Positions 1 to 64,000 of a stretch of DNA of 64,000 nt are shown piece after piece. This stretch comes from an uncultured archaeon. Lineage in GTDB: Archaea; Asgardarchaeota; Thorarchaeia; Thorarchaeales; Thorarchaeaceae. The stretch's first letter is position 1; each line of letters starts with the position of its first letter. The translations under genes were made by a program, and so were the position numbers. The DNA is taken from the NCBI GenBank assembly GCA_964458565.1, contig CAYWJO010000001.1:32001-96000 (forward strand). The letters are read 5' to 3'. The notes under the pieces are model-generated. The model was given only the letters and a program-made list of their open reading frames with translations. It made no database searches and was not told where the DNA came from.

Positions 1-28
1 AAGAAGTTTTTCTTCTGGCTGTTTGGAC

Positions 29-1618
29 TTAATCCCTTTTGATGGCCTTCGCTTCTAATAACCCAGGACTAAGTACACTAACTACGCGTACCGTCAATAG
101 AGTCCCAGGAGAATATTCACCCCGAACTGTCATCAAAGGTCCTTCTCCCAAGGGATAGAACATTGTGTACTCTTTCTTAGCCCAAGAGGGCTCTGATGCT
201 ACAGCTCGTAATTCTTTACCAATATATTCATCCTTTTTACGTCGGTTTATTCGCTGCGCTTCTTCCTGCATCTTCTGACCAAGTAAATAATCTCGCTTCG
301 GTTCAGGAAAATCCTGAAATGCTGAACCAGGCAGGGCTCGAAAGCCATAAAGTATTATTCGTTCTGCACCAGATTGACTGACTGACCTCATTAATTTCAC
401 TGATTCTTCAACAGTTTCGGATGTTTCCCCTGGAAGACCAAATATAAAGTAGACATATGGAGACATACCGTATTCTTTCGCTAATTTCACTGCACGGAGA
501 ACATCTTGAGGGGATCCGCACTTCCCAATACTCTCCGCATGTTGAAATGAACCGGTCTCAAGACCTATGTTAGGTGATGTAGATGGCAATATCTCCGATA
601 ATAATTGAGCGACATGTTCTGAGAAGAGACACGCCTTAATATTCTCAATTGAGAGATGAGCTTGGTCTTCTTGAAACCATGGAAGTGCAGTGATGGTCTC
701 AAGTAAGGTCCTAATATTTGTAGTATTTGCAGGAGGGGAGCAAGGGTCAGTAAGGAGAGTTTCACTGCGCTGGAAATCCAAGAAATCTGGGGATTCCAGA
801 ACGATTCGTCTTGCACCTAATGTGAGCAACTCTTCAACTTCATTGACAATGGCCTTAACTGAACGACTTCTAGGAGCACCCCAAGTTCCTGGCACAGAGC
901 AAAAACCACAACCAGGAGGTATATCCTCAGGACAGTTGACGCGGTCACCAAAATTGGGCGAGTCACAGTTTGAACAGTCACTACACTCTCTACCATCAGG
1001 AAGAGGTAATCGAGTTCGTTTGAAATTTGAACAACCCCGAGTCACTTCAACGTAGATTCTACTTGCTTGATATCCTTGATAATCAGTCACTCTCACCGTC
1101 GAGGGGATAAATTGGTCGGACATCTCTTGAGAGGTCAAGAAGGCTCGTCGTTCTGTAATCCTAACTCCGTCCGAATCTAGAAATCCAATTCCTGGTATCA
1201 AGTCGAGTTCGATATCCTCGGAGAGAAAATTTAAAGAGAGCAATTCATTCAATGTGGACTCACCCTCTCCAATTATCATAACATCGGGTTTGATCTGCTT
1301 GACAATGCTATGATCATTTGCAATTGGTCCACCTAAGAGTGTTCGACCCCGTTTTCTAACATTACTCCATTTTCGGACGAGCTGGTTTACAATAGGAACA
1401 TCCATTGTCATCGCACTGATTGCAAGATGGTCGAAATCTTTCATGCGAGGTTTTCTGACAAAGTCTTCCGCCCTTATTATTCGACATTGAACTGAGTGTA
1501 ATTCAAAGACGCCTGCTATTGCTCTAGGTCCACATCCAATTGAGTCACGAGAACTAGTCCTCTTTCCATGTCCTGCACTTAATGCATCTACAATGAGAAC
1601 CGATTCAGTCATTTTCAT
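29..1618 (-). CDS. Radical SAM protein with B12-binding-like N-terminal domain and TRAM-like C-terminus (archaeal COG1031-like)
   Basis: EVTRGC...GCGFC split cluster motif, SR..IV.EV motif, GLETGS, YFIFGLPGET; LLGGP..GEGE N-domain. Confidence 0.8.
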   Translation of the reverse strand: MKMTESVLIVDALSAGHGKRTSSRDSIGCGPRAIAGVFELHSVQCRIIRAEDFVRKPRMKDFDHLAISAMTMDVPIVNQLVRKWSNVRKRGRTLLGGPIANDHSIVKQIKPDVMIIGEGESTLNELLSLNFLSEDIELDLIPGIGFLDSDGVRITERRAFLTSQEMSDQFIPSTVRVTDYQGYQASRIYVEVTRGCSNFKRTRLPLPDGRECSDCSNCDSPNFGDRVNCPEDIPPGCGFCSVPGTWGAPRSRSVKAIVNEVEELLTLGARRIVLESPDFLDFQRSETLLTDPCSPPANTTNIRTLLETITALPWFQEDQAHLSIENIKACLFSEHVAQLLSEILPSTSPNIGLETGSFQHAESIGKCGSPQDVLRAVKLAKEYGMSPYVYFIFGLPGETSETVEESVKLMRSVSQSGAERIILYGFRALPGSAFQDFPEPKRDYLLGQKMQEEAQRINRRKKDEYIGKELRAVASEPSWAKKEYTMFYPLGEGPLMTVRGEYSPGTLLTVRVVSVLSPGLLEAKAIKRD

Positions 1619-1825
1619 CCCAACTCGTCAGAGATTACTGTAAAAATACTACGAGGTGGCACTTATATGGGTCACCTACGCGTACTGAAAAACTCGATGC
1701 CTATATCTCTCTTCTTGATGCTACACACCAGCTATATGCGTTTTGAGGGATTATAGACAGACTTTTTAATTCTAATTCTGCTTACTCTACAATACTTAGA
1801 CCGAATTTAAGGAGTAATCAGCTTA

Positions 1826-2170
1826 GTGAGTACAGACGAAGGTGGCATATGCCCAAATTGTGGGTTACCTACGGACTTGTGTGTCTGTGAAACAATTGCA
1901 CAAGAGGAAGCCCGAATTACTGTGACTGTTGAACGTAGAAAGTGGGGACGCCTCACAACCGTTGTTGAAGGTTTTGACAAGAATATCGATCTTGGAGACC
2001 TAGCGACCAAGCTAAAAGGCAAACTTGCCTGTGGTGGGGCTGCAAAACATGGACATATTGAACTTCAAGGAGACCATCGTGGAGTAATCCAAGGTGTTCT
2101 TGCAAAACTTGGATTTCCAGAAGAAATGGTCCATATCGACTGGACGTTTATGTCAAAAAGAAGAAGGTAG
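1826..2170 (+). CDS. Translation initiation factor aIF1 (SUI1/YciH)
   Basis: CPNCGLP.DLCVCE, LK.KLACGG, IELQGDHR; SD GGAG upstream of GTG. Confidence 0.95.
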   Translation: MSTDEGGICPNCGLPTDLCVCETIAQEEARITVTVERRKWGRLTTVVEGFDKNIDLGDLATKLKGKLACGGAAKHGHIELQGDHRGVIQGVLAKLGFPEEMVHIDWTFMSKRRR

Positions 2171-2270
2171 TCCAAGAGATAAATCGCATGGGACCTCACT
2201 TCAATCGAGGTTTCCGTGTGATGTCTTTACAGACTATTGTATGAGGTATGCCTTTAATTTCTCTAGAAAT

Positions 2271-3236
2271 TTAAGCTAGATTCAGTGAGTCAATACCCAG
2301 TTTTTTGACTAGTTCTTTATATCGATTCCTCACGGTTACTTCAGTGACACGTGCAACCTCTGCAATCTCTCTTTGAGTGCGACGTTCATCCATCATGATG
2401 GATGCTACATAGATAGCTGCGGCTGCAAGACCAAGAGGGTCGCGTCCAATCGTAAGACCAAAGTCGCGACTACGCTCGAGGAGCTCAACGGTGCGCAACT
2501 GAACAGGGCTTGAAAGCCTCAATTCTGATGCAAATCGAGAGATATAATCAACTGGGTTGCTCAAAGGCACTCGCACATTCAAACTGCGAAGTAACAAACG
2601 ATAGCACTGTCCAAGTTTCTTTCTATCGACACGTGATGCATCTGCAACCTCATCAAGAGGGCGTGGTTTCTGGCGAATCCTACAGGCAGCATAAAGCGTG
2701 GCTGCTACCATCGCCTCAATTGAACGACCTCTAACCAATTTCTTGATGATAGCCTTTCTATAGAGCAGAGCTGCTAATTCGCGTATGGGTTTTGGTAATC
2801 CAAGTTGCGATGAGAGACGTTCAAGTTCGGACATTGCCTGCGCCAGGTTACGATCCAAAGAGCTATGTACTCTCGAGCGTATCTGCCATTTTCGAAGGCG
2901 ATACATCTTCGATCGACTCTCTGGACTTAATTTTCTACCAGCAGTATCGCGATCTTTCCAGTCAATAACTGTTGAAAGCCCCTTATCATGTACAGTATAT
3001 CTCATTGGAGCTCCAACTCTACTACGAGCATCTGATTCTTCTGCGCTGAAAGCTCGCCATTCTGCACCTGAATCGATTCTGTGATCAGAAAGAACTAGAC
3101 CACAACTGGCACAGACCCGCTCCCCGCGCCGTGCATCGTCCACTATGGATTTACTTCCGCATTCAGAGCAGGCAACAATTTCTGCTGATATAGAACTATC
3201 CCTTTTCTCCGGTGCAACCCCTCTTGATTGATCCAC
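2271..3236 (-). CDS. tfb: Transcription initiation factor IIB (TFB)
   Basis: Zn ribbon CSECG..C..CG, ID.GAEWRAF B-reader, two cyclin repeats ending VTEVTVRNRYKEL; start moved to GTG at 3236 behind GGAGGT SD. Confidence 0.95.
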   Translation of the reverse strand: MDQSRGVAPEKRDSSISAEIVACSECGSKSIVDDARRGERVCASCGLVLSDHRIDSGAEWRAFSAEESDARSRVGAPMRYTVHDKGLSTVIDWKDRDTAGRKLSPESRSKMYRLRKWQIRSRVHSSLDRNLAQAMSELERLSSQLGLPKPIRELAALLYRKAIIKKLVRGRSIEAMVAATLYAACRIRQKPRPLDEVADASRVDRKKLGQCYRLLLRSLNVRVPLSNPVDYISRFASELRLSSPVQLRTVELLERSRDFGLTIGRDPLGLAAAAIYVASIMMDERRTQREIAEVARVTEVTVRNRYKELVKKLGIDSLNLA

Positions 3237-3399
3237 AATCGGACCTCCACGCATTAAGCCCGAATCGAACTGTCTGAAATCACGGGCCAGTCGAAGAATC
3301 AAGGGACAGTCTCACGGACTTGCTCATTAATTACAGTAACTTATGCATTTAATGATTGCGGGATTGATTTTTTAGCTGATTCAATTCGGGTTTTTTGAA

Positions 3400-4338
3400 T
3401 TAAGTAGTCTGTTCATGACCCTTTTCTGTGATTATGACAGTGTGCTCAGATTGAGAAACAAACTCACCCTTTTCTTCAGCAAGAATATGATGGCCAATTA
3501 AAGCACCGTTCTTCTCAAGCTCCCTAATTGCCATTTTTAGTGTGGCATGCTTCATTTTTTCTGCAAGCCAACGCTCTGCAAATGGAAATTCTTTGTACTC
3601 CTTTCTTGCGATACCTAGAAATTGTTTTGTGCCTTTGAAACGTACAGGGACTCTGATTGGTAGAAGTTGATAGATAAGTGGGTTTGGAAGGTCTGTTACA
3701 TTTCCACTACCCGTACTAGCGAAGGTTTCAATCGCATATACCTCACCTTCCTCAACGAGAACTTCAGATTTTCCTGAAATACAAGGCACCTGCTTCTCGG
3801 AGTGCAGTTCATACTGATTGAGTTGGTGACCAGATAATTGTTTTATGGGTTCAAAACCATAACTCTTGATTGTGTCCTCAATCAACGCTCCTATTGTATT
3901 CAATTTGGCACCAGGTCGCATCATGCGTATTGCAATTTTCGTGGCCTCCTCTGATGCTTTGACCAAGTCCGAATGATCAGGATTAAGAGCGATAGTAAAA
4001 GCACTGTCAGAGATATAGCCATCAACATGTGCTCCAACATCTACTGTAACTAGGTCACCTTCTTGTATGACCGTTTCATCATTCAAAGGAGAGGTATAAT
4101 GTGCAGCGATGTTGTTCAATGCAACATTGCATGGAAATGATGCACCAGAAGAATTTTCGAAGATGTGTTTTTCAGTTGCTTCAACAATATCTAATACCTT
4201 CGTACCAGGTTCGATCATACCTCTAGCAATATCTAGAGCTTCTTTTGCCACAATACCGGCTTTTCTCCATGGTCCCCATTCATCTTCATTACTGTCATCA
4301 GTAGATTCTTGTGGTTTTTCTTCAGGCATTTCATTCAC
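3400..4338 (-). CDS. map: Methionine aminopeptidase type II
   Basis: AAHYT, DVGAHVDGYISD, LSGH, YAIETFAS, SQSEHT motifs. Confidence 0.95.
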   Translation of the reverse strand: MNEMPEEKPQESTDDSNEDEWGPWRKAGIVAKEALDIARGMIEPGTKVLDIVEATEKHIFENSSGASFPCNVALNNIAAHYTSPLNDETVIQEGDLVTVDVGAHVDGYISDSAFTIALNPDHSDLVKASEEATKIAIRMMRPGAKLNTIGALIEDTIKSYGFEPIKQLSGHQLNQYELHSEKQVPCISGKSEVLVEEGEVYAIETFASTGSGNVTDLPNPLIYQLLPIRVPVRFKGTKQFLGIARKEYKEFPFAERWLAEKMKHATLKMAIRELEKNGALIGHHILAEEKGEFVSQSEHTVIITEKGHEQTT

Positions 4339-4387
4339 CTAGAAAACTTGCAATATTTCGCCTCTGTATATGAGTATAAAGGATTCG

Positions 4388-4786
4388 TTAAAGGACCTTC
4401 TCTATTTGCGTAGCAATGCGCGACATCATGAAGAATAGATATCCAAGGTTGACTTTCTTGTTTGTCAGAACAGAAAGGAGTGCATCTTCTCCTGCACCGG
4501 TAATAATCACATAACCGGTTTCACCCTCAATCAGCATTCTAACCAATGAGCCACGTTTCAGTTCTTTGAATACTTTGGCGGTGGCCATTTGAATCTGCAT
4601 AGATCGACCAGAAACTACATCTTCATCCGGAATTAGACTTGTATCAATATCATCAGGGTAGTAAGAAAATATTGGAAGTCCTTGAGACCGGGAGATGATA
4701 AGGCTTACCTGAATATTCCCTTGGGAGGCTCTACTAAGATCAACAAGTAACTCATGAAGCATTTCAGTCTTTGAGGACAAGGTCAT
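4388..4786 (-). CDS. Roadblock/LC7 domain protein
   Basis: ELKRGSL.RMLIEGETGYVII..AG.DALL.VLT...NLG.LF pattern typical of roadblock/MglB. Confidence 0.85.
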   Translation of the reverse strand: MTLSSKTEMLHELLVDLSRASQGNIQVSLIISRSQGLPIFSYYPDDIDTSLIPDEDVVSGRSMQIQMATAKVFKELKRGSLVRMLIEGETGYVIITGAGEDALLSVLTNKKVNLGYLFFMMSRIATQIEKVL

Positions 4787-4829
4787 TTTCCTCCCTAGGA
4801 TTTCTTTTGAACTTGGGGCATACGTGTAT

Positions 4830-5603
4830 TTAAACTCTCTTCGCTCCAGCTCTTTTAAGCGCTGTAACTATCTCAGCTAATCCCTTTATTTCTTTGTCAC
4901 GCATGTTCTTTTCAAGATATGTACCTTGAACAACAATCGAAGCACCAGCATCAACAGCCTCAGATACCGACTTCGCATCATTGAAACCGCCACCTGTAAT
5001 TAAGGGAATGCCAATGGATTGAGATACAGTAGAAATCATTTCTGGGGGTACACCACCACCCTCTGCACCACTACCTGCTTCGAGATAAACGAGTTTGAAA
5101 CCGAACATCTCAGCTGCCATAGCGTATGCAAGTGGTAATTTTGGTTTATCACGTGGAAATGGTTTAGCATCTCCAACCCAAGCAGCAGTCTTTCCTGGAG
5201 CAACGATGAGATATGCCATAGAGATTGGTTCTATTTTTTGCATCTTGATACTAGCTGCAGCAAGTGCCTGCGTACCAACAATGTGGTATGGATTTGTGCT
5301 GTTGAAAAGGCTCATGAAGAATATTGCATCCGCATGACTACAGATTCCGGAGATACCCCCAGGAAATAATATAGTGGGGATGTCAATTTGATCAGAGATG
5401 GCTTTTGTCGCTTCGTCAATAATGAGAAATGCAGTGCTGCCTCCAATCATTATCGCATCAGATCCAGCATCTTCAGCATACTTTGCCATTTTCCCTGCTA
5501 CTTCTGGAGTTATCGAGAATGGATCAGGATCTATCAAACTAAAATGCAATGCACCATCTGATTCAATCTTATCAGTGATATATTTCCATACCTTGCCGGT
5601 CAT
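4830..5603 (-). CDS. Geranylgeranylglyceryl phosphate synthase (PcrB family)
   Basis: HFSLIDPD, IMIGGS, ILFPG, YLEAGSGA, GGG motifs. Confidence 0.93.
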   Translation of the reverse strand: MTGKVWKYITDKIESDGALHFSLIDPDPFSITPEVAGKMAKYAEDAGSDAIMIGGSTAFLIIDEATKAISDQIDIPTILFPGGISGICSHADAIFFMSLFNSTNPYHIVGTQALAAASIKMQKIEPISMAYLIVAPGKTAAWVGDAKPFPRDKPKLPLAYAMAAEMFGFKLVYLEAGSGAEGGGVPPEMISTVSQSIGIPLITGGGFNDAKSVSEAVDAGASIVVQGTYLEKNMRDKEIKGLAEIVTALKRAGAKRV

Positions 5604-5707
5604 CAGGTGTCCTCCAAATGACTAAACCTCGGCGGTCGGCGATGCTTTTTACGGTTTTGGTAAATCCAAAAGTGGTGTCAGAAGTGATTTTGAAAAGTTG
5701 GAAACGA

Positions 5708-6337
5708 TTAGGAGCGATTCAGTTTCGGAAAAAACCTTCCAGTTCGCGAAATATAGAGTTGATATTCATCTCCAAAACTGGATATCAGGAGTCCCTCTTC
5801 TTTGAGAGCAACAATATAGTATCCAGGAATACCGATTATAGTAATAAAAGAAAGAATTGAAGGCAATAACAAGAGAACACCAACGATACACAAACAATAG
5901 GATATATAGGAGAGGTGGCGGATTCTCGAATAGGGACCTTTTACAATCAGTCTATGTTTTTCACTCATCGCGCAAGACGCGGCCATATCTTGTCTAGCAT
6001 AGCGAGACTATGAATGTAAAATCATTCCCAGAATCAGAAACAGAAACCCAAAAACCCATACTAGAAAAACAGGATTGCAAATTGTAATTATTGCACTTAG
6101 TAGCCATTCTGCTCCAAGCCAAATCCATGCTATGGGAATGAACAGAACAAGAAGAAAAAGAAGTAAAGTTGAGATGATGACCATCGCCATGGCATACGGT
6201 GGGACACTAGATGCAGGCTCACTGAAGCGAGATTTACCTCGTTGAAATGACTTCTGTAAATCAAGTTTAATGTGAAGTACGATATCAAGAAAGGCAGCTA
6301 ATGTGATAACTGGATTTAATATCGCCAAATCAATCAC
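5708..6337 (-). pseudogene. ICMT/PEMT-family membrane methyltransferase interrupted by an in-frame TAG (6008-6010)
   Basis: ORFs 6008-6337 and 5708-5986 are in one frame (LHS*SRYARQDMAAS...); C-terminal HRLIVKGPYSRIRH.SY and EE..L...FGDEY..Y...T.RFFP. Confidence 0.8.
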
Positions 6338-6477
6338 GATTAGAAAATAATTCGTCTCTTTTTCTATTCTTCCTAGTTATCTATTGTCAATTATCCTGAG
6401 CCGTAATCCTTTATTACTCAAATGTCCGCGGCGGAGTTATTCAGAGTTCAATGTTCCATTCATCCGAGGCCAGCAAT

Positions 6478-8442
6478 ATGCAAGAAAAAAGGATTGGCGT
6501 CTACCTCTGCCATTGTGGAAGTAACATAGCAGGAGTTGTTGACATAGAGAAAACAATGAAGGCTATGAAGAATCTCAAAGGAGTTGTACATGTAGAGGAT
6601 TACAAATACGTGTGTTCAAAACCTGGACAGCAGATGCTTATTGACAGCATCAAGAAATTTAACCTGGACGGAGTCGTGATTGGTTCATGTTCGCCACGGA
6701 TGCATGAATTGACTTTCAGAAACACACTTCGACGAGCTGGACTCAATCCATTTTTGTTGGAGATTGCAAATCTCAGAGAGCATAATTCATGGATACATTC
6801 CGACGAACCAGAAGCTGCAACGGAGAAAGCTATCGATTTAATGCGAATGGCGGTTGCTCGAGCTCGATTATTGGAATCTCTTGATGAACCAGAAGTTGAG
6901 ATTAAGAAAACAACCATGGTGATTGGAGCAGGAATAGCAGGGATTTCCGCAGCTCTTGATCTTGCTAATGCGGGATTCAAAGTACATCTGGTTGAGAAGG
7001 AACCCACTATAGGCGGGAAAATGGCAAGATGGGACAAGACGTTTCCAACCCTAGACTGTTCAAGTTGTATCCTCACACCGCGAATGGCAGAAGTTGGAAG
7101 TCATCCCAGCATCAATTTGTTAACCATGGCGGAGGTAGATGAAGTTGATGGCTATGTAGGGAATTTCCAAGTAACAATCAAGCAGAAACCTCGATATGTT
7201 GACATTGAGAAGTGCACCTCATGTGGAGACTGTTCTGAGATATGTCCCGTGGATATACCCTCTGAGTTTGATGCGAATCTTACCTATCGCAAGGCGATAT
7301 ACATTCCATTCGCACAGGCAGTACCCTCATCTTACTTACTAGACATGGATAATTGTCTTGGAGTGGATGCGGTACGATGTGGAAAATGCAAAGATAAGTG
7401 TGGAGCTGAGGCTATCAATTATGATGATTCTGAGAGAACCATAAATCTCACTGTTGGCACCATTATTGTTTCTACAGGCTTTGAATTATTTGATGCTGCA
7501 ATAAAGGAGGAATATGGATTCGGAATATATCCCAATGTCGTAAACATTGGTGAAGTTGAAAGAATGCTTAGCTCAGCGGGTCCAACGGCGGGGCATATTG
7601 TGAGACCCTCTGATCTCGTAGAACCCAAGAAGATAGTTTACATACAATGTGTTGGAAGTCGTGACGAGAGAACGAACAAGTACTGTTCCCGGGTGTGTTG
7701 CATGACAGCAATAAAGCAAGCACGAATGATACGGGATAAAACTGGAGCACAGATTTGGATCTTTTACATCGACCTTAGAACTTTCGGAAAAGGCTATGAG
7801 GAGTTCTATGAGTCCACCGCCTCTGCAGGAGTTCAATTCGTACGAGGGCGTGTAGGAGAGATTCTTCAAAATGATAAAACAGACCAATTGATTGTACGGG
7901 GTGAAGATACACTTCTTGGTAAACCAATCTTTCTAAATGATATAGACCTCGTTGTGCTTTCAACGGGCGTAGTATCGCCCCCTTCAGCAGACAAGGTGGT
8001 AAGGGTTTTGAACCTCAGTAAATCTCCAGACGGATTCCTTATGGAAGCGCATCCCAAACTAAGACCCGTTGACTCATTTAATGAGGGAATCTTTGTTGCA
8101 GGCATGGCACAAGGTCCTAAAGATATCCCAGACACAGTTGCTCAAGCAAAGGCTGCAGCGTCTGGTGCAATGGCACTCATGGGTAGGGGAAAAATTACCA
8201 TTGAACCATATTACTCTGTAGTTGATGAAGATCGGTGTGTAGGGTGTCAGGTCTGCATTTCTGTTTGTCCATACAATGCCATCGCTCTTAATGATAGAGA
8301 GCGAGCTGAGGTCAATCCTGCTCTCTGTAAAGGGTGTGGTACATGCACTGCAACATGTCCTAGTGGTGCGATTCGTTCACAACATTATACAGACGGTCAA
8401 ATAGCGGCTATGATTCAGGAATATCTGTCTGCTGAGGAATAA
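6478..8442 (+). CDS. hdrA: Heterodisulfide reductase subunit A (Cys form)
   Basis: IGVYLCHCGSNIAG, CSPRMHE, FAD GAGIAG, KTFPTLDC, CVGSRD, CSRVCC, ferredoxin motifs. Confidence 0.97.
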   Translation: MQEKRIGVYLCHCGSNIAGVVDIEKTMKAMKNLKGVVHVEDYKYVCSKPGQQMLIDSIKKFNLDGVVIGSCSPRMHELTFRNTLRRAGLNPFLLEIANLREHNSWIHSDEPEAATEKAIDLMRMAVARARLLESLDEPEVEIKKTTMVIGAGIAGISAALDLANAGFKVHLVEKEPTIGGKMARWDKTFPTLDCSSCILTPRMAEVGSHPSINLLTMAEVDEVDGYVGNFQVTIKQKPRYVDIEKCTSCGDCSEICPVDIPSEFDANLTYRKAIYIPFAQAVPSSYLLDMDNCLGVDAVRCGKCKDKCGAEAINYDDSERTINLTVGTIIVSTGFELFDAAIKEEYGFGIYPNVVNIGEVERMLSSAGPTAGHIVRPSDLVEPKKIVYIQCVGSRDERTNKYCSRVCCMTAIKQARMIRDKTGAQIWIFYIDLRTFGKGYEEFYESTASAGVQFVRGRVGEILQNDKTDQLIVRGEDTLLGKPIFLNDIDLVVLSTGVVSPPSADKVVRVLNLSKSPDGFLMEAHPKLRPVDSFNEGIFVAGMAQGPKDIPDTVAQAKAAASGAMALMGRGKITIEPYYSVVDEDRCVGCQVCISVCPYNAIALNDRERAEVNPALCKGCGTCTATCPSGAIRSQHYTDGQIAAMIQEYLSAEE

Positions 8443-8493
8443 GAATTTCTGACGATAAAAAGTACTATTCCAAGTTATCAGAAGTGAAAATAG

Positions 8494-9123
8494 ATGAACA
8501 AATCAGAACTGACTGTAGGTATTCTTGCGGGTGGTGAATCAACGCGGTTCAAGTCTGAGAAGGCTTTGGCAAAATTTCGAGAGAAAACGCTTGTAGCAAC
8601 AATGGTGGATATTGGCAAAGCACTTTCAAGCAATGTAATGATTGTTGCATCAAGTGAAGAGCAGAAAGCCAAACTAAATACAGTAGTAAACGCGATATCA
8701 ATAATTGTGGACCCAGAAGATTGTGTACGCTGCGCACTTACAGGTACTATCACTGCTCTTGAGTTTTCGGAAACCAAATATACCATGATACTCCCGGTGG
8801 ATACGCCACTAGCGAAAGTGTCTGTCTTACGTACGATTGCTAAACTCGTACCAGGACATGGAGCTGTAGTTCCAACGTGGCCCAACGGGTACATCGAACC
8901 ACTACACTCGGTTTACCTCTCGGAGCATGCATATGCAAAGGGTGTGGATCTGTTAGAAAAAGGGAATCTGAAAATGAGTAAATTTCTGGACACTCTGACC
9001 AATGTGCTCTATGTGTCAACAGAGGTTTTAAAACACCAAGACCCAAACTTGGAAACCTTTGCCAATATTAACACTGAAGGAGACCTTAGACATCTTGAAA
9101 ACAGTGGAAAATCTAGAGGTTAA
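8494..9123 (+). CDS. mobA: Molybdenum cofactor guanylyltransferase
   Basis: ILAGGESTRF..KAL, LPVDTP, EPLH.VY, F.NINT..DL. Confidence 0.9.
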   Translation: MNKSELTVGILAGGESTRFKSEKALAKFREKTLVATMVDIGKALSSNVMIVASSEEQKAKLNTVVNAISIIVDPEDCVRCALTGTITALEFSETKYTMILPVDTPLAKVSVLRTIAKLVPGHGAVVPTWPNGYIEPLHSVYLSEHAYAKGVDLLEKGNLKMSKFLDTLTNVLYVSTEVLKHQDPNLETFANINTEGDLRHLENSGKSRG

Positions 9124-10210
9124 GGTTTTCTAGTCTTATTCTACAAGTACCTTCATGACCTACCATACATGGACCATAAGGATTTGCCACTGTACATCTA
9201 CTACCAAACAACGAGCAATCCTCAGGTTTGGTTATACCTAAAATAACTTCATGGCAGCGACATCCGGGAAGAATATCGATTGAGTCGGTTATCGGTATAT
9301 TGAATTTAGCACGTGAATCAAATTCTTGAAACTCATCTTTCAAGTAGTAGCCGGACTTTGGAATAATTCCAAGCCCGCGCCAAGGTGCATCATCAATCCT
9401 AAATACTTCATTAAGAATTCGAATTGCGTTCAGATTGCCTTCTGGTTTTACAACACGTGTATATTCATTCTCGGAATCACTACGCCCTTCATCTATTTGT
9501 AAAAGAAGCATACGTATAGACTCAAGTACATCAAGGGCTTCAAACCCAGCTGCTACACAGGGAACACCATATTTCTTCGCTATTGGTTCATATACCCTTG
9601 TTCCAATGATAGCTGAAACATGTCCAGGTGTTATGAACCCATCAACCGCAAATCCCTCGATATTTACTAAAAGTTCCATAGCAGGGGGGATCAATTTCAA
9701 GGACGTGAGAATTGAGAAATTCTCAGGAGGGCCTCGGAGGATTTCAACAGCCATTGTTGGTGCAGTTGTTTCAAATCCAACACCCACAAAAACCACGTCT
9801 TTATCTGGATTTTTTCTTGCAATCTCGATGGCATCATTGACTCCATAGATTATTCTGACATCCGCACCAGATGTTTTCTCTTTAGAGAGTGATGATGAAG
9901 TTGAAGGGACTCGGATCATGTCACCGAATGTTGTGATGGTAACGCCAGCTTTTGCTAGTTCGATGGCCATATCAACATCCTCAGCAGAACAGACGCAAAC
10001 CGGACAACCCGGTCCAGCTACTAATTCTATACTAGAGGGAAGTAGAGTCCTAAGTCCATGTTGACTAATGGTGTCTTCATGCGTTCCACATACATGGACG
10101 ATTCTTGTGTTCCGGCCTGCATTCAATCGAGTGAGTTCATTTACGAGCGCTTGAGTATATTTCTGCAAATTTGCTCTATCATGCTTCAGCACATTGTTCC
10201 ACTCTGACAT
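9113..10210 (-). CDS. hypD: Hydrogenase maturation protein HypD
   Basis: CGTHE, GPGCPVC, GFETT, PGHVS, C-terminal Cys cluster GPCMVG.EGTC. Confidence 0.97.
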   Translation of the reverse strand: MSEWNNVLKHDRANLQKYTQALVNELTRLNAGRNTRIVHVCGTHEDTISQHGLRTLLPSSIELVAGPGCPVCVCSAEDVDMAIELAKAGVTITTFGDMIRVPSTSSSLSKEKTSGADVRIIYGVNDAIEIARKNPDKDVVFVGVGFETTAPTMAVEILRGPPENFSILTSLKLIPPAMELLVNIEGFAVDGFITPGHVSAIIGTRVYEPIAKKYGVPCVAAGFEALDVLESIRMLLLQIDEGRSDSENEYTRVVKPEGNLNAIRILNEVFRIDDAPWRGLGIIPKSGYYLKDEFQEFDSRAKFNIPITDSIDILPGCRCHEVILGITKPEDCSLFGSRCTVANPYGPCMVGHEGTCRIRLENLNL

Positions 10211-10261
10211 CTACTAAGTGATGTATAATATAAAAGAACGACTCTATAGTGGTAGGAGTAT

Positions 10262-10600
10262 TTATTCTAGAGAGTCGGCAAGAATTACTAGTGCTTCGCC
10301 AAATGAGATTGACAATTTACTCGCAAGTTCGCGAGGTGTAATATTGGGGGTTCTAGGTAAAATCTCAGTACGAATATATCCAGTAAGGTTGGAATATAAT
10401 GGACTTCTTCGAGCTGTTTCGACAAGTACATCCCACAAAATATTGGACTTGAGGTTTCTTAAGTCCATATCCTCAAATAATGAGGAACTGGGAGTGTGTT
10501 TTTTTGGAACAATTACATCTGCAGTTGGTTTGGAAAACTCATTAAATGATTTGTCATTAATCTTGACTTGTTTCAACTGTTCTGCACTCCATCCCGGCAA
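10262..10600 (-). CDS. Hypothetical protein with possible C-terminal HTH
   Basis: Fills gap, co-oriented with hypD; ITPRELASKLSISFGEA resembles an HTH. Confidence 0.55.
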   Translation of the reverse strand: MPGWSAEQLKQVKINDKSFNEFSKPTADVIVPKKHTPSSSLFEDMDLRNLKSNILWDVLVETARRSPLYSNLTGYIRTEILPRTPNITPRELASKLSISFGEALVILADSLE

Positions 10601-10807
10601 AGCCCAACATGGGCTAACTTGTTATGGTAGCTTATAGGTTAAAAGCCTTGGGGAATCTTGCACACAAACGCGCCATCAGTGACTTATAATAAACAGAGTA
10701 TCTAATAAATATGATATTTGTCTTAATAATGGATATAATGTCCTCTGTAGTAAGGTTTAACAAGTAATTATATAGGAAATCGAATATCCCGACCTAAAAG
10801 GTCGAAG

Positions 10808-11122
10808 TTGGGGTTTGATCTTAAAGTGCCTGAAGGCATTCGTCGAATAGTATTAGATGTTTTGAAACCGCACACTCCACGTCTGACAGATCTCGCAATG
10901 ATGTTGTCCAGAGACCCAAATGTTATTGGAGTCAATCTGTCAGTAAAGGAAGTTGATGCTAACACGGAATCAATCACAATAACTCTTGAAGGAAATGAGC
11001 TAGAATTTGATTCAATCAAAGCGATATTGGAAGCTGCAGGAGCTGTAGTGCATTCAATAGACCAAGTTGTCGCTGGAAAAAGATTTGTTGAAGAAGTTAC
11101 GCTACATCCTGAGAACAGTTGA
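10808..11122 (+). CDS. DUF211 family protein
   Basis: IRRIVLDVLKPH.P and G.VVHSIDQVVAG signature. Confidence 0.9.
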   Translation: MGFDLKVPEGIRRIVLDVLKPHTPRLTDLAMMLSRDPNVIGVNLSVKEVDANTESITITLEGNELEFDSIKAILEAAGAVVHSIDQVVAGKRFVEEVTLHPENS

Positions 11123-11153
11123 TACAAATTCTTAGTATTAAGAAATCTTGGAG

Positions 11154-11762
11154 TTACTGTTGACCCAGTTGATTCAGTAAATGATTGCTCTCATCATCTA
11201 TCTTCTTGAGAACTATTCTATACACTTCTTGCTCAAAAGCAGAGGGGATTATCTTAACAACATTGCAGAGGCGGTCAACAATCTTCTCAGCAAGTGCCTC
11301 TGATGAGAGCATTGCTCCCCGAACAATAGTACGGACAACTTCTTCTCCAACACTACTCCGAACCACGGAATTGATTACACTCGAAATGGTACCTTTTGGG
11401 TCAACAAAAAAGGGAAAATGGTTACTATCATGAAATTTTACAAATCTCAGCTTTTCAACGATGCTTTCGGTGTACCAATCAATACTTGATTCCTTAATCC
11501 TGAAACGGCTAGCGAATTCTGTCTTTGTTAATGGATTTGGATAACTCCATGGATGTCTTGTAACCACATACAAGGCGGCTGCAAATAATGAGTCAGGTTC
11601 TCTTGGCATTCCTTCGGATGATACATATCTTCTGATAAGGTCAAGTGCTACGTCCTGATATCTAATATCAATACGATTCTCAACAAAGAACTCGTGTGCG
11701 TCACGCACATTACTCACTACTATTTTTGGGCTCACTGCTATAGCGATATCCTCAGAATGCAA
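11154..11762 (-). CDS. Hypothetical protein with single TFB/cyclin-fold-like repeat
   Basis: PDSLFAAALYVVTR...LTKTEFASRFRIKESSI resembles the TFB repeat in this window. Confidence 0.55.
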   Translation of the reverse strand: MHSEDIAIAVSPKIVVSNVRDAHEFFVENRIDIRYQDVALDLIRRYVSSEGMPREPDSLFAAALYVVTRHPWSYPNPLTKTEFASRFRIKESSIDWYTESIVEKLRFVKFHDSNHFPFFVDPKGTISSVINSVVRSSVGEEVVRTIVRGAMLSSEALAEKIVDRLCNVVKIIPSAFEQEVYRIVLKKIDDESNHLLNQLGQQ

Positions 11763-11882
11763 TGTTCACAATCTCCTTTGAACTGAGTGATTAACCCGAA
11801 CAACATTTCATCCGTAATCTTTACTTATTACGATTCGTACAGTGGAAAGTGAGGCCTGTTGTTCCGCGCGAATTATTAGTGT

Positions 11883-12500
11883 TCATCGTGCCCGATATAT
11901 CTTTTCTAAGGACCATCTTAGAGTACGTTCGATCTCATCAAGTCGGGTGTCATCACCATAATTACGTACCACTATCTCTTGAAGAATTCCATCATCCGCC
12001 ATTACTTCAAAGTCAAATGCTTCTTCCCATTCCATTAGACCATTTTCTACATTCACCCTATCTTCTTGTTGGAATGAACCTAAAATCTTCTCAACAAAGA
12101 AACGTGCGAATGCACCACGTTTTATATCATAGAGAGCGTGAGATGCGGGAACTACCTTCAAAGTGTTACCAGCAACCTCAATTGTTGCAAGCTCCAAATC
12201 CTTATCCTTCGCACGGATTGTAATTGTTCTATCTTCGTCTGTGACTCCAATATCGGAAGGTTCTGGTTCTACTACAGGTTCACTCTCAAACTTACCAAGA
12301 GCTGTATCAGCTGTACTAAAACTGCCTGTACCAATTGTTGAATCCAACGCCTGGATGTACTCCTCAATTTGCGTTATACGATTCTGTAAGTTCACTAATT
12401 CATCTTCAAGATCTTTTCGCAATTGCAATAGGATTTGAATTCGAGGGTCTTCCAATATAGTCACCTGTAATCGACTCGTGAACAATTCTACTTGTTTCAC
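11883..12500 (-). CDS. Conserved archaeal hypothetical protein with N-terminal coiled coil
   Basis: Long acidic ORF with heptad pattern; true start probably a few codons downstream. Confidence 0.7.
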   Translation of the reverse strand: MKQVELFTSRLQVTILEDPRIQILLQLRKDLEDELVNLQNRITQIEEYIQALDSTIGTGSFSTADTALGKFESEPVVEPEPSDIGVTDEDRTITIRAKDKDLELATIEVAGNTLKVVPASHALYDIKRGAFARFFVEKILGSFQQEDRVNVENGLMEWEEAFDFEVMADDGILQEIVVRNYGDDTRLDEIERTLRWSLEKIYRAR

Positions 12501-12556
12501 AAGTATTTATTGTCGTGTAATATATCAAGTCATTTCTATTAGATTTGAAGGCAAAT

Positions 12557-12778
12557 CTATTCAGATGTGTGAACGGAAATTGCAAAATCTGGACAATGAA
12601 CCTCACACAGTTTGCAGACCTTACACGCCTCAAGATTAATTACGCGGGGTAAAAAGAACCCACGATTGTCAACAGTGTCAGATTGTTCAAGAACACCATG
12701 AGGACAGACGAATATGCAAATGTGGCACCCCTTGCATAAACGAGGGTCTATCAATATTCTCGCGGCGCTCTTTGCCAT
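12557..12778 (-). CDS. 2[4Fe-4S] ferredoxin (2-oxoacid oxidoreductase delta-like)
   Basis: CKGCHICIFVCP and CKVCKLCEVHCPDFAI. Confidence 0.9.
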   Translation of the reverse strand: MAKSAARILIDPRLCKGCHICIFVCPHGVLEQSDTVDNRGFFLPRVINLEACKVCKLCEVHCPDFAISVHTSE

Positions 12779-12865
12779 AATAGTCTACTCCAATCGGGAC
12801 CCAGTCTATCAAAGATATAATGATTCTCATGTAACCATATAGAGCCATGATTATATACTCTTAAC

Positions 12866-13606
12866 GTGAATAGTATATTGAGTTCGGTTGTGAATGAATT
12901 GAAACAATATTTCGTTTTCATGTGCTCTAAATGCAGAAATTTTACTCTTGCACCAATAACCCAGAAGAGCAGAAGATGTAGCTATTGTGGTAGTATCATA
13001 GACATCAAAAAAGCTGCGAAGGCTCTATTCGAAACACCTGAAACAGCCACGAAAGCAGTCAAGGAGTTTAATGCAAGAGGCTCAGATGAATTCGAGAAGG
13101 CAGTTGAGCGCTCAAAAGAGCGTGTGAAGAGTTTGTTGCCTAAAGAACGTATTGAAGCTGAAAGTTTGGATTCAAGAGGACAAGATCTCCCGTCTGGTAA
13201 GACGCAAAGACTTATGCTACTACTAGAAAGAGAGGCCAAAGACAAACCAAGATCGTTAGGTGAAATCGAGGGATTGTGCAATCGTTATCAATTAGAGTGG
13301 GCATGGGTTGAAGAACAGCTGAGCAAATTATCAAATGCAGGTGTTGTGATTTTTCCTCGACCCTGGACTTTGAAACTTGTTCCATCTGTTGAGACCACAG
13401 ACAACGAGAGAGGTAACATTGTAGATGTGTCTAAAGAGATAATGGAGTTTTTACGTCAGAAAGGGAATCAAACAACACTGCAGAGAATTGTATCCTATTT
13501 TGAAACCAAAGGAGTATCAAAGGCATCAGTAGAATCATCACTAGCAAAATTATTGCGAGATGGCGAGATATTCGAACCTAAATCAGGAACTGTTAATCTA
13601 GTATAA
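12866..13606 (+). CDS. Zn-ribbon (DUF1922-like) plus two winged-helix domains
   Basis: CSKC...CSYC N-terminus; LSNAGVVIFPRPWTLKLV and LLRDGEIFEPKSGTVNLV wing motifs. Confidence 0.7.
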   Translation: MNSILSSVVNELKQYFVFMCSKCRNFTLAPITQKSRRCSYCGSIIDIKKAAKALFETPETATKAVKEFNARGSDEFEKAVERSKERVKSLLPKERIEAESLDSRGQDLPSGKTQRLMLLLEREAKDKPRSLGEIEGLCNRYQLEWAWVEEQLSKLSNAGVVIFPRPWTLKLVPSVETTDNERGNIVDVSKEIMEFLRQKGNQTTLQRIVSYFETKGVSKASVESSLAKLLRDGEIFEPKSGTVNLV

Positions 13607-13645
13607 CAATTCAGCTAGTTCATTAACACCCATGTATACATAGAT

Positions 13646-14044
13646 GTGAGTAAAATGCCAATGGTAGAACTTGTAGCAAAGAGAACTATCGAAAAGCATC
13701 CAGATATCGGTCTGAGTGTGATAGATCTAATAGTTTTACTATGGCTGTATTCGAATCCCTACTCCACAAGCCGCCGTCAAATATCAAGCATCAAATTCGT
13801 TCTTAAAATGAGTGAAACCTTGCAGTCACCGGATGGTAAGATTCCCATTACTGAGGACGAATTAACGCAACTGGTACTTGGAAGCTTACAGCGATTGAAA
13901 AGCAAGGGATATGTCTATCTACGATCAGCTGGTGTACACTACGTCATAGGCACATTGACTCAAGCAGCAATTGACCTAGCGGACAAAAATATAACCAAAC
14001 CAGCATTACGAAGAGTCACATCAGAATTTGGCAACAATCCATAG
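13646..14044 (+). CDS. Hypothetical winged-helix-like protein
   Basis: SLQRLKSKGYVY...LTQAA wHTH-like end. Confidence 0.6.
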   Translation: MSKMPMVELVAKRTIEKHPDIGLSVIDLIVLLWLYSNPYSTSRRQISSIKFVLKMSETLQSPDGKIPITEDELTQLVLGSLQRLKSKGYVYLRSAGVHYVIGTLTQAAIDLADKNITKPALRRVTSEFGNNP

Positions 14045-14290
14045 TTAATTCTCACACCTTTCGGAAGTTTTAAATGTAAAATTCAAGCGGCTCCTCCTTA
14101 ACGCTCTCTGTAGATGATCGTTTAGGAACTGATGGAATCAGTGCAAGCCTCTAGTTCTGCTCGCGAGAACGGCTTGTATACGTGTGCCGGTATGTTCCTT
14201 AGTGGTTGTTTGAGGGTGTAATACAGAACAGTTCACACAGACTGGTCTAGTGACTGGTCTATTTGAAGTTCGTATCACCGGAAGTGATAG

Positions 14291-14758
14291 ATGATGCCAT
14301 CGTATCGATACTCCATAATAGGAATTGACCCAGATAGAACTGCAGTAGCTAGTGGCAGGGATATGAGGGTTTCTCCAAAGCAATGTAGAGAAGTCTGCAA
14401 TGCAATCAAAGGTTTAATGGTTGACAAAGCCATCGAACTGTTAGAGAGCGTTATAGAGGAAAAGACATGGATTCCTTACCGACGCCATTATAAAAAACGT
14501 GGACACCACAGTGGAATGAAGAAATGGGCTGCTGGTGGTCATCCAGTAAAGGCTTCACAAGAAATCCTCAAGGTAATTAGAAACGCTGAGGCAAACGCAG
14601 ACAACAAAGGGCTCGATATAGATCGACTTCGAATTATGCATGCTGTAACACATCGTGGCAGAGCATACAAGAAGTTTATCGAAAGAGCTTTTGGGAGGAG
14701 TACTCCTTATGTTGAGAACACAAGTCACGTTGAAATTGTTGTGGAGGAGATAATGTAA
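14291..14758 (+). CDS. rpl22: 50S ribosomal protein L22 (uL22)
   Basis: RVSPK..REVC, NAEANADNKGLD, RAFGRSTP. Confidence 0.97.
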   Translation: MMPSYRYSIIGIDPDRTAVASGRDMRVSPKQCREVCNAIKGLMVDKAIELLESVIEEKTWIPYRRHYKKRGHHSGMKKWAAGGHPVKASQEILKVIRNAEANADNKGLDIDRLRIMHAVTHRGRAYKKFIERAFGRSTPYVENTSHVEIVVEEIM

Positions 14759-15681
14759 TGTCAGCATTGAAGTATTTCATAGAACAAAATGCCAGGCGTT
14801 TAATGATCGACGAATTCCTTGCTAAGGAACTTAATTCTGCAGGATATGGTGGTGTTGAAATCCGTAAGATGCCTATGCGAACAGAAGTTATAATTCATGC
14901 ATCAAGACCCGGAGTTGTTATTGGACGCAGAGGGTCAAAGATACGTGAGCTCACAGAAATCCTAGAGTCAGATTATCAAATTGCAAACGTTCAGTTAGAA
15001 GTCAGCGAGATTGAAAACCCATGGCTCAATGCACAAGTGATGTCATCAAGACTAGCTAGACAGCTTGAAAGAGGTGTCCGATTCAGAAGGATGGCATATT
15101 GGATACTTCGAAGAGTGATGCGTGCTGGTGCAATTGGTTGTGAAATCATTGTTAAGGGTAAGCTTTCAAGCCGACGTGCAAGATATCAGAAATTTACTCA
15201 AGGAACAATTGCGAAGACAGGGGAACCAGCGGACCTATTTGTAGATGAAGCTGATGATACAGCGATTCTCAAACCTGGTGCAATAGGAATCAAAGTCCGT
15301 ATTATGAAACCTGATTCAAAACTCCCAGGAGTTATTCATGTTAAAAAGCCCAAATACAAGCCGCCACAGGAGGTGGTTCTTGTAGCTCCTGCTTCAGAAT
15401 CAGACATTACTGACGAGGAAGAAATCGTTGAGGCGTCTATGGAGGGAATCACAGACATTGAAGAACTTCGTGAACTTGAAGAACTTGATGGCTTAGAATT
15501 GGTTGATGAGGAAAAAGACGAGGATAAGAAAGAAACGGTAGCGAAGTCACCTCCTAAAACTGTGGAACCAGAAATCACTGATGATGATTCAGATAAGACA
15601 GACTCCGAGATTGAAGAAAGCACCCTGAAAGAGTTAGAGGAACTCGATGAACTTGATATAGTGGACGGGGAGGAAGACTAA
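14758..15681 (+). CDS. rps3: 30S ribosomal protein S3 (uS3) with acidic C-terminal extension
   Basis: AGYGG, RPGVVIGRRG KH domain, GCEIIVKGKL. Confidence 0.97.
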   Translation: MSALKYFIEQNARRLMIDEFLAKELNSAGYGGVEIRKMPMRTEVIIHASRPGVVIGRRGSKIRELTEILESDYQIANVQLEVSEIENPWLNAQVMSSRLARQLERGVRFRRMAYWILRRVMRAGAIGCEIIVKGKLSSRRARYQKFTQGTIAKTGEPADLFVDEADDTAILKPGAIGIKVRIMKPDSKLPGVIHVKKPKYKPPQEVVLVAPASESDITDEEEIVEASMEGITDIEELRELEELDGLELVDEEKDEDKKETVAKSPPKTVEPEITDDDSDKTDSEIEESTLKELEELDELDIVDGEED

Positions 15682-15684
15682 CAG

Positions 15685-15894
15685 ATGGCAATGAAACCAA
15701 GAGATATCAGACGACTCACATCAGCAGAGAGAGAGAAACGACTTGCAGAGCTGTACAATGAACTCTCAAGCATAAGAATTCAAACTGCAACGGGCGGTGG
15801 TACAGAGAACCCATATAGAGCTAAAAATGTGAGGAAGTCGATTGCACGGATTCTTACAATTAAAAGAGAAGAAGAGGAGGCAGTGGAAGAGTAA
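15685..15894 (+). CDS. rpl29: 50S ribosomal protein L29
   Basis: ENP...VRKSIARILTI; operon position. Confidence 0.95.
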   Translation: MAMKPRDIRRLTSAEREKRLAELYNELSSIRIQTATGGGTENPYRAKNVRKSIARILTIKREEEEAVEE

Positions 15895-16172
15895 TGAATC
15901 CAAGAGAGATTGTAAATCAGGAAATCATTGGACTGCATACAAATGTAGTATCATCCACAGATCCAACTCTCATATCAAGAGGTGGTTTGATTATAGATGA
16001 AACTAGAGAAACCATCAGAGTTCTTGATAATGAAAATGAACTAACCATAGCAAAAACAACCTGTGTCTTTGACTTGGTCGTGCCATCTGGCTTCACGGTT
16101 CGGGTTGATGGACATCATTTGAGAGGGGTTCCTGAAGACAGGCTGAAGATGCGATTGCGTAGGAGATGGTAA
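15894..16172 (+). CDS. rnp1: Ribonuclease P protein subunit Rpp29
   Basis: EIIGL..VV.S..PTL...G.IIDETRET, PEDRLK; operon position. Confidence 0.93.
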   Translation: MNPREIVNQEIIGLHTNVVSSTDPTLISRGGLIIDETRETIRVLDNENELTIAKTTCVFDLVVPSGFTVRVDGHHLRGVPEDRLKMRLRRRW

Positions 16173-16174
16173 TA

Positions 16175-16537
16175 ATGGAGAATGCTGAGAAAAAAATCCG
16201 TAATATCGGAATTCCAAATGTGGACCCACCAGAAAATATCTGCGATGATAAGTTGTGTCCATTCCATGGAAGTCTTCCTGTTAGAGGACGAGTTATGGAG
16301 GGAATAGTCACCAGCACGAAGATGCAGAGAACCATCACATACCAGATGGACTATCTGAGTCTTGTGAAGAAATACTCACGTTATGAAAGAAGAAGGTCAA
16401 AGAAACACGCACACTTACCGCCTTGCATTGAGGTGGGAGTAGGAGATATGGTGAAAGTAGTGGAATGCAGACCCATAAGCAAGACCGTATCTAGCGTTGT
16501 CGTTGCGGTTACGAAGAACCCATCTAAGGAGGAATAA
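16175..16537 (+). CDS. rps17: 30S ribosomal protein S17
   Basis: CPFHG.L.VRG, KYSRYERR, ECRPISKT. Confidence 0.97.
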   Translation: MENAEKKIRNIGIPNVDPPENICDDKLCPFHGSLPVRGRVMEGIVTSTKMQRTITYQMDYLSLVKKYSRYERRRSKKHAHLPPCIEVGVGDMVKVVECRPISKTVSSVVVAVTKNPSKEE

Positions 16538-16540
16538 GCC

Positions 16541-16963
16541 ATGTCAAGAAAGGTCGGAAGAGGTATTCGAAAGTTCATACCAAGAATTGCACGTGGATTA
16601 CCTGTTGGTGCAAAGATATTATGTGCTGATAATTCAGGAGCTCGAGAGCTCAAACTGCTTACAGTATTTGGATACAAAGGCAAACTACGTAAGTTGGGAA
16701 AAGCTGGAATTGGCGATCGGGTTAATGTCACTGTTACTAAAGGAAAACAAGAACTAAGAAAACAGGTCCTGCAAGCAATCATTGTTAGACAGAAACAACC
16801 CTATAGAAGACCTGATGGAACATGGATGCAGTTTGAAGATAATGCTGCGGTTCTGATAAAACCTGGAGGAGAGCCGCAAGGATCAGAACTGAGAGGACCA
16901 ATGGCAAGAGAAGTCACTCTAAAGTGGCCTCGCGTTGCAGCTATTGCCTCCAAGATAGTCTGA
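16541..16963 (+). CDS. rpl14: 50S ribosomal protein L14
   Basis: CADNSGA, RRPDG...FEDNAAV. Confidence 0.97.
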   Translation: MSRKVGRGIRKFIPRIARGLPVGAKILCADNSGARELKLLTVFGYKGKLRKLGKAGIGDRVNVTVTKGKQELRKQVLQAIIVRQKQPYRRPDGTWMQFEDNAAVLIKPGGEPQGSELRGPMAREVTLKWPRVAAIASKIV

Positions 16964-16974
16964 GGTTGATAAGA

Positions 16975-17361
16975 ATGACAAAGAAAGTCAGTTCAAAGGC
17001 CCCACGAAAACAAAGGCGTAGTATTCGTAATGATCCGATACATGCCAATAAGAAACGACTCCGTTGCAAGCTTGATGAATTCCTAGCAGAAGAGCATGGT
17101 ATCAAATCTCTAGTAATCAAGAAGGGGGACCTTGTAAGAGTTATGAGAGGACAATTCAGGGACACTGAAGGTACAGTAACACGTGTCAGTTATGGAAAAG
17201 CACGTGTCTATGTGGATAGTGCTACAACAACAAAAGCAGATGGGAAGGAAGCAAACATACCTATTCATCCATCCAATCTTTTGATTGTGAAGCTATCTAT
17301 GAATGATGACAGAAAAAGAGCCATTGCGAAAAAAGCGATGACTGTAGTGGAGAGTGAGTAG
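16975..17361 (+). CDS. rpl24: 50S ribosomal protein L24
   Basis: S..PRKQR, KGD.VRVMRG, PIHPSNL. Confidence 0.96.
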   Translation: MTKKVSSKAPRKQRRSIRNDPIHANKKRLRCKLDEFLAEEHGIKSLVIKKGDLVRVMRGQFRDTEGTVTRVSYGKARVYVDSATTTKADGKEANIPIHPSNLLIVKLSMNDDRKRAIAKKAMTVVESE

Positions 17362-18111
17362 ATGGCAAGACGAGGAATAAAAAAACATCTGAAGCGTTTA
17401 CCAGCACCAAAGCATTGGCCAATTAAAAGGAAAATGGCGAAGTTTACCACAAAACCACGTCCTGGTCCCCATGCCAAAGAAGATTGCTTCACATTGGCAG
17501 TCGTTCTGAGAGAGGTTTTAGGCCATGCAGAAATAATGCGAGAGGCCAAAGCCATACTCTCTAGTGGTCAAGTAGTAGTTGATGGTAGAATTAGAAAAGA
17601 TCCAAGATATCCTGTGGGAATAATGGATGTTATTGAGATTAAAAACGAAGGCGTATTGTACAGAATTCTTCCAAAGCAGAAAGGTGGACTCAGACTTCAC
17701 CAAATCAAAGAAACAGAAAGCAAATTCAAACTCTGCAGAGTCGAAAAGAAGATGATGACTCATGGAGGAAGATTGCAGATGACACTGCATGATGGGAGAA
17801 ATGTATTACTTCCTAAGGAGCAAAAAACATCCGAATATACAACCCTTGATACATTAAAGATTTCGTTGCCTGATCAGGAGGTACTTGGAAAAATATCACT
17901 TAAAGAAGGAGCTATTGCTCTTGTGACAAAAGGGAGAAACGTGGGAATCCAAGGTAAGATTGTAGAAATTAATCGCAGATTTGGAACCCATGCAAGCACG
18001 GTTACGATAGAGGATTCTGGTGGCGAAAGACTTCAAACTGCACTTGAATATGTCTTCGTCGTTGGAGAGAACAAACCAGAAATTGATCTTGGAGAGGGAG
18101 GTGTTTCTTAA
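17362..18111 (+). CDS. rps4e: 30S ribosomal protein S4e
   Basis: HLKRLPAP..WPI.RK, PGPH, LHDGRN. Confidence 0.97.
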   Translation: MARRGIKKHLKRLPAPKHWPIKRKMAKFTTKPRPGPHAKEDCFTLAVVLREVLGHAEIMREAKAILSSGQVVVDGRIRKDPRYPVGIMDVIEIKNEGVLYRILPKQKGGLRLHQIKETESKFKLCRVEKKMMTHGGRLQMTLHDGRNVLLPKEQKTSEYTTLDTLKISLPDQEVLGKISLKEGAIALVTKGRNVGIQGKIVEINRRFGTHASTVTIEDSGGERLQTALEYVFVVGENKPEIDLGEGGVS

Positions 18112-18704
18112 TGAGCGCATCAGATGAAGTACCATTACCTAACACAAACCTGTACAAAGCAGACTGGCAAGCTTATCCAATGCGGATGCCAAAGATAGAG
18201 AAAGTCGTTATTGATATCTGTACTGGAGGAGGCGAATCACTTGATAGAGCTTCAACAATTCTACAACAATTAACAGGACAGACTCCAAGCCAATCAAGAG
18301 CAAGACAGACTGTCCGAGATTTTGGTATTCGTAGAAAAGAACCAATAGCTGTCAGAGTTACACTTAGACATGGTCATGCTGAGAGCTTCCTACGTAGGGC
18401 TCTTGAGGCAAAGGACAAGATTCTACTAATTAAGAACTGGGATGATGATGGTAACTTTGCATTCGGAATCAATGAGCATATTGACATTCCAGATGTAAAA
18501 TACGATCCTCAACTTGGTATTCAGGGAATGAATATCACAGTGTGTGTAGAACGACCAGGCAATCGTGTAAAACGTAGGCGAAAATGTAGGACAAAAGTGC
18601 CTTACAGACATCGCATGACTCCGGAAGAGAGTATGGTCTTCATCAAAGACAAATTCGGTGTAGAGATACTTGAGAAGGAACGTGAGCGGACATACCTATT
18701 TTGA
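18111..18704 (+). CDS. rpl5: 50S ribosomal protein L5
   Basis: P.IEKVV, FGIRRKEPIAVRVTLR, GNFAFGI.EHID.P...YDP. Confidence 0.97.
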   Translation: MSASDEVPLPNTNLYKADWQAYPMRMPKIEKVVIDICTGGGESLDRASTILQQLTGQTPSQSRARQTVRDFGIRRKEPIAVRVTLRHGHAESFLRRALEAKDKILLIKNWDDDGNFAFGINEHIDIPDVKYDPQLGIQGMNITVCVERPGNRVKRRRKCRTKVPYRHRMTPEESMVFIKDKFGVEILEKERERTYLF

Positions 18705-18715
18705 GGTGAGTTAGT

Positions 18716-18883
18716 ATGAGTAAGAAAGAAGGAACTAGACAACGAAAGAAAATGGGTAAAGGAAATCGAAGATGTCTCCGTTGTGGAACACATCAGGCAA
18801 TCATCCGTTCATATGGACTTTACATGTGCAGACGCTGTTTTAGGGAAACAGCCGTGAAAATGGGATTCCGAAAATATAGTTAG
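18716..18883 (+). CDS. rps14: 30S ribosomal protein S14 (55 aa; missing from ORF track)
   Basis: Manual translation MSKKEG...[11 protein letters not shown]...[12 protein letters not shown]...GFRKYS*; SD GAGGTG. Confidence 0.96.
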
Positions 18884-18898
18884 GAGGTCCTTGAAAAT

Positions 18899-19291
18899 AT
18901 GACGTTATTAGATCCACTGGCTGATGCGATGTCAAGCATCTACAACAGTGAACTTGTTGGTAAACCCGAAGTACTAATCACACCAGCATCCAGTATAATT
19001 GAGAGAGTTCTGCGCGTTATGCAGATAAACGGCTACATAGGGGAATTCGAAAAGATTGATGATGGAAAATCAGGTCGATTCAGAATTCAATTGATGGGGC
19101 GGACTAACAAATGTGGAGTGATTAAGCCAAGATTCCCAGTGAAACGTGACGGATTTGAAAAATTCGAGAAACGTTTCCTACCAGCCTATAACTACGGTAT
19201 TCTCATAGTCACAACACCCCAAGGAGTAATGACACACAAGGATGCTAGGTCTAAGGGTATCGGTGGTCGATTGCTTGCTTATGTATTCTAG
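18899..19291 (+). CDS. rps8: 30S ribosomal protein S8
   Basis: [25 protein letters not shown]. Confidence 0.97.
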
Positions 19292-19302
19292 GAGGTTAAA
19301 GA

Positions 19303-19866
19303 ATGTCCAAAGAAGCACTCTACGATAAACGGATTGAAATTCCAGAGGACGTTAGTGTCACTGTAGAAGGAAAAACTGTACAAGTCAGTGGAACTAAGGG
19401 TACTCTGGTGAAGACATTCCCAGAACCTCAAACCACGATAAATCTAGAAGGAAATGAGCTTGTCGCAGCGACATGGATAAACAGAAAACGGACTCGAGCT
19501 CTAGTTGGAACTGTCGTAGCTCATGTTAGAAACATGATAATTGGAGTTCAGCATGGTTATACGTATGAGATGAAAATTGTCTATAGTCACTTTCCAATAA
19601 CAGTAGAAATTCACGGCGAGATAGTGTATATCAAGAATTTCATTGGAGAGAGAGGAATAAGAAAAGCACGGCTTATTGGCAACGTGGATGTAAAAACCAC
19701 CGAAGATGAAGTAATCATTAGTGGAGTGGATATAGAGCACGTTTCACAGAGTGCAGCGAATATTCAGTTGGCAACCAAGATACGTGATAAAGACCGCCGA
19801 GTGTTCCTTGATGGCATCTATGTTATCAAGAAGAGATTGGGTGAGGAAGTAAAAACCATCGTATAG
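19303..19866 (+). CDS. rpl6: 50S ribosomal protein L6
   Basis: YSHFPI, NFIGE, DRRVFLDGIYV. Confidence 0.97.
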   Translation: MSKEALYDKRIEIPEDVSVTVEGKTVQVSGTKGTLVKTFPEPQTTINLEGNELVAATWINRKRTRALVGTVVAHVRNMIIGVQHGYTYEMKIVYSHFPITVEIHGEIVYIKNFIGERGIRKARLIGNVDVKTTEDEVIISGVDIEHVSQSAANIQLATKIRDKDRRVFLDGIYVIKKRLGEEVKTIV

Positions 19867-19878
19867 GAGGCGATATGA

Positions 19879-20892
19879 ATGTCCAAAAAACCAGAACTTG
19901 AAGATGTGCCAGGAATTGGCCCAAAAACGGCTGAAAGCCTCAGAGAAGCAGGATTTAAAACAGTAAAGAGTTTGGCAAAAACGGATCCTGCAAAATTGAT
20001 GGTGAAGGTAGAGGGGATTGGTGAAACAACTGCAAAACAGATAGTTGAAGAAGCCAAGAAACTCGTTCCTGAGGATAAACCAATACCCAAGAAAACTGAG
20101 AAACCGAAACCAGCTGAAACAAAGAAGAAAGAGGTAAAGGAAAAACCTGAGAAACCAAAGAAGGTCGAATTGACGGATGTTCCAGGTGTCGGACCAAAAA
20201 CCGCTGACAATCTTAGGGATGCGGGATTCAAGACCGTGGCAAGTCTTGCAAAAACAGATGTTGCTAAGCTAGTGTCAAAAGTAGACGGGATTGGTGAAAC
20301 ACTAGCAACTCAAATAATAGAAGAAGCAAGAAAGTTAGCTCCTGTAGAGCCATCTGAGAAACCAAAAACACAGAAAAAGGCGGAATCCAAGAAGGAACCG
20401 ATTAAAAAGGTAAAGAAGAAAGAACCAAAAGAAGTGGATATTTCGACAAGAGAAACTCTTGTTGAAAAACGGCTTCTCCGCATTGCACAAGAGAAACGTA
20501 GAAGACAGCCAAAGTTCAGGCATGAACAGGCACATCGGTGGATCCGGATAAAGGATTCTTGGAGAAAAGTAAAAGGTATCGATAGCGCAACTCGAGAGAA
20601 ACGCAAAGGCCGTATTTCGATGGTGTCTGCGGGATATCGCAAACCAAAAGCAGTGAGAGGACTTCATCCATCATTATATGAAGAAGTACTTGTTCATAGA
20701 CCTGCAGATTTAGAAATACTCGACCCTGAAATTCATGCTGTCAGGATTGGAGGTTCAGTTGGTTTAAGAAAACGTCAAGAAATCATCAAAAAAGCTGATG
20801 CAATGCTTTTGCGTGTTCTAAACCCCGGAGTTCCAGAAGAAGTAGAAGAAGAAGAACTGTTTGCAGAGCTTGATGATTTGGAGGTTGATTAG
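19879..20892 (+). CDS. rpl32e: 50S ribosomal protein L32e fused to two N-terminal (HhH)2 modules
   Basis: C-terminal P.FR...H...R...WRK.KG.DS, GYRKPKAVRGLHPS; two VPG.GPKTA..L..AGF repeats. Confidence 0.93.
   Translation: MSKKPELEDVPGIGPKTAESLREAGFKTVKSLAKTDPAKLMVKVEGIGETTAKQIVEEAKKLVPEDKPIPKKTEKPKPAETKKKEVKEKPEKPKKVELTDVPGVGPKTADNLRDAGFKTVASLAKTDVAKLVSKVDGIGETLATQIIEEARKLAPVEPSEKPKTQKKAESKKEPIKKVKKKEPKEVDISTRETLVEKRLLRIAQEKRRRQPKFRHEQAHRWIRIKDSWRKVKGIDSATREKRKGRISMVSAGYRKPKAVRGLHPSLYEEVLVHRPADLEILDPEIHAVRIGGSVGLRKRQEIIKKADAMLLRVLNPGVPEEVEEEELFAELDDLEVD
19891..20340 (+). repeat. Intragenic duplication of a ~58-codon HhH module (about 19891-20064 and 20164-20337)
   Basis: ELEDVPGIGPKTAESLREAGFKTV..LAKTD vs ELTDVPGVGPKTADNLRDAGFKTV..LAKTD. 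Confidence 0.9.
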
Positions 20893-20893
20893 A

Positions 20894-21346
20894 ATGAAGC
20901 TCACTACACAAAAGAGACTAGCCGCAGCAGTAATGAAAGTCGGGGAATCAAGAGTATGGATTGATCCCGAATTCTTAGATGAAGTAAGTCTCGCAATTAC
21001 AAAAGAGGACATTAGACGTCTTATAGATGAAGGAGCAATCCAAAAGAAACCTGTACAAGGCGTAAGCAGAGGCCGAGCTCGATTCATACTGCGTCAGAAA
21101 CGAAAAGGACAGAGGCAAGGACCAGGTAGGAAAAAAGGTAAGGCTACTTCCAAACTCTCAAAGAAAGAACGCTGGATGCATAAAATACGACCTCTAAGAA
21201 AAGAATTGAGAGGTCTTAGAGATGATGGACGCATAACACGCCGAGTATACAGAGAACTCTATCTCAAAGCAAAAGGAAATGCGTTCCGAAACAAAGCACA
21301 CCTCAGAACGTACATATCTGAGCAAAGGTTGGAGGTGAAGAAATAA
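20894..21346 (+). CDS. rpl19e: 50S ribosomal protein L19e
   Basis: QKRLAA, RVWIDP, YRELYLKAKG. Confidence 0.97.
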   Translation: MKLTTQKRLAAAVMKVGESRVWIDPEFLDEVSLAITKEDIRRLIDEGAIQKKPVQGVSRGRARFILRQKRKGQRQGPGRKKGKATSKLSKKERWMHKIRPLRKELRGLRDDGRITRRVYRELYLKAKGNAFRNKAHLRTYISEQRLEVKK

Positions 21347-22101
21347 TGGCACAAGGTCCAACATACAGGGTCAAATTCAGAAGACGAAGAGAAGGTAAGA
21401 CAAACTACTATCGACGGCAGAGATTACTCAGCTCTAGACAATCACGTCTTGTGATAAGAAAGACGAACACCAGAATCATAGCACAGATTATCAACGCCAA
21501 GGTTACTGGAGATGTAACAGTAGCTTCTGCAATATCTTCAGAGCTTGGAGATTATGGTTGGATAGCTGGAACAGGAAATCTTCCATCATCTTACCTCACA
21601 GGGTTCTTACTAGGACTAAGAGCATCTGCAAGGGGTATAGATAATGCGGTCTTGGATATAGGACTTCATCCTCCAACAAAAGGTTCCAGAATCTATGCTG
21701 CTCTTAAAGGCGTGATTGATGCTGGAATGAATATTCCGCACAATGAGGAAATATTGCCAGATGAATCAAGACTGAGTGGCGAACATATAGTTGAAGCATT
21801 CAAACACTTTTCAGATGATAAGGATTCAAGAATGTTTTCAGATCTCGGAAAGAAGAAGACTACTATTACTGGGATACCCAAACAATTTCAAACTGTGAAA
21901 GCTACACTTCTTGAGATTCCAAAAGCAGAACTAAAGAAAAAGAAAAAGACCAAACCAACTAAGACAGAAACAAAGCCTAAGAAAACCAAAACGATTAGAG
22001 AAAAACCTGAACAGAAGCCTCCTCGTGCTATACCTAGGAAGCCTAAACCCAAGAAGTTGATTGCTCGTGGTAAGGGTAAGAAAGGAAAGAGGAGAAAGTG
22101 A
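21346..22101 (+). CDS. rpl18: 50S ribosomal protein L18 (uL18) with Lys/Pro-rich tail
   Basis: RRRREGKTNY, AVLDIGL, G.HI. Confidence 0.96.
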   Translation: MAQGPTYRVKFRRRREGKTNYYRRQRLLSSRQSRLVIRKTNTRIIAQIINAKVTGDVTVASAISSELGDYGWIAGTGNLPSSYLTGFLLGLRASARGIDNAVLDIGLHPPTKGSRIYAALKGVIDAGMNIPHNEEILPDESRLSGEHIVEAFKHFSDDKDSRMFSDLGKKKTTITGIPKQFQTVKATLLEIPKAELKKKKKTKPTKTETKPKKTKTIREKPEQKPPRAIPRKPKPKKLIARGKGKKGKRRK

Positions 22102-22113
22102 GGGTGAATCATT

Positions 22114-22791
22114 ATGAGTAATAGAAGAAAACGGAGAGCACCACGTGCCGAATCAGATCCTCTTGCGGAATGGATTCCCAAGACGCATCTTGGGAAAATG
22201 GTCAAAGAGGGCCATGTCAATAGTTTGGAAGAGATATTTCTAAACAACTATGTGATTCGAGAAGCAGAGATCGTTGACACACTCTTTCCAGAACTTCGCC
22301 AAGAGGTAGTGGATGTAACTATGGTCCAACGTCAGTCTGACAGTGGTCAGCAGAAAAGCTTCAGAGTCACCGTTGTAGTTGGTAATGGTGAGGGAGTCAT
22401 TGGTGTTGGTATTGGAAAAGCTCCCGAATTCGTACCAGCTGTACGTTCAGCTGAAGTACGTGCAAAAATGAATATCACACTCTTCCGAAGAGGTTGTGGT
22501 TCTTGGGAATGCAGGTGTAATGATCCACACAGCATTCCATTCCAAGTGAAAGGTAACTCAGGTTCTGTCAATATAACTCTTCGTCCTGCACCAAAAGGGA
22601 CTGGACTAGTAACAGCGGATGTTGGTAAAACTGTGCTTAGAATAGCAGGACTACATGATGTCTGGTCAATAACTAAGGGAAGATCAAGAACATCGTCAAA
22701 TTTTGCTAAAGCATTTGTTGATGCCCTGACAAAGACCTACCATATGCTACCACCTCAAGAATGGCAAAGTACAGGAGTTGTTGAGTCATGA
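22114..22791 (+). CDS. rps5: 30S ribosomal protein S5
   Basis: W.PKT.LG, RGCGSWEC, PAPKGTGL. Confidence 0.97.
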   Translation: MSNRRKRRAPRAESDPLAEWIPKTHLGKMVKEGHVNSLEEIFLNNYVIREAEIVDTLFPELRQEVVDVTMVQRQSDSGQQKSFRVTVVVGNGEGVIGVGIGKAPEFVPAVRSAEVRAKMNITLFRRGCGSWECRCNDPHSIPFQVKGNSGSVNITLRPAPKGTGLVTADVGKTVLRIAGLHDVWSITKGRSRTSSNFAKAFVDALTKTYHMLPPQEWQSTGVVES

Positions 22792-23270
22792 GCTCTGATG
22801 AAAAAGTAATCCTTGCAATAAGAGTAAGGGGACAGGTAAGTGTCCGACCACAGATAGAAGACACTCTCAATAAACTCAAGCTTGGCAGACTTCATCAAGC
22901 TAGGTTATTGAAGATGACTCCGAGCATTCAAGGCATGGTCATCAAATCAAAAGACTACATTACTTGGGGTGAGGTCGATGAACATGTTGTAGAACAACTA
23001 GTGCAAAAGAGAGGGCGAATATCTGGAAACGATCGAGTGACAGATGCATACATCAAAGCAAATTCTGGTTTCAAGAGTATCAAGGATTTCGCAAAGGCGC
23101 TTACATCAGGAAACGCATCCACAAGTGATGTCGAAGGTCTCAAACCAGTATTCAGATTACACCCTCCAAAGAAAGGATACAAAGGCAAGCGAAACCTGCC
23201 TGTAGGTATGGGCGGAGTCACAGGTTATAGAGGCACAAGCATAAATGAACTCGCAATTAAAATGATATGA
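22788..23270 (+). CDS. rpl30: 50S ribosomal protein L30
   Basis: KDYITWGE, VFRLHPP.KG, GYRG..IN.L. Confidence 0.96.
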   Translation: MSSDEKVILAIRVRGQVSVRPQIEDTLNKLKLGRLHQARLLKMTPSIQGMVIKSKDYITWGEVDEHVVEQLVQKRGRISGNDRVTDAYIKANSGFKSIKDFAKALTSGNASTSDVEGLKPVFRLHPPKKGYKGKRNLPVGMGGVTGYRGTSINELAIKMI

Positions 23271-23280
23271 GGTGTTATAG

Positions 23281-23832
23281 TTGTCTTGGGACGATCCAAT
23301 TGATGATCCATTTGATGATGATCCACGTCGCCAACTTCGTAAATGGTTGGGCGATTTTCTACCTGAGTCTGTTTTTGACCAGATTGAAGAAATGATGGAA
23401 CGAATGCTGAGTGAAATAGGTCAAGGTGGAGTGTTTGATAAGGATACTCTTGATGAACTCATGAGAAACCCACAGGGCACGATGCCATTCATGTGGGGTT
23501 TTCAGATGCGAGTAGGACCCGATGGAAAGCCAATGATTCAACAATTCGGTAACGCCCATCCTGGTGAAGGAGGGACTGAACTCACATCACATTTAGAGCC
23601 ATTGGTAGATGTCATTGAAGAGAATGGTGACATAGTTGTTGTAGCTGAACTACCTGGGGTTGAGAAGGACGAAATCAAGGTCAGAGTAAAGGGAATGACT
23701 CTGACAATTGATGTTGACAACCCATCAAAACCATATCATAAGACAGTTGAATTACCAACCAAAGTCCAGAAAGAAGAAGCAAAATCATCAATCAGAAACG
23801 GTGTACTAGAAGTCCGACTGAAAAGAGCATAG
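23281..23832 (+). CDS. hsp20: Archaeal small heat-shock protein Hsp20
   Basis: GF...GPDGKP.I..FGN, EPLVDVIE, VVAELPGVEK, NGVLEV. Confidence 0.93.
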   Translation: MSWDDPIDDPFDDDPRRQLRKWLGDFLPESVFDQIEEMMERMLSEIGQGGVFDKDTLDELMRNPQGTMPFMWGFQMRVGPDGKPMIQQFGNAHPGEGGTELTSHLEPLVDVIEENGDIVVVAELPGVEKDEIKVRVKGMTLTIDVDNPSKPYHKTVELPTKVQKEEAKSSIRNGVLEVRLKRA

Positions 23833-23848
23833 AATAGAGTTGAATATC

Positions 23849-24304
23849 ATGACAATAAAACGAAAACCCAAAAAAATCAACAAAATGAGAGGGAGAAGGT
23901 CTGCCGGATATGGTTTCAGTGCAGGACATAGAGCCTCAGGTCAACGTGGTGGAAAGGGTAACGCAGGTTCTAAGAAACATCACTATCTCAAAGTGATTGC
24001 TGAAGATCCTAATTACTTTGGAAAACATGGTTTTAAACGTCCTCAAAAGCTCCTTGCGGAAATTGTCGCGATCAACATTGGAGAGATAGACAGCTCTGCG
24101 GACGTACTGGTTGAACGAGGTCTTGCTGAGATGAAGGGGAAGAGATACATGATTGATGTATCAAAACTAGGGATTGACAAAATTCTTGGGTCTGGAAAAG
24201 TCACTAGGAAAATGGATCTCACCGGAGTCAACGCTATAACTGCACAAGCCCGTGAAAAAATAACTGGCATTGGCGGTACAATAGACCTGCCAGTAGATAA
24301 GTAA
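23849..24304 (+). CDS. rpl15: 50S ribosomal protein L15
   Basis: HR.SG.RGGKGNAG..KH, YFGKHGF, KILGSG. Confidence 0.96.
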   Translation: MTIKRKPKKINKMRGRRSAGYGFSAGHRASGQRGGKGNAGSKKHHYLKVIAEDPNYFGKHGFKRPQKLLAEIVAINIGEIDSSADVLVERGLAEMKGKRYMIDVSKLGIDKILGSGKVTRKMDLTGVNAITAQAREKITGIGGTIDLPVDK

Positions 24305-24492
24305 TTCTTACATCTGACGCTCTGAATCAGTTTCAGGAACGTCTTCCTACTTGAAGATAGCATAGAATCTTCTAATGAACGCCATTGCTTCCAAGCAGAA
24401 CCTGAAATTAGTGGAGGAATCTAATCTGCTTGTGGGTTGGTTCAATTTTCATGAAGTAAAAGGCATATACTTTGAACAACCACTAGTCTTAA

Positions 24493-26043
24493 ATGGCATC
24501 TCAATCTGGAGGCGCAAAAATAACACCTGCAGGAGAAACTAGGCCTATGCCATCTTTGTTTCTAAGAGTATTGTCACCATTTGTCAGGGTCATGCCTGAA
24601 GTCAGGGCACCAGAAAAAGAGGTGTCTTTCAGAGAAAAAATCATGTGGACGATAATAGTCCTAATTATTTTTCTAATTATGTCCCATTTGCCGCTTTTTG
24701 CAGTGGATAAGAACACAGGGACAGACTATCTATGGGCAATGCGAGTTATTCTCGCAAGCACACGTGGTACATTGATGGAGCTGGGTATAGGACCTATTGT
24801 CACTGCAGGTCTGGTCATGCAGCTACTGTCAGGTTCGAAAATAATCGACGTAGACTTTGGTGATCCGGACGATCGAGCGTTGTTCACAGGTGGACAGAAA
24901 GTCCTAGCTCTGTTCATGACTGGTTTCCAAGCATTTGCATACATTGGGGGTAATGCTTATGGTCCTCTGACTGCCAATGCCGCAATAATTGTCTGGCTTC
25001 AGTTGATGGTAGCAGGAATCATTGTGATTCTTATGGACGAACTTATCCAGAAGGGTTGGGGGCTCGGTTCAGGAGTATCCCTCTTCATCATGACAAACGT
25101 CGCAGGACAGGTCGTGTTCAACATGTTCAACATAACTCAGTATGAAGGCGCAGCTCCGGTAGGTTACGCTGAGGATTCGACAAATCTTCCAGTAGGAATC
25201 CTCGCAGCACTGGTGACTAATCTCCTGAGAAGCGTAGGGATTGGCTCTGATGTTGGTCCACCAGTTGACCTCTCATGGTTTATGATCCGCGACGGGGTGA
25301 ATCCGAGTGTTCTCGCACTCATTGTCACGTTTGGTATATTCGCTGCAGTGATATGGTTGGAAAGCGTCCGTGTGGAGATACCATTACAGTATGCTAAATA
25401 CAGAGGCATGAAGGCTAGGTATCCCATCAAGCTGCTGTATACATCAAATATCCCGGTGATTCTTGCACAAGCACTGTATGCAAACATCATCTTCTTCGGA
25501 CAGATAATATGGAGTAACTGGAATCGGAGTGGTTTGAATCCCTTCCTGAGCTGGATAGGAATATTCCAAGAGCAGGGGAATCGGCTCGTCGCGGTGTCGG
25601 GCCTTGCGCGGTACATAACACCGCCGCAGGGCATACTCGGAATCATTAGTGAAGGCGATGGCTGGTTGCATGTCATACTCTATACCGTGATGATGGTACT
25701 TCTCTGTTGGGGATTTAGCTCCATCTGGGTTGAGATCAGTGGTATTGCACCGCGTGATGTGTCACGCCAACTCTTAGGATCAGGGTACATCGTTCCAGGC
25801 TTCAGAAGGAGCGAGAAGGTGCTTGAACGTCTGTTGGAGAGATACATCCCCATTGTGGCGGGGCTGGGAGGATTCCTTATCGGAATACTCGCGGCGACTG
25901 CAGACATTCTGGGTGCGCTTGCCAGCGGTACCGGTATCTTGCTGATGGTTTCGATTATAAAACAATACTACGAACAGATCGCGAAGGAGCAACTCGCAGG
26001 CATGGGCGGCGAGGGCGTCCAAGGGCTGTTAGGGATAATTTAG
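24493..26043 (+). CDS. secY: Preprotein translocase SecY/Sec61alpha
   Basis: GTLMELGIGPIVTAG, KGWGLGSGVSLFI, YPIKLLYTSNIP, GTGILL. Confidence 0.98.
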   Translation: MASQSGGAKITPAGETRPMPSLFLRVLSPFVRVMPEVRAPEKEVSFREKIMWTIIVLIIFLIMSHLPLFAVDKNTGTDYLWAMRVILASTRGTLMELGIGPIVTAGLVMQLLSGSKIIDVDFGDPDDRALFTGGQKVLALFMTGFQAFAYIGGNAYGPLTANAAIIVWLQLMVAGIIVILMDELIQKGWGLGSGVSLFIMTNVAGQVVFNMFNITQYEGAAPVGYAEDSTNLPVGILAALVTNLLRSVGIGSDVGPPVDLSWFMIRDGVNPSVLALIVTFGIFAAVIWLESVRVEIPLQYAKYRGMKARYPIKLLYTSNIPVILAQALYANIIFFGQIIWSNWNRSGLNPFLSWIGIFQEQGNRLVAVSGLARYITPPQGILGIISEGDGWLHVILYTVMMVLLCWGFSSIWVEISGIAPRDVSRQLLGSGYIVPGFRRSEKVLERLLERYIPIVAGLGGFLIGILAATADILGALASGTGILLMVSIIKQYYEQIAKEQLAGMGGEGVQGLLGII

Positions 26044-26051
26044 CAATGGTA

Positions 26052-26085
26052 GTGGCTCGTAATAAAACGAGCCACATTCCTTTTT
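26052..26085 (+). terminator. Hairpin plus T-tract after secY
   Basis: GTGGCTCGT-aataaa-ACGAGCCAC followed by ttccttttt. Confidence 0.65.
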
Positions 26086-26256
26086 GTTGTCAGAGTCAAT
26101 AACCATTATTTTACTTTCCGAAAACCAGATAGTAAAAGTATCAGAACAGATTTCTCTCTGTCTATTCAGGACATCAACAAAGATGATGCTAGTCGCGAAG
26201 CCCTTCTTAATCACCAACGCTACGCCCAGCTTATTCTCATCCTCTGAACATTCCTT

Positions 26257-29200
26257 TCATTCTTGGTTTCTCCAAGTTATCTCGTATTGTTTCATTAATT
26301 CTTCAACAGACATAGCTATTGAACCAGAATATTGGTCATATTGCCTCTTATCTCCAACAAGTTTGACTTTAAGGTGGCTTCTGAATGGATGAGAGAGTAC
26401 AACAAATTTCAATGACGGGCAACTAAACAGACCTGTTATGTCCAATGTCAAATGATTGAGCGAATTTAGAATCAATTTTGAAAGATGTTTTTTTTTTCGG
26501 ATAGTGGTTGCAAATCAAGAAAAGTATGCTGATTTGCACTGAGATTGAATGTATGCAACCTAGGGCAGTTCATTAATGGAGTAAGATCAATCTCACGGAT
26601 GTTATTCTTTCTAAGCAATATAACTTGGAGTTCTGTACATCTCTGAAGAGGTAACAAATCAATACGATCAAGGTTCATGTCACCTAGATTAAGATGTTCA
26701 AGGGAACCACAATCCTTGAGAGGATTCAAATCTATGTTTCCAACAAAATTAGAACCGAGGGAAAGTATCTTTAAATTACATGAACCGGACAAAGGTTTCA
26801 GGTTGATTTCTGTCATTGAATGAAATTGGCCACTAATATCGAGTTCTTCTAATAGACTACATTTTGACAAAGGGGTTAGGTCAAGATCTGAGAGCATATT
26901 CGGTCCAGCCCTATTTAGTAACAATCGCTTCAAATTGGTACAGTTAGAGATGGGATTCAAATCCAATGTTCTAAGCCTATTTCGAGATAAATCAATAGTC
27001 TCAAGTGAATCACAATCCGATAAAGAGGAGAGGTCAATTTGTGATAATCGGTTGTTTTTCAGTATTATCTCTCTTAAGGTTCTACAGCTTTTGAGAGGGC
27101 TTAAATCGCAAAAATCCAGTTCTGTATCTGAGAGGTCAATAATGGATATGTCTTGTTTGCACAGTTGACGTATTACATCATATCCTTTCAGAAATTTATT
27201 GAGTCGAGTAAGAGCGGTTTCAGATTCTGATTCTTGTCTAGCCTTAAGAGCCGCCTCTATACCAATCAAACCAATTGGTCCAAGTACCTGCATTGATGCG
27301 TCAGCCTGTTCATTTGTGCCTATTGATATGAGTTCAATCAGAGGCTCAATTACGAGTTCTCCAGAGGATTCCAAGAGACGAGCTATATCAAAATTCATAT
27401 ACTTACCATCGAGAAGCAATCGATCAATAAGAAGTTCGACAAAACTTGAGGAAGGTAAGATTGCTTTTAATCCGTTAATTATTGCAATCCTTGCTCGATA
27501 TGCGTTCGAGTGTTCCCAATCTGAATAGCGTAACATAATGAGTTTATCATATATTTGAAGTAGAAGAGATGGAATCGTTTCATCGCTATAAGATTCCAAA
27601 ATGTTGACCACAGATTCTAGTAAATCGTCTAGGCTGTGTGAAGCATGTTTCGGTGGTGCACTATCCTCTTCAACAAAATGGGGGATCAACTTCAACAGAT
27701 TTAGAAGTGAAGGCAGAATCGTTCTATCATGATGCCTTTCTAGTGCTTTTAGTAGGGTTGCATATAGTGTTGACCGGCTATAGTTGGACCTATCGAAGTT
27801 CCAATGGGTTCCAAGCAGACCTCGCAAACGTGGAAGAACACGTTCATCATCAATGCAACCCATTGCATCAACGATTTCTAATAGTGGAACTGGCTTTTCA
27901 TTTCTTGTCCAACCGTAATAATCTATGTCCTGTTTCCACTCGAATCGGAGCTCTGAGGGAGAATGAATTAGAGGAACAATCAAATCTAAGGTTTCTGGAT
28001 GTTTCGTTTCACCAAGTTGATATACACCCTCAACTAAAGCTCTGTAATTTGCAATTGAATCTATTCTCTTGTTGAAGATTCTAGTGTCATCATTATCAGC
28101 CTGTTTTTGAAATCCATATCCTTCTACAATTGGTAAATTCAGTTCAAGTTCTTTAAACCTCTCAAGAATTGTAGACAGTGTCCGCTTACTACAAAATTTC
28201 CAAACCTTCATTGCCGAAAGAACTTCGTATCCATAACTGGTTGACCAAAGCTCACGCAGGTCCACACATGATTCCTTTACAGGGAGTTCTATTTCCTCAA
28301 TCTCTCTCATTCGTGCCTGCAAAATGAGGGGGATGAGCTTTGATGCAGACGATGATCGAAAAGCGTTAATGTCAAGTCCACGAGTGGAGTTATTGTTCTG
28401 TATATAATTTTCAATAGATTGCGATATCTTATCAGACAAGTCTGAGCACAACCTATCAAAATCGTCATGATACGTTGTGTTCATTAGCACATCTTTTATG
28501 TCACCCTCGTAACCTGCATATTCATCCATTCGAAAGATTTTGAAGAAATTCCTTCTTGCATCATGTATTTCAGTAAAGTCAATCCAATCGTTTTGAAATC
28601 CCCAGTCTAATGTCATCAACTCTTGTAGAAGCGCGATTTTGACTAGATCCCATCCCTTTGTATCAATGAGTGAAATAATTTTGGTTTGATATTTATCTAC
28701 TGAGAATGACTCATCAGAATCAGCATGTAAAGAAATATCTAATTTGAAATAGTCCTTCAACCAATCAAAAAGTGGGTTTTCCGATAAAAATTCCAAAACT
28801 GCGGTCCATATCTTTGGACATGTTCGTAAGGTTGGAGTTTCATAAATAGCCTCTATTACAGGTTCAGGATGATCTGATTCATTCAGTTCAAATAACAATT
28901 CGTTAACAAATGGTTCACATAAGAGCACCGCGGGTATTTCTTTGATGGCTTCTACCATTTCTTTCGGATATACATCGTATCTAAAGCTCTCCTTGAAAGA
29001 CTCCTCGTTGCTTATCACAGCTTGTGTTATTTCACCGTCGTTTTGTAGGATTTTCAAATCAGGAAGAATCCTGTAATAGAAATCAAAAGCTTCGTTACTT
29101 TCCTTCAGGTACCCTAGCAGATAGTTCTTTAATAGATGCGCCATGTGCTCCATATTTGTCTTCTTGATAAGTTCAGGTAGGAGTTCCCAGATGAAATGGA

Positions 29201-29468
29201 ATTGCGTTTCCTCATCATCGAATACTGCATCCAATAGCAGATTCACAAGAGCTTCATTCATTTGCAGCACATCATTGCTTAGTATTTTGTCAGATAGTTC
29301 GATGATGTTTATATCATCGTTCAATAGCATATACAAATTCTCAAGCAGGGCATTCTGAACATCCATATCCGATAAAACCTCATCAGAATACAGATCAATA
29401 TCATTCCAAGCGTCTATACCAAACAGATTGAGGCTCTTCAGGAGGGCTTTCTTTTCATGCACATCCAA
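26257..29468 (-). CDS. Large acidic helical/HEAT-like plus leucine-rich-repeat protein, frameshifted at an A10 run near the 3' end
   Basis: About ten LxxLDL..N.L..IDL.PL..C LRRs; ORF 26472-29468 stops just after T10 (26488-26497) and the -1 frame continues HLSKLILNSLNHLTLDITGLFSCPSLK to 26257. Confidence 0.8.
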
Positions 29469-29699
29469 TTATTAATCCCCCATTGATGCTTTCATATTGT
29501 TATGCATTTCTCCCTCATGCACCAAATCATTCATGGGACACACCTACAGTATATCATGTTGATATCCGTGATTTAAGCTCATCTCATGCTTCTTCCACTT
29601 TTCAGTATGATGCTGGAGATTACTCCAGCCACTCTCACTTCTTTTTTCCCAATAATAAATATAAGACACAAAATCCATTCACAGAATCGTGAGTTTCGT

Positions 29700-31733
29700 A
29701 TGCGCGTGAAAACACTTATTGGAATACTGATTTTTGCCAGTCTTATCATTAACATACCGAATGTAGGAGTTGAACCAAGTACATCTTGGCTCCATCCAGA
29801 ATTACCCTCAACAATGGATAGAGGAAAATCTTCCGCTTATACACCGCATGCACCGATTGTAATCACTAATGACACAGATTTTTCCACTCAAGGATGGAGC
29901 GGAAGTGGAACTGAAGAGATACCATATGTAATCGAAAATCTCTCAATTGAAAGTGATAGTTACTGTATCGCGATTTATAATACCAGTGCCAATTTTGAAA
30001 TACGAGATTGCTATCTGCGATCAATATCGGGAGATATGGGAACAGGAATATATTTTGATAATGTGACACAGGGAGCCGTGTTATATTGTGATATATCGTA
30101 TCTGGATTATGGTATACAGGCCGATTATTCCTATAATTGCTCGGTATTCCAAAATTCAATATCATACTGTAAGGGTATAGTTCTTTTTCATAGCCAAGAC
30201 ATCTTTATTGATTCAAATACGTTCTCTAACCAAGGAAACTCGTTCTTTGGATTCTATATGGATCGCATTAACTTTACAAATAACATAATGGTAGAGAACA
30301 TCACAGTTCCAATATCAGGTCTTGATCTGGACTATTCATTGATATATAACAACACAATGAAAGCAACAGGATCAACTTGTATCGGACTTGAGGAATCTGA
30401 TCTGACCAGAATTGAATTGAACAATATCTCCGGAGGAAGTTATGGAATTAAGACGGAATATTGTGGTTGGATAAATATAACCAAGAATATCATCAACAAT
30501 TCGAATGGGATTTACTTCTATCACCAGTTTATGCCAAGAATGGATGGAAACACCATCTTGAATTCTGGTAGTAGACCAATAACAATCAATTTCCCCGATG
30601 AAATACAATTCTATAAATTCCTCAGTTTTACGAATAATACATGGAATGGAAATGACATCTACTTAATTCAGGATGAATACGATTTTGTTCTTAGTGCAGA
30701 TATGGGTTTAGTCATTGTGATTGATTCGCAGTTGGTCACCATATCAAACCAGCATGATGGATACATCGACTGTTACTATTCAACTCTAATAGAGATATCA
30801 GATTGTACCTTCAATACAGGCGGGATTAGGATTGAGGAATCTGAGAATGTTACTATTAGTCACTTACAGATGAACGGAGGATCAGGAATATACCTTCGGA
30901 TATGTTGGTATGTTGACATTATTGAGAACATTATACTAAACACTGATTCAGGTATTAGCTATTATGGAGGATATTATGTAACTGTCAAGAATAACACCAT
31001 AAGAAATTGCACAAACGGCATCAGTACTTTCTATGGTGGATGGTTAAACATTACAAAGAACTTAATCGATTCTTGTGAAACTGGAATAGATCTCGGAAAT
31101 GAATTCAGTACATCTATTGTCGGTAATAGAGTATCAAACTCAACGAATAGATGCATTCGTTTGTATTCTTCAGATGAAGCGACTGTATATCTTAATTCAT
31201 TTGACGGTTTTGCAGAAGGAGTCTTTCTTGATGATCCTGAAGAACCATCAGTTTGGGATAATGGAACAGTGGGTAACTATTGGAGTGACTATGCAGGTAT
31301 AGATGCTAATTCTGATGGTATTGGGGACCAGCCATATATAATCGATACCTCCAACCAAGATAATTATCCATTGATGAGTGATGACTTAGTGCTTGAATAT
31401 CTTGGACGACCAAGTAATGGTGATGAACCCACAACCACACAAATGACTAATCCAACCACTACACCCTCGGTTTCACAAACGAGTAGCACTATAGCGACTA
31501 GTGGCTCTACACCAACTTCATCTGAGTCTTCAGTATCAATATCTATTATAACGTCGACATCTGCTTCGACATCCAGTTCATCTGTCAGCACGTCAAGAAG
31601 CACATCTACATCAACAAAACCCAGTTCTAATACTGCACAAACAAATCCAATTGATACTTTCTCAGTGATATTGATTGCAGGTGGAGCTGTATTAGTGATT
31701 GTTATAATCGTTATAATGAAGAAAAGAACATAA
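29700..31733 (+). CDS. Surface protein with parallel beta-helix (NosD/CASH-like) repeats, Ser/Thr-rich linker and C-terminal TM anchor
   Basis: Signal peptide, GSGT...PYVIEN, GNYWSDY.G.D...DGIGD.PY...DNYPL, S/T tract, hydrophobic tail ending KKRT. Confidence 0.88.
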   Translation: MRVKTLIGILIFASLIINIPNVGVEPSTSWLHPELPSTMDRGKSSAYTPHAPIVITNDTDFSTQGWSGSGTEEIPYVIENLSIESDSYCIAIYNTSANFEIRDCYLRSISGDMGTGIYFDNVTQGAVLYCDISYLDYGIQADYSYNCSVFQNSISYCKGIVLFHSQDIFIDSNTFSNQGNSFFGFYMDRINFTNNIMVENITVPISGLDLDYSLIYNNTMKATGSTCIGLEESDLTRIELNNISGGSYGIKTEYCGWINITKNIINNSNGIYFYHQFMPRMDGNTILNSGSRPITINFPDEIQFYKFLSFTNNTWNGNDIYLIQDEYDFVLSADMGLVIVIDSQLVTISNQHDGYIDCYYSTLIEISDCTFNTGGIRIEESENVTISHLQMNGGSGIYLRICWYVDIIENIILNTDSGISYYGGYYVTVKNNTIRNCTNGISTFYGGWLNITKNLIDSCETGIDLGNEFSTSIVGNRVSNSTNRCIRLYSSDEATVYLNSFDGFAEGVFLDDPEEPSVWDNGTVGNYWSDYAGIDANSDGIGDQPYIIDTSNQDNYPLMSDDLVLEYLGRPSNGDEPTTTQMTNPTTTPSVSQTSSTIATSGSTPTSSESSVSISIITSTSASTSSSSVSTSRSTSTSTKPSSNTAQTNPIDTFSVILIAGGAVLVIVIIVIMKKRT

Positions 31734-31858
31734 TCTATAGAACCCGAATTAGTGGCCAAATTCAACAATCAGAATGATGTCTTTGTGTTCTTTTCCAGCC
31801 ACACCCTCCTTTTTTTTCTATACACAAAGTTCGAGAGAGTAAAACAATGAAGAAGAAT

Positions 31859-32527
31859 TCATTTCAGTAATTTCTTGAGCCGCAGTTTTTCATCAGGTTC
31901 AAGAAATCGATATCCGTCCATCTTTTCAATGGGTACATCAAGTGCCGGGCCAATACATTTCGCATGATGCCATCGATATGTTAGATGGTCTTCGTATAAG
32001 TAGGGTTCACCAATTCTGAAACGTCCCTCATCAATGATCTTACCACAAGTCCTACACTTTGACCGTCCGGATTTTGCAGCTTCGATTTTCCATACTGGTT
32101 CAGGTTCCTTCTCAGGGTCCTTCAAGGCATCCAAAAAATCGATTGGTTTGTGCTTGACCATCTTAGATGTCAACTTCAAAACGAATGAGTCATACTCACT
32201 CGGTTTGAACAGGATTTCAATATCTCCATTTTTCAAAAGATCTTTCGTAGACATTGCAGGAGGCCACTGTGCCTTGGTCTTCATATACTCCAACATTTGC
32301 ATGCTCAGAATCCGATTTGCTTCCTTTTTGGGAATCTCTCTCACTCCACTAGATTCTGCAATCCCAAACGAGGTATCCACATATTTTATGCCTTCGTCTG
32401 TCACGCCTCTAGTCTTTGTCAAGACGATACTACCAATGGGAATGGTTTTTTGGTGTTTCTTGAGTTTCAACGACTTCTGGTCAATCCAGTATGCCCATTC
32501 GGAATCATAATCTATTCTTTCACTCAA
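31859..32527 (-). CDS. Protein with C-terminal PARP-type zinc finger
   Basis: IEAAKSGRSKCRTC...I.....RIG...WHHAKC matches the zf-PARP CxxC..HxxC signature. Confidence 0.85.
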   Translation of the reverse strand: MSERIDYDSEWAYWIDQKSLKLKKHQKTIPIGSIVLTKTRGVTDEGIKYVDTSFGIAESSGVREIPKKEANRILSMQMLEYMKTKAQWPPAMSTKDLLKNGDIEILFKPSEYDSFVLKLTSKMVKHKPIDFLDALKDPEKEPEPVWKIEAAKSGRSKCRTCGKIIDEGRFRIGEPYLYEDHLTYRWHHAKCIGPALDVPIEKMDGYRFLEPDEKLRLKKLLK

Positions 32528-32570
32528 TGCGATTCACTCGGTCTATTAGACTGTAGTAAAACAGTAGAAT

Positions 32571-32987
32571 CTATTTTTCTAACAGAGTACGAAAGATATT
32601 GTGATGGTCCTCTTCATCAAGTAGTATGCCTTCGAATAGTTTTTTTGTAACATAGTCCTTTTCTTCAAGCGCTTTTTCTATGATACTCTTATAGAAGTCG
32701 ATTGTTTCTTCTTCAGCCATCATATCATTAGTAATCATTTGATCAGGTGTGTCACCAACGGTGATTTTTGCAGGATTAGTTGTAGGAATCCCTCCAAGAT
32801 AATCTACTCTTTCAGCGATACTCTCAGCATGCTTCATCTCTTCTATTGCAACTTTTTTCAATTCTTCTGCAATAGCGAGATGATCAAAACCATAAATCCG
32901 AACATGTTGCCACATGTACTGGATACTGACTTGGATTTCCAGGCTTATTGCTTTGTTTAACATCTCAATCAGTTGTTTAGAAACCAA
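32571..32987 (-). CDS. Ferritin-like/bacterioferritin-family protein
   Basis: E....QY, EEMKHAE.IAER..YLGG.P, E, DEEDH diiron ligands. Confidence 0.9.
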   Translation of the reverse strand: MVSKQLIEMLNKAISLEIQVSIQYMWQHVRIYGFDHLAIAEELKKVAIEEMKHAESIAERVDYLGGIPTTNPAKITVGDTPDQMITNDMMAEEETIDFYKSIIEKALEEKDYVTKKLFEGILLDEEDHHNIFRTLLEK

Positions 32988-33106
32988 CGCTAAACCTCCA
33001 TCGATGCATTATGTCACCCTTTCTTTATTAAATCAGCTATCTTTGTTTTGTAAAAATCACTCTCAGTACTCGGTCAACCGATGAGAGCGATGGATAGAAA
33101 TGAATC

Positions 33107-34759
33107 CTAGATCTTTGAGCGATATTTACGACGTAAGGTAGGTGATATCTCTGGACTGACGAAATCAGGATCCTCTGATTTATCGATGGATGGTTCATCC
33201 ATAGAATCATCTCTCATCAAAGATGATATCCGGTATCTCCAGAAGATGATGTAACATACAATGAATATTGACAATGCGAAGACTAAACCGATTACCATAT
33301 GAGTTGGACTCAGAAATGAAAGATCAGGCCCATCCTCTGCAATGGAGGCTGGTACTATCTTGAATCCTTCGTTGAGATAATTGATGAGTGTATGAGCAGC
33401 AATTGGTCCCATTAGACTTTTCTCTTCAGAGAACTTGACATACCACACACTGAACAGACCACCTAATATTCCACTGAAGGCGACCTTTACAAAAGCCTCA
33501 CTTGCTGGAAAAATACCCGTTTTCACAAAATCTTGAATAGGCCATGCAATATGCCAGAATCCAAAGATAATTGCCGCAGCAACTATAGCTCTATTGATTC
33601 CAAAACGCTCTTTGAAACCATGATATGTGAGACCGCGAAAATAGGTCTCTTCAAAGATCGCATTGATGAAGAATAATGCGAAATTGTATACAATGAGAAA
33701 GGAATCCATCGCAATAGTGAATTGAGCAGCGACACTAGAATCTAATAGTCCTGTATAGATGACAGTTGAAACAATATTCACCAGGAAGTACTCAAAAACA
33801 GCGAAGCATATTCCTATCAATACTAATGCTCTCAAATGGAATGTGGTCAATCCTAGTACAGGTTCGAATTCGTGATGCCGTAGATACCAGAAGATACCAA
33901 GGAGAACTAAAACCGAGAGGATCTTACTAGGCATGACATTGATTACGGTCTCATCGACATTCCAGATGTAGATGTCAATCTCACGAAAGATATAGAATAC
34001 CGGCAAAAGGAGAAGTGCTAGTGAAAGAAGACTACTACTTGCTACGCGATTCTTTACTCTAGAGACAGAAGAATCTAGGGTTTCGGACGGCCTTACTGTC
34101 TTTTGTCTTCTAAACCAAGGATTACTTAGCGCCAGCCCTGCAATCACAGTGGATACGCCGCGAATAATATGAGCGATGAATGCAAGCCCTTGTGTCTGGA
34201 GCGGAATAAGCACTAATTGACTAATTATCATGAGGACCATTGAGAAAACCATGATATCACTGCGAACTTCTTTGAGACGTCCCGTTCTCCAAGTGACAGC
34301 AAACATAGCTGTCAAAGCTAAAATAACTATCAAAACAAGGACTATGATTAGTGTCATGATAATTTGCTCAGAAGGACCAAATGTACTGACAGAGATGGCA
34401 TAGAGAGATTCTCCTAAAAGAATCTGGCGATGTCTATGTTTGATACGATATGCCCAGATATCTAACAGAACGATAGACATTGGAAATACGCTCAACCACA
34501 CCGAAAATGCTCTGATTTTGAAGATTTCAAGTGTATTGGGAATTAATCCCTGACTTATCGAGAAAAGAATGATTGGATTAATTGCAGCAAACAGAAAGGA
34601 TAATCCAAAGGCAAGCGGGAGATCTGTGGATAGACGATTTTCTTGCCGTTTCCAAAGTAAAAGCAAGTAAGCTCCAACAATAATGCTAACGATTATTGAA
34701 ACCAAGTTAGCAGCATCACCAAGAAGATAATCAAGGCCGATTTGTAGCAAATTCTTCAC
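33107..34759 (-). CDS. Multi-TM domain fused to CPBP (CAAX/Rce1/Abi) intramembrane protease
   Basis: EETYFRG, FGFWH, AHTLIN motifs in the C-half; about 7 TM segments in the N-half. Confidence 0.82.
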   Translation of the reverse strand: MKNLLQIGLDYLLGDAANLVSIIVSIIVGAYLLLLWKRQENRLSTDLPLAFGLSFLFAAINPIILFSISQGLIPNTLEIFKIRAFSVWLSVFPMSIVLLDIWAYRIKHRHRQILLGESLYAISVSTFGPSEQIIMTLIIVLVLIVILALTAMFAVTWRTGRLKEVRSDIMVFSMVLMIISQLVLIPLQTQGLAFIAHIIRGVSTVIAGLALSNPWFRRQKTVRPSETLDSSVSRVKNRVASSSLLSLALLLLPVFYIFREIDIYIWNVDETVINVMPSKILSVLVLLGIFWYLRHHEFEPVLGLTTFHLRALVLIGICFAVFEYFLVNIVSTVIYTGLLDSSVAAQFTIAMDSFLIVYNFALFFINAIFEETYFRGLTYHGFKERFGINRAIVAAAIIFGFWHIAWPIQDFVKTGIFPASEAFVKVAFSGILGGLFSVWYVKFSEEKSLMGPIAAHTLINYLNEGFKIVPASIAEDGPDLSFLSPTHMVIGLVFALSIFIVCYIIFWRYRISSLMRDDSMDEPSIDKSEDPDFVSPEISPTLRRKYRSKI

Positions 34760-34906
34760 ATACCTGTTTATTCAAACTACACTTCCGTCGTTTTCTTCGG
34801 TATTAAACACCACAAAAACTCGGAAAATTAAGGAGGGGTTAATAGGCGCAGGAATTATATGAAGGTACGAACATCTAGTTTCTTGTATAAATTAGGAGGA
34901 TAACAA

Positions 34907-35344
34907 GTGGCAGAAATACCCACACCAACTGGTTACTCATCTCAAGCGAAATCTAGACCACTAGGTATAACAATTCTAGCAATCCTCATGATTCTGGGAG
35001 GTCTTCTAAACCTCATGGGAATCAGCGGATCATTCTACTATACGCCCGTATATGGAATTTACACCGCAGTATCAGGCGTGCTAGGACTTATACTTGGAAT
35101 TGCTATGTGGCAATTGATTCCATGGGCTAGAAAGGCTGCAATACTCTGGTATATAATCAGTTTACTCATATCAGCAGTTCTGGTTTTTTACCTCGGAGCA
35201 ATCATCGATACAATATTGCCAGGTCTTGGGACGATGACAGCTATGATTTCAATAATACCCTCACTAGTGATAGGTTTAATCATCATCCTCTACCTCAATT
35301 CAGGTGGAGTGAAGGCGGCGTTTCAGGAAGTAGGTGGCTGGTAG
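34907..35344 (+). CDS. Hypothetical 4-TM membrane protein
   Basis: SD AGGAGG; RPLGITILAIL start; hydrophobic segments. Confidence 0.75.
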   Translation: MAEIPTPTGYSSQAKSRPLGITILAILMILGGLLNLMGISGSFYYTPVYGIYTAVSGVLGLILGIAMWQLIPWARKAAILWYIISLLISAVLVFYLGAIIDTILPGLGTMTAMISIIPSLVIGLIIILYLNSGGVKAAFQEVGGW

Positions 35345-35366
35345 AGTCTAAATATTGAACAATATT

Positions 35367-35399
35367 GAGGGGTCAGTGACCCCTCGAAGTTTTTTTTTT
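35367..35399 (+). terminator. Inverted repeat plus T10 tract
   Basis: GAGGGGTCA-g-TGACCCCTC then T run 35390-35399. Confidence 0.75.
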
Positions 35400-35473
35400 A
35401 ACCCGAATGAGATTAATAGTGGATAGTAAAATAGATACTCAATTAACATAATGTAAGAATTGGGGGATTAACG

Positions 35474-35959
35474 TTGTATTCAGAGCAATTCGAGATTCCT
35501 AATGCAAGCATGGAAGAAGTAAAGGACAGAGTAAAATATTGGCTCTCTTCGTTTCAAGGCGCAGAATATCTAATGGAAGTTGTATCTGAGAGACACGTAA
35601 AGATATCCAAAACAAAACATGACCTAAAGATATGTGCGTATGGTTGTATTGTCTACATTATATCAATAGCAGCACTGCCATTCATTGTATTTCCTATGGT
35701 TACGTCCCCTGCTACAGCTCTAACCATGATCTTCACCTACATGCTCGTAATCCTCTTGGTATTGCCAATATTCATTGGATTATTTTGTTTGAAACCCAAT
35801 AAGGCAGAATTTGATGTCAGATTCAGTATGGAATACCCGATTAGAGTGATGATTGTGGCATCCGGAAATATGTTGAAGGATTCCATGTATGATTATGATG
35901 GCTTTAAGGAGGCACTCAATCCAAGCGGGTTTGTTGGAGGACCCGGACTCTCATCCTAG
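35474..35959 (+). CDS. Hypothetical 2-TM membrane protein
   Basis: ORF with two central hydrophobic helices. Confidence 0.65.
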   Translation: MYSEQFEIPNASMEEVKDRVKYWLSSFQGAEYLMEVVSERHVKISKTKHDLKICAYGCIVYIISIAALPFIVFPMVTSPATALTMIFTYMLVILLVLPIFIGLFCLKPNKAEFDVRFSMEYPIRVMIVASGNMLKDSMYDYDGFKEALNPSGFVGGPGLSS

Positions 35960-36069
35960 ATGTTCATTACATTCCTCAACAGGTAGTACAGAAGAAATAT
36001 AAAACAAACAAATTCTCCGCATGCAGTACTCACTGGACTATGATTGTAAATTGTTGGAGATTTAGATAG

Positions 36070-36660
36070 ATGAGTGAATCAAGAAATGTCGTAATTGTCA
36101 CTGGGATCCCCGGTGTTGGTAAGACAACTGTCATAAACACAGCTGTAGATATGGTAAAGAAAGAACAGGGGGAGGATGTTCTTGTCCTAAACTTTGGAAC
36201 GGAGATGTTTGAAGTAGCATTGGAAAAGGGATTTGTGACAGATCGGGACCAGCTTCGCAAGATGCCTACTGCTAAGCAGCGGGATGTGCAGAAGATGGCA
36301 GGTGAAAGTATTGCAGAGAAAGCAAAATCTGCAAGAGTCATTGTTGATACTCATACACTTATCCAGACAGAAAATGGGTTTCTCATTGGTCTTCCGGAGT
36401 GGGTTGTACGTGCGATTTCTCCTAAGACAGTAGTATTGGTAGAAGCAGACCCAGCTAATATAGCAAATCGAAGATCAACAGATGAAACACGTACAAGGGA
36501 TGAACAGCTGACCGAAGATATAAGAACCCATCAAGAGATGTGTAGAGGTGCTGCAGTCACAGTTGGTACTCTTACAGGTTCAACAGCAAGAATAATCAAG
36601 AACCGTGATGGTCAAGTAGAGGAAGCTGCAAGACAATTAGCAGACACTTTGAAGGAGTGA
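36070..36660 (+). CDS. adkA: Archaeal adenylate kinase
   Basis: TGIPGVGKTT, NFGT.M, RDQLRK, VDTH, GLP.WV. Confidence 0.96.
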   Translation: MSESRNVVIVTGIPGVGKTTVINTAVDMVKKEQGEDVLVLNFGTEMFEVALEKGFVTDRDQLRKMPTAKQRDVQKMAGESIAEKAKSARVIVDTHTLIQTENGFLIGLPEWVVRAISPKTVVLVEADPANIANRRSTDETRTRDEQLTEDIRTHQEMCRGAAVTVGTLTGSTARIIKNRDGQVEEAARQLADTLKE

Positions 36661-36664
36661 AATA

Positions 36665-37210
36665 TTGGTGCAAGATCTGATTGCGAATTTCGTTGAATTA
36701 ATGAGATGGCCTCCTTTCGCAGGCTTCTTTGTAGTCTTTGTGTCTGTTTCAATATCGTCAATGAGCAATCTTGCTATGAAACGCTTTGCTGATATGAGAA
36801 GACTTCGACGATATCAAACTGAGATAAAGCAGTATCAAGAGATGCAAAAGAAGGCTCAAGAGAGCCAGAATGAAAAGCTCTTGAGAAAAGTAAAGCGTAG
36901 AAAGGCATACATCGATCGAATACAGAGAGAGATGATGACAACACGCTGCAAACCACAGATTATTTTCATTATCCCATTTATGCTGATATTCGCTTTACTC
37001 AGGGGACTATATACTGGAGCTGATGGAATAAGTCAAATCATTGTAGCTGTTATTCCGTTTAATCTCCATAATCTTATCCCACTTCAAAGCTTCGGTCTTG
37101 GAGTTATTGTTCCGGGAGGATTCGGTCTTTATTTCTGGCCATTCTATTTCCTTGCTGGACTAGGACTCTCGTCTATACTGCAGAGAATTATGGGAACGCA
37201 GATAATGTAG
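36665..37210 (+). CDS. DUF106 / EMC3-TMCO1 (Oxa1 superfamily) membrane insertase
   Basis: TM-coiled coil-TM layout, KP..I..IPF, W.FY; conserved position between adk and L34e. Confidence 0.88.
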   Translation: MVQDLIANFVELMRWPPFAGFFVVFVSVSISSMSNLAMKRFADMRRLRRYQTEIKQYQEMQKKAQESQNEKLLRKVKRRKAYIDRIQREMMTTRCKPQIIFIIPFMLIFALLRGLYTGADGISQIIVAVIPFNLHNLIPLQSFGLGVIVPGGFGLYFWPFYFLAGLGLSSILQRIMGTQIM

Positions 37211-37290
37211 ATAAGCTGAAAGCGTTCAACCGCTCGCCTTTTAAGGGCAAGCCATAGGGACCTTTGAGAGAATACGTGAAGGTGCAATAT

Positions 37291-37566
37291 ATGCCAAGAC
37301 CTGGTCAATTAACAAGAAGTAGGGCAAATCGCACAGTGAAAACTCCAGGTGGAAGAACAACGGTCCATCGTAGAAAGATCTACACAACTCAAGGAACATG
37401 TGCAATCTCAGGTGCTAAGTTACAATTACCAAGAAGCGCTAATCAAGAACTTCGAATGACTTCTAGCCATTCAGCAAGAAGACCAAACCGTCCATACGGT
37501 GGATATGCTTCATCAAAAGCTACACGTCGAAGCATTATCAGAGCTACAAGAAAGCTGCACAAGTAA
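37291..37566 (+). CDS. rpl34e: 50S ribosomal protein L34e (divergent)
   Basis: MPRP, KTPGG, RRPNRPYGG; operon position. Confidence 0.9.
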   Translation: MPRPGQLTRSRANRTVKTPGGRTTVHRRKIYTTQGTCAISGAKLQLPRSANQELRMTSSHSARRPNRPYGGYASSKATRRSIIRATRKLHK

Positions 37567-37643
37567 TGCCATGACATTTATACGATGCTCTTTAGAGAAG
37601 TAAAGTACATTAATTGGCAGAGAGAGCAACATAGGCGACTGAT

Positions 37644-38180
37644 ATGAAACACGTGATAACCCTTGGCGGGTTGCATGGGACAGGCAAGAGCTCAGTTGCT
37701 GATAAAATTGCTCGAGAGTTCAACTTGCGAAGAACATCTGCAGGAATGATATTCAGGCAGATGGCAAAAGATAGAGGAATGACATTACAAGAATTTAGTG
37801 AATTTGCAGAGGAGAATGAAGATATTGACAGAGAACTTGATTCTACTCTTGCACGCGAAGCTGAGAAAGGTAAGATTGTTATTGACGGACAATTAGCAGC
37901 ATGGATGGCGAAAGACAATGCTGATTTTAGAATCATGTTGACTGCTCCTGAGAATGTGAGAGTCAGACGGATCGCTGAAAGAGATAGTGTTGATTTTGAG
38001 TTTGCAAGAAATGAAACATTGAACCGTGAGGAAAGCGAGAGAGCTAGATATATGGAATACTATCAGGTCGATATCACGGATTTGTCGATTTACGATCTTA
38101 TTATAAATACGGACAAATTCGCACTTGATGATGTTATAGAAATCATCTTTACTGCTGTTCGAATTCTTTGGAAAGCATAA
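37644..38180 (+). CDS. cmk: Cytidylate kinase (archaeal)
   Basis: GLHGTGKSS, SAG.IFR.MA, RVRRIAER, YDLIINT. Confidence 0.95.
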   Translation: MKHVITLGGLHGTGKSSVADKIAREFNLRRTSAGMIFRQMAKDRGMTLQEFSEFAEENEDIDRELDSTLAREAEKGKIVIDGQLAAWMAKDNADFRIMLTAPENVRVRRIAERDSVDFEFARNETLNREESERARYMEYYQVDITDLSIYDLIINTDKFALDDVIEIIFTAVRILWKA

Positions 38181-38309
38181 AGGGAGCAAGCGTAACGCTC
38201 ATATTGAGATTCTATTGTGCTTGGAACAATACTCCCTAACCAGAGGAATGGTATTCTGAGGCGACTTAGAGTAATCAGTTTGACCATGGGAAGGCGAGGT
38301 GTAGATAAC

Positions 38310-38585
38310 ATGAAGTTATATGAAACTGGAAGAGTCTGTGTAAAGACAACAGGCCGTGAAACAGGTAGCTACTGCGTCATAGTAGGAGAGAAGGATGGAA
38401 GCTTTGTAGAAATCACTGGTCCAAAGCATATAAGTGGAGTAAGGAGACGGCCCTGTAATATCCGTCATCTTGAACCACTAGAGATTAAGATTGAGATATC
38501 CAGTGGTGCTGATGATGATGCAGTACTTAAGGCTCTTGAAAATGCGGGATTGATTGAGAAATTCAGGTCAAAGGTCAGACTCTGA
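38310..38585 (+). CDS. rpl14e: 50S ribosomal protein L14e
   Basis: GRVCVKT.GRE.G..CVIV, GV.RR.CNI.HLEP. Confidence 0.95.
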   Translation: MKLYETGRVCVKTTGRETGSYCVIVGEKDGSFVEITGPKHISGVRRRPCNIRHLEPLEIKIEISSGADDDAVLKALENAGLIEKFRSKVRL

Positions 38586-38609
38586 TAACCCTGTTTCTGA
38601 GGTGGTTAA

Positions 38610-39617
38610 ATGCTAGGGCGATTGCCTGCAGATCGACCCGATGACACAATTGTCTTAGTAAGTGATACGACAACTAATCCCGATTTCGGGTTTTCTGATC
38701 TTGATTCATTACCAATACAATATCTACTCAGAAATGGCGTGATATGTCTCGACAAACCAGCAGGACCAACAAGCCATGAAGTTGCGACATGGGTGAGAAA
38801 AATCCTGAAGTCTGATCGCGTCGGTCATGGAGGGACTCTTGATCCTGCTGTGACTGGAATATTACCAATGGGTATTGGAGATGGGACGAAGGTTATGCAG
38901 GCGTTATTACCAGCAGGCAAGGTGTACGTTTGCTTAATGGAGCTTCATGGTCCAGCAGATGAGTCAGATCTAAGGAGCGTAATTGCTGAATTTGTGGGAA
39001 AAATCTATCAAAAGCCCCCACTTCGATCGGCCGTCAAGCGTGTTCTTCGGGTCAGGGAAATTTACTATATTGATATTCTTGAAATTAAAGGTAGATTTGT
39101 ATTATTTAATGTTGGATGTCAGGCAGGTACATACATCCGGAAACTCTGCTTCGATATCGGAGAGGCAATTGGCCAAGGAGCGCATATGAGAGAACTACGA
39201 CGAACACGAGTTGGTAATTTCTTAGAAGATGAACATCTGTGTTCGTTGTATGATTTGAAGGATGCGTATGAGTTCTATATTGAGGATGGAGACGAAACAG
39301 AATTACGTAGATACCTTCTGCCAATAGAATTCGCATTGAAGCATCTCCCTATCATGAAACTTCGGGATTCTGCAGTAGATGCAATCTGTCATGGTGCAGA
39401 TCTTGCGGCTAGCGGTGTTGTGGAAATCTCTTCAGATATTATGAAAGGAGACCTCGTAGCTTTGAAAACCCTCAAAAATGAGGGGATAGCTATTGCGCGG
39501 AGTGAGCATCCAGCTTCCAAGATTTCCACGATGAGGAGCGGGATTGTAGCTAAGATTGAACGCGTGTTCATGGAAAGAGGACGATATCCACCTATGTGGA
39601 AAAAGAAAGAGGCGTAA
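38610..39617 (+). CDS. cbf5: H/ACA RNA-guided pseudouridine synthase Cbf5
   Basis: DKP.GPTSHEV, GHGGTLDP, GTYIRKLC, PUA domain, YP.MWK. Confidence 0.97.
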   Translation: MLGRLPADRPDDTIVLVSDTTTNPDFGFSDLDSLPIQYLLRNGVICLDKPAGPTSHEVATWVRKILKSDRVGHGGTLDPAVTGILPMGIGDGTKVMQALLPAGKVYVCLMELHGPADESDLRSVIAEFVGKIYQKPPLRSAVKRVLRVREIYYIDILEIKGRFVLFNVGCQAGTYIRKLCFDIGEAIGQGAHMRELRRTRVGNFLEDEHLCSLYDLKDAYEFYIEDGDETELRRYLLPIEFALKHLPIMKLRDSAVDAICHGADLAASGVVEISSDIMKGDLVALKTLKNEGIAIARSEHPASKISTMRSGIVAKIERVFMERGRYPPMWKKKEA

Positions 39618-39663
39618 TTTGAAGCACAAGAGATTATTTATAGAAAAATAGTAATGAATTGAT

Positions 39664-39750
39664 GGCTCTGGAGCAGAAGCGCAACTGACGGTACTCATCT
39701 TTAGATGAGAGCTGAGGAAACTCCCGACTACTTGTCGACGCTGGTCCTGT
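39664..39750 (+). repeat. Degenerate partial copy of the RNase P RNA 5' end
   Basis: gcaactgacggtactcatcttt.gatgagagctgaggaa.ctcccgact nearly identical to 40117-40165. Confidence 0.85.
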
Positions 39751-40099
39751 GACCTCTTCCTATTCAAAGGAATAATATCCATGGATGAGAGAAAAGAAGA
39801 TTGACGCGATAAGTCTTGTTGAGAGAGTCAATTGGAGTTAATGTGACACAGTATAATAACTAGTACAAAAAAAAGCGATTGCACTATACCTATTATGCAA
39901 TTCTCAAGAGCCTCCAAAAGACCTTATGTGTAGTTCTCATTACAAGTGCTCTTTATTCATATATATCAAGTATCATTTAAAGATAGCATATTCTTTCACG
40001 AAACGAACTCATTACTGAGTCGCAGAAATGCAATAGCAAGAATACATGTTGAAAATGGCATTCCCAATCCTTATCAACAAAAAAAGAGCTAATGTTGAA

Positions 40100-40442
40100 A
40101 GCCTTGGAGCGAAAGAGCAACTGACGGTACTCATCTTTTGATGAGAGCTGAGGAAGCTCCCGACTCATACCGGCACCAGTCCATTCCGGAAGGTGAGAGC
40201 CTTGCTCTGGAAACAGAAACGACACCCCCAGACAGGATTTGACAATGATACGGTGATTGAATCCGTTGAGGATCCATCTGGTCAGGATGAAACGGTCCAT
40301 CACTGGTGAGCAATCTCAAGAATACATCAATGAAGAGCCGGTCTGAGATGTAGGGTAGAGAGCATAGTTCGATGTTGCAAGCCCATTACATGGTAACGTG
40401 TCATGGGGGAACAGAATCGGGGCTACTCTTCGGACCAAGGCT
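40100..40442 (+). ncRNA. rnpB: Ribonuclease P RNA (archaeal, type A-like)
   Basis: P1 agccttgg/ccaaggct; P2 gcaac/gttgc; CR-I GAGGAAGCTCC; P4 GC(T)CCCGA/TCGGGGC with bulged U; ACAGAAAC, TGAAACGG and AACAGAA..GGCTA conserved regions; K-turn-like tga/ga pairs in P12. Confidence 0.92.
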
Positions 40443-40579
40443 ACATTACAACATTTAATTGAAAGTTGAGGGGTTAGGAAGTAAAATTAACCAAAGATTT
40501 CTTTTTAATGATATCATGGACAGGGACCAATGGCAAGATAAGACCGAATAACTATTTCTTAATTTAAATTAAATAAAGG

Positions 40580-41580
40580 CTATTCATTCTTATCGAAAAC
40601 AAATCCTATGTCATTGAGTCTTTTCTTAAATTTCTCCTGAATTCTCTTTACTGGAAACCTGAACTCTTTTCCATCCTTTCCGATAACTATCAAAGAACGT
40701 TGCCACTTGTCCAGTAAACCCAGAAAATCTATGACCAGGAAGATTTGTTGATCCACTTTGATTGATTCCTTTACCTCTGATGGAGGGCCATAATAGTTGT
40801 ATCCTTGTGCATTCCAAATCATTTCATATTCTTCTCGTTGTTTCGAATTTAGATATGGGATATATGGTGGTATAACTGATTTGTATTTGTTCAAAATAGT
40901 GACCTTTAGGTTGTTATATATCCACCTTTCTAATTCTAGAAGTAAGAAACCTAAATCTCCCATTACAACTCTTTGTATTGCACCAATAAAGACCATTCCT
41001 TCAGAAAGATTCTTCATATTATCTAAGAATCCCAGAATTGATTCATCATCCAATAATCTCCATTCAGCATTAACTTGGTCAATGAAAATGAATCTGTAAT
41101 TATGGGCAAAGATATTTCTAACATCCTCATATTCATCCCAGAACTTTTATGAGTACCATACACAATCCATTATTCTATGAAAGACGTCTTTCAGAAGGCT
41201 TCTCAGTTCTTCTGCAATTGCATCATCCAAACGGGAAAAGAAAGGAATTGCAAACATCCGACATATATCTTTCTCAGTAAAGGACTCTTTGCGCATTTGA
41301 TTTTCTATATGTCCTCTTTGTCCTCTAGGATCTATTAATATTGACAGTATCTTTTCCAAATTCCTCTTTCCCGATGCTGTGAATTTCCATGCTGCTGCAA
41401 TTGCGCCCTGAAAACTCTCTATAATACCCAAGACTCTAAAAATAAAGTCTGCATGGATTGCATCATACATATCCTTGTTTTTTACCACACCTCCTTTTAT
41501 TGAATCGACTTCAACATTATTTGTGATATATTGTGAATAAAACTCGTTGATAAGTTTGAAATATTTCTCTCGAATCTTTG
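40580..41580 (-). pseudogene. AT-rich gene with Rx4H HEPN-like motif, interrupted by TAA (41147-41149) and apparently 5'-truncated
   Basis: ORFs 41147-41488 and 40580-41053 are one frame: WYS*KFWDEYEDVRNIFAHNYRF...; frame stays open upstream to about 41600 with no further start codon. Confidence 0.65.
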
Positions 41581-42449
41581 AAGACCGGATTAGCGACCTA
41601 AAGAAACAGATTCATGTCCTAAAAGATGTTCGTCGTTCGGCACCACCAATCATCAAGGTAGTTGGGACTCAAGCAACATTATTGATTCCCTTCATGCCTC
41701 CGGACAAATCACTTTTGAGAACTTCACTTCGTAATCTTGGAAGAAGGACTCGTAGAGCGGGTGTGGACCGAGGTCTAAGACACTCCATGGTGGTTTCAAT
41801 AAAGAATGGTGGGAGTAGGTATTCTGAACGAATGATTGGTAAGCAGGAACTATATGAAAAGAGAGAATCTCTACGACAACGAACAAGAGTTTTGATGTCA
41901 CAGATAGCAAAGAAACGAAACAACTGGGAGAGAAAACATTCGAGACTGCAAGATCCAGCCATCATACTGAAGAAGGAAAGAGAGCTGGAGTCAGTATGGA
42001 GAAAGATCCGTCGTCTCGATAAGGAAATCTCCCATCAAGTTGCTTCTGAAACCGTCTGGTTCTGCGAGCATCTAGCCGTGAAGACGATTTATTTTGAAGA
42101 CCTCAGGACTTTTCAGGGAAAAGGGGGAATGCGAAGACACAGCTGGAACCTCTCAACAAATCTCTGGGGTCAGATGATACAGGGAGTCACCTATAGACGA
42201 CATTCGATGGGTTACAAATCGGGTGGAGTCTGGATGGTCAATCCGTATATGACTTCCCAGATATGCAGTGTGTGTGGAAAAAAGGGAATCAGAGTTCAGA
42301 ACAGAGATTCTGAGGTAGAACAGAAAGGAGGAGAGTTTTTCTACTGCCCAAGTTGTGAAACCCGACTTCAAGCAGATGTTAATGCAGCTAGGAATATTAT
42401 GAGTGTTAAAATACAAGAACCCAGTGCCGTTCCTGGGTGGACAACATAA
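41547..42449 (+). mobile_element. tnpB: TnpB (IS200/IS605/IS607-family RNA-guided RuvC nuclease), N-terminally truncated, no tnpA nearby
   Basis: RuvC-I AGVDRG, RuvC-II YFEDL, TSQ.CSVC...CPSC Zn finger, RuvC-III ADVNAARNI; only 300 aa. Confidence 0.88.
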
Positions 42450-42551
42450 GTTAGTCCAATCTATAATGAATGGTTACTCACTGCACCAGAGCCATTCTTT
42501 CTTCCATACATAAATTAAATACATAGTAAAGTAAATTGTGAAACGAGTGCG

Positions 42552-43376
42552 ATGCAGATATGGTCATGGGGTATTCGTGGTGCTTATCTCGGATTCCTCA
42601 TTGTAGGAATAATTTTGATTATGTCTATACTCATTCTATTATGGATTAGAAAATACAGAAAAGTCACAAGAGAGTTTTCCGCCGATGATGAATGGCTCAC
42701 TGATGAAAGGATAAAGATAACGCATGGCCAGTCAACTATCCTAAAATCAGGAATCGCTACATTGCGAAATCTTGGACCATTGAAAAAGGGCGTGACTATA
42801 ATCCTATTGTGCACCCTGATATTATCAACATCATGGTTCGTATGGAATCTTCCTCTTCGTTACGACAGTGGAGATATAGAAAATGGGGATACCCGAGTGT
42901 TCATTGTAACTTCAGTGGATTTTGAAACAGGATTACTTAGTGTACGGGGAATCCACGATCAATTCCTTGATGAGCGAAGTTGCAAGCTATTTTATTTTGT
43001 TCAATATGAACCAGAGATATTTAGACCCATAAATGTAAGCCTAACTTGGAATCTAACATGCGTGTTGTTTGCAGGAGTTGCAAGTTCAGCTCAACTCCGT
43101 GTGAGTATACTTCTTTCAGATTCTGACTATGATCACATCTATCTTCGAGATGTATATAGGAGAGATGTTAATTCTGAGCGCATTGAGATTCGTGAGCATC
43201 AGGCATCAGAAGTTCACATTCCATGGTATTGCAGTCCAGGTTCAATTTATTATGTTAGTATACGTTTGTTTGTGCTTTTGGAAGGAGATTCCTCTATAGA
43301 AGGACAAATACCTGGTACATCAGGTAATTTAGTTGTAAACAACATATCAATAGAAGCAGTAGAACCAATCGAATAA
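42552..43376 (+). CDS. Hypothetical membrane-anchored protein
   Basis: Two TM segments then a beta-rich domain. Confidence 0.6.
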   Translation: MQIWSWGIRGAYLGFLIVGIILIMSILILLWIRKYRKVTREFSADDEWLTDERIKITHGQSTILKSGIATLRNLGPLKKGVTIILLCTLILSTSWFVWNLPLRYDSGDIENGDTRVFIVTSVDFETGLLSVRGIHDQFLDERSCKLFYFVQYEPEIFRPINVSLTWNLTCVLFAGVASSAQLRVSILLSDSDYDHIYLRDVYRRDVNSERIEIREHQASEVHIPWYCSPGSIYYVSIRLFVLLEGDSSIEGQIPGTSGNLVVNNISIEAVEPIE

Positions 43377-43504
43377 ATCAAAGGCACATTCAAAATCAGA
43401 TTCAAAACACTACTAAACAGATATTCAAAGCCAAGAGGTTTTTCCATTGTATAGAATTTTTTAAAGCAGATGAGATAGTACATTATACGTGGATGGATTA
43501 GATA

Positions 43505-43978
43505 TTGAAGGCACGATATGTCGCGGTCATCATGTTCTTAGTTGCTATATTTATACCCGAAGGCATTTCGCTTTGGGAAAGGGAATCGAGTATTGCTTTT
43601 GCAATTTATGCATCATTCTGGGGATTAAGATATGACCCCATTTTCGGAGTTGAAATCTTATTTGTGGATATTCAAGCACTCATACTTGCAGTTCCATGTT
43701 TCTTTGGATTGAGTTTTATTTATGCAATACAGGTAGTCAGATATTACACTCATAAAGTAGGACATGAAAGCACTATTACCATCGGAATATTGAGTATGAT
43801 TCCAATAATGGTGATAAAAATCGGTTGGGGGCATTTTGGCGATTTGTTTAGTCACTTCAATACTATCATTTTACCACTACCAGTATTATTCATCATTGGA
43901 ATTGTTCTGATGAAACTAAGAACGGATTTAGACTCATTAGCAATCTGGAATGCAATTGAACCAGTTGGGAAAAACTAA
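43505..43978 (+). CDS. Hypothetical multi-TM membrane protein
   Basis: Hydrophobic ORF with PLP.LF.IG motif. Confidence 0.6.
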   Translation: MKARYVAVIMFLVAIFIPEGISLWERESSIAFAIYASFWGLRYDPIFGVEILFVDIQALILAVPCFFGLSFIYAIQVVRYYTHKVGHESTITIGILSMIPIMVIKIGWGHFGDLFSHFNTIILPLPVLFIIGIVLMKLRTDLDSLAIWNAIEPVGKN

Positions 43979-43979
43979 A

Positions 43980-44531
43980 TTAAATCTCTAAGTCTGACGC
44001 ATCTGATTTTGTGTGTTCTTCCATAATCTCTTTCTGCACTGCAACAATCTCAGTGCTGTCCTTGCATGCTACATAAGAATCCAGCCACTCTCTATTCAAA
44101 GTAAGAAAGGAAGGACCCCATTTGAAGACAGACATGATGTCCTTTGCCTCTTCATAGTATTCAAGGATATACAATGCTGCTGCGAGTGCCTCAGCTGTGG
44201 ATAATTTGATTGGTTTGTATGTGTTGATTGGATTGCCTGCAAGCAAGTATGGAAGTGCTCGTTGCTCACCACGTTTGGAGTTCTGGAAAATCTCTTCTGC
44301 TTGCTTCCATGAACAGTCAAGTGCAACCAGACCGGATTTTTTCACAGCCAATCTATCAGCATTAGAGAATGCAACCTCTGAAACTGGATTCAGGACAACT
44401 GCACCACGTGGAATCCTTCGCATATCACTAAGAAGTTCAGCCCGTTTCATCGAAATGAGCCTGATACCTGTGCACTTTTTTGGATCACATTGAGATGCAT
44501 GGTATACAAAGACTCTGAGCATTTCGTTCAC
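43980..44531 (-). CDS. tsr3: rRNA aminocarboxypropyltransferase Tsr3 (DUF367)
   Basis: QCDPKKCTG, DCSW, RALPYLLA.NP.N, LSTAEA, FKWG..FL.LN. Confidence 0.96.
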   Translation of the reverse strand: MNEMLRVFVYHASQCDPKKCTGIRLISMKRAELLSDMRRIPRGAVVLNPVSEVAFSNADRLAVKKSGLVALDCSWKQAEEIFQNSKRGEQRALPYLLAGNPINTYKPIKLSTAEALAAALYILEYYEEAKDIMSVFKWGPSFLTLNREWLDSYVACKDSTEIVAVQKEIMEEHTKSDASDLEI

Positions 44532-44623
44532 TGACCTGACACTTCAACAACCAAATCAATAGATTTCTATGTTATCATGTTTGTGGGAATAGTGAAATCA
44601 AATTGAAAATAACAACGTCTGAC

Positions 44624-44866
44624 ATGTTTTGTGAGATTTGTGGAGAGACGCTTGTCGAGTTAGAATCCTGTGAATCATGTAAAGGATTGTTTTGTACCGA
44701 TTGTGGTAATAGAGGAATATGTCTTGTATGTGAGGAGGCGAGATGTTACATATGTGGAGAATATCTGGCAGCTCGTGCTTGTAATGAATGTGGAAAATTA
44801 GTCTGCGAAGATCATGGCATAAAAATTGGTGAAGCAACCTTATGTGAACGATGTCAAGAGAGCTGA
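44624..44866 (+). CDS. Small Cys-rich multi-zinc-finger protein
   Basis: Eight CxxC/CxxH pairs in 80 aa. Confidence 0.75.
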   Translation: MFCEICGETLVELESCESCKGLFCTDCGNRGICLVCEEARCYICGEYLAARACNECGKLVCEDHGIKIGEATLCERCQES

Positions 44867-46203
44867 CAGCTATGTCTGAAGTGATCAATTTAGGTTTTGA
44901 TGACATTGATACACCAAGAGGAGGGTGTACGACTCATTTCGCTAGTATCTTAGTTGAATTCCTTTCAGAATTAGGAGCAGAATGGGCAGATTATCCTAAT
45001 CTTATTCGATTGAATCCTAACATTCCATATAGAACTCGAGGCAACGGTGCGGTAGCACTCAGATTTCATCTGGATAATTTTTCTATCAAAGACATTCTTA
45101 CTCAAGTTGAAGAGATGATAGGAGAATATGTGAAAGAGGACTATCCAAATACAAATCCAGGTGTGGTTTGCATTGAAGGGAATATACCTGCTAAGGTCAA
45201 ATGGATTGCAAATCAGGCACTGTGGAGGGTTGTGCCAACTGGTTACGCCAAACGTGTGATATCTGAGTTTGATATCAGCGCACATTCAGAGGGGAATAAT
45301 CGTGGATTGGTGGGGGCTCTTGCTGCTATTGGGAATCTACTTGATTCTGATTACACTTACGAATGCATAACATACAGAGGAATTGGAGAAACGGATGTAT
45401 CAAGAGGAGTAGATCACAAATCAGTAGTAGAAATGGATAGAATCACTGGCGAAAAAGTGTTCTCAAATCTAGATTATAATGATGGGCGTATTCTGATTGA
45501 ACCACATGGCCCAGATCCTGTCCTCTATGGAATTCGAGGAGAAACTGCGGAGGACGTACTCAAGGCGTCCAAGCTCGTAAAGAGTGTACAGGAAATAGAC
45601 AGATGGATGATATTCAGGACCAATCAAGGAACAGGCCAGCATCTTCAGAATAAGGTAGGTATCAATTCAGTAAGACCATACATGTCAGCCGTTGTTGAGG
45701 GAATTGTTTCCAATCAACCACAAATCAGTGAGGGTGGACATGTGTTCTTCAAAATAGGTGATGATTTTGGAGAGATTTCGTGTGCCGTCTATGAACCAAC
45801 CGGATATCTCAGAGAGATTGTGCTGCAGCTCAGCCCAGGAGATTCCATTAGAGCTTCATCTGGAGTACGTCCTTCTTCAAGAAATCATGGTTTAACTTTG
45901 AATATTGAAGGAATAGAAGTTGTAGAGCTAGCTGAAAATATGATGCAACTAAATCCTATCTGTCCAGTCTGTCTCAAACGTATGAAAAGTGCTGGAAGGG
46001 ATAAAGGTTTCAAATGTGTAAAATGTGGATTTAGGGATCGTGACGGGGTCAAGGTAGAAACATTAGTTGAGAGAAAATTATCTCCGGGGTACTACCTACC
46101 TCCAATAAGTGCTCAAAGACATTTGACAAGGCCGGAAGCGAGATTATCAAAGAATAACAAAGGTATTCCATCACTTCTGATTGATAAATGGCATTCTCCC
46201 TAA
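44851..46203 (+). CDS. tiaS: tRNA(Ile2) agmatinylcytidine synthetase
   Basis: GFDD.D...GGCTT, LIRLNPNIPY.TRGN, PHGPDPVLYGIRG, TNQGT, OB fold, CP.C..RMKSAG, RHLTRP. Confidence 0.96.
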   Translation: MSRELTAMSEVINLGFDDIDTPRGGCTTHFASILVEFLSELGAEWADYPNLIRLNPNIPYRTRGNGAVALRFHLDNFSIKDILTQVEEMIGEYVKEDYPNTNPGVVCIEGNIPAKVKWIANQALWRVVPTGYAKRVISEFDISAHSEGNNRGLVGALAAIGNLLDSDYTYECITYRGIGETDVSRGVDHKSVVEMDRITGEKVFSNLDYNDGRILIEPHGPDPVLYGIRGETAEDVLKASKLVKSVQEIDRWMIFRTNQGTGQHLQNKVGINSVRPYMSAVVEGIVSNQPQISEGGHVFFKIGDDFGEISCAVYEPTGYLREIVLQLSPGDSIRASSGVRPSSRNHGLTLNIEGIEVVELAENMMQLNPICPVCLKRMKSAGRDKGFKCVKCGFRDRDGVKVETLVERKLSPGYYLPPISAQRHLTRPEARLSKNNKGIPSLLIDKWHSP

Positions 46204-46230
46204 TAGAGAATAATTGTGATTGGTCGGAGG

Positions 46231-46635
46231 CTAAACTCTGCGACCTCTACGTCCACCAGGTTTTCGGGTACCATCATGTGGTAGGGGTGTGACTTCGTCA
46301 ATGATACCGATTCTCAAACCAGCTCTACTAAGTGCACGAATTGCCGCTTGGGCACCAGGACCCGGAGTTTTGGGACCATGTCCACCAGGAGCTCGTACAC
46401 GTATATGAATACCATAAATACCCTTATCCTTTGCCTCACGTGCTGCTTGGAATGCAGCTTGCATAGCTGCGTGGGGGGATGATTCATTTCTATCTGCTTT
46501 CACCATCATTCCACCGGAATAACGTGCAATGGTTTCAGCACCAGTTATGTCTGTCAGATGAACGATTGTATCATTGTAACTGGCAAAAATATGTGCTACT
46601 GCCCAAATCCTCTGTTCACTTGCATCCTTACTCAT
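46231..46635 (-). CDS. rps11: 30S ribosomal protein S11
   Basis: [30 protein letters not shown]. Confidence 0.98.
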
Positions 46636-47246
46636 TCTTCTACCACCTCATCATCAGTAGCGATTGGTTCTCTATCCATATTCGTATCAACAGAACTAGT
46701 GGGTTCCTGAACTACTCTCTGTGCTACCATCGATGCCGCGATCCTAGCTGGATGGGAGGCATCATTCAGAGGGGAGGGTCCGGTGTATTCAATGCTCTCT
46801 TCTTCTTGGAGTGTAATAATTCTCGCAGGAGTTGTTGCTCTTGCTTTATTTAATGCAATATGACCATGAGTCACAAGCTGACGAGCGTGGTGTATTGAAC
46901 AGGCAAGACCTTTCCTAAATACAATGGTCTGCAGACGTCGTTCCAGAAGGTCTTCAGCGGTGAGATCAAGTACATTATCGAGGTTTGGTTCTTTCTTTAG
47001 AATTCCACGCCGGGTGAGCATTTGAACTAATTCATGCTCAACTTTTGCACGTTCTTCTTCTGACTGTGCAAGAAGATTACGTGCAGTACGTCTATAACGC
47101 GATAGCTCGGTACGATGTTTCCAGAGTTCTTTCTTATTTCGTAATCCGTAAAGTCCGATTAACTGAAGTTCTTGCTCAAAACGGTCACTGTCAAATGGAC
47201 GTTTGGGTGTAACATATTTCTTCTTCTGTCGCCGTGGATCTCCCAT
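46632..47246 (-). CDS. rps4: 30S ribosomal protein S4
   Basis: [30 protein letters not shown]. Confidence 0.98.
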
Positions 47247-47253
47247 TTCTTAA

Positions 47254-47706
47254 CTACACCTTCTTCCTTGACACACCCACAGCCATTCCAGCACGCCCGG
47301 TGGTTCTTGTATGTTGGCCTCTCACTTTCAGTCCGAGTGAATGTCTGACTCCACGCCAGCTACGAATACGTCTGAGTCGATCAATATCGTTTCTATGAGC
47401 AAATTGAAGGTCTCCACCGGTGAGGTGAAGATATCTTCCACTCAATCGATCACGTTGACGATTGACATACCATTCAGGAATTCCTACACTTATTGGATCC
47501 TTCAATACCTCCTCCATTCTAGCAATATCCTCCTCAGGAAGATATCCCAATCGAGAGTATGGATCTAGCCCTAGTTTGGCGAGAATGGTCTTTGACATCC
47601 TTAAACCAACTCCGCTAACACGGGTGAATCCTTGGAGGAGATTCTCCTGGCCATCGATGTCTTTATCGGCCAATCTTACAATGTATCTATATTCTTGCTC
47701 GGACAT
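47254..47706 (-). CDS. rps13: 30S ribosomal protein S13
   Basis: YIVR...DIDG, P.W.VNR..D, RGVRH..GLKVRGQHTRTTGR. Confidence 0.98.
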   Translation of the reverse strand: MSEQEYRYIVRLADKDIDGQENLLQGFTRVSGVGLRMSKTILAKLGLDPYSRLGYLPEEDIARMEEVLKDPISVGIPEWYVNRQRDRLSGRYLHLTGGDLQFAHRNDIDRLRRIRSWRGVRHSLGLKVRGQHTRTTGRAGMAVGVSRKKV

Positions 47707-47865
47707 GGTTGGTAACCTCATCCAGACTGATGTGAGGCGCTGTTCGTTTTTTGGAGATGCTTATAATAGTTACCATCAGGCAGCGTTCTGGAGTAATTAT
47801 GCGAGGGCTTTTGTTGGGTTTTAATATTCTGACAAGTATTCAAGGATGATATAGGGGACGCACGA

Positions 47866-48279
47866 ATGAGCAAATCGCTTGATTCCGAACCACTTTTGAC
47901 AGCTTCAGTGTTAGCTACAATTCCGGAGTGTCTGAAACGTACTCTTGGAGAGCCAATTGGCGAAAACATTAGACGGCAGTCTATATTGATATCTAGTAAT
48001 AACCTAGCAAATAGATTCATACTAGCTAGATGGGGAATACGTCCTTCCCAGAGAAAAAAATATCGTCATCTGTTTGATCGAATAAGAAAAGAATGCAGAG
48101 TAATTTTCAGAAACTACCATAACCGAGGTAGACTACAATGGAAGTATAATGAGGTGTTCCATACATTTGGAGTGTTCAAGTACGACGAAATTAGGGGAAA
48201 TTTGATTCTTGGTTTTGTCAAAATTCAGTCTCATGAGGAGTGGAAATTAACAATTAGATCATGCAAACAATCAATCTAA
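47866..48279 (+). CDS. Hypothetical basic protein
   Basis: ORF fills gap divergent from rps13; SD-like GGGG upstream. Confidence 0.55.
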   Translation: MSKSLDSEPLLTASVLATIPECLKRTLGEPIGENIRRQSILISSNNLANRFILARWGIRPSQRKKYRHLFDRIRKECRVIFRNYHNRGRLQWKYNEVFHTFGVFKYDEIRGNLILGFVKIQSHEEWKLTIRSCKQSI

Positions 48280-49235
48280 TCTTCATTCTGTAAATCGAAT
48301 TCATCATCACCAGCTGATTCAAGCTCCTCTTCATCTATGAAACGTAGAAGTTCTTCAGCAGGCAAATCAGGAATGTGCACCTTAACGTGTTTTGCAGCTG
48401 TATCGAGGAGAATCTTAAGGATATCATCACGATAAGCTAAATCAATGGCAACCATTGGATAAGTTTCTGCTCCAATTATACGTTCAATAATTGAGGGGTC
48501 GAGAGCATTTGGTAAATCCTGTTTGTTAGCAATTATTACGATTGGAATATTTGGTGCGTCCTGTCGAATCATACGATACATTTCTTTTGAAATCAGGATA
48601 TTTCTCAGAGTAGAATCAGTTAACAAAAATACAATATCTGCACCCTTGAAGTAGAATTTCCAAAGCTTGCGAAACCGTTCTTGACCAGCAAAATCCCAAA
48701 TTACCAACGAATAATTTGCAAAGAATATGTTTTCTATCGACTCCATACCTAAAGCGATTGTAGGAATATATTGTTCTGGAGGTGGCTTCCCCATAAGAAG
48801 ATGAAGAGTCGTTGTTTTTCCCACACCACCTTCCCCAACGAGAGCAATTTTCAACTTGGATTGCACAAATGGAGAGATAATCCTAGAATAATTATCTTTG
48901 AGGTAGCGGGTTCCCTTTTCCTTCAAAATTACACTAACTGCTTTTGCAGCATTGCTTATTTTTTCATTTATCAGACGTTCATTCTCATCGATATCTGTAA
49001 CAAAAATTAACCGGATGTCACGGTCTACCAATCTACTAAAGTATTTGCAATCACGAACGTTAAGAGATACATCATCTCGCCCTTTTGTTACTGCGAGGAA
49101 TTTTTCAAGGCTGTCAAGATATTCAATAACATCATCACGTGGGACACGAATTGTCCAATACCTTGTAGATACCACCGTACGCCTACTTTTCATTCTAATG
49201 ATTACAGTGGTATGAATCAATGGAAGACCTCTCAA
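48276..49235 (-). CDS. Small GTPase (Arf/Rab-like) with N-terminal longin-like domain
   Basis: G1 GEGGVGKTT, G2 PT, G3 WDFAGQ, G4 NKQD; start may be TTG at 49220 behind GAGGT. Confidence 0.88.
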   Translation of the reverse strand: MRGLPLIHTTVIIRMKSRRTVVSTRYWTIRVPRDDVIEYLDSLEKFLAVTKGRDDVSLNVRDCKYFSRLVDRDIRLIFVTDIDENERLINEKISNAAKAVSVILKEKGTRYLKDNYSRIISPFVQSKLKIALVGEGGVGKTTTLHLLMGKPPPEQYIPTIALGMESIENIFFANYSLVIWDFAGQERFRKLWKFYFKGADIVFLLTDSTLRNILISKEMYRMIRQDAPNIPIVIIANKQDLPNALDPSIIERIIGAETYPMVAIDLAYRDDILKILLDTAAKHVKVHIPDLPAEELLRFIDEEELESAGDDEFDLQNED

Positions 49236-49337
49236 CAGTGGTGGATTTGTGTACTCTAAATCAAATCAAACTCATCGTACATTTAAAGTGTATTAAGACG
49301 AAATGTAAATCTAATTCTTTATCTCTGAGGATAAAAA

Positions 49338-49456
49338 TGGCGCCGAGGGTGAGATTCGAACTCACGCGTCCATATGAACAACAGCTTACTATTCAACAGC
49401 CTGTATAGACAATTGTTTCCAGGCTGTCGCCGTAATCCGGGCTTGGCTACCTCGGC
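49338..49456 (-). tRNA. tRNA-Ser(GGA) with 30-nt intron at 37/38 (49387-49416) and encoded CCA
   Basis: Acceptor GCCGAGG/CCTCGGC-G-CCA, anticodon stem ACAGC/GCTGT with loop CT-GGA-A^A, long variable arm, GTGAG-TTCGAAT-CTCAC T arm. Confidence 0.93.
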
Positions 49457-49517
49457 ATTGTTGAGCATGGAGGGTATAGAGTTACGTTTTAAGAATGTCG
49501 TTGAAGTAAAATCAGAG

Positions 49518-50567
49518 TTATGATCCCCTTAGTCCAACAGTACTGGAAAACGTTATTTCACCTGAATAATTTGTAAGCATCATCTCACGTACAGATTCCT
49601 TGTTTTTGGTATGGCCAAGTATCCACATCAATTTGACAGCAGCAGCCTCGGATGTCATATCAAACGCACTCAGAGCCCCAACATCTTGTGCAGCTTTACC
49701 AACCGCATATAGTGAGAGGTCAGCTTGACCAAATGCACACTGTGTACTCATGACTACAATAACACCTTCATCGAGTGCGTTTTTGATTGCACCTGTAAGG
49801 GCATTCTCCTTTGTGGGAATATTACCGGATCCGAATCCTTCAATGACAATTCCATGATATCCTAATTCAACTATTCGGGGGATTATACTTGGACGCATTC
49901 CAGGGAAGACTTTGAGCAAGTAAACCATATCATCCATCCTCGTATCGAAATTAGGTACAAGGTTATGACGTGGGGTTCGATTCTCATAAAATACGATATC
50001 ACGTGCTAGGAAACCCAAAGGTCTTCCATCAACAGAGTCAAATGCATCAAGAGCTCTTTCACGTATCTTTCGTGTCCTATTTGCACGATGAATTTCACCA
50101 TTGAAGACTATACAAGTTTCACCGATATCGCCCCATCCTGCAACTCTAAGTGCATCCACTAGGTTTCTTGGACCATCACTCCATGGAATGGAGGCGGGTA
50201 TCTGTGAACCAGTAAAGACAATTGGTTTCCCAAAATCTTGAACCATAAAACTGAGAGATGATGCAGAATAAACCATAGTATCGGTCCCATGCAGTATGAT
50301 AATCCCATCCAAATCTGGAATTCTTTCATGGATCTCCTTAACTTCTGTTGCGATTCGTCTCCAGTGATGCGGCTGAGCATTAGCGGAATCTATCTCAAAG
50401 AGTTCTCGTTTTATTAGTTCAATTCGCTGAAATTCAGGGGGCAGCGTTGATAATAATGCATCTATCTTGACGCCTGGGCGATATGCCTGTATCTCTTCAT
50501 CATAGACACTTGAGATGGTACCTCCAGTGGTCATTATGCATACTTTTGTTATCTTCGGTTCTGACAA
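49518..50567 (-). CDS. ansA: L-asparaginase type I
   Basis: TGGTI, HGTDT, TGSQ, G.GSGN, DMTSEAA.VKLMW; lacks the GatD N-domain. Confidence 0.9.
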   Translation of the reverse strand: MSEPKITKVCIMTTGGTISSVYDEEIQAYRPGVKIDALLSTLPPEFQRIELIKRELFEIDSANAQPHHWRRIATEVKEIHERIPDLDGIIILHGTDTMVYSASSLSFMVQDFGKPIVFTGSQIPASIPWSDGPRNLVDALRVAGWGDIGETCIVFNGEIHRANRTRKIRERALDAFDSVDGRPLGFLARDIVFYENRTPRHNLVPNFDTRMDDMVYLLKVFPGMRPSIIPRIVELGYHGIVIEGFGSGNIPTKENALTGAIKNALDEGVIVVMSTQCAFGQADLSLYAVGKAAQDVGALSAFDMTSEAAAVKLMWILGHTKNKESVREMMLTNYSGEITFSSTVGLRGS

Positions 50568-50649
50568 TGTCCTACACTAATAAGAATGAGATGAGAGATA
50601 TTTATGGATGTTATGATGAATAGAGGATTATAGTCAAGGAAGGAAATAC

Positions 50650-51858
50650 ATGTACGATTTGGTAATCGTGGGTAGTGGTCCCGCAGGATCGACTTGTGCA
50701 AGAGTAGCTGCTTTGGCTGGACTTGATGTGATTCTAATAGAGAGAAAGAAACATCCTCGTCCAAAACTATGTGGAGGCGCAATTAATCCCCGAATAAATC
50801 GACTTATTGATTTTGATTTATCAGCAGCAATAGACGTTGAGAGAAATGCGGCGAAAGTAATATCACCTCAGGGGAATATTGTTACTGCTGCTCGTCAGGA
50901 TTTCAAGGGTTATTTGGTAAAGAGAGCAAAATTCGATTCCTTCCTTCTCGATAAGGCAAGACAGGTAGGGGTAGAAGTCATAGAAGGGGAAAAGGTGATT
51001 TCAGTAGAACAACTCAAGAGAGGTGTTCGAGCACTTGTCAAAGGCGACTCATTCAAAGGACATATCTTAGTTGGAGCGGATGGAGTCAACAGTACGGTTG
51101 CGAAAGCATTGAATATAAGAAAGCAGTGGAAACCAGAAAATGTTACACTATGTATCGCTGCGGATGTACCATTGGAGCCATCGGAAATATCACGGATAAT
51201 GAGATTGAATGATAATGACTCTGAAATCGCGATTGAGATGTATCTTGGTGTATTGAAATGGGGTTTTGGCTGGTGTTTTCCAAAGCATGACGAGGTATCA
51301 ATTGGTATTGGAGCAAGGATGGACAAAGTAAAGAACCTAAGAATAGGATGGACGAACTTTATTGAGAGGCTGGAAAAAGAGAAAGATGTGAAATTTGATA
51401 TTTCCAATCGAAGTGCTCATAGAATTCCATTTGGAGATACAGCAGCTAGATACTCAGGAAGAAGGTCTATGTTGGTGGGTGATGCCGCAGGTTTTGTTTC
51501 ACCAATCACAGGAGAAGGAATCTACTATGCAATGCTTTCAGGAATTGTTGCTGCAGAAGTCGCAATAGAAACTGTGAAGCAAAAGAAACCTCTTCATGTT
51601 AGAACTTATGATGAGAGAATCAAAGCGAAAATAGGTGGCGAACTTCGTATTGCTAGATCTATATCCAATATGCTCTACAAATCACCAAATAATGTAGAAA
51701 TGGTTTGTAAGTTAGCAAATGATGATGATATTATACGCGATTTGATTATCGACCTTGTTACTGGAAATAAATCCTATTCTATTGTGAGAAGGGAGTTAGT
51801 AAAACGATTAATCAAATCACATCCCCTTAAGGCACTAAGCCTTGGATTATCGCTCTAA
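50650..51858 (+). CDS. Geranylgeranyl reductase family flavoprotein
   Basis: GSGPAGS, PR.K.CGG, GADG..S, W.FPK, GDAAG.V.P.TGEGI. Confidence 0.93.
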   Translation: MYDLVIVGSGPAGSTCARVAALAGLDVILIERKKHPRPKLCGGAINPRINRLIDFDLSAAIDVERNAAKVISPQGNIVTAARQDFKGYLVKRAKFDSFLLDKARQVGVEVIEGEKVISVEQLKRGVRALVKGDSFKGHILVGADGVNSTVAKALNIRKQWKPENVTLCIAADVPLEPSEISRIMRLNDNDSEIAIEMYLGVLKWGFGWCFPKHDEVSIGIGARMDKVKNLRIGWTNFIERLEKEKDVKFDISNRSAHRIPFGDTAARYSGRRSMLVGDAAGFVSPITGEGIYYAMLSGIVAAEVAIETVKQKKPLHVRTYDERIKAKIGGELRIARSISNMLYKSPNNVEMVCKLANDDDIIRDLIIDLVTGNKSYSIVRRELVKRLIKSHPLKALSLGLSL

Positions 51859-51863
51859 TGGTT

Positions 51864-52799
51864 TTATTGTGTAATTATCTTATATCTACCATTCTTATCG
51901 ATAGTGATACGCATTAAGTCACGTGCTAGAATTGTGTTTGGAAAAATAGATTTCGCTTCCTCCTCAATAACTGAACCATCCTCGTATCTTGGACTATAAT
52001 GAGTCAACACAAGCAAATCCACATTTGACTCAAGGGCGATAGTTGCAGCTTCAATAGAAGTCATGTGACCACGTGGAGGAGCTAGGTGGGAATGCTCGGA
52101 TGAGAACATTGCTTCTGAAATTAAAATATTAGCATCCTTCGATGCGTTTCTTAGAGCATCACATGGACGTGTGTCACCAGAGTATACGATTTTGATTGGA
52201 TTCGGAGGTGGCCCGGTTACCTGTGAGGGGTCTATTACAGTCCCGTCATCAAGGACCACTCTTTCACCATCAGAAAGTTTTCCCCATAAAGGACCTTGAG
52301 GTATACCGAGTTCTTTTGCCTTCTCAGGCAAGAAAACGCCAGTTGGTCTTTTGTGAATTATCTGGTATCCCAATGCATAACCACGATGCTCTACTTCAAA
52401 GGCATTTACAATCAGTTCGTGATCTTCGTACACAGGTCCAGCTTCAATACTATATACTATACTCTCAAATGTTGTTCCGAGATTGATAGTCGCCTGATTG
52501 ACTTTTACGTATTCTATCAACTCAGGAGGACCATAGATATTCAGAGGCTTGAATCGGCCAAGGAGTGAAAAACGAAGGAGAAGACCAGGTAATCCTAAAA
52601 TGTGATCAGCATGCATGTGTGAGATGAATATTGCCATTCGTTTATTTAGACCAATACCAGCACGTTCGATTTGCCTCTGTAGATCTTCACCACAATCAAA
52701 TAATAGAATCTGTCCTTCATACTGAAATGCGATAGATGGTAAGTTTCGTCCTTCAGTCGGCATGCTCCCGCCAGTGCCAAGGAAAATCACATCAATCAT
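51864..52799 (-). CDS. rnz: Ribonuclease Z
   Basis: FLGTGG, DCGE, SHMHADH, GIPQGP arm, YSGDTRP, LTHYSPRY. Confidence 0.96.
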   Translation of the reverse strand: MIDVIFLGTGGSMPTEGRNLPSIAFQYEGQILLFDCGEDLQRQIERAGIGLNKRMAIFISHMHADHILGLPGLLLRFSLLGRFKPLNIYGPPELIEYVKVNQATINLGTTFESIVYSIEAGPVYEDHELIVNAFEVEHRGYALGYQIIHKRPTGVFLPEKAKELGIPQGPLWGKLSDGERVVLDDGTVIDPSQVTGPPPNPIKIVYSGDTRPCDALRNASKDANILISEAMFSSEHSHLAPPRGHMTSIEAATIALESNVDLLVLTHYSPRYEDGSVIEEEAKSIFPNTILARDLMRITIDKNGRYKIITQ

Positions 52800-52842
52800 T
52801 TTTCAGACTCCATGAATAATGTTGTATTTGCTCGACTATCAC

Positions 52843-53427
52843 TTATCGCAGTTTTGATTTTGTATACCATTTGAGGAATTCACGAAATGCCTTTGTTCTG
52901 TGTGAGATTCTCACTTTTTCGGAGAAGTCAAGTTCAGCATACGTTCGATCATAGCCAGAGGGAATGAAAATGGGGTCATAGCCAAACCCACCAGAACCAA
53001 CTTCAATCTCAGATATTGAACCATGCATTGATCCAACGAATGTTTTTGATCCGGAACGATCCGCATATCCGACAGCAGTAGTGAAAATTGCTTCACGATT
53101 TTCTAAACCGTGCATTAGTTTTAGAATACCTTGAGTTCCTATTGTTTCAAGGACAAATGCAGGATATGTTCTTGGAAATCCATTCAGACTGTTAATATGT
53201 AAACCTGTATCATCAACTACAGTTGGATATTCAAGTGACTCAAAAGCATGTTCTGCGGCAATTCTAGCTATTTCTTCCACGGTATCAGACCTGATTTCGA
53301 ATTTCTCAATGGCAACAGGCTCAAATTTGATTTGATATTCTTCAAATAAAGGACGAAGCTCTTCAAGTTTGTGCTCATTTTGGGTGACAAGTGCTAATGG
53401 TCGTTTATGTAATTCATCTGGACGCAT
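52843..53427 (-). CDS. Non-canonical purine NTP pyrophosphatase (RdgB/HAM1)
   Basis: T.N.HK..E, DDTGL.I..L.GFP, GFGYDPIF, SHR. Confidence 0.95.
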   Translation of the reverse strand: MRPDELHKRPLALVTQNEHKLEELRPLFEEYQIKFEPVAIEKFEIRSDTVEEIARIAAEHAFESLEYPTVVDDTGLHINSLNGFPRTYPAFVLETIGTQGILKLMHGLENREAIFTTAVGYADRSGSKTFVGSMHGSISEIEVGSGGFGYDPIFIPSGYDRTYAELDFSEKVRISHRTKAFREFLKWYTKSKLR

Positions 53428-53478
53428 GAGTAAGATAAAGACAGTGTTCTATTTTAGTCATGAGGATAAGCATTTAAT

Positions 53479-54837
53479 TCATGTTAAATCAATTGGCAAT
53501 CTATCACCAATACATTCCCGTCGAACAGTTGTATACGTTCTAGCATCGATTAGATTTGCGTCCATTCTCCACTCTTTTTTCTTACGATCGTATAATGAGG
53601 TTATTCTAATACGTTCTTCAAATCCACCAGAGACCACATCAAATTGCGGTTTGGTTGCTTTGGACATCTCGGACTCTGCTGCATAAGTGAATTTTCGCGC
53701 GGATCCAGAGGGGAGCGCAGCCATGAAAAGCGCTCTTTTTTCAGATGTGTTCTCAATGTTCTCGCATTGTGAAATGTAGGTGTATGGGAGAATGTCGAAA
53801 GAAGCGAATATTTCACCTGCAGTGGAGGAATCGAGTAAACCGATAACCCTATCCTCTAGACCGGGAATATCAAGACCCGATCTTGGTAGAACATAATTCT
53901 TAGTCATAATCTCTTTACGGACTCTGAAGGCGGTTGCCTCGCTTATACCAATTATTTCAGATATCTGCTTCGCAGTGTATTCACAATTATCCTGAAGTAA
54001 TTCGATAGTTTTCAATTCGGAAGAAGAGAGGTCAGGAGCTGAAGTATCACCACGTGGAGGTGAACTCATTGTTAGTGTGTTTCCCAGACTAGAACGAAGT
54101 AATAGTTTCAAATGCATCCAATCAGGTTTCCAAGCTCCTAAACGCCGTTGATACCACAAACCATTGAATGCCATGCTACCTGATGAAAGCCTCCAGACTG
54201 TAGCGCCATGAGATACAGTTCTAAGAGCGCGGATTACAATGTCATTGAGGTTTTTTGTAGGGACTTTCAAGAGCTGATATGTTGTGGGTAAGGCTCCGTC
54301 AATGAACATAGTTGCTGCAACCCACGGACCTGTTAGAATGAATTCCGGATTTTCGAGGACTAGTAGTAGACGAGTTAATCCAAGTCGTTCACAATTTAAA
54401 GCACATCTTGTTCTAAGGATCTCAGTTTCGATCAAACGCTTACTTGCTCTCCTCGTCTGAGAATATGAAAGCCTTGAGATTGTAGATTGTGTCTTGAGTG
54501 GGGCTCCGTCAACATCAAATCTTGCTGAGAGAAATTTCAACTCGGTCTTTGATAACGAAGAGATATTATCCTTCCAGATATTCTCGGTAATTTGCATAAG
54601 ATCTTGTTGGGTGATTATACCTACGTTTCCTAAATCAATTAGGAAAATGATTCTATCACACAAATCTTTGTGTAACTTTCCACGATATGTCGAAACTATC
54701 TGTTCGATCCTATCTAATGAAGGGTCACGTTGAAAGAGATTGTCTAGACTCTCTCCTTTCTCAACTTTTTCGATTATGTTCAGAAGAGCTCGAGCACTCG
54801 GAGATAAGAATTGTTCAAACAGGGTTTCCCTAGACAT
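53479..54837 (-). CDS. Hypothetical protein with two Lrp/AsnC-like wHTH modules
   Basis: LSKTELKFL...KRLIETEIL...LGL and LSSSELKTIELL...AKQISEIIGISEATA; start moved to ATG 54837. Confidence 0.6.
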   Translation of the reverse strand: MSRETLFEQFLSPSARALLNIIEKVEKGESLDNLFQRDPSLDRIEQIVSTYRGKLHKDLCDRIIFLIDLGNVGIITQQDLMQITENIWKDNISSLSKTELKFLSARFDVDGAPLKTQSTISRLSYSQTRRASKRLIETEILRTRCALNCERLGLTRLLLVLENPEFILTGPWVAATMFIDGALPTTYQLLKVPTKNLNDIVIRALRTVSHGATVWRLSSGSMAFNGLWYQRRLGAWKPDWMHLKLLLRSSLGNTLTMSSPPRGDTSAPDLSSSELKTIELLQDNCEYTAKQISEIIGISEATAFRVRKEIMTKNYVLPRSGLDIPGLEDRVIGLLDSSTAGEIFASFDILPYTYISQCENIENTSEKRALFMAALPSGSARKFTYAAESEMSKATKPQFDVVSGGFEERIRITSLYDRKKKEWRMDANLIDARTYTTVRRECIGDRLPIDLT

Positions 54838-55017
54838 AACAGGAACTTCCTCGTATATATTCAACAAAATCACCAATACGACACTTTGTAATATAAGGTC
54901 CATTCTTGCCGCGGACTGACATTTTGGTGTGTTTTTTGAATGATATAAAGTCAGAGAGACCTTGAATGAAAGGTTTTTCAACTCGGATTATACCACTCAG
55001 TTTAGTGGTGGTAGCAA

Positions 55018-55770
55018 ATGACAGCGAGTGAAGCGACGCTAAAGGCACTGCGCGAACTGGGTTTGACAGAGTATGAAATGAATTCCTACCTCGCACTAAT
55101 TGATGGAGGGCAGACTTCTGCGTCAGAAATATCTTCCAAGTCAGGAGTACCTTATAGCCGAATATATGATACACTTGGAAATCTCGAACGTAGAGGATTT
55201 ATCATAGTATCAAAGGGACGACCAACATTATATCAAGCAAAATCACCCAAAGAAATTGTAAAACTCGTTCAGTTGGATTGGGAGGAGAAACTTGGTAGAT
55301 TTAGCAAAGTCATTGTAGAGGAGTTACAACCAAGATTTGAGCAGGAATCACCTGCTACAACTCGTGATGTCTGGCTAATGCACGGAAAAGCTGCAATCTT
55401 AGCAAAGGCACTTGGAATCCTTGAAGAAACGCGTGAGGAGCTACTGCTTTCACTGCCTAGTTTTGATCTTAAAGATGAGCAACTTAATTCGGTCATCGAA
55501 TCCGCCTTAGGGGTTAAAGCAAAAGTAAAGATACTAACATCAACGATACCTAAGAAGATGATAGATTTAATTCCCAATAATTTCGAAGTACGAACGAGAG
55601 ACCGTGTTTTTGGAGCCGGTGTTGTTTCAGATAGAAAGCATACACTGATTATGCTCTCTGAAGGCACCCAAGAAACAGACTCATTGGGCATCTATTCATC
55701 CCATTACATTTTCGCAGACATGGCTGCTGCATATTTTGAATCCCTCTGGAAGGATTCAAACCCGATATGA
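55018..55770 (+). CDS. TrmB-family transcriptional regulator
   Basis: LGLTEYE..Y.AL, SGVPYSRIYD.L..L..RG, GRP..Y. Confidence 0.92.
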   Translation: MTASEATLKALRELGLTEYEMNSYLALIDGGQTSASEISSKSGVPYSRIYDTLGNLERRGFIIVSKGRPTLYQAKSPKEIVKLVQLDWEEKLGRFSKVIVEELQPRFEQESPATTRDVWLMHGKAAILAKALGILEETREELLLSLPSFDLKDEQLNSVIESALGVKAKVKILTSTIPKKMIDLIPNNFEVRTRDRVFGAGVVSDRKHTLIMLSEGTQETDSLGIYSSHYIFADMAAAYFESLWKDSNPI

Positions 55771-55858
55771 TTGCTACGTCGCAAGCTAAATAAGAGGCTG
55801 ATAACTATCGTTATCTTAATAATTGGGAGATCCGCTTCTTACATGGTTGTGTAGAAAG

Positions 55859-56506
55859 ATGGTTGTAGAGATTGAAGACGAAATGAAGATCCAAATAGTT
55901 GAGTTATTTGAACCCATGATTAATGATGTAACAATCCACCTCTTTGTTAAAGATCATGATTGTCTCTATTGCAATGACACCACTGCATTAGTGACACAAG
56001 TAGCAGAACTATCAGATAAGGTTAAACTTGAAATACACAAGGGAGATGTGGATCAAGGAAAAGCTGTTGAATATGGAGTAAAACATGTTCCAGGTATTGT
56101 TCTACATGGAAAAGAGGAATACAAGGTCAGGTTTTATGGGATACCTGCAGGTCATGAATTTAGTGCATTAGTAGGTAGCATCGTTGATGTGTCTACTGGA
56201 ACGGCTCCATTGGAACCTGATATCATTGAGGATATCTCGGCGATAGACAAACCAATACATATCCAAGTTTTCACAACTCCTCAATGTCCTTACTGTCCCG
56301 GTATGGTACGTTTAGCACATCAGGCTGCGATACTTAATCCACTCATAGAAGCAGACATGATTGAAGCATTAGAATTTCAGGAATTAGCTACAAAGTATGC
56401 AGTTTTCGGAGTTCCGAAGACAATCTTCAACGAAACCGTGTCAGCTGAGGGACTTACTCCACCTGAGATGTTTCTTGAGAAGCTATTCGCAGCCATTGGA
56501 GAGTAA
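55859..56506 (+). CDS. Protein disulfide oxidoreductase (two thioredoxin folds)
   Basis: CLYC and CPYC, RFYGIPAGHEF, GVPKT. Confidence 0.92.
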   Translation: MVVEIEDEMKIQIVELFEPMINDVTIHLFVKDHDCLYCNDTTALVTQVAELSDKVKLEIHKGDVDQGKAVEYGVKHVPGIVLHGKEEYKVRFYGIPAGHEFSALVGSIVDVSTGTAPLEPDIIEDISAIDKPIHIQVFTTPQCPYCPGMVRLAHQAAILNPLIEADMIEALEFQELATKYAVFGVPKTIFNETVSAEGLTPPEMFLEKLFAAIGE

Positions 56507-56546
56507 TGATTCTTTTGAGAGTCAAACGCTCTCATTCATTTCGTTA

Positions 56547-57686
56547 TTAGCGGTTCTTGATATAATCAAGAATTTCTTTCATGACTTTGAATGAACTGCG
56601 AGTTCGTTCAAGGTCAAACATACCTGTGGTGTTCCAGAGAATTATATGTTGAAGTCCATTACGTACATATTCCTCAAGCATCTTGATGATTGTTTCAGAA
56701 CTACCACACATGTAGAATTCCCTAAGCACTTCATCAGGTACCAGCTCCATTGCATTCAAGGTCTGTTCTCTAGAATATCTCATAGGAATATAATCACGGA
56801 GTGAGTAGAAATCGCTCCCAAAAGGATGTTCGTATCCCAATCTTGACCACTCACTTGAAGGGTATAACAATGCAAATGCCCTAGCAAGGGGTGTTTGCAT
56901 CATCCTTTCACACTCTGATGGATCATCATCAAGGATACACCAGTTCCAAAGAGCCGCTGTAAATGAATTCTGTTTGTCCAACTCCTCTCGATGTTTTATT
57001 ATGGTCTTCAATTTATCTCCATAATCACGAGGCTGTAGGAGTGTAGGAAGCCACCCATCTCCAAATTGCGCTGTCAGTTTAAGCATCTTTGGACCATGAG
57101 CTGCAATCCAGATTGGGGGATTGCGTCCTTGTATTGCAGGACGAAGAGACATTACAGCATCCTTTAATTTCCAATATTTGCCATCATAAGAGAATGGCTC
57201 GTGAGTAGACCAAGCTAGATTGATAATTTCAAGAGCCTCATGAAGTTTTCCTACTTGATGCGAATAGTCCAAGCCATATGGTTTGATATTTTCAATCTCA
57301 CCAGCACCTATACCGAAGATTGTCCGTCCCTGAGATATATGATCCAGTGTAAGAAAACTCTGAGCAAGAAGTATAGGATGTCTTCTAATTGGTTCAGTAA
57401 CTGCTGAGATCAATCTGACATTCTCTGTGACTACAGCACATGCAGCCATGATGGTCATAACCTCAAAATACGTATGTGGACTCTGTTGCAAAAATGAGAG
57501 AGGCGTGATATCAGATGTCCAGATGCTCTCAGGAACAAAACCAGCGAAATGATCTGGAAAAGCCATGCTATCATAACCCAACTGATCAATTCTGCGAGCG
57601 TTCTTCTCAACATTATCCCATGGTGGAAGAAAAGGACCAGGGGCGCCTATTTCAAGCATACTAAGATCTGTCATTTTTCCGACCAC
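56547..57686 (-). CDS. LLM-class (luciferase-like) flavin/F420-dependent oxidoreductase
   Basis: PDH, TLDHIS.GR...GIGAGE, PIWIAAHGPKML.LTA..GDGW. Confidence 0.9.
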   Translation of the reverse strand: MVGKMTDLSMLEIGAPGPFLPPWDNVEKNARRIDQLGYDSMAFPDHFAGFVPESIWTSDITPLSFLQQSPHTYFEVMTIMAACAVVTENVRLISAVTEPIRRHPILLAQSFLTLDHISQGRTIFGIGAGEIENIKPYGLDYSHQVGKLHEALEIINLAWSTHEPFSYDGKYWKLKDAVMSLRPAIQGRNPPIWIAAHGPKMLKLTAQFGDGWLPTLLQPRDYGDKLKTIIKHREELDKQNSFTAALWNWCILDDDPSECERMMQTPLARAFALLYPSSEWSRLGYEHPFGSDFYSLRDYIPMRYSREQTLNAMELVPDEVLREFYMCGSSETIIKMLEEYVRNGLQHIILWNTTGMFDLERTRSSFKVMKEILDYIKNR

Positions 57687-57736
57687 GGATTATAATATCT
57701 ACTGAAATAATCTTCTACTGGCTAAAGAATCTAGAT

Positions 57737-58927
57737 TCACGTGTATGTTTCAGCAAAGAGTATCAATGCGCTCTTTACCTTCTCAAAGTCTTCAACTGCA
57801 AGCCATTCATCAATTCCATGGAAATTAGAATCATCTACAATAGTACCATAACAGGCTGTAGGAATCCCAACACTCGTGAAATAATAGCCATCGTTTCCAC
57901 CCAAATCTGCGGATAATGGAATCCCAGGACTGACTGCCGTCTTGACTGCGTCATGAAAAGCCTTGATGAATTTGTTCTCAGGGTCAGAACCCCAACCATC
58001 GTGCTTAGTCTTGAATTTTAGAGATGCGTCAACACAAGTCTCATCCTTCGCTCTAGCTAGAAATGCTTCAATATCTTTTACTACATCTTCAACATCTTCT
58101 TCAGGTATTGTTCTACAATCAAATGAAATCTCAGCCTTTCCTGGAATTACGTTGGTCTTGCTACCAGCATTGTACATTGTTATTGAAAAACGACCCCAGA
58201 GTGTCTGATGTGGACTTCCAGGAGGAGCTGGAAACTTGGATTCCACCTTCCTTCTTACATCAACATAATCTAGAATTACTTGCATGAGAGGGACTGAGAG
58301 ATGAATTGCGTTATCGAATTTGAAGGGATATCCTGCATGTCCCTGAGTACCCTTTACTGTGATTGTGCCAGCGATAACACCACTTGCACCAATGCTGACA
58401 TAGTCTGGTGATGAGTCTACAACAAGTCCGAAATCACCGCGAATCTTTGGTGGACCATTTATCAGATAGTCAATCCCCCACTCACCCCCAATTTCCTCGT
58501 TTGGTGAAATCAAGCATTTAAGATTCACATTGGAGCTGTCTTTCTTCACAAGCTTACGCATAGCACTTACAGAAGCAACTATGTTTCCCTTGTTATCTGT
58601 AACACCACGACCGTATACTTTATCCTTCTCAATTGTCAGATCAAAAGGTGGTTTCGTCCAAGCTTCAACATCACCAGCAGGAACAACGTCATAGTGCGTA
58701 CATAAGAGCACAGTTTCTGCTGCACCAACATCTAGTGTTGCTACAACATTTGGTTGAGGTTTTCCATCGTTTTTTGAATCAAATACTTCCACAATCAATC
58801 CGGCTTCTTCGCAGTATCTAGAAATCACTTCAGCACATTCTGCATAGTTCTTTTTCTCATCACTGTTGGTATCAAGTCGTATAATATCTCTTAGAAAATT
58901 TGTTTCCCATTCATCCATAGCACTCAA
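57737..58927 (-). CDS. M20/ArgE-DapE family metallopeptidase
   Basis: HYDVVP, YGRGV.D.KG, NEEIGG, GHA, H..DE. Confidence 0.92.
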   Translation of the reverse strand: MSAMDEWETNFLRDIIRLDTNSDEKKNYAECAEVISRYCEEAGLIVEVFDSKNDGKPQPNVVATLDVGAAETVLLCTHYDVVPAGDVEAWTKPPFDLTIEKDKVYGRGVTDNKGNIVASVSAMRKLVKKDSSNVNLKCLISPNEEIGGEWGIDYLINGPPKIRGDFGLVVDSSPDYVSIGASGVIAGTITVKGTQGHAGYPFKFDNAIHLSVPLMQVILDYVDVRRKVESKFPAPPGSPHQTLWGRFSITMYNAGSKTNVIPGKAEISFDCRTIPEEDVEDVVKDIEAFLARAKDETCVDASLKFKTKHDGWGSDPENKFIKAFHDAVKTAVSPGIPLSADLGGNDGYYFTSVGIPTACYGTIVDDSNFHGIDEWLAVEDFEKVKSALILFAETYT

Positions 58928-58983
58928 CTCACAAGCAGTATATTCATATCAATAGGTCCTTGATTAGTATTATGTCAAGACTG

Positions 58984-59790
58984 TTATTTCTGACAAGTCT
59001 GACAATAATTCGTTTTAAATCGATTCGATTTTGCCTCTGAAATTCTTCCTCCACACAATGGGCAAATACCTCCACCTTTTCCATGAATCATAAGAAAATC
59101 GCGTTTCTCTGAAGATAGCTCCTTAAGATTGTGATGTGAAACCAGTTCAGTGTATTTTTCAAGAACCTTCACCATTGAATGATAGAGACGAACAATCTCA
59201 CTCTCGCTAAGACTGGAACGACCTCGAAAAGGCATAATTCCTGCATAAAGAAGAATCTCATCAGCGTAAGCATTCCCAATTCCTTTTACGAATTTTTGAT
59301 TACGAAGTACGTTTTTGATTTGCCCCTGTCGTTGAACTAATCGCTTCTTGAAAATTTCTAAGGATAAGCCATTATCAAGTGCGGAGGGGCCACGTTCACA
59401 AAAGCCTGCGACATCCTCATAGCATCCCTTATCAACCAAATACACTCGACTCATTTGTTTTCGGTCGTTATAGAGCAAAGTACCGGATTCAGTGCGAAGT
59501 GTAAAGATAGTAGTCTTCATTGGTGGTTTTTGTTTATTTAAATATTGAAAGCGTCCTGTCAACATAGGATTGATTACAATCTCAAAACTATTGTCAATTG
59601 TCAGAATTATGAATTTTCCATCTGCTCGAAACGCTGTGAAACACATACCACGCGGTTTTCGTTCGAAGTCCGTAATCTCAATTCCATGGATGACAAGGTG
59701 ATTATGGACTTTTATCCATGATATAGTCTTACCAGCTAGTACTTCGCTCAATCGCATTGCTAATGCCTGAAGTTCAGGAAGCTCTGGCAG
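58984..59790 (-). CDS. Fpg/Nei family DNA glycosylase/AP lyase (CTG start)
   Basis: Upstream extension reads CTG-PELPELQALAMRL; GIGNAYADEIL H2TH motif; C-terminal CPLC...CQTCQ zinc finger. Confidence 0.92.
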   Translation of the reverse strand: MPELPELQALAMRLSEVLAGKTISWIKVHNHLVIHGIEITDFERKPRGMCFTAFRADGKFIILTIDNSFEIVINPMLTGRFQYLNKQKPPMKTTIFTLRTESGTLLYNDRKQMSRVYLVDKGCYEDVAGFCERGPSALDNGLSLEIFKKRLVQRQGQIKNVLRNQKFVKGIGNAYADEILLYAGIMPFRGRSSLSESEIVRLYHSMVKVLEKYTELVSHHNLKELSSEKRDFLMIHGKGGGICPLCGGRISEAKSNRFKTNYCQTCQK

Positions 59791-59897
59791 AGAATATCAC
59801 CTGGTACGACCTTTAGTTGAATGTCACATTTTTCCTCTTAAGAGTCACGTATTTTGTACACATAGAACTTAAGGCTAAATGATGCACTGAAAAAATC

Positions 59898-60500
59898 ATG
59901 ATCGACGAACCAGTTGTATTTCACATTCAAAAAGGACGATTAGTGAAGATGCCTGATCCGGGTGTATTTGGAAGAGGGGACTGCTATCTAATTGATGCAG
60001 GTCCCAAAATCTATCTGTGGATTGGACCCAACTCGAGTGTTGATGAGAAATTCCTAACAGCTGCATCCGCAGTTATGAAAGATACAGCTAGAAAAGGACA
60101 TGCGGATATTGATAGAATCGAGGGCGGGAATGAACCTGATGGATTCAAAGCACTGTTCGATGATTTCAGGCTGACAGATGAAGATACTGAAGGTATTCTC
60201 AAACATGTTCAATTGCAAAAGAAAGAATTCAAACTGTGGCGGGTACATCATGAAGGAGATGAAACATTCTTTGCGGAGGTGCCATTGAACAAGTCGAGTT
60301 TACATTCAGATGATGTCTACATATTGGATACGTGGGAGGACATCTTTGTATGGCGGGGAAAGGAAGCAAGTGCCAGGGAGAGATTTGATGCCACGATACT
60401 AGCACGACGCTACGATGCCGAGCGTGTAGGTGTACAGGAAATAGAACTTATCGAAGAGGGAGAAGAACCTCAAGAATTCATTGTTGCATTACTCGACTAA
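59898..60500 (+). CDS. Two-domain gelsolin-like actin regulator
   Basis: GDCYLID....IYLWIG..SS.DEK...EGGNEP..F and L.SDDVYILD...IFVWRG.EAS..E...EGEEP.EF. Confidence 0.9.
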   Translation: MIDEPVVFHIQKGRLVKMPDPGVFGRGDCYLIDAGPKIYLWIGPNSSVDEKFLTAASAVMKDTARKGHADIDRIEGGNEPDGFKALFDDFRLTDEDTEGILKHVQLQKKEFKLWRVHHEGDETFFAEVPLNKSSLHSDDVYILDTWEDIFVWRGKEASARERFDATILARRYDAERVGVQEIELIEEGEEPQEFIVALLD

Positions 60501-60509
60501 ACTAAAGAT

Positions 60510-61949
60510 TCAGACCATTCTGAAGTGCCCAGGGCGTGGTTCGAAAACCACGCCATCATCTTTCATTTTCCCAAGCTCCCTCGCTGCAATATGTGTGGCA
60601 ACACCTGCTTCCTCAGCTATCTCTTTTATAGTGGGACCTAGAGACCCACTCTTCCCAGAATCAAGTCTTTTAATTGAGCGTAGTATTTTTGTGTTGTATT
60701 TGTAAGTTGGGTGCTCCTCACCCCAATCTTTCGCGGTTTCTGCTCGTAATGATGTTATCTCAATGTATTCACGTAAAGCTGGTTCGAGTATACTATCCCA
60801 TTCCTTTTTGATATCCTTGGCAGTCACACTCGCTCTCCATCCAGCCCTAGCAGTAGATCGTGCTAGACGAAGTGTACTAAGAGGTCTGCCAAATACATCA
60901 GCATCTAGCAAGTTCCCACGGGTAAGTACATCAGCTCTGAGATCAAAGCTATCTCTGAGATGTTCAAGACGCTCTATCACATGAGCGGTCCCATTATCTA
61001 CACTCTTCTGTGAAACGGTAGGTGAAAGCATTTGGAATGTAATAGCAGATTTGAGAATAGGGAGTCTTAACTCTCTAACATCAGTCCGTTCAATCCAAAA
61101 ATCCTCAGTGGTTAATGCCAGAGGAATGTCAGGGAGAGCAGCTGTGTCTGTATCAGTTAAACTACTAAGAGATACTTCTCGAAACCCGGAAGGATCCCTG
61201 CGTTGAACGCATAACATATCCATCTTCTTCTTGCTTATTTGTCCGACATCAAGACGCCAAATTTTGGGTATATTGACACGCATTCCTCGTACTGCACGGG
61301 TTTTCCAGCGAGTTGAGCGAAGTGAAGGAGGGAGGATTTCCCTCATGAATCTGAGAAGGCGTTTCACTTGAGGTTTTGAAGCTAGCGCTTGAATTCCAGC
61401 CGTGAGACCACCAACACTTTCAAGGTATGGAGGACTTGAAATGTATAGTCGTGCAAAAACACGTTTGCTACTCTCAGCCATTCCTACATGTTCAAAAAGC
61501 ATGCTTGATAATTCTCTGAGATTGAGGGGGGGTTTCATCTCAGAGAGGAACTCTAATTTCTGCGACTCTATTTTTTCAGCCAGGATAGTCCTAGTCACCT
61601 TTTGAGTACGTTCAAGTTGTTGAGGTGCCGCGATATTACGTCCGTATACCTCAATCATATCCCCCTCTTCAGGAAACATTGTCTCATCAGGCATGTAAAC
61701 AAAAATACCCTCTAGTAACCAAGGACTAGGAGTTAGTAGAATGATAGATTTGTTTCTTGTATGTCGCACAAAGCCTCTATATCTATAGTAGGGACCTCGA
61801 ACATGTTCTTCAAATTGATTAAGGAGCAGCCGCTCCCAATGAGTGAATTCAGTTCCCGTACCTCTATCAAAAATATCACTGACAGCAACAGCATCACCAA
61901 GCCGGTCTCGGGTAGTCATATATTTCTCTATGAGATCACGTGCATCCAT
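60510..61949 (-). CDS. Hypothetical protein resembling a degenerate MCM helicase (OB fold, inactive AAA+, winged helix)
   Basis: P..GD.IEV.G, LLRFMREILP, PLSTLRLARSTARA....VT..DI, C-terminal GVVFEPRPGHFRMV; no Walker A/B. Confidence 0.6.
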   Translation of the reverse strand: MDARDLIEKYMTTRDRLGDAVAVSDIFDRGTGTEFTHWERLLLNQFEEHVRGPYYRYRGFVRHTRNKSIILLTPSPWLLEGIFVYMPDETMFPEEGDMIEVYGRNIAAPQQLERTQKVTRTILAEKIESQKLEFLSEMKPPLNLRELSSMLFEHVGMAESSKRVFARLYISSPPYLESVGGLTAGIQALASKPQVKRLLRFMREILPPSLRSTRWKTRAVRGMRVNIPKIWRLDVGQISKKKMDMLCVQRRDPSGFREVSLSSLTDTDTAALPDIPLALTTEDFWIERTDVRELRLPILKSAITFQMLSPTVSQKSVDNGTAHVIERLEHLRDSFDLRADVLTRGNLLDADVFGRPLSTLRLARSTARAGWRASVTAKDIKKEWDSILEPALREYIEITSLRAETAKDWGEEHPTYKYNTKILRSIKRLDSGKSGSLGPTIKEIAEEAGVATHIAARELGKMKDDGVVFEPRPGHFRMV

Positions 61950-61952
61950 GCT

Positions 61953-62915
61953 TCAAACATCCCCACTCGGATTCTTTAGATACTCTTTATAGGCTCGGGG
62001 ATATCTTTCACCAAGCTCTTCTATTGCTGGAATGCGTTCACTGTAGGGAATATAATGGGAACCAAGTTCTGTTCTCTTCAGTTCTGCATCAATAATCCGT
62101 TTCATTCTACGATTGATTTCAAACCCAATGAAATGTCTCCAATTTGCTTTAGCTGCAACTGCAGTTGTTCCATTTCCCATGAATGGATCCAATACAATAT
62201 CACCAGGTCTGGAAGAATAGTCGATACAGCGCTCTACAACATCTAATGGTAGTTTCGTTCCATTTTTCGTTTCACCAGCACGATACTTCCGTTTAACGGT
62301 CCAGACATCTTCTGGGTAATGCTCTAACTTATTAAAAAAGTACTCAGCTGTGTCTTTCACAAGAAGTAGAACATGGTAATGACTGGTCACGAATTTTCTT
62401 TGTGTGAAAACACCAAAAGGATAATGCCAAATTATGTGATTTAGAATGGAAAGGCCAGCTTTGCGGGCTCCATTGAGAACGGATTCTAGATTAGTCCACC
62501 CACTAAAAATGTAGACGGATCCATCATCTCTAAGAATTCTGGGAATTTCAGCAATCCAATCCCTTGTGAAAAACGTGTACGATCCATTAGCTTCTTCATA
62601 TCCTTCGACTACCAACGATTCATCTCGGTTGTAGACACTACTCTTTCCATCGAAATCGATCCCAAAAGGAGGGTCAGCAATAACAAGGTTGATTGAATTT
62701 GATGAGAACCGACGCATTCCTTGGATACAGTCTTCGTATAAGATTGAATCAAGTGCGGTTGCATCAGATGGATTGTTCGTATCCATGAAAAGCTGTGTTG
62801 CTTCGGATGTTGTCCAATCATGTGTAGGGTGGAAGTAAAACTCAGCAAGATTGGGGATATATTTTCGAGTGCGTTTTTTTCGCGGTTCGAGAGGTATATC
62901 ATCATCAACGGTCAT
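61953..62915 (-). CDS. Beta-class N4-C/N6-A DNA methyltransferase (orphan)
   Basis: DPPF catalytic motif precedes DPFMGNGTT SAM-binding motif; GFEI. Confidence 0.93.
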   Translation of the reverse strand: MTVDDDIPLEPRKKRTRKYIPNLAEFYFHPTHDWTTSEATQLFMDTNNPSDATALDSILYEDCIQGMRRFSSNSINLVIADPPFGIDFDGKSSVYNRDESLVVEGYEEANGSYTFFTRDWIAEIPRILRDDGSVYIFSGWTNLESVLNGARKAGLSILNHIIWHYPFGVFTQRKFVTSHYHVLLLVKDTAEYFFNKLEHYPEDVWTVKRKYRAGETKNGTKLPLDVVERCIDYSSRPGDIVLDPFMGNGTTAVAAKANWRHFIGFEINRRMKRIIDAELKRTELGSHYIPYSERIPAIEELGERYPRAYKEYLKNPSGDV

Positions 62916-63005
62916 TCGCTAAGTCGTCCTTCATATTTCAAAATGGGATCATCTAATATGTACATTTTCATCCCATTTTAGCCTGTGTAATAATACAAAG
63001 TTGCA

Positions 63006-64000
63006 CTACAGTAAATCGGATGGGTCAACTCCACGAGATATGGCTTTTTGAGTCATCCAATCCATTAGATTCTCTGGTTTCTCCTTGTGTTCAGCAACAG
63101 GGCGATCAATAAGTTTTAGTGCCGCTTCAGGGCATACGATAGCACATACACCGCATCCAACACATCTCTTCGTATCAACAACACAAACATCATCGGGGAC
63201 GCTCAATGCATTAAATTGGCATCGCTCTATGCATGATTCGCATCCTGAACATAAGTCCACATCCACATGAGCAATATAGTCGGATTTGACTACAGCGTGA
63301 GGATAATCAAACTCAGCGATACCTCTCAATATTCCACAGCAACAAGTGCAACAATTGCAGATGTAATTGATTCCATCTTTAACATTAGACGTACAGTGAA
63401 CAAGTCCGGCGGTTTCGGCATCTCGAAGGATTTTATGAGCTTCCTCTTTTGTTATTGTCTTTGTAAGCTCATCGTCATCAAAGGCATTTTCCGTATTAGG
63501 CGCAAGAATTAGACACACTGTAGTTGGATAAGAGCACGGCTCACCTATCAAAGCCTTCTGTTTCTTGCAAATACACTCACGGATGCCCCAAGAAGAAGAA
63601 TTTTCGACAATATCTTGAGCCACCTCATTAGGATATATTTCAAGTTCGGAATCCACAACTTCATTCACAGCTATTACTTTGAAGGGGGCTGGCTCTGTGC
63701 TCAAAACAGTTCTAAAACCATCCTTCAAATAGAATTCTTCGAATCTATGGGCAAAATCGGAATCCATACGTCCTAGTTGTTCTTCATATATTCCAACTGC
63801 AAAGGGCATCAATCCATATCTTCGAACTCCGGTACGCGATGAGGTCCACGCTCTAATCTGACCCTTTTGGTGCATGGTTTCTAGGAGATTCAGTAAAACT
63901 TCCGAATCATAGTCAACACGCTCACTAATCTCAACAAGTGTTTCTCCACGCAGTTTAAGCTCGCAGGCCAATTCTGCTTCTTCTTCGGTGAAAATCCATT
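63006..64000 (-). CDS. Fe-S protein with C-terminal 2[4Fe-4S] ferredoxin domain (5' end beyond the window)
   Basis: CIC, ICNCCTCCCG, CSGCESC..RC, CVGCGVC..VCP; frame open to the window edge. Confidence 0.85.
   Translation of the reverse strand, partial: WIFTEEEAELACELKLRGETLVEISERVDYDSEVLLNLLETMHQKGQIRAWTSSRTGVRRYGLMPFAVGIYEEQLGRMDSDFAHRFEEFYLKDGFRTVLSTEPAPFKVIAVNEVVDSELEIYPNEVAQDIVENSSSWGIRECICKKQKALIGEPCSYPTTVCLILAPNTENAFDDDELTKTITKEEAHKILRDAETAGLVHCTSNVKDGINYICNCCTCCCGILRGIAEFDYPHAVVKSDYIAHVDVDLCSGCESCIERCQFNALSVPDDVCVVDTKRCVGCGVCAIVCPEAALKLIDRPVAEHKEKPENLMDWMTQKAISRGVDPSDLL

Follow-up and report, generated by a model that had tools for sequence, protein, structure and literature searches.

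A family of very probable ATPase-dead MCM paralogues in Thorarchaeota and other archaea, with a possible role beside the MCM helicase

The archaeal MCM helicase is regarded as a simple homohexamer. Elsewhere in the MCM world there are proteins that lack ATPase motifs and act on MCM complexes, a concept that the protein described here would share: MCM-BP replaces MCM2 or chaperones MCMs, and MCMDC2 takes part in meiotic recombination. An archaeal case from Methanopyrus kandleri is MkaMCM2 (Bae et al. 2009, cited in PMC2933578 and PMC4359371; PDB 3f8t), a naturally inactive MCM homologue that PMC2933578 describes as shortened, with internal deletions and a Walker A motif that is not conserved. 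A 2025 survey of the Asgard replisome places MCM among mostly single-copy genes and leaves a dead paralogue unmentioned (PMC12680538). We found no description in the literature of the family reported below, whose members we call pseudo-MCMs.

The gene lies in a 64,000-nucleotide stretch of archaeal DNA (hereafter the window), in whose translation it appears as an uninterrupted, unannotated open reading frame (ORF). Its parts, together with the gene directly upstream, are as follows, with residue numbers referring to the encoded protein:

61953..62915, minus strand: beta-class N6/N4 DNA methyltransferase, upstream (PF01555, E 2.6e-36)
60510..61949, minus strand: the whole gene of the very probable ATPase-dead MCM paralogue, an ORF of 479 aa plus stop codon
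61815..61949, minus strand: N-terminal extension, residues 1-45, at the position of MCM helical subdomain A
61557..61814, minus strand: compact OB fold, residues 46-131, without a zinc-finger insertion (model and VIA)
61080..61532, minus strand: shortened AAA+-like alpha/beta core, residues 140-290, with no ATPase motifs (VIA and motif scan)
61335..61403, minus strand: former P-loop site, residues 183-205 (secondary structure of the model)
60720..61076, minus strand: AAA+ lid, residues 292-410 (hhalign to the MCM lid, E 2.2e-8)
60513..60701, minus strand: C-terminal MCM-type winged helix, residues 417-479 (profile match to 2m45)

Searches of the ORF against Pfam and NCBIfam returned no family, and neither PF00493 nor Pfam MCM_OB matched it; when the whole genome was scanned with PF00493, an MCM that bears an intein and a third AAA+ gene came up, and the pseudo-MCM ORF did not. 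Other sequence comparisons do point to MCM. The sole phmmer match among PDB sequences was the archaeal MCM 8x7t (residues 359-479, E 0.005), and a profile built from 47 diverse members of the family retrieved the archaeal MCM entries 8x7t, 4fdg and 2m45 at E values of 1.4e-6, 2e-6 and 3.3e-6, the last of these belonging to 2m45, the NMR structure of the SsoMCM winged helix. Comparing the family profile with 16 Asgard MCMs by hhalign gave a probability of 95.3% (E 2.2e-8), with the significant span running from family position 296 to 476 on MCM 483-687, that is, across the lid and winged helix; the N-terminal, OB and core parts gave no significant hhalign match to MCM (E 0.3-0.5).

The fold extends this relationship to the rest of the protein. 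An AlphaFold model made with the 47 diverse sequences (pLDDT 85.6, pTM 0.80) replaced an earlier one that had used a shallow, Thorarchaeota-only alignment (pLDDT 54). When it was searched with Foldseek, the best 50 matches were all MCM chains (E ~1e-13), and VIA-align placed it on MCM chains at Z 17-20 with ~300-370 residues aligned, covering model residues 46 to ~398 and in some rows up to 479. An unbiased scan of 48,161 chains was led by 11 MCM chains (Z 13.6-17.2), behind which stood ATPases of the helix-2-insert clade (Z 9.6-11.8; RavA 11.8). Profile, fold and motif tests agree on the MCM derivation that an earlier note on this DNA had proposed from peptide strings, all of which are present in the translation in the order claimed: OB fold, AAA+-like core, lid and winged helix follow one another as in MCM, and Foldseek and VIA show the OB plus AAA+ architecture, with no endonuclease among the best matches. 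The note's specific matches to an MCM OB strand and P-loop fared less evenly, in that the MCM likeness of these regions is supported by the modelled fold and is not significant by sequence, at the hhalign values just given. We conclude that the gene very probably encodes a dead MCM paralogue.

All motif and conservation counts given here derive from the alignment of the 47 family members. The N-terminal extension, modelled at lower confidence (pLDDT 56-84), bears the family motif R29-x-x-G32-x-E34 and F46, and at least 90% of members retain R29. The OB fold has five strands in the model (pLDDT ~85-92) and conserved residues G59, P74, P93 and G103, and VIA alignments begin at model residue 44-46, corresponding to SsoMCM residue 106-108. 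In the core, which is ~45 residues shorter than that of MCM, the conserved residues are S171, P173, G180, G181, E258, S260, D274 and P276, and the AAA+ tier alone aligns with MCM7 (8q6p_7) at a VIA Z of 18.0 (rmsd 3.7 Å, 224 residues). The former P-loop site passes from strand beta1 (183-188) through a short loop, whose columns are unconserved within the family, to a helix beginning KRLLRFMREILP; locally, hhalign matches this helix best, though not significantly (E 0.53), to the MCM helix right after Walker A. Where MCM would have its presensor-1 hairpin, the model predicts that helix 240-248 is joined to strand 258-265 by a short loop and not by a hairpin. The lid carries G354-[K/R]355-P356-x-S358 and an invariant R368. 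The winged helix (pLDDT 82-88) draws weak Pfam matches to MCM_C, MCM_WH_arc and WHD_MCM8 in distant family members, and in the structure scan it resembles many DNA-binding winged helices.

The earlier note had also seen no Walker A/B or zinc finger in the protein, which holds for the family at large. Walker A (GDPxxxKS in MCM; G-x4-GK[ST] as sought) occurs in 0/47 members; Walker B (IDEFDKM in MCM) is likewise found in 0/47, since the strand where it would be expected, residues 231-236, carries no conserved D[DE] after hydrophobic residues; and none of the 47 has a CxxC pair in the OB region, the protein of the window being without any CxxC. The putative arginine-finger spot (SRFD in MCM), placed by secondary-structure order and not by residue-level structural alignment, reads x-[S/P]273-D274-x-P276, with D274 kept in 46/47 members and Arg or Lys in fewer than 50% at every column from 266 to 273. 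Residue 355, which hhalign aligns with the invariant Arg of MCM PITARQLE, the trans-acting sensor 2, is K or R in 46 of the 47. Because subdomain A, the zinc finger, both Walker motifs and probably also the arginine finger are missing, the sequence is that of a pseudo-MCM that would neither bind nor hydrolyse ATP in the MCM way and would be no motor.

Set beside canonical archaeal MCM (SsoMCM 4fdg/6mii, 8x7t, and the P. furiosus AAA+ structure 4r7z), pseudo-MCM has the same domain order and has in common with it the lid and winged-helix sequence, the fold (Z 17-20) and the basic sensor-2 residue, but it is shorter (~479 aa vs ~690), lacks the elements just named, the arginine finger probably among them, and carries motifs peculiar to itself, namely SSP...GG, E258-x-S260, D274-x-P276 and the N-terminal R-x-x-G-x-E. 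MkaMCM2 is, according to PMC2933578, likewise a shortened archaeal MCM homologue without a conserved Walker A. Its structure (3f8t against the model: Z 16.1, rmsd 6.5 Å, 288 residues aligned) is no closer to pseudo-MCM than those of active MCMs, and it does not figure among the best 60 of the 91 PDB entries that the family profile matches. To our knowledge MkaMCM2 is confined to one lineage, whereas the pseudo-MCM family spans Asgard archaea and Thermoproteota. As for MCM-BP and MCMDC2, to which the earlier note had likened the protein, the parallel is one of concept only: Pfam MCM_bind (PF09739) gave no match to pseudo-MCM at E up to 1, and an MCM_bind cluster in an ESM Atlas feature search (score 0.82, short of what the tool counts as more than a lead) is no more than a lead.

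Full-length pseudo-MCM was found in 76/76 sampled genomes of the window's GTDB family, mostly in single copy and with the reading frame intact in nearly all. Purifying selection on the gene is strong (dN/dS 0.09-0.11), and the family alignment has 7 invariant columns despite ~20% identity. Homologues with 54-58% identity are labelled Thorarchaeota by their sources, and a gelsolin-repeat gene adjoins the pseudo-MCM region; both fit the Asgard setting assumed from the sequence. Family members occur in Thor, Odin, Bathyarchaeota, Methanomethylicia and Nitrosopumilaceae. Fused or longer forms were not found, which is weak evidence.

Synteny is conserved across the 20 Thorarchaeota loci examined. 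The methyltransferase lies upstream in 20/20 of them (~1.2 kb off in two), and in the window a 3-nt spacer separates it from the pseudo-MCM start codon; in the window's own lineage the gene stands beside the methyltransferase, not beside mcm or gins. An Fpg/Nei gene is located near pseudo-MCM in the window. No methyltransferase adjoins the gene at any of 13 non-Thor family loci, among which we count L053 (genome G302, unpublished), a family member with unshared neighbours, no adjacent methyltransferase and its MCM elsewhere. The methyltransferase is a neighbour in Thorarchaeota only and, since the link is limited to one family, it is explained by shared descent.

Outside Thorarchaeota the picture is one of rarity and changing surroundings. 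Only 6 of 301 Thermoproteota genomes sampled carry pseudo-MCM, and in one order it is present in 4/81 genomes as three variants sharing 25-35% identity. One Nitrosopumilaceae genome has the gene order RFC-small (divergent), pseudo-MCM, GINS, MCM, Hel308, the MCM of this operon being the only one found in that genome, and the same order recurs in two genomes of another Thermoproteota order. Between these two deeply diverged lineages, in which pseudo-MCM heads the operon, the pseudo-MCMs are 24% and the MCMs 42% identical, and an order held constant at that distance between the MCMs fits old vertical inheritance and loss; in one of the lineages the pseudo-MCM stop and GINS start abut as TAGATG. 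A UvrD-like helicase adjoins pseudo-MCM at L064 and L070, where the copies are 65% identical and so represent one event, and a family-B DNA polymerase adjoins it at another locus. A DDE transposase is found beside one locus and a GmrSD restriction gene beside another. Seven Nitrosopumilaceae loci have almost no common neighbours, one flanking ORF being common to L057 and L058 only, whose pseudo-MCM copies are 98% identical, and at several Nitrosopumilaceae loci the neighbours include no informative families. Such rarity and such varied neighbours outside Thorarchaeota suggest an accessory gene rather than a core component of the replisome. Two short-pattern scans of a viral contig collection revealed no relative, which is weak evidence because the patterns were short, and the part of the flanking ORFs scanned with Pfam gave no integrase match.

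Docking with a Thorarchaeota MCM paired MCM residues 105-615 with the pseudo-MCM of one Thorarchaeota genome and reached an ipSAE of 0.67 vs 0.16 for the best of 3 controls, with the controls passed. At this mark, 58/80 solved complexes and 2/110 mismatched pairs qualified in calibration, counts that are only rough for the present docking because our own alignments were used. The three runs had at least 65% of contacts in common and a partner pLDDT of at least 77, and the most confident contacts link the conserved R-x-x-G motif with the helix that follows Walker B in MCM and with the presensor-1 hairpin. Conservation at the predicted interface does not exceed that of the remaining pseudo-MCM protein (0.38 vs 0.42). 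The pass may in part reflect memory of solved MCM-MCM interfaces, and the model would speak for likeness rather than binding.

Taken with the docking model, the gene neighbourhoods suggest a non-motor partner of the real helicase. We regard it as an evenly balanced question whether the pseudo-ATPase paralogue works as such a partner of MCM or CMG; that it acts through binding MCM directly is a possibility we put just short of that balance. Such a protein would use the conserved N-terminal motif together with the OB fold to dock on an MCM subunit, close to where the N-terminal and ATPase tiers of MCM meet. In MCM this junction contains the allosteric communication loop, the presensor-1 hairpin, the base of the helix-2 insert and the face with the arginine finger. 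Once there, it could tune, hold or escort MCM in assembly, loading, braking or parking, and its winged helix might contact DNA or another replication factor. The capping, loading or unloading of MCM rings envisaged in the earlier note is a plausible conjecture, to which the place of the family at the head of the GINS-MCM operon in two Thermoproteota lineages and the docking model lend indirect support. A bolder version, in which the archaeal CMG has pseudo-MCM as a true, regulated subunit or as an escort, docked at the allosteric junction or seated in the ring where it makes a dead ATP site, and predates the Asgard/Thermoproteota split, seems to us unlikely, if not strikingly so.

A dead MCM paralogue might also not touch MCM at all. 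Acting alone, as a monomer or as a ring made only of itself, it would bind DNA and serve repair or DNA modification as a scaffold, on which the OB fold and the winged helix could bring the methyltransferase (in Thorarchaeota), the UvrD-like helicase or Hel308 to particular DNA structures. The unbroken company of the methyltransferase at the 20 Thorarchaeota loci, the Fpg/Nei gene nearby, the UvrD-like helicase at L064 and L070 and the resemblance of the winged helix to DNA-binding ones all speak for such a role, and the inactive M. kandleri homologue crystallised as a monomer, according to PMC4359371 and PMC4619765. We nonetheless consider it rather unlikely: shared descent suffices for a methyltransferase link seen in one family, the UvrD-linked copies go back to one event, and a scaffold leaves unexplained both the recurrent position at the head of a GINS-MCM operon and the residue kept at the trans-acting sensor-2 position. 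The very patchy occurrence in Thermoproteota would suit yet another role, that of an accessory gene from, or against, mobile elements, a decoy MCM that captures or blocks a host or element helicase and that passed horizontally among Thermoproteota and reached fixation in Thorarchaeota. The divergent variants within one order, the seven Nitrosopumilaceae loci nearly without common neighbours, and the transposase and restriction genes beside two loci are what one would expect of it.

MCM genes are frequent on archaeal mobile elements, as Krupovic et al. reportedly described in 2010. A decoy is all the same quite improbable in our judgement, given the two viral contig scans without a relative, the Pfam-scanned part of the flanking ORFs without an integrase, the presence of the gene in every sampled genome of the window's family, mostly in single copy, under purifying selection and with conserved synteny at the 20 loci examined, and an RFC-to-Hel308 order shared by lineages with such divergent MCMs. 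Finally, the missing catalytic motifs and the position directly behind a DNA methyltransferase could be taken as signs of a functionless, decaying relic or of a restriction endonuclease partnering that enzyme; with dN/dS at ~0.1, an intact frame in nearly all of the 76 genomes, the 7 invariant columns at such low identity, an MCM fold and no nuclease among the best structural matches, we think this extremely improbable. The identification as a restriction enzyme was rejected on the grounds that no nuclease fold was seen among the best structural matches and that the methyltransferase link does not reach beyond Thorarchaeota. MCM-like domains account for the whole model.

As a possible non-motor partner of MCM or CMG, pseudo-MCM is a new candidate for a factor that regulates or escorts the helicase in the archaeal replisome, and an independent case of the pseudo-enzyme logic known from eukaryotic replication factors. 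It also offers a tractable system, of two or three soluble proteins, for asking by what means MCM relatives without catalytic activity govern the assembly or the activity of the helicase. If pseudo-MCM did belong to the archaeal CMG in the bolder sense, archaea would have their own equivalent of the asymmetry and the accessory factors—loaders, brakes and escorts resembling MCM-BP—that have so far been regarded as eukaryotic inventions.

The pseudo-MCM gene, proposed in an earlier note to encode a catalytically dead MCM paralogue, is an uninterrupted frame whose translation holds all of the peptide strings on which that proposal was built, in the order claimed, and to which Pfam and NCBIfam assign no family. 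The gene and its neighbours in the window are:

58984-59757 (-), Fpg/Nei glycosylase, ORF as called, beyond the gelsolin gene
59898-60500 (+), gelsolin-repeat gene, downstream of and convergent with pseudo-MCM (PF00626, E 6e-30)
60510-61949 (-), pseudo-MCM ORF, 479 aa
61953-62915 (-), beta-class N6/N4 DNA methyltransferase, upstream (PF01555, E 2.6e-36)

Only a 3-nt spacer separates the methyltransferase stop codon from the pseudo-MCM start codon, and no nuclease gene was seen near the methyltransferase. The gelsolin-repeat protein (200 aa, two repeats) is a eukaryote-like Asgard signature, and its synteny holds in most Thorarchaeota loci examined. For the Fpg/Nei gene, the called ATG would remove the catalytic N-terminus. 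Further upstream in this frame (59757-59805, -), a stop codon is followed directly by L-PELPEL, so the gene probably uses a non-ATG start codon, which would expose Pro2.

Using whole-genome profile searches, we found a full-length copy in 43/43 and then 76/76 sampled genomes of the window's own family, Thorarchaeaceae. Its close homologues are proteins of ~479 aa with 53-76% identity, labelled at source as hypothetical proteins of Thorarchaeota, and 20 loci have in common the order FeS protein, methyltransferase, pseudo-MCM, gelsolin. Pairs with unsaturated synonymous divergence gave dN/dS values of 0.09-0.11, which indicates that the gene is functional. An exhaustive phmmer search additionally recovered remote full-length relatives (440-490 aa, 17-27% identity) under the source names Odinarchaeota, Methanomethylicaceae, Bathyarchaeota, Asgardarchaeia, and Nitrosotalea or Nitrosopumilaceae. 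Across 47 diverse members, aligned for profile, conservation and structure prediction, exactly seven residues are invariant (G59, G103, P173, G180, G181, E258 and R368), with R29, P74, P93, S171, S260, D274, P276, P310, G354, P356 and S358 kept in at least 90%.

Sequence comparison ties the C-terminal part of the protein to MCM. A single-sequence phmmer search of the PDB returned one match only, to archaeal MCM 8x7t (residues 359-479, E 0.005), and the 47-member profile retrieved 8x7t, SsoMCM 4fdg and the SsoMCM winged helix 2m45 (E 1.4e-6 to 3.3e-6), followed by MCM8. Aligned by hhalign with 16 intein-free Asgard MCMs from sampled genomes (probability 95.3%, E 2.2e-8), family positions 296-476 fall on MCM 483-687, which comprises the lid and winged helix. 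Residue 355, K or R in 46/47 members, aligns there with the invariant Arg of the MCM motif PITARQLE, i.e., sensor 2, which in MCM acts in trans (PMC4619765). The N-terminal, OB and core parts gave no significant hhalign match to MCM (E 0.3-0.5); the earlier pairing of the KRLLRFMREILP helix with the MCM helix after Walker A was the best local match in the core but not a significant one.

Predicted structure extends this likeness over most of the chain. AlphaFold first gave a poor model (pLDDT 54) when supplied with few, closely related Thorarchaeota sequences, and then a confident one (pLDDT 85.6, pTM 0.80) from the 47-member alignment. In a Foldseek check of the latter against the PDB, the best 50 matches were all MCM chains (E ~1e-13, 410-560 alignment columns), as the dead-paralogue proposal would have it. 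VIA-align superposed ~300-370 residues on MCM chains (Z 17-20), starting at model residues 44-46, equivalent to SsoMCM 106-108 where the OB fold begins, and ending at ~398 or, in some chains, at 479; the ATPase tier alone matched MCM7 with Z 18.0 (rmsd 3.7 A, 224 residues). In an unbiased scan across 48,161 representative chains, MCM chains took the top 11 positions (Z 13.6-17.2), among them MCM8/9 and MkaMCM2 (3f8t, Z 16.1), a naturally inactive MCM homologue. MCM's closest AAA+ relatives came next, namely RavA (11.8), a MoxR-like ATPase (10.2) and BchI (9.6), and after them generic winged helices. This ranking argues, on the modelled fold, that pseudo-MCM is an MCM derivative rather than just any AAA+ protein.

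Neither G-x4-GK[ST] (Walker A), nor a conserved hhhhDE motif (Walker B), nor a CxxC pair occurs at the expected place in any of the 47 members, bearing out the earlier reading of a protein without Walker motifs or zinc finger. A 45-aa extension stands in place of MCM's ~100-aa helical subdomain A, the OB fold is compact and lacks the zinc insertion, the alpha/beta core has ~150 residues vs. ~195 in MCM, and the AlphaFold model has only a short loop at the presensor-1 hairpin site. Going by strand order in the predicted secondary structure, the SRFD arginine finger would correspond to x-[S/P]-D274-x-P276, where D274 is retained in 46/47 members and no Arg or Lys reaches 50% in any column of 266-273. 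As judged from these absences in all members, the whole family is ATPase-dead, and the loss is old. A PF00493 scan of the window's genome matched the true MCM and not the pseudo-MCM ORF. That true MCM lies on another contig (C5, about 92938-95199; loci L001 and L002) as a 1228-aa open frame. An insertion of ~1.5 kb, presumably a single large intein, interrupts its MCM domain close to Walker A; one to several such splits are also seen in many other MCMs from Asgard archaea, with open frames of up to ~2000 aa.

Outside Thorarchaeaceae the gene is sparse. Among Asgard genomes, a second family has full-length copies in 3/3 genomes and three more families have one such genome each, the remaining profile matches being C-termini of true MCMs. 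In the phylum Thermoproteota it was found in only 6/301 sampled genomes. In one order, 4/81 genomes carry it, as three variants of 25-35% mutual identity. Two scans of a viral contig collection with short patterns returned no relative. The copies at L064 and L065, both in genomes binned as Asgard (G199 and G031), are 65-67% identical to the Thermoproteota copy at L070 (G533) vs. only ~24% to the Thorarchaeota form, a pattern that suggests either horizontal transfer or contaminated bins. In the ESM Atlas, three archaeal clusters that lack annotation come closest (score 0.96); they have 81-464 members, most commonly from Methanobacteriota, so this family or a sister family may also occur in Euryarchaeota.

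Gene context differs between these lineages. The methyltransferase neighbours the gene in 20/20 Thorarchaeota loci (~1.2 kb away in two) and in 0/13 others. At L054, from Nitrosopumilaceae, the order is RFC small subunit (divergent), pseudo-MCM, GINS, MCM and Hel308, this MCM being the sole one found in that genome; two genomes of another order (L068 and L069) have the identical order, with the pseudo-MCM stop abutting the GINS start (TAGATG). Between these two operon lineages pseudo-MCM is only 24% identical, vs. 42% for MCM, 49% for RFC and 40% for Hel308, suggesting that its link to the helicase operon either is very old or arose twice. Elsewhere, pseudo-MCM adjoins a UvrD-like helicase (L064 and L070, copies 65% identical), a convergent family-B polymerase (L061), a DDE transposase (L071) or a GmrSD restriction gene (L055). 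The last, in Nitrosopumilus (L055:6889-9612, -), encodes 907 aa with EVE, GmrSD N-terminal and Schlafen/AlbA_2 domains and looks like a restriction system against modified DNA. Seven Nitrosopumilaceae loci, including L053 from a genome flagged unpublished, have almost no common neighbours, the sole exception being one flanking ORF at L057 and L058, whose copies are 98% identical.

We docked pseudo-MCM with MCM residues 105-615 from one intein-free Thorarchaeota genome, each chain with its own alignment. The pair reached an ipSAE of 0.67 (best of three controls, 0.16), passing a mark that 58/80 solved complexes and 2/110 mismatched pairs reach, counts that apply only roughly to this pair, which was modelled from self-made alignments. 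At least 65% of contacts agreed between runs, and partner pLDDT was at least 77. The model supports a putative binding between the two proteins; since MCM-MCM complexes have been solved, the predictor may owe some of this score to having learned them. Flat AAA+ faces do not dominate the confident contacts, which on the pseudo-MCM side involve the N-terminal motif and OB fold, including R28, G31, F45 and P73 of the docked copy (R29, G32, F46 and P74 of the window protein). The predicted contact stretches on MCM, with elements named as in PMC4619765, are:

187-189, allosteric communication loop region
373-376, before the helix-2 insert
410-435, helix after Walker B and presensor-1 hairpin
466-471, adjoining the arginine finger

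Taken together, the predicted interface residues show no higher conservation than other positions (0.38 vs. 0.42).

Canonical archaeal MCMs are the nearest relatives of pseudo-MCM, and the nearest precedent is MkaMCM2 of M. kandleri, described in PMC2933578 as an MCM homologue that is inactive, has lost internal segments naturally and has no conserved Walker A. No sequence link between MkaMCM2 and the family was detected, as it is absent from the best 60 of 91 PDB profile matches. The suggested parallel with MCM-BP and MCMDC2 stands as a concept only, and Pfam MCM_bind gave no match (E up to 1). Full-text literature searches found no description of the family, and a 2025 survey of Asgard replisomes counts MCM among mostly single-copy genes with no dead paralogue mentioned (PMC12680538).

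The main rival to a role alongside MCM is an MCM-independent one, in which it would be a DNA-binding scaffold for repair or for DNA modification. A third reading, a decoy that came from mobile elements, would suit how rare the gene is outside Thorarchaeota and how its neighbours vary there, but is at odds with a gene order common to distant lineages. A partnership with the replicative helicase is supported by the place in the helicase operon of two deep lineages, by the basic residue retained at the trans-acting sensor-2 site, by neighbours elsewhere that belong to replication and repair, and by the docking score. Collectively, these findings establish pseudo-MCM as a trimmed MCM paralogue that is under selection and ATPase-dead and whose lid and winged helix are of MCM type, and from them we infer that it would be a non-motor partner of the replicative helicase.

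Follow-up and report, generated by a model that had tools for sequence, protein, structure and literature searches.

In the genome of an uncultured archaeon of the Thorarchaeaceae (GenBank assembly GCA_964458565.1), a DNA methyltransferase gene lies directly upstream of a gene for a protein that resembles MCM and appears to have lost its ATPase motifs (pseudo-MCM). The question raised by this locus is whether the two genes work together as one system or only travel together. The window analyzed here is a 64,000-nucleotide (nt) stretch of contig CAYWJO010000001.1 (positions 32,001 to 96,000, forward strand), and the features identified in it are listed in Table 1. A first-pass annotation, made from the sequence alone, had reported that the methyltransferase stop codon and the pseudo-MCM start codon are 3 nt apart on the same strand, and the junction does read TGA-AGC-ATG. 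A promoter that could serve both genes would have to lie in the spacer upstream of the methyltransferase gene, as there is no room for one elsewhere. Judged by spacing only, the two are probably cotranscribed.

Table 1. Features of the methyltransferase/pseudo-MCM locus (positions within the window)
Feature	Coordinates	Strand	Description
Gelsolin-repeat gene	59898..60500	(+)	PF00626, E value 6e-30; convergent with the pseudo-MCM gene, 9-nt gap
Pseudo-MCM gene	60510..61949	(-)	479 amino acids (aa); core, single-copy in Thorarchaeota
MCM-type C-terminal winged helix	60513..60707	(-)	Residues ~415-479; ends YEPRPGHYRLV-like
MCM-type lid helices	60723..60887	(-)	Residues ~355-409; motif G-[RK]-P-x-S-x-L-R-L-A-x-S-x-A-R
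AAA+ core, shortened and degenerate	60900..61532	(-)	Residues ~140-350; hhalign and VIA alignment to MCM AAA+ core
Lost P-loop position	61335..61403	(-)	Strand 183-188 to helix 192-205, 3 residues between (model)
OB-fold domain	61560..61811	(-)	Residues ~47-130; matches MCM N-terminal OB subdomain; model strands 55-129
Methyltransferase stop/pseudo-MCM start spacer	61950..61952	(-)	3 nt
DNA methyltransferase gene	61953..62915	(-)	320 aa; beta-class N6/N4 amino-methyltransferase; adjacent-type ortholog
SAM-binding motif I, DPFMGNGTT	62163..62189	(-)	Residues 243-251; D243, P244, F245, M246, G247, N248 and T250 invariant
Catalytic motif IV, DPPF	62664..62675	(-)	Residues 81-84; invariant in 29 aligned relatives
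Spacer upstream of methyltransferase	62916..63005	(-)	90 nt, A+T-rich, read from sequence
4Fe-4S protein gene	63006..64000	(-)	Fer4 matches; same strand, upstream, runs off window

The genes around the pair in the window are core-like and encode TrmB, a thioredoxin-like protein, a luciferase-like monooxygenase, an M20 peptidase, Fpg/Nei, a gelsolin-repeat protein, and a 4Fe-4S protein. No recognizable nuclease or mobile-element gene was found among the neighbors within the window, which bears out what the first-pass annotation had said of the context. The gelsolin gene adjoined the pseudo-MCM gene in 19 of the 20 relatives' loci that extend past pseudo-MCM (in L014, Fpg was found instead), and a mobile-element origin of pseudo-MCM was rejected because this housekeeping neighborhood is conserved. 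A gene encoding a nuclease-related domain (NERD) lies beyond the window end, ~2.8 kb from the methyltransferase gene and on the opposite strand; no NERD gene was found at the corresponding place in the relatives' loci, and it is thus not syntenic. Proximity to an origin in this genome was also considered and rejected, as orc1/cdc6 and the true MCM gene are both on contig C5 and the window is on C1.

The methyltransferase matched PF01555 above the Pfam cut-off (E value, 2.6e-36; 126.1 bits against a cut-off of 26.7), and its motif I follows motif IV toward the C terminus, in the order of the beta class. The sequences DPPFGIDF...YNR, FSGWTNL, NHIIWHYPFGV...FVTSHYH, and TKLP, quoted in the first-pass annotation, are present in the translation, with most of their residues invariant across 29 relatives. 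From these, the annotation had suggested a likeness to conserved orphan enzymes of Thaumarchaeota linked to AGCT m4C methylation. An Asp rather than a Ser as the first residue of motif IV is typical for N6-adenine enzymes, and the m4C-type motif IV is usually SPP[YF]. No m4C-type motif IV was found in the methyltransferase, and its best solved relatives were CcrM and other adenine methylases. Taken with the invariant DPPF, these matches point towards an m6A enzyme, and for the same reasons the AGCT m4C assignment is not supported. Word statistics identified GATC as the sole strongly depleted 4-bp palindrome in the genome (observed/expected [O/E], 0.50), and AGCT was not depleted (O/E, 1.03). 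The genome contains at least eight PF01555-type stretches, and therefore the GATC depletion is not assignable to this methyltransferase.

The enzyme's score of 107.7 fell short of the CcrM equivalog cut-off of 830, and it scored well with the PADLOC type II MTase models. Its best 120 homologs were all from Thorarchaeota, with identities of at least 61%, and a member sharing >50% identity was present in all 24 family relatives as well as in the window's own genome. No cognate restriction endonuclease was recognizable in the window, type II nucleases being hard to detect by sequence. The description of the enzyme as an orphan methyltransferase is supported, in that it is conserved, apparently orphan, and located at a syntenic, core-like locus.

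For the 479-aa product of the downstream gene, no match was identified in NCBIfam or PADLOC and nothing significant in Pfam, where no MCM family was listed even to an E value of 10 and the protein fell below every MCM gathering threshold. A few distant family members matched MCM_lid, MCM_C, or MCM_WH_arc weakly. An AF2 model based on a 52-sequence alignment reached a pLDDT of 87.4 and a pTM of 0.84, superseding an earlier, poor model from 25 close homologs (pLDDT, 57). Using the later model, the top Foldseek matches listed were all MCM chains (best E value, 1.5e-14), and VIA comparisons of model residues 47 to 397 gave Z scores of 13 to 16.5 to MCM2-7, PfMCM, MkaMCM2, and MCM8/9. RavA and BchI were the next-best folds for the AAA+ core. 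Profile alignment with hhalign showed collinearity with 25 Asgard MCMs (97.8%). The model and the profile comparisons support an MCM fold, with a predicted order of OB fold, AAA+ core, lid, and winged helix. The lid and winged helix together matched MCM chains in the PDB (hmmsearch E value, 2.7e-9), and the winged helix matched the SsoMCM winged helix structure 2m45 (E value, 3.3e-8) and an MCM by hhalign (96.6%). Structural alignments began at model residue 44 to 47, corresponding to MCM residue ~100 to 150. The A subdomain is absent, as is the zinc finger; the protein has a single Cys, and the CxxC stretches of MCM align to Cys-free sequence.

Within this fold, the residues LASKPQ aligned with the MCM Walker A sequence GDPGTGKS (hhalign). 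GK[ST] was found at the P-loop site in none of the 52 family members, compared with 24 of 25 MCMs, which supports the name pseudo-MCM given to the protein in the first-pass annotation. A Walker B motif (DExD) was not identifiable, the relevant stretch falling in a deletion where the alignment is of low confidence; nor was an arginine finger, the SRFD of MCM aligning to PDIP in a stretch of similarly low confidence. The lid residue R368, invariant in the 52 members, is the sole invariant Arg in the family, and thus no Arg marks an arginine finger. R355 aligned with the sensor-2 Arg of MCM and is R or K in 42 of the 52 members, the P-loop being absent. Almost no variation was seen at E258 and D274, and the motif VSSP...GGLT, around the site of the former P-loop, does not vary at all.

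The pseudo-MCM gene was single-copy in every Thorarchaeota-family genome searched (24 of 24 and 26 of 26). A canonical, intein-bearing MCM is present elsewhere in the window's genome, and one canonical MCM gene was identified per relative with a match (39 of 41). The conservation of the gene pair, named in the first-pass annotation as a check, was only partly upheld. In 23 of the 30 relatives examined at the locus, the methyltransferase gene was directly upstream of pseudo-MCM on the same strand, an adjacency that exceeds chance, and in 15 relatives the gap at the junction measured between -14 and 68 nt. Most genera of Thorarchaeota have kept the pair with tight spacing; the order is retained across ~11 genera, and such long retention hints at selection on the arrangement. 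Adjacency was not found in seven relatives or in five distant archaeal members of the family. In the seven, pseudo-MCM was kept without an adjoining methyltransferase gene; in L016, L018, and L022, the 4Fe-4S gene lies directly upstream with the methyltransferase gene absent between, and in one relative an NYN gene occupies this position.

The pseudo-MCM tree forces at least three changes of adjacency. Methyltransferase genes located elsewhere in the genome were found in all seven genomes without adjacency, compared with 2 of 18 with it, and in the methyltransferase tree these copies form a separate clade, paralogous to the adjacent type, which itself forms a resolved syntenic clade. Examined for a restriction partner, the neighbors of the elsewhere copies were mixed (NifU-like, DoxD, AAA_14, FAD enzymes, and several small proteins without a Pfam or PADLOC match). 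A C-terminal tail, RLPxIEELAxxYPxAYxEY, is common to the adjacent-type enzymes and missing from most elsewhere copies; this tail could be a partner-docking peptide, which would favor a real functional link with pseudo-MCM. The pair is ancestral in the family yet dispensable, because three or more losses of adjacency left pseudo-MCM in place, each time with a paralogous methyltransferase present elsewhere.

Beyond Thorarchaeota, the pseudo-MCM family spans Asgard and TACK archaea, with full-length distant relatives in Odinarchaeota and Methanomethylicaceae. None of five distant members in other archaea had a methyltransferase gene of this kind directly upstream. In three Methanomethylicaceae genomes, the homolog adjoins orc1/cdc6 and has A+T-rich spacers on both flanks, in which one 15-nt box, ACGAAAT[GA]AGGGTGT, occurs six times; by these sequence features, the region that holds it is origin-like. 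Metabolic genes surround the Odinarchaeota and other homologs. As these lie among metabolic genes and the locus in the window's genome is not near orc1/cdc6 or MCM, the Asgard context does not support a replication role.

The explanation favored here, with an even chance of being correct, is that of two genes with separate jobs that share one transcript by descent, an orphan methyltransferase and a non-catalytic MCM paralog. The first gene would encode a "persistent" orphan beta-class methyltransferase that marks the Thorarchaeota chromosome, most likely at N6-adenine, and the second a non-catalytic MCM paralog in which an OB fold is followed by an AAA+ shell devoid of a P-loop and by a lid and winged helix of the MCM type. 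Pseudo-MCM may work as a binding protein and not as a motor, with DNA and/or MCM or Orc1/Cdc6 as putative targets of its retained MCM-like surfaces, and its part in replication or chromosome biology could be structural or regulatory. In the family ancestor, the methyltransferase gene would have lain between the upstream gene and pseudo-MCM, with cotranscription of the two probable, and the arrangement would have been dispensable, giving way several times with a paralogous methyltransferase elsewhere each time. Of the single operon or module proposed in the first-pass annotation, the tight, codirectional pair stands for most genera; an obligate two-gene system is not supported, pseudo-MCM being kept without the methyltransferase.

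That annotation had envisaged a replication-coupled epigenetic module, in which an inactive MCM links methylation to origin licensing or the fork. Pseudo-MCM would then bind the methyltransferase and deliver it to origins, to loaded MCM, or to forks, or would read the methyl mark, so that methylation state and licensing are coupled. Such a module is possible and on balance doubtful. It would account for a tight, codirectional pair conserved in 23 of 30 relatives, for the conserved tail of the adjacent-type enzymes, and for the retention of an MCM-type winged helix and lid; in addition, a distant homolog is embedded in an origin-like region adjoining orc1/cdc6, and for Halobacteria a connection between persistent orphan methylases and origins has been described (PMC10609329). 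However, pseudo-MCM persists in seven genomes without a neighboring methyltransferase after at least three independent losses, no such partner adjoins the gene in family members of other lineages, and the locus in the window's genome is not at an origin. In a further proposal, judged improbable, a motor-less MCM paralog family docks on MCM or Orc1/Cdc6 and controls helicase loading or unloading, with the methylase as its partner and a genome-wide methyl mark tied to replication licensing in a close relative of eukaryotes. Like eukaryotic MCM-BP, the members of this hitherto undescribed archaeal family would dock, here by means of the lid and winged helix that they have kept, and the partner in Thorarchaeota would be the cotranscribed orphan adenine methylase.

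Two other readings appear weaker still. If the 479-aa protein were a working NTPase or helicase with non-canonical nucleotide binding, the prefix "pseudo" would be wrong. The basic sensor-2 residue, the near-invariant E258 and D274, and the invariant residues around the former P-loop suggest that a conserved pocket may remain, but only three residues separate strand 1 from helix 1, too few for a P-loop, which takes eight, no family member has GK[ST] at this site, and no invariant Arg besides R368 of the lid marks an arginine finger; this reading is very unlikely. Least probable is a novel defense pair, which the first-pass annotation gave as its alternative. Self DNA would here be marked by the methyltransferase, with the MCM-like protein as effector or sensor, as for BREX PglX with BrxL. 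BrxL was among the structural matches, although far below MCM (VIA Z score, 8.9 compared with 16.5), the methyltransferase has its good PADLOC scores, and GATC is strongly depleted in the genome. Against this, pseudo-MCM had no PADLOC match, lacks any ATPase or nuclease motif by which it could act, persists without the methyltransferase, and is a single-copy core gene in conserved housekeeping synteny, not a variable island, in every family genome.

To our knowledge, archaea are generally described as replicating with one MCM, and it is mainly in eukaryotes that dead MCM copies are known to have become regulators (MCM-BP and MCMDC2). The dead copy described here is strictly conserved and single-copy across a whole Asgard family, had no annotation in the libraries searched, and belongs to an unnamed archaeal family. 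For replication biology, it is a concrete, testable candidate from the lineage closest to eukaryotes for a factor that is related to MCM and non-catalytic. Epigenetics gains an orphan methylase present throughout the taxon, its gene usually placed in a predicted common transcription unit with pseudo-MCM. The evidence does not show the two working as one system, and a module is possible. If they cooperate, DNA methylation in archaea would for a first time be tied to MCM-type machinery by a direct genetic link; otherwise, the family of pseudo-MCM still merits study by itself.

Literature searches for MCM paralogs of archaea, Asgard archaea included, that are inactivated or degenerate returned no description of this family; coverage of the literature was incomplete. 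Compared with canonical archaeal MCM (8x7t, 4fdg, and 6mii; PF00493, PF17207, PF17855, and PF21120), pseudo-MCM has a collinear domain order, is homologous by sequence in the lid and winged helix, matches by fold over the whole chain, and differs in being ~210 residues shorter, without an A subdomain or zinc finger, without Walker A, and without an identifiable Walker B motif or arginine finger. Methanopyrus kandleri MCM2 (PDB 3f8t), thought to be catalytically inactive, has a similarly shortened archaeal MCM fold (VIA Z score, 16.2 over 297 residues). Its sequence relation to pseudo-MCM is barely detectable (E value, 0.078) and it belongs to a different lineage, whereas the pseudo-MCM family, distributed over Asgard and TACK archaea, has retained the winged helix of MCM. 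MCM-BP (PF09739) and MCMDC2 are eukaryotic MCM-derived proteins without a working ATPase that act on or with MCM complexes. They share this concept with pseudo-MCM, and the homology shown is that of the general MCM fold only; PF09739 gave no match to pseudo-MCM to an E value of 10 or to the 52 family members to an E value of 0.01. The MCM-BP Atlas feature score for pseudo-MCM was 0.82, a lead only.

The methyltransferase resembles the persistent orphan type II methyltransferases of archaea (PMC10609329), CcrM, and Dam in being stand-alone, vertically conserved, and without a recognizable restriction partner. Among these, the persistent orphan AGCT enzymes of Nitrososphaerota (HG11/16/19) are m4C enzymes (PMC10609329), in contrast to the Thorarchaeota methyltransferase with its DPPF motif. 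In BREX, as here, a DNA methyltransferase (PglX) is encoded together with an MCM-like protein (BrxL). BrxL, however, is an active MCM-/Lon-like AAA+ ring in a multigene defense island, whereas pseudo-MCM has lost its ATPase motifs and lies in core synteny.

The junction between the two genes reads TGA AGC ATG, bearing out the first-pass annotation's placement of the methyltransferase stop codon and the pseudo-MCM start codon 3 nt apart on the same strand, and all methyltransferase motifs that it quoted were present in the translated ORF. Its view that the context is core-like also stood, as neighbors within the window were housekeeping-like (TrmB, thioredoxin-like, luciferase-like monooxygenase, M20 peptidase, Fpg/Nei, gelsolin, and a 4Fe-4S protein). 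By the names of its homologues, the source genome belongs to Thorarchaeota. The methyltransferase gene is preceded by 90 nt of A+T-rich spacer that could hold a promoter for the pair. Approximately 1.7 kb past the window end lies a gene for a 233-aa protein with a nuclease-related domain (NERD), preceded by an NYN plus OST-HTH (LOTUS) gene, itself part of the gene order conserved on the upstream side of the pseudo-MCM; no NERD gene was found at the corresponding place in relatives' loci.

Coordinates of the gene pair and of related features in the source genome (G000) and its relatives
Feature	Location	Strand	Remarks
Methyltransferase ORF	61953-62915	-	320 aa
Pseudo-MCM ORF	60510-61949	-	479 aa; head to tail with methyltransferase
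NERD gene	G000:C1:97681-98382
Canonical MCM gene	G000:C5:92938-95199		outside window
Tandem methyltransferase-family ORFs	L034:730-3594 (G022:C262)
Protein beside nonadjacent methyltransferase	L036:4816-5712; L038:5003-5689
Origin-like region, Methanomethylicaceae	L095:4950-7740 (GCA_038884075.1); likewise L072, L073		pseudo-MCM homologue adjoins orc1/cdc6, cren7, TFB

Conservation of the pair held in part: the methyltransferase gene lay directly upstream of the pseudo-MCM gene on the same strand in 23 of 30 genomes (17 of 24 relatives and 6 further family genomes), while seven retained the pseudo-MCM with no adjacent methyltransferase. Spacers between the genes in relatives ranged from −14 to 68 nt, leaving little space for a separate pseudo-MCM promoter, and the two are probably cotranscribed. 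Upstream gene orders varied (NYN-FeS-MT-X, NYN-MT-X, NYN-FeS-X, and NYN-X, where X is the pseudo-MCM, MT the methyltransferase, and FeS the 4Fe-4S protein gene); the downstream block was conserved, and of the 20 relatives' loci reaching that side, 19 have a convergent gelsolin gene as its first member. The seven genomes were scattered among the others on the pseudo-MCM tree, where well-supported branches force at least three changes in adjacency. This is most simply explained by a single arrangement in the ancestor that was lost repeatedly.

All seven carried a paralogous methyltransferase (54 to 57% identity) at varied loci, compared with only 2 of 18 genomes with adjacency, although these counts are not independent because the genomes are related. 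The paralogues formed their own clade, which included a copy from another Asgard family. Their presence where the adjacent gene is missing makes it seem that the methyl mark, rather than gene order, is what is retained. In one relative, three paralogue-type ORFs were found in tandem on a single contig, two of them nearly identical over their shared part (one of this pair is truncated), suggesting recent duplication or rearrangement. Directly beside the paralogue in two genomes, each from a different Asgard family, was a shared protein of 228 to 298 aa with no Pfam or PADLOC match, a candidate restriction partner.

Searches of Pfam, NCBIfam, and PADLOC models returned no match to the pseudo-MCM, and the initial sole sequence clue was similarity of its last 120 residues to an MCM C terminus (E value, 0.005), which strengthened with a family profile (E value, 2.7e−9; 96.6% by hhalign). 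An exhaustive profile search recovered 77 relatives, ∼45 of them full length (440 to 490 aa, roughly 20% identity). The AlphaFold model, built on a 52-sequence family alignment that included full-length distant relatives, was confident (pLDDT, 87.4; pTM, 0.84), and the top Foldseek matches listed were MCM chains only (E values down to 1.5e−14). Using an independent all-against-all aligner, residues 47 to 397 matched MCM2-7, PfMCM, MCM8/9, and Methanopyrus kandleri MCM2, which we take to be an inactive MCM, at Z scores of 13 to 16.5, followed by RavA and BchI at 10 to 11; residues 415 to 479 matched many winged helices. Given these matches, and an hhalign alignment of the family with 25 Asgard MCMs (97.8%) that stayed collinear throughout from MCM column 150 onward, the protein consists of an OB fold, AAA+ core, lid, and winged helix. 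The N-terminal A subdomain and zinc finger of MCM are absent, and a single Cys is present.

The motor is gone. In the hhalign alignment, LASKPQ lies opposite the MCM P-loop GDPGTGKS and PDIP opposite the arginine-finger motif SRFD, while Walker B falls in a deletion, the alignment around these last two motifs being of low confidence; in the model, three residues separate strand 1 from helix 1. GK[ST] occurred at the P-loop site in 0 of 52 family members versus 24 of 25 MCMs. Still conserved were VSSP...GGLT, E258 and D274, along with a basic sensor-2 residue and the motif LRLAxSxAR, within which R368 is invariant. The source genome has a separate MCM, which bears an intein, and its gene shares a contig other than that of the window with two orc1/cdc6 genes; 39 of 41 relatives have one canonical MCM gene. 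The MCM fold lacking motor motifs, together with this separate MCM, supports well the earlier identification as an inactive MCM. In the source genome, the canonical gene is a 1,228-codon open frame. Its MCM domain is interrupted after roughly model position 71 (Pfam), which fits an intein placed in the Walker A region; the orc1/cdc6 genes lie 5 to 25 kb away.

Within the window's family, every genome searched (24/24 and 26/26) had a single copy of the pseudo-MCM. Elsewhere in the Asgard phylum, full-length matches were sporadic (four genomes, two perhaps misbinned Thorarchaeota contigs), and distant members in Odinarchaeota and Methanomethylicaceae were annotated only as "hypothetical protein." By features and shape, the nearest ESM Atlas clusters were three unnamed archaeal ones, commonest in Methanobacteriota, followed by true MCMs. 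No description of the family was found in literature on archaeal or Asgard MCM paralogues, of which the search covered a part.

The methyltransferase matched PF01555 at 126 bits (cutoff, 26.7), with motif IV (DPPF, residues 81 to 84) N-terminal to motif I (DPFMGNGTT, 243 to 251), the beta-class order; both motifs were invariant across 29 aligned relatives. Its best 120 database homologues were all from Thorarchaeota (≥61% identity). The closest characterized relatives were adenine enzymes, namely CcrM and PRK11524 in NCBIfam, each far under its own cutoff, and CcrM and DpnA in PDB (9c3u and 8urk; E values, 1e−26 to 1e−17), compared with 1e−11 for a cytosine-N4 enzyme. Asp in place of Ser in motif IV favors N6-adenine. 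Given these relatives and the Asp, the suggested link to AGCT m4C methylation was not supported, AGCT enzymes being known here from literature only. Among 4-bp palindromes in the source genome, GATC alone was strongly underrepresented, at an observed/expected ratio of 0.50 (z, about −72), and AGCT stood at 1.03. The depletion may hint at a history of GATC-directed methylation or restriction; no Dam-type (PF02086) gene was found in this genome, which has at least eight PF01555-type stretches.

The analysis establishes what both proteins are and that their arrangement is conserved, but it does not establish an obligate two-gene system. One point in favor of a link is a C-terminal tail common to adjacent-type methyltransferases and absent from most of the others, yet we consider a true replication-coupled epigenetic module, as first proposed, unlikely. 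Among distant pseudo-MCM members (five members, seven loci), no comparable methyltransferase was seen alongside. In three Methanomethylicaceae genomes, the homologue has cren7 on one side and a convergent orc1/cdc6 gene on the other, and is flanked by A+T-rich spacers both upstream and downstream (27 to 39% GC versus 55 to 65% in coding sequence). These spacers carry a 132-nt direct repeat and an invariant box, ACGAAAT[GA]AGGGTGT, which occurs six times, in both orientations, and presumably resembles ORB. Judged by these features, the homologue probably lies within a replication origin. This setting is the sole contextual evidence for a replication link of the family and comes from a lineage distant from Thorarchaeota. 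The alternative of a defense pair appears very improbable.

The reading we prefer, at about an even chance, is that a persistent orphan adenine methylase would share a transcript by descent with a noncatalytic MCM paralogue, which may act by binding DNA, MCM, or Orc1/Cdc6. "Persistent" orphan methylases are a described concept in archaea, and those of Nitrososphaerota include AGCT m4C enzymes (PMC10609329).
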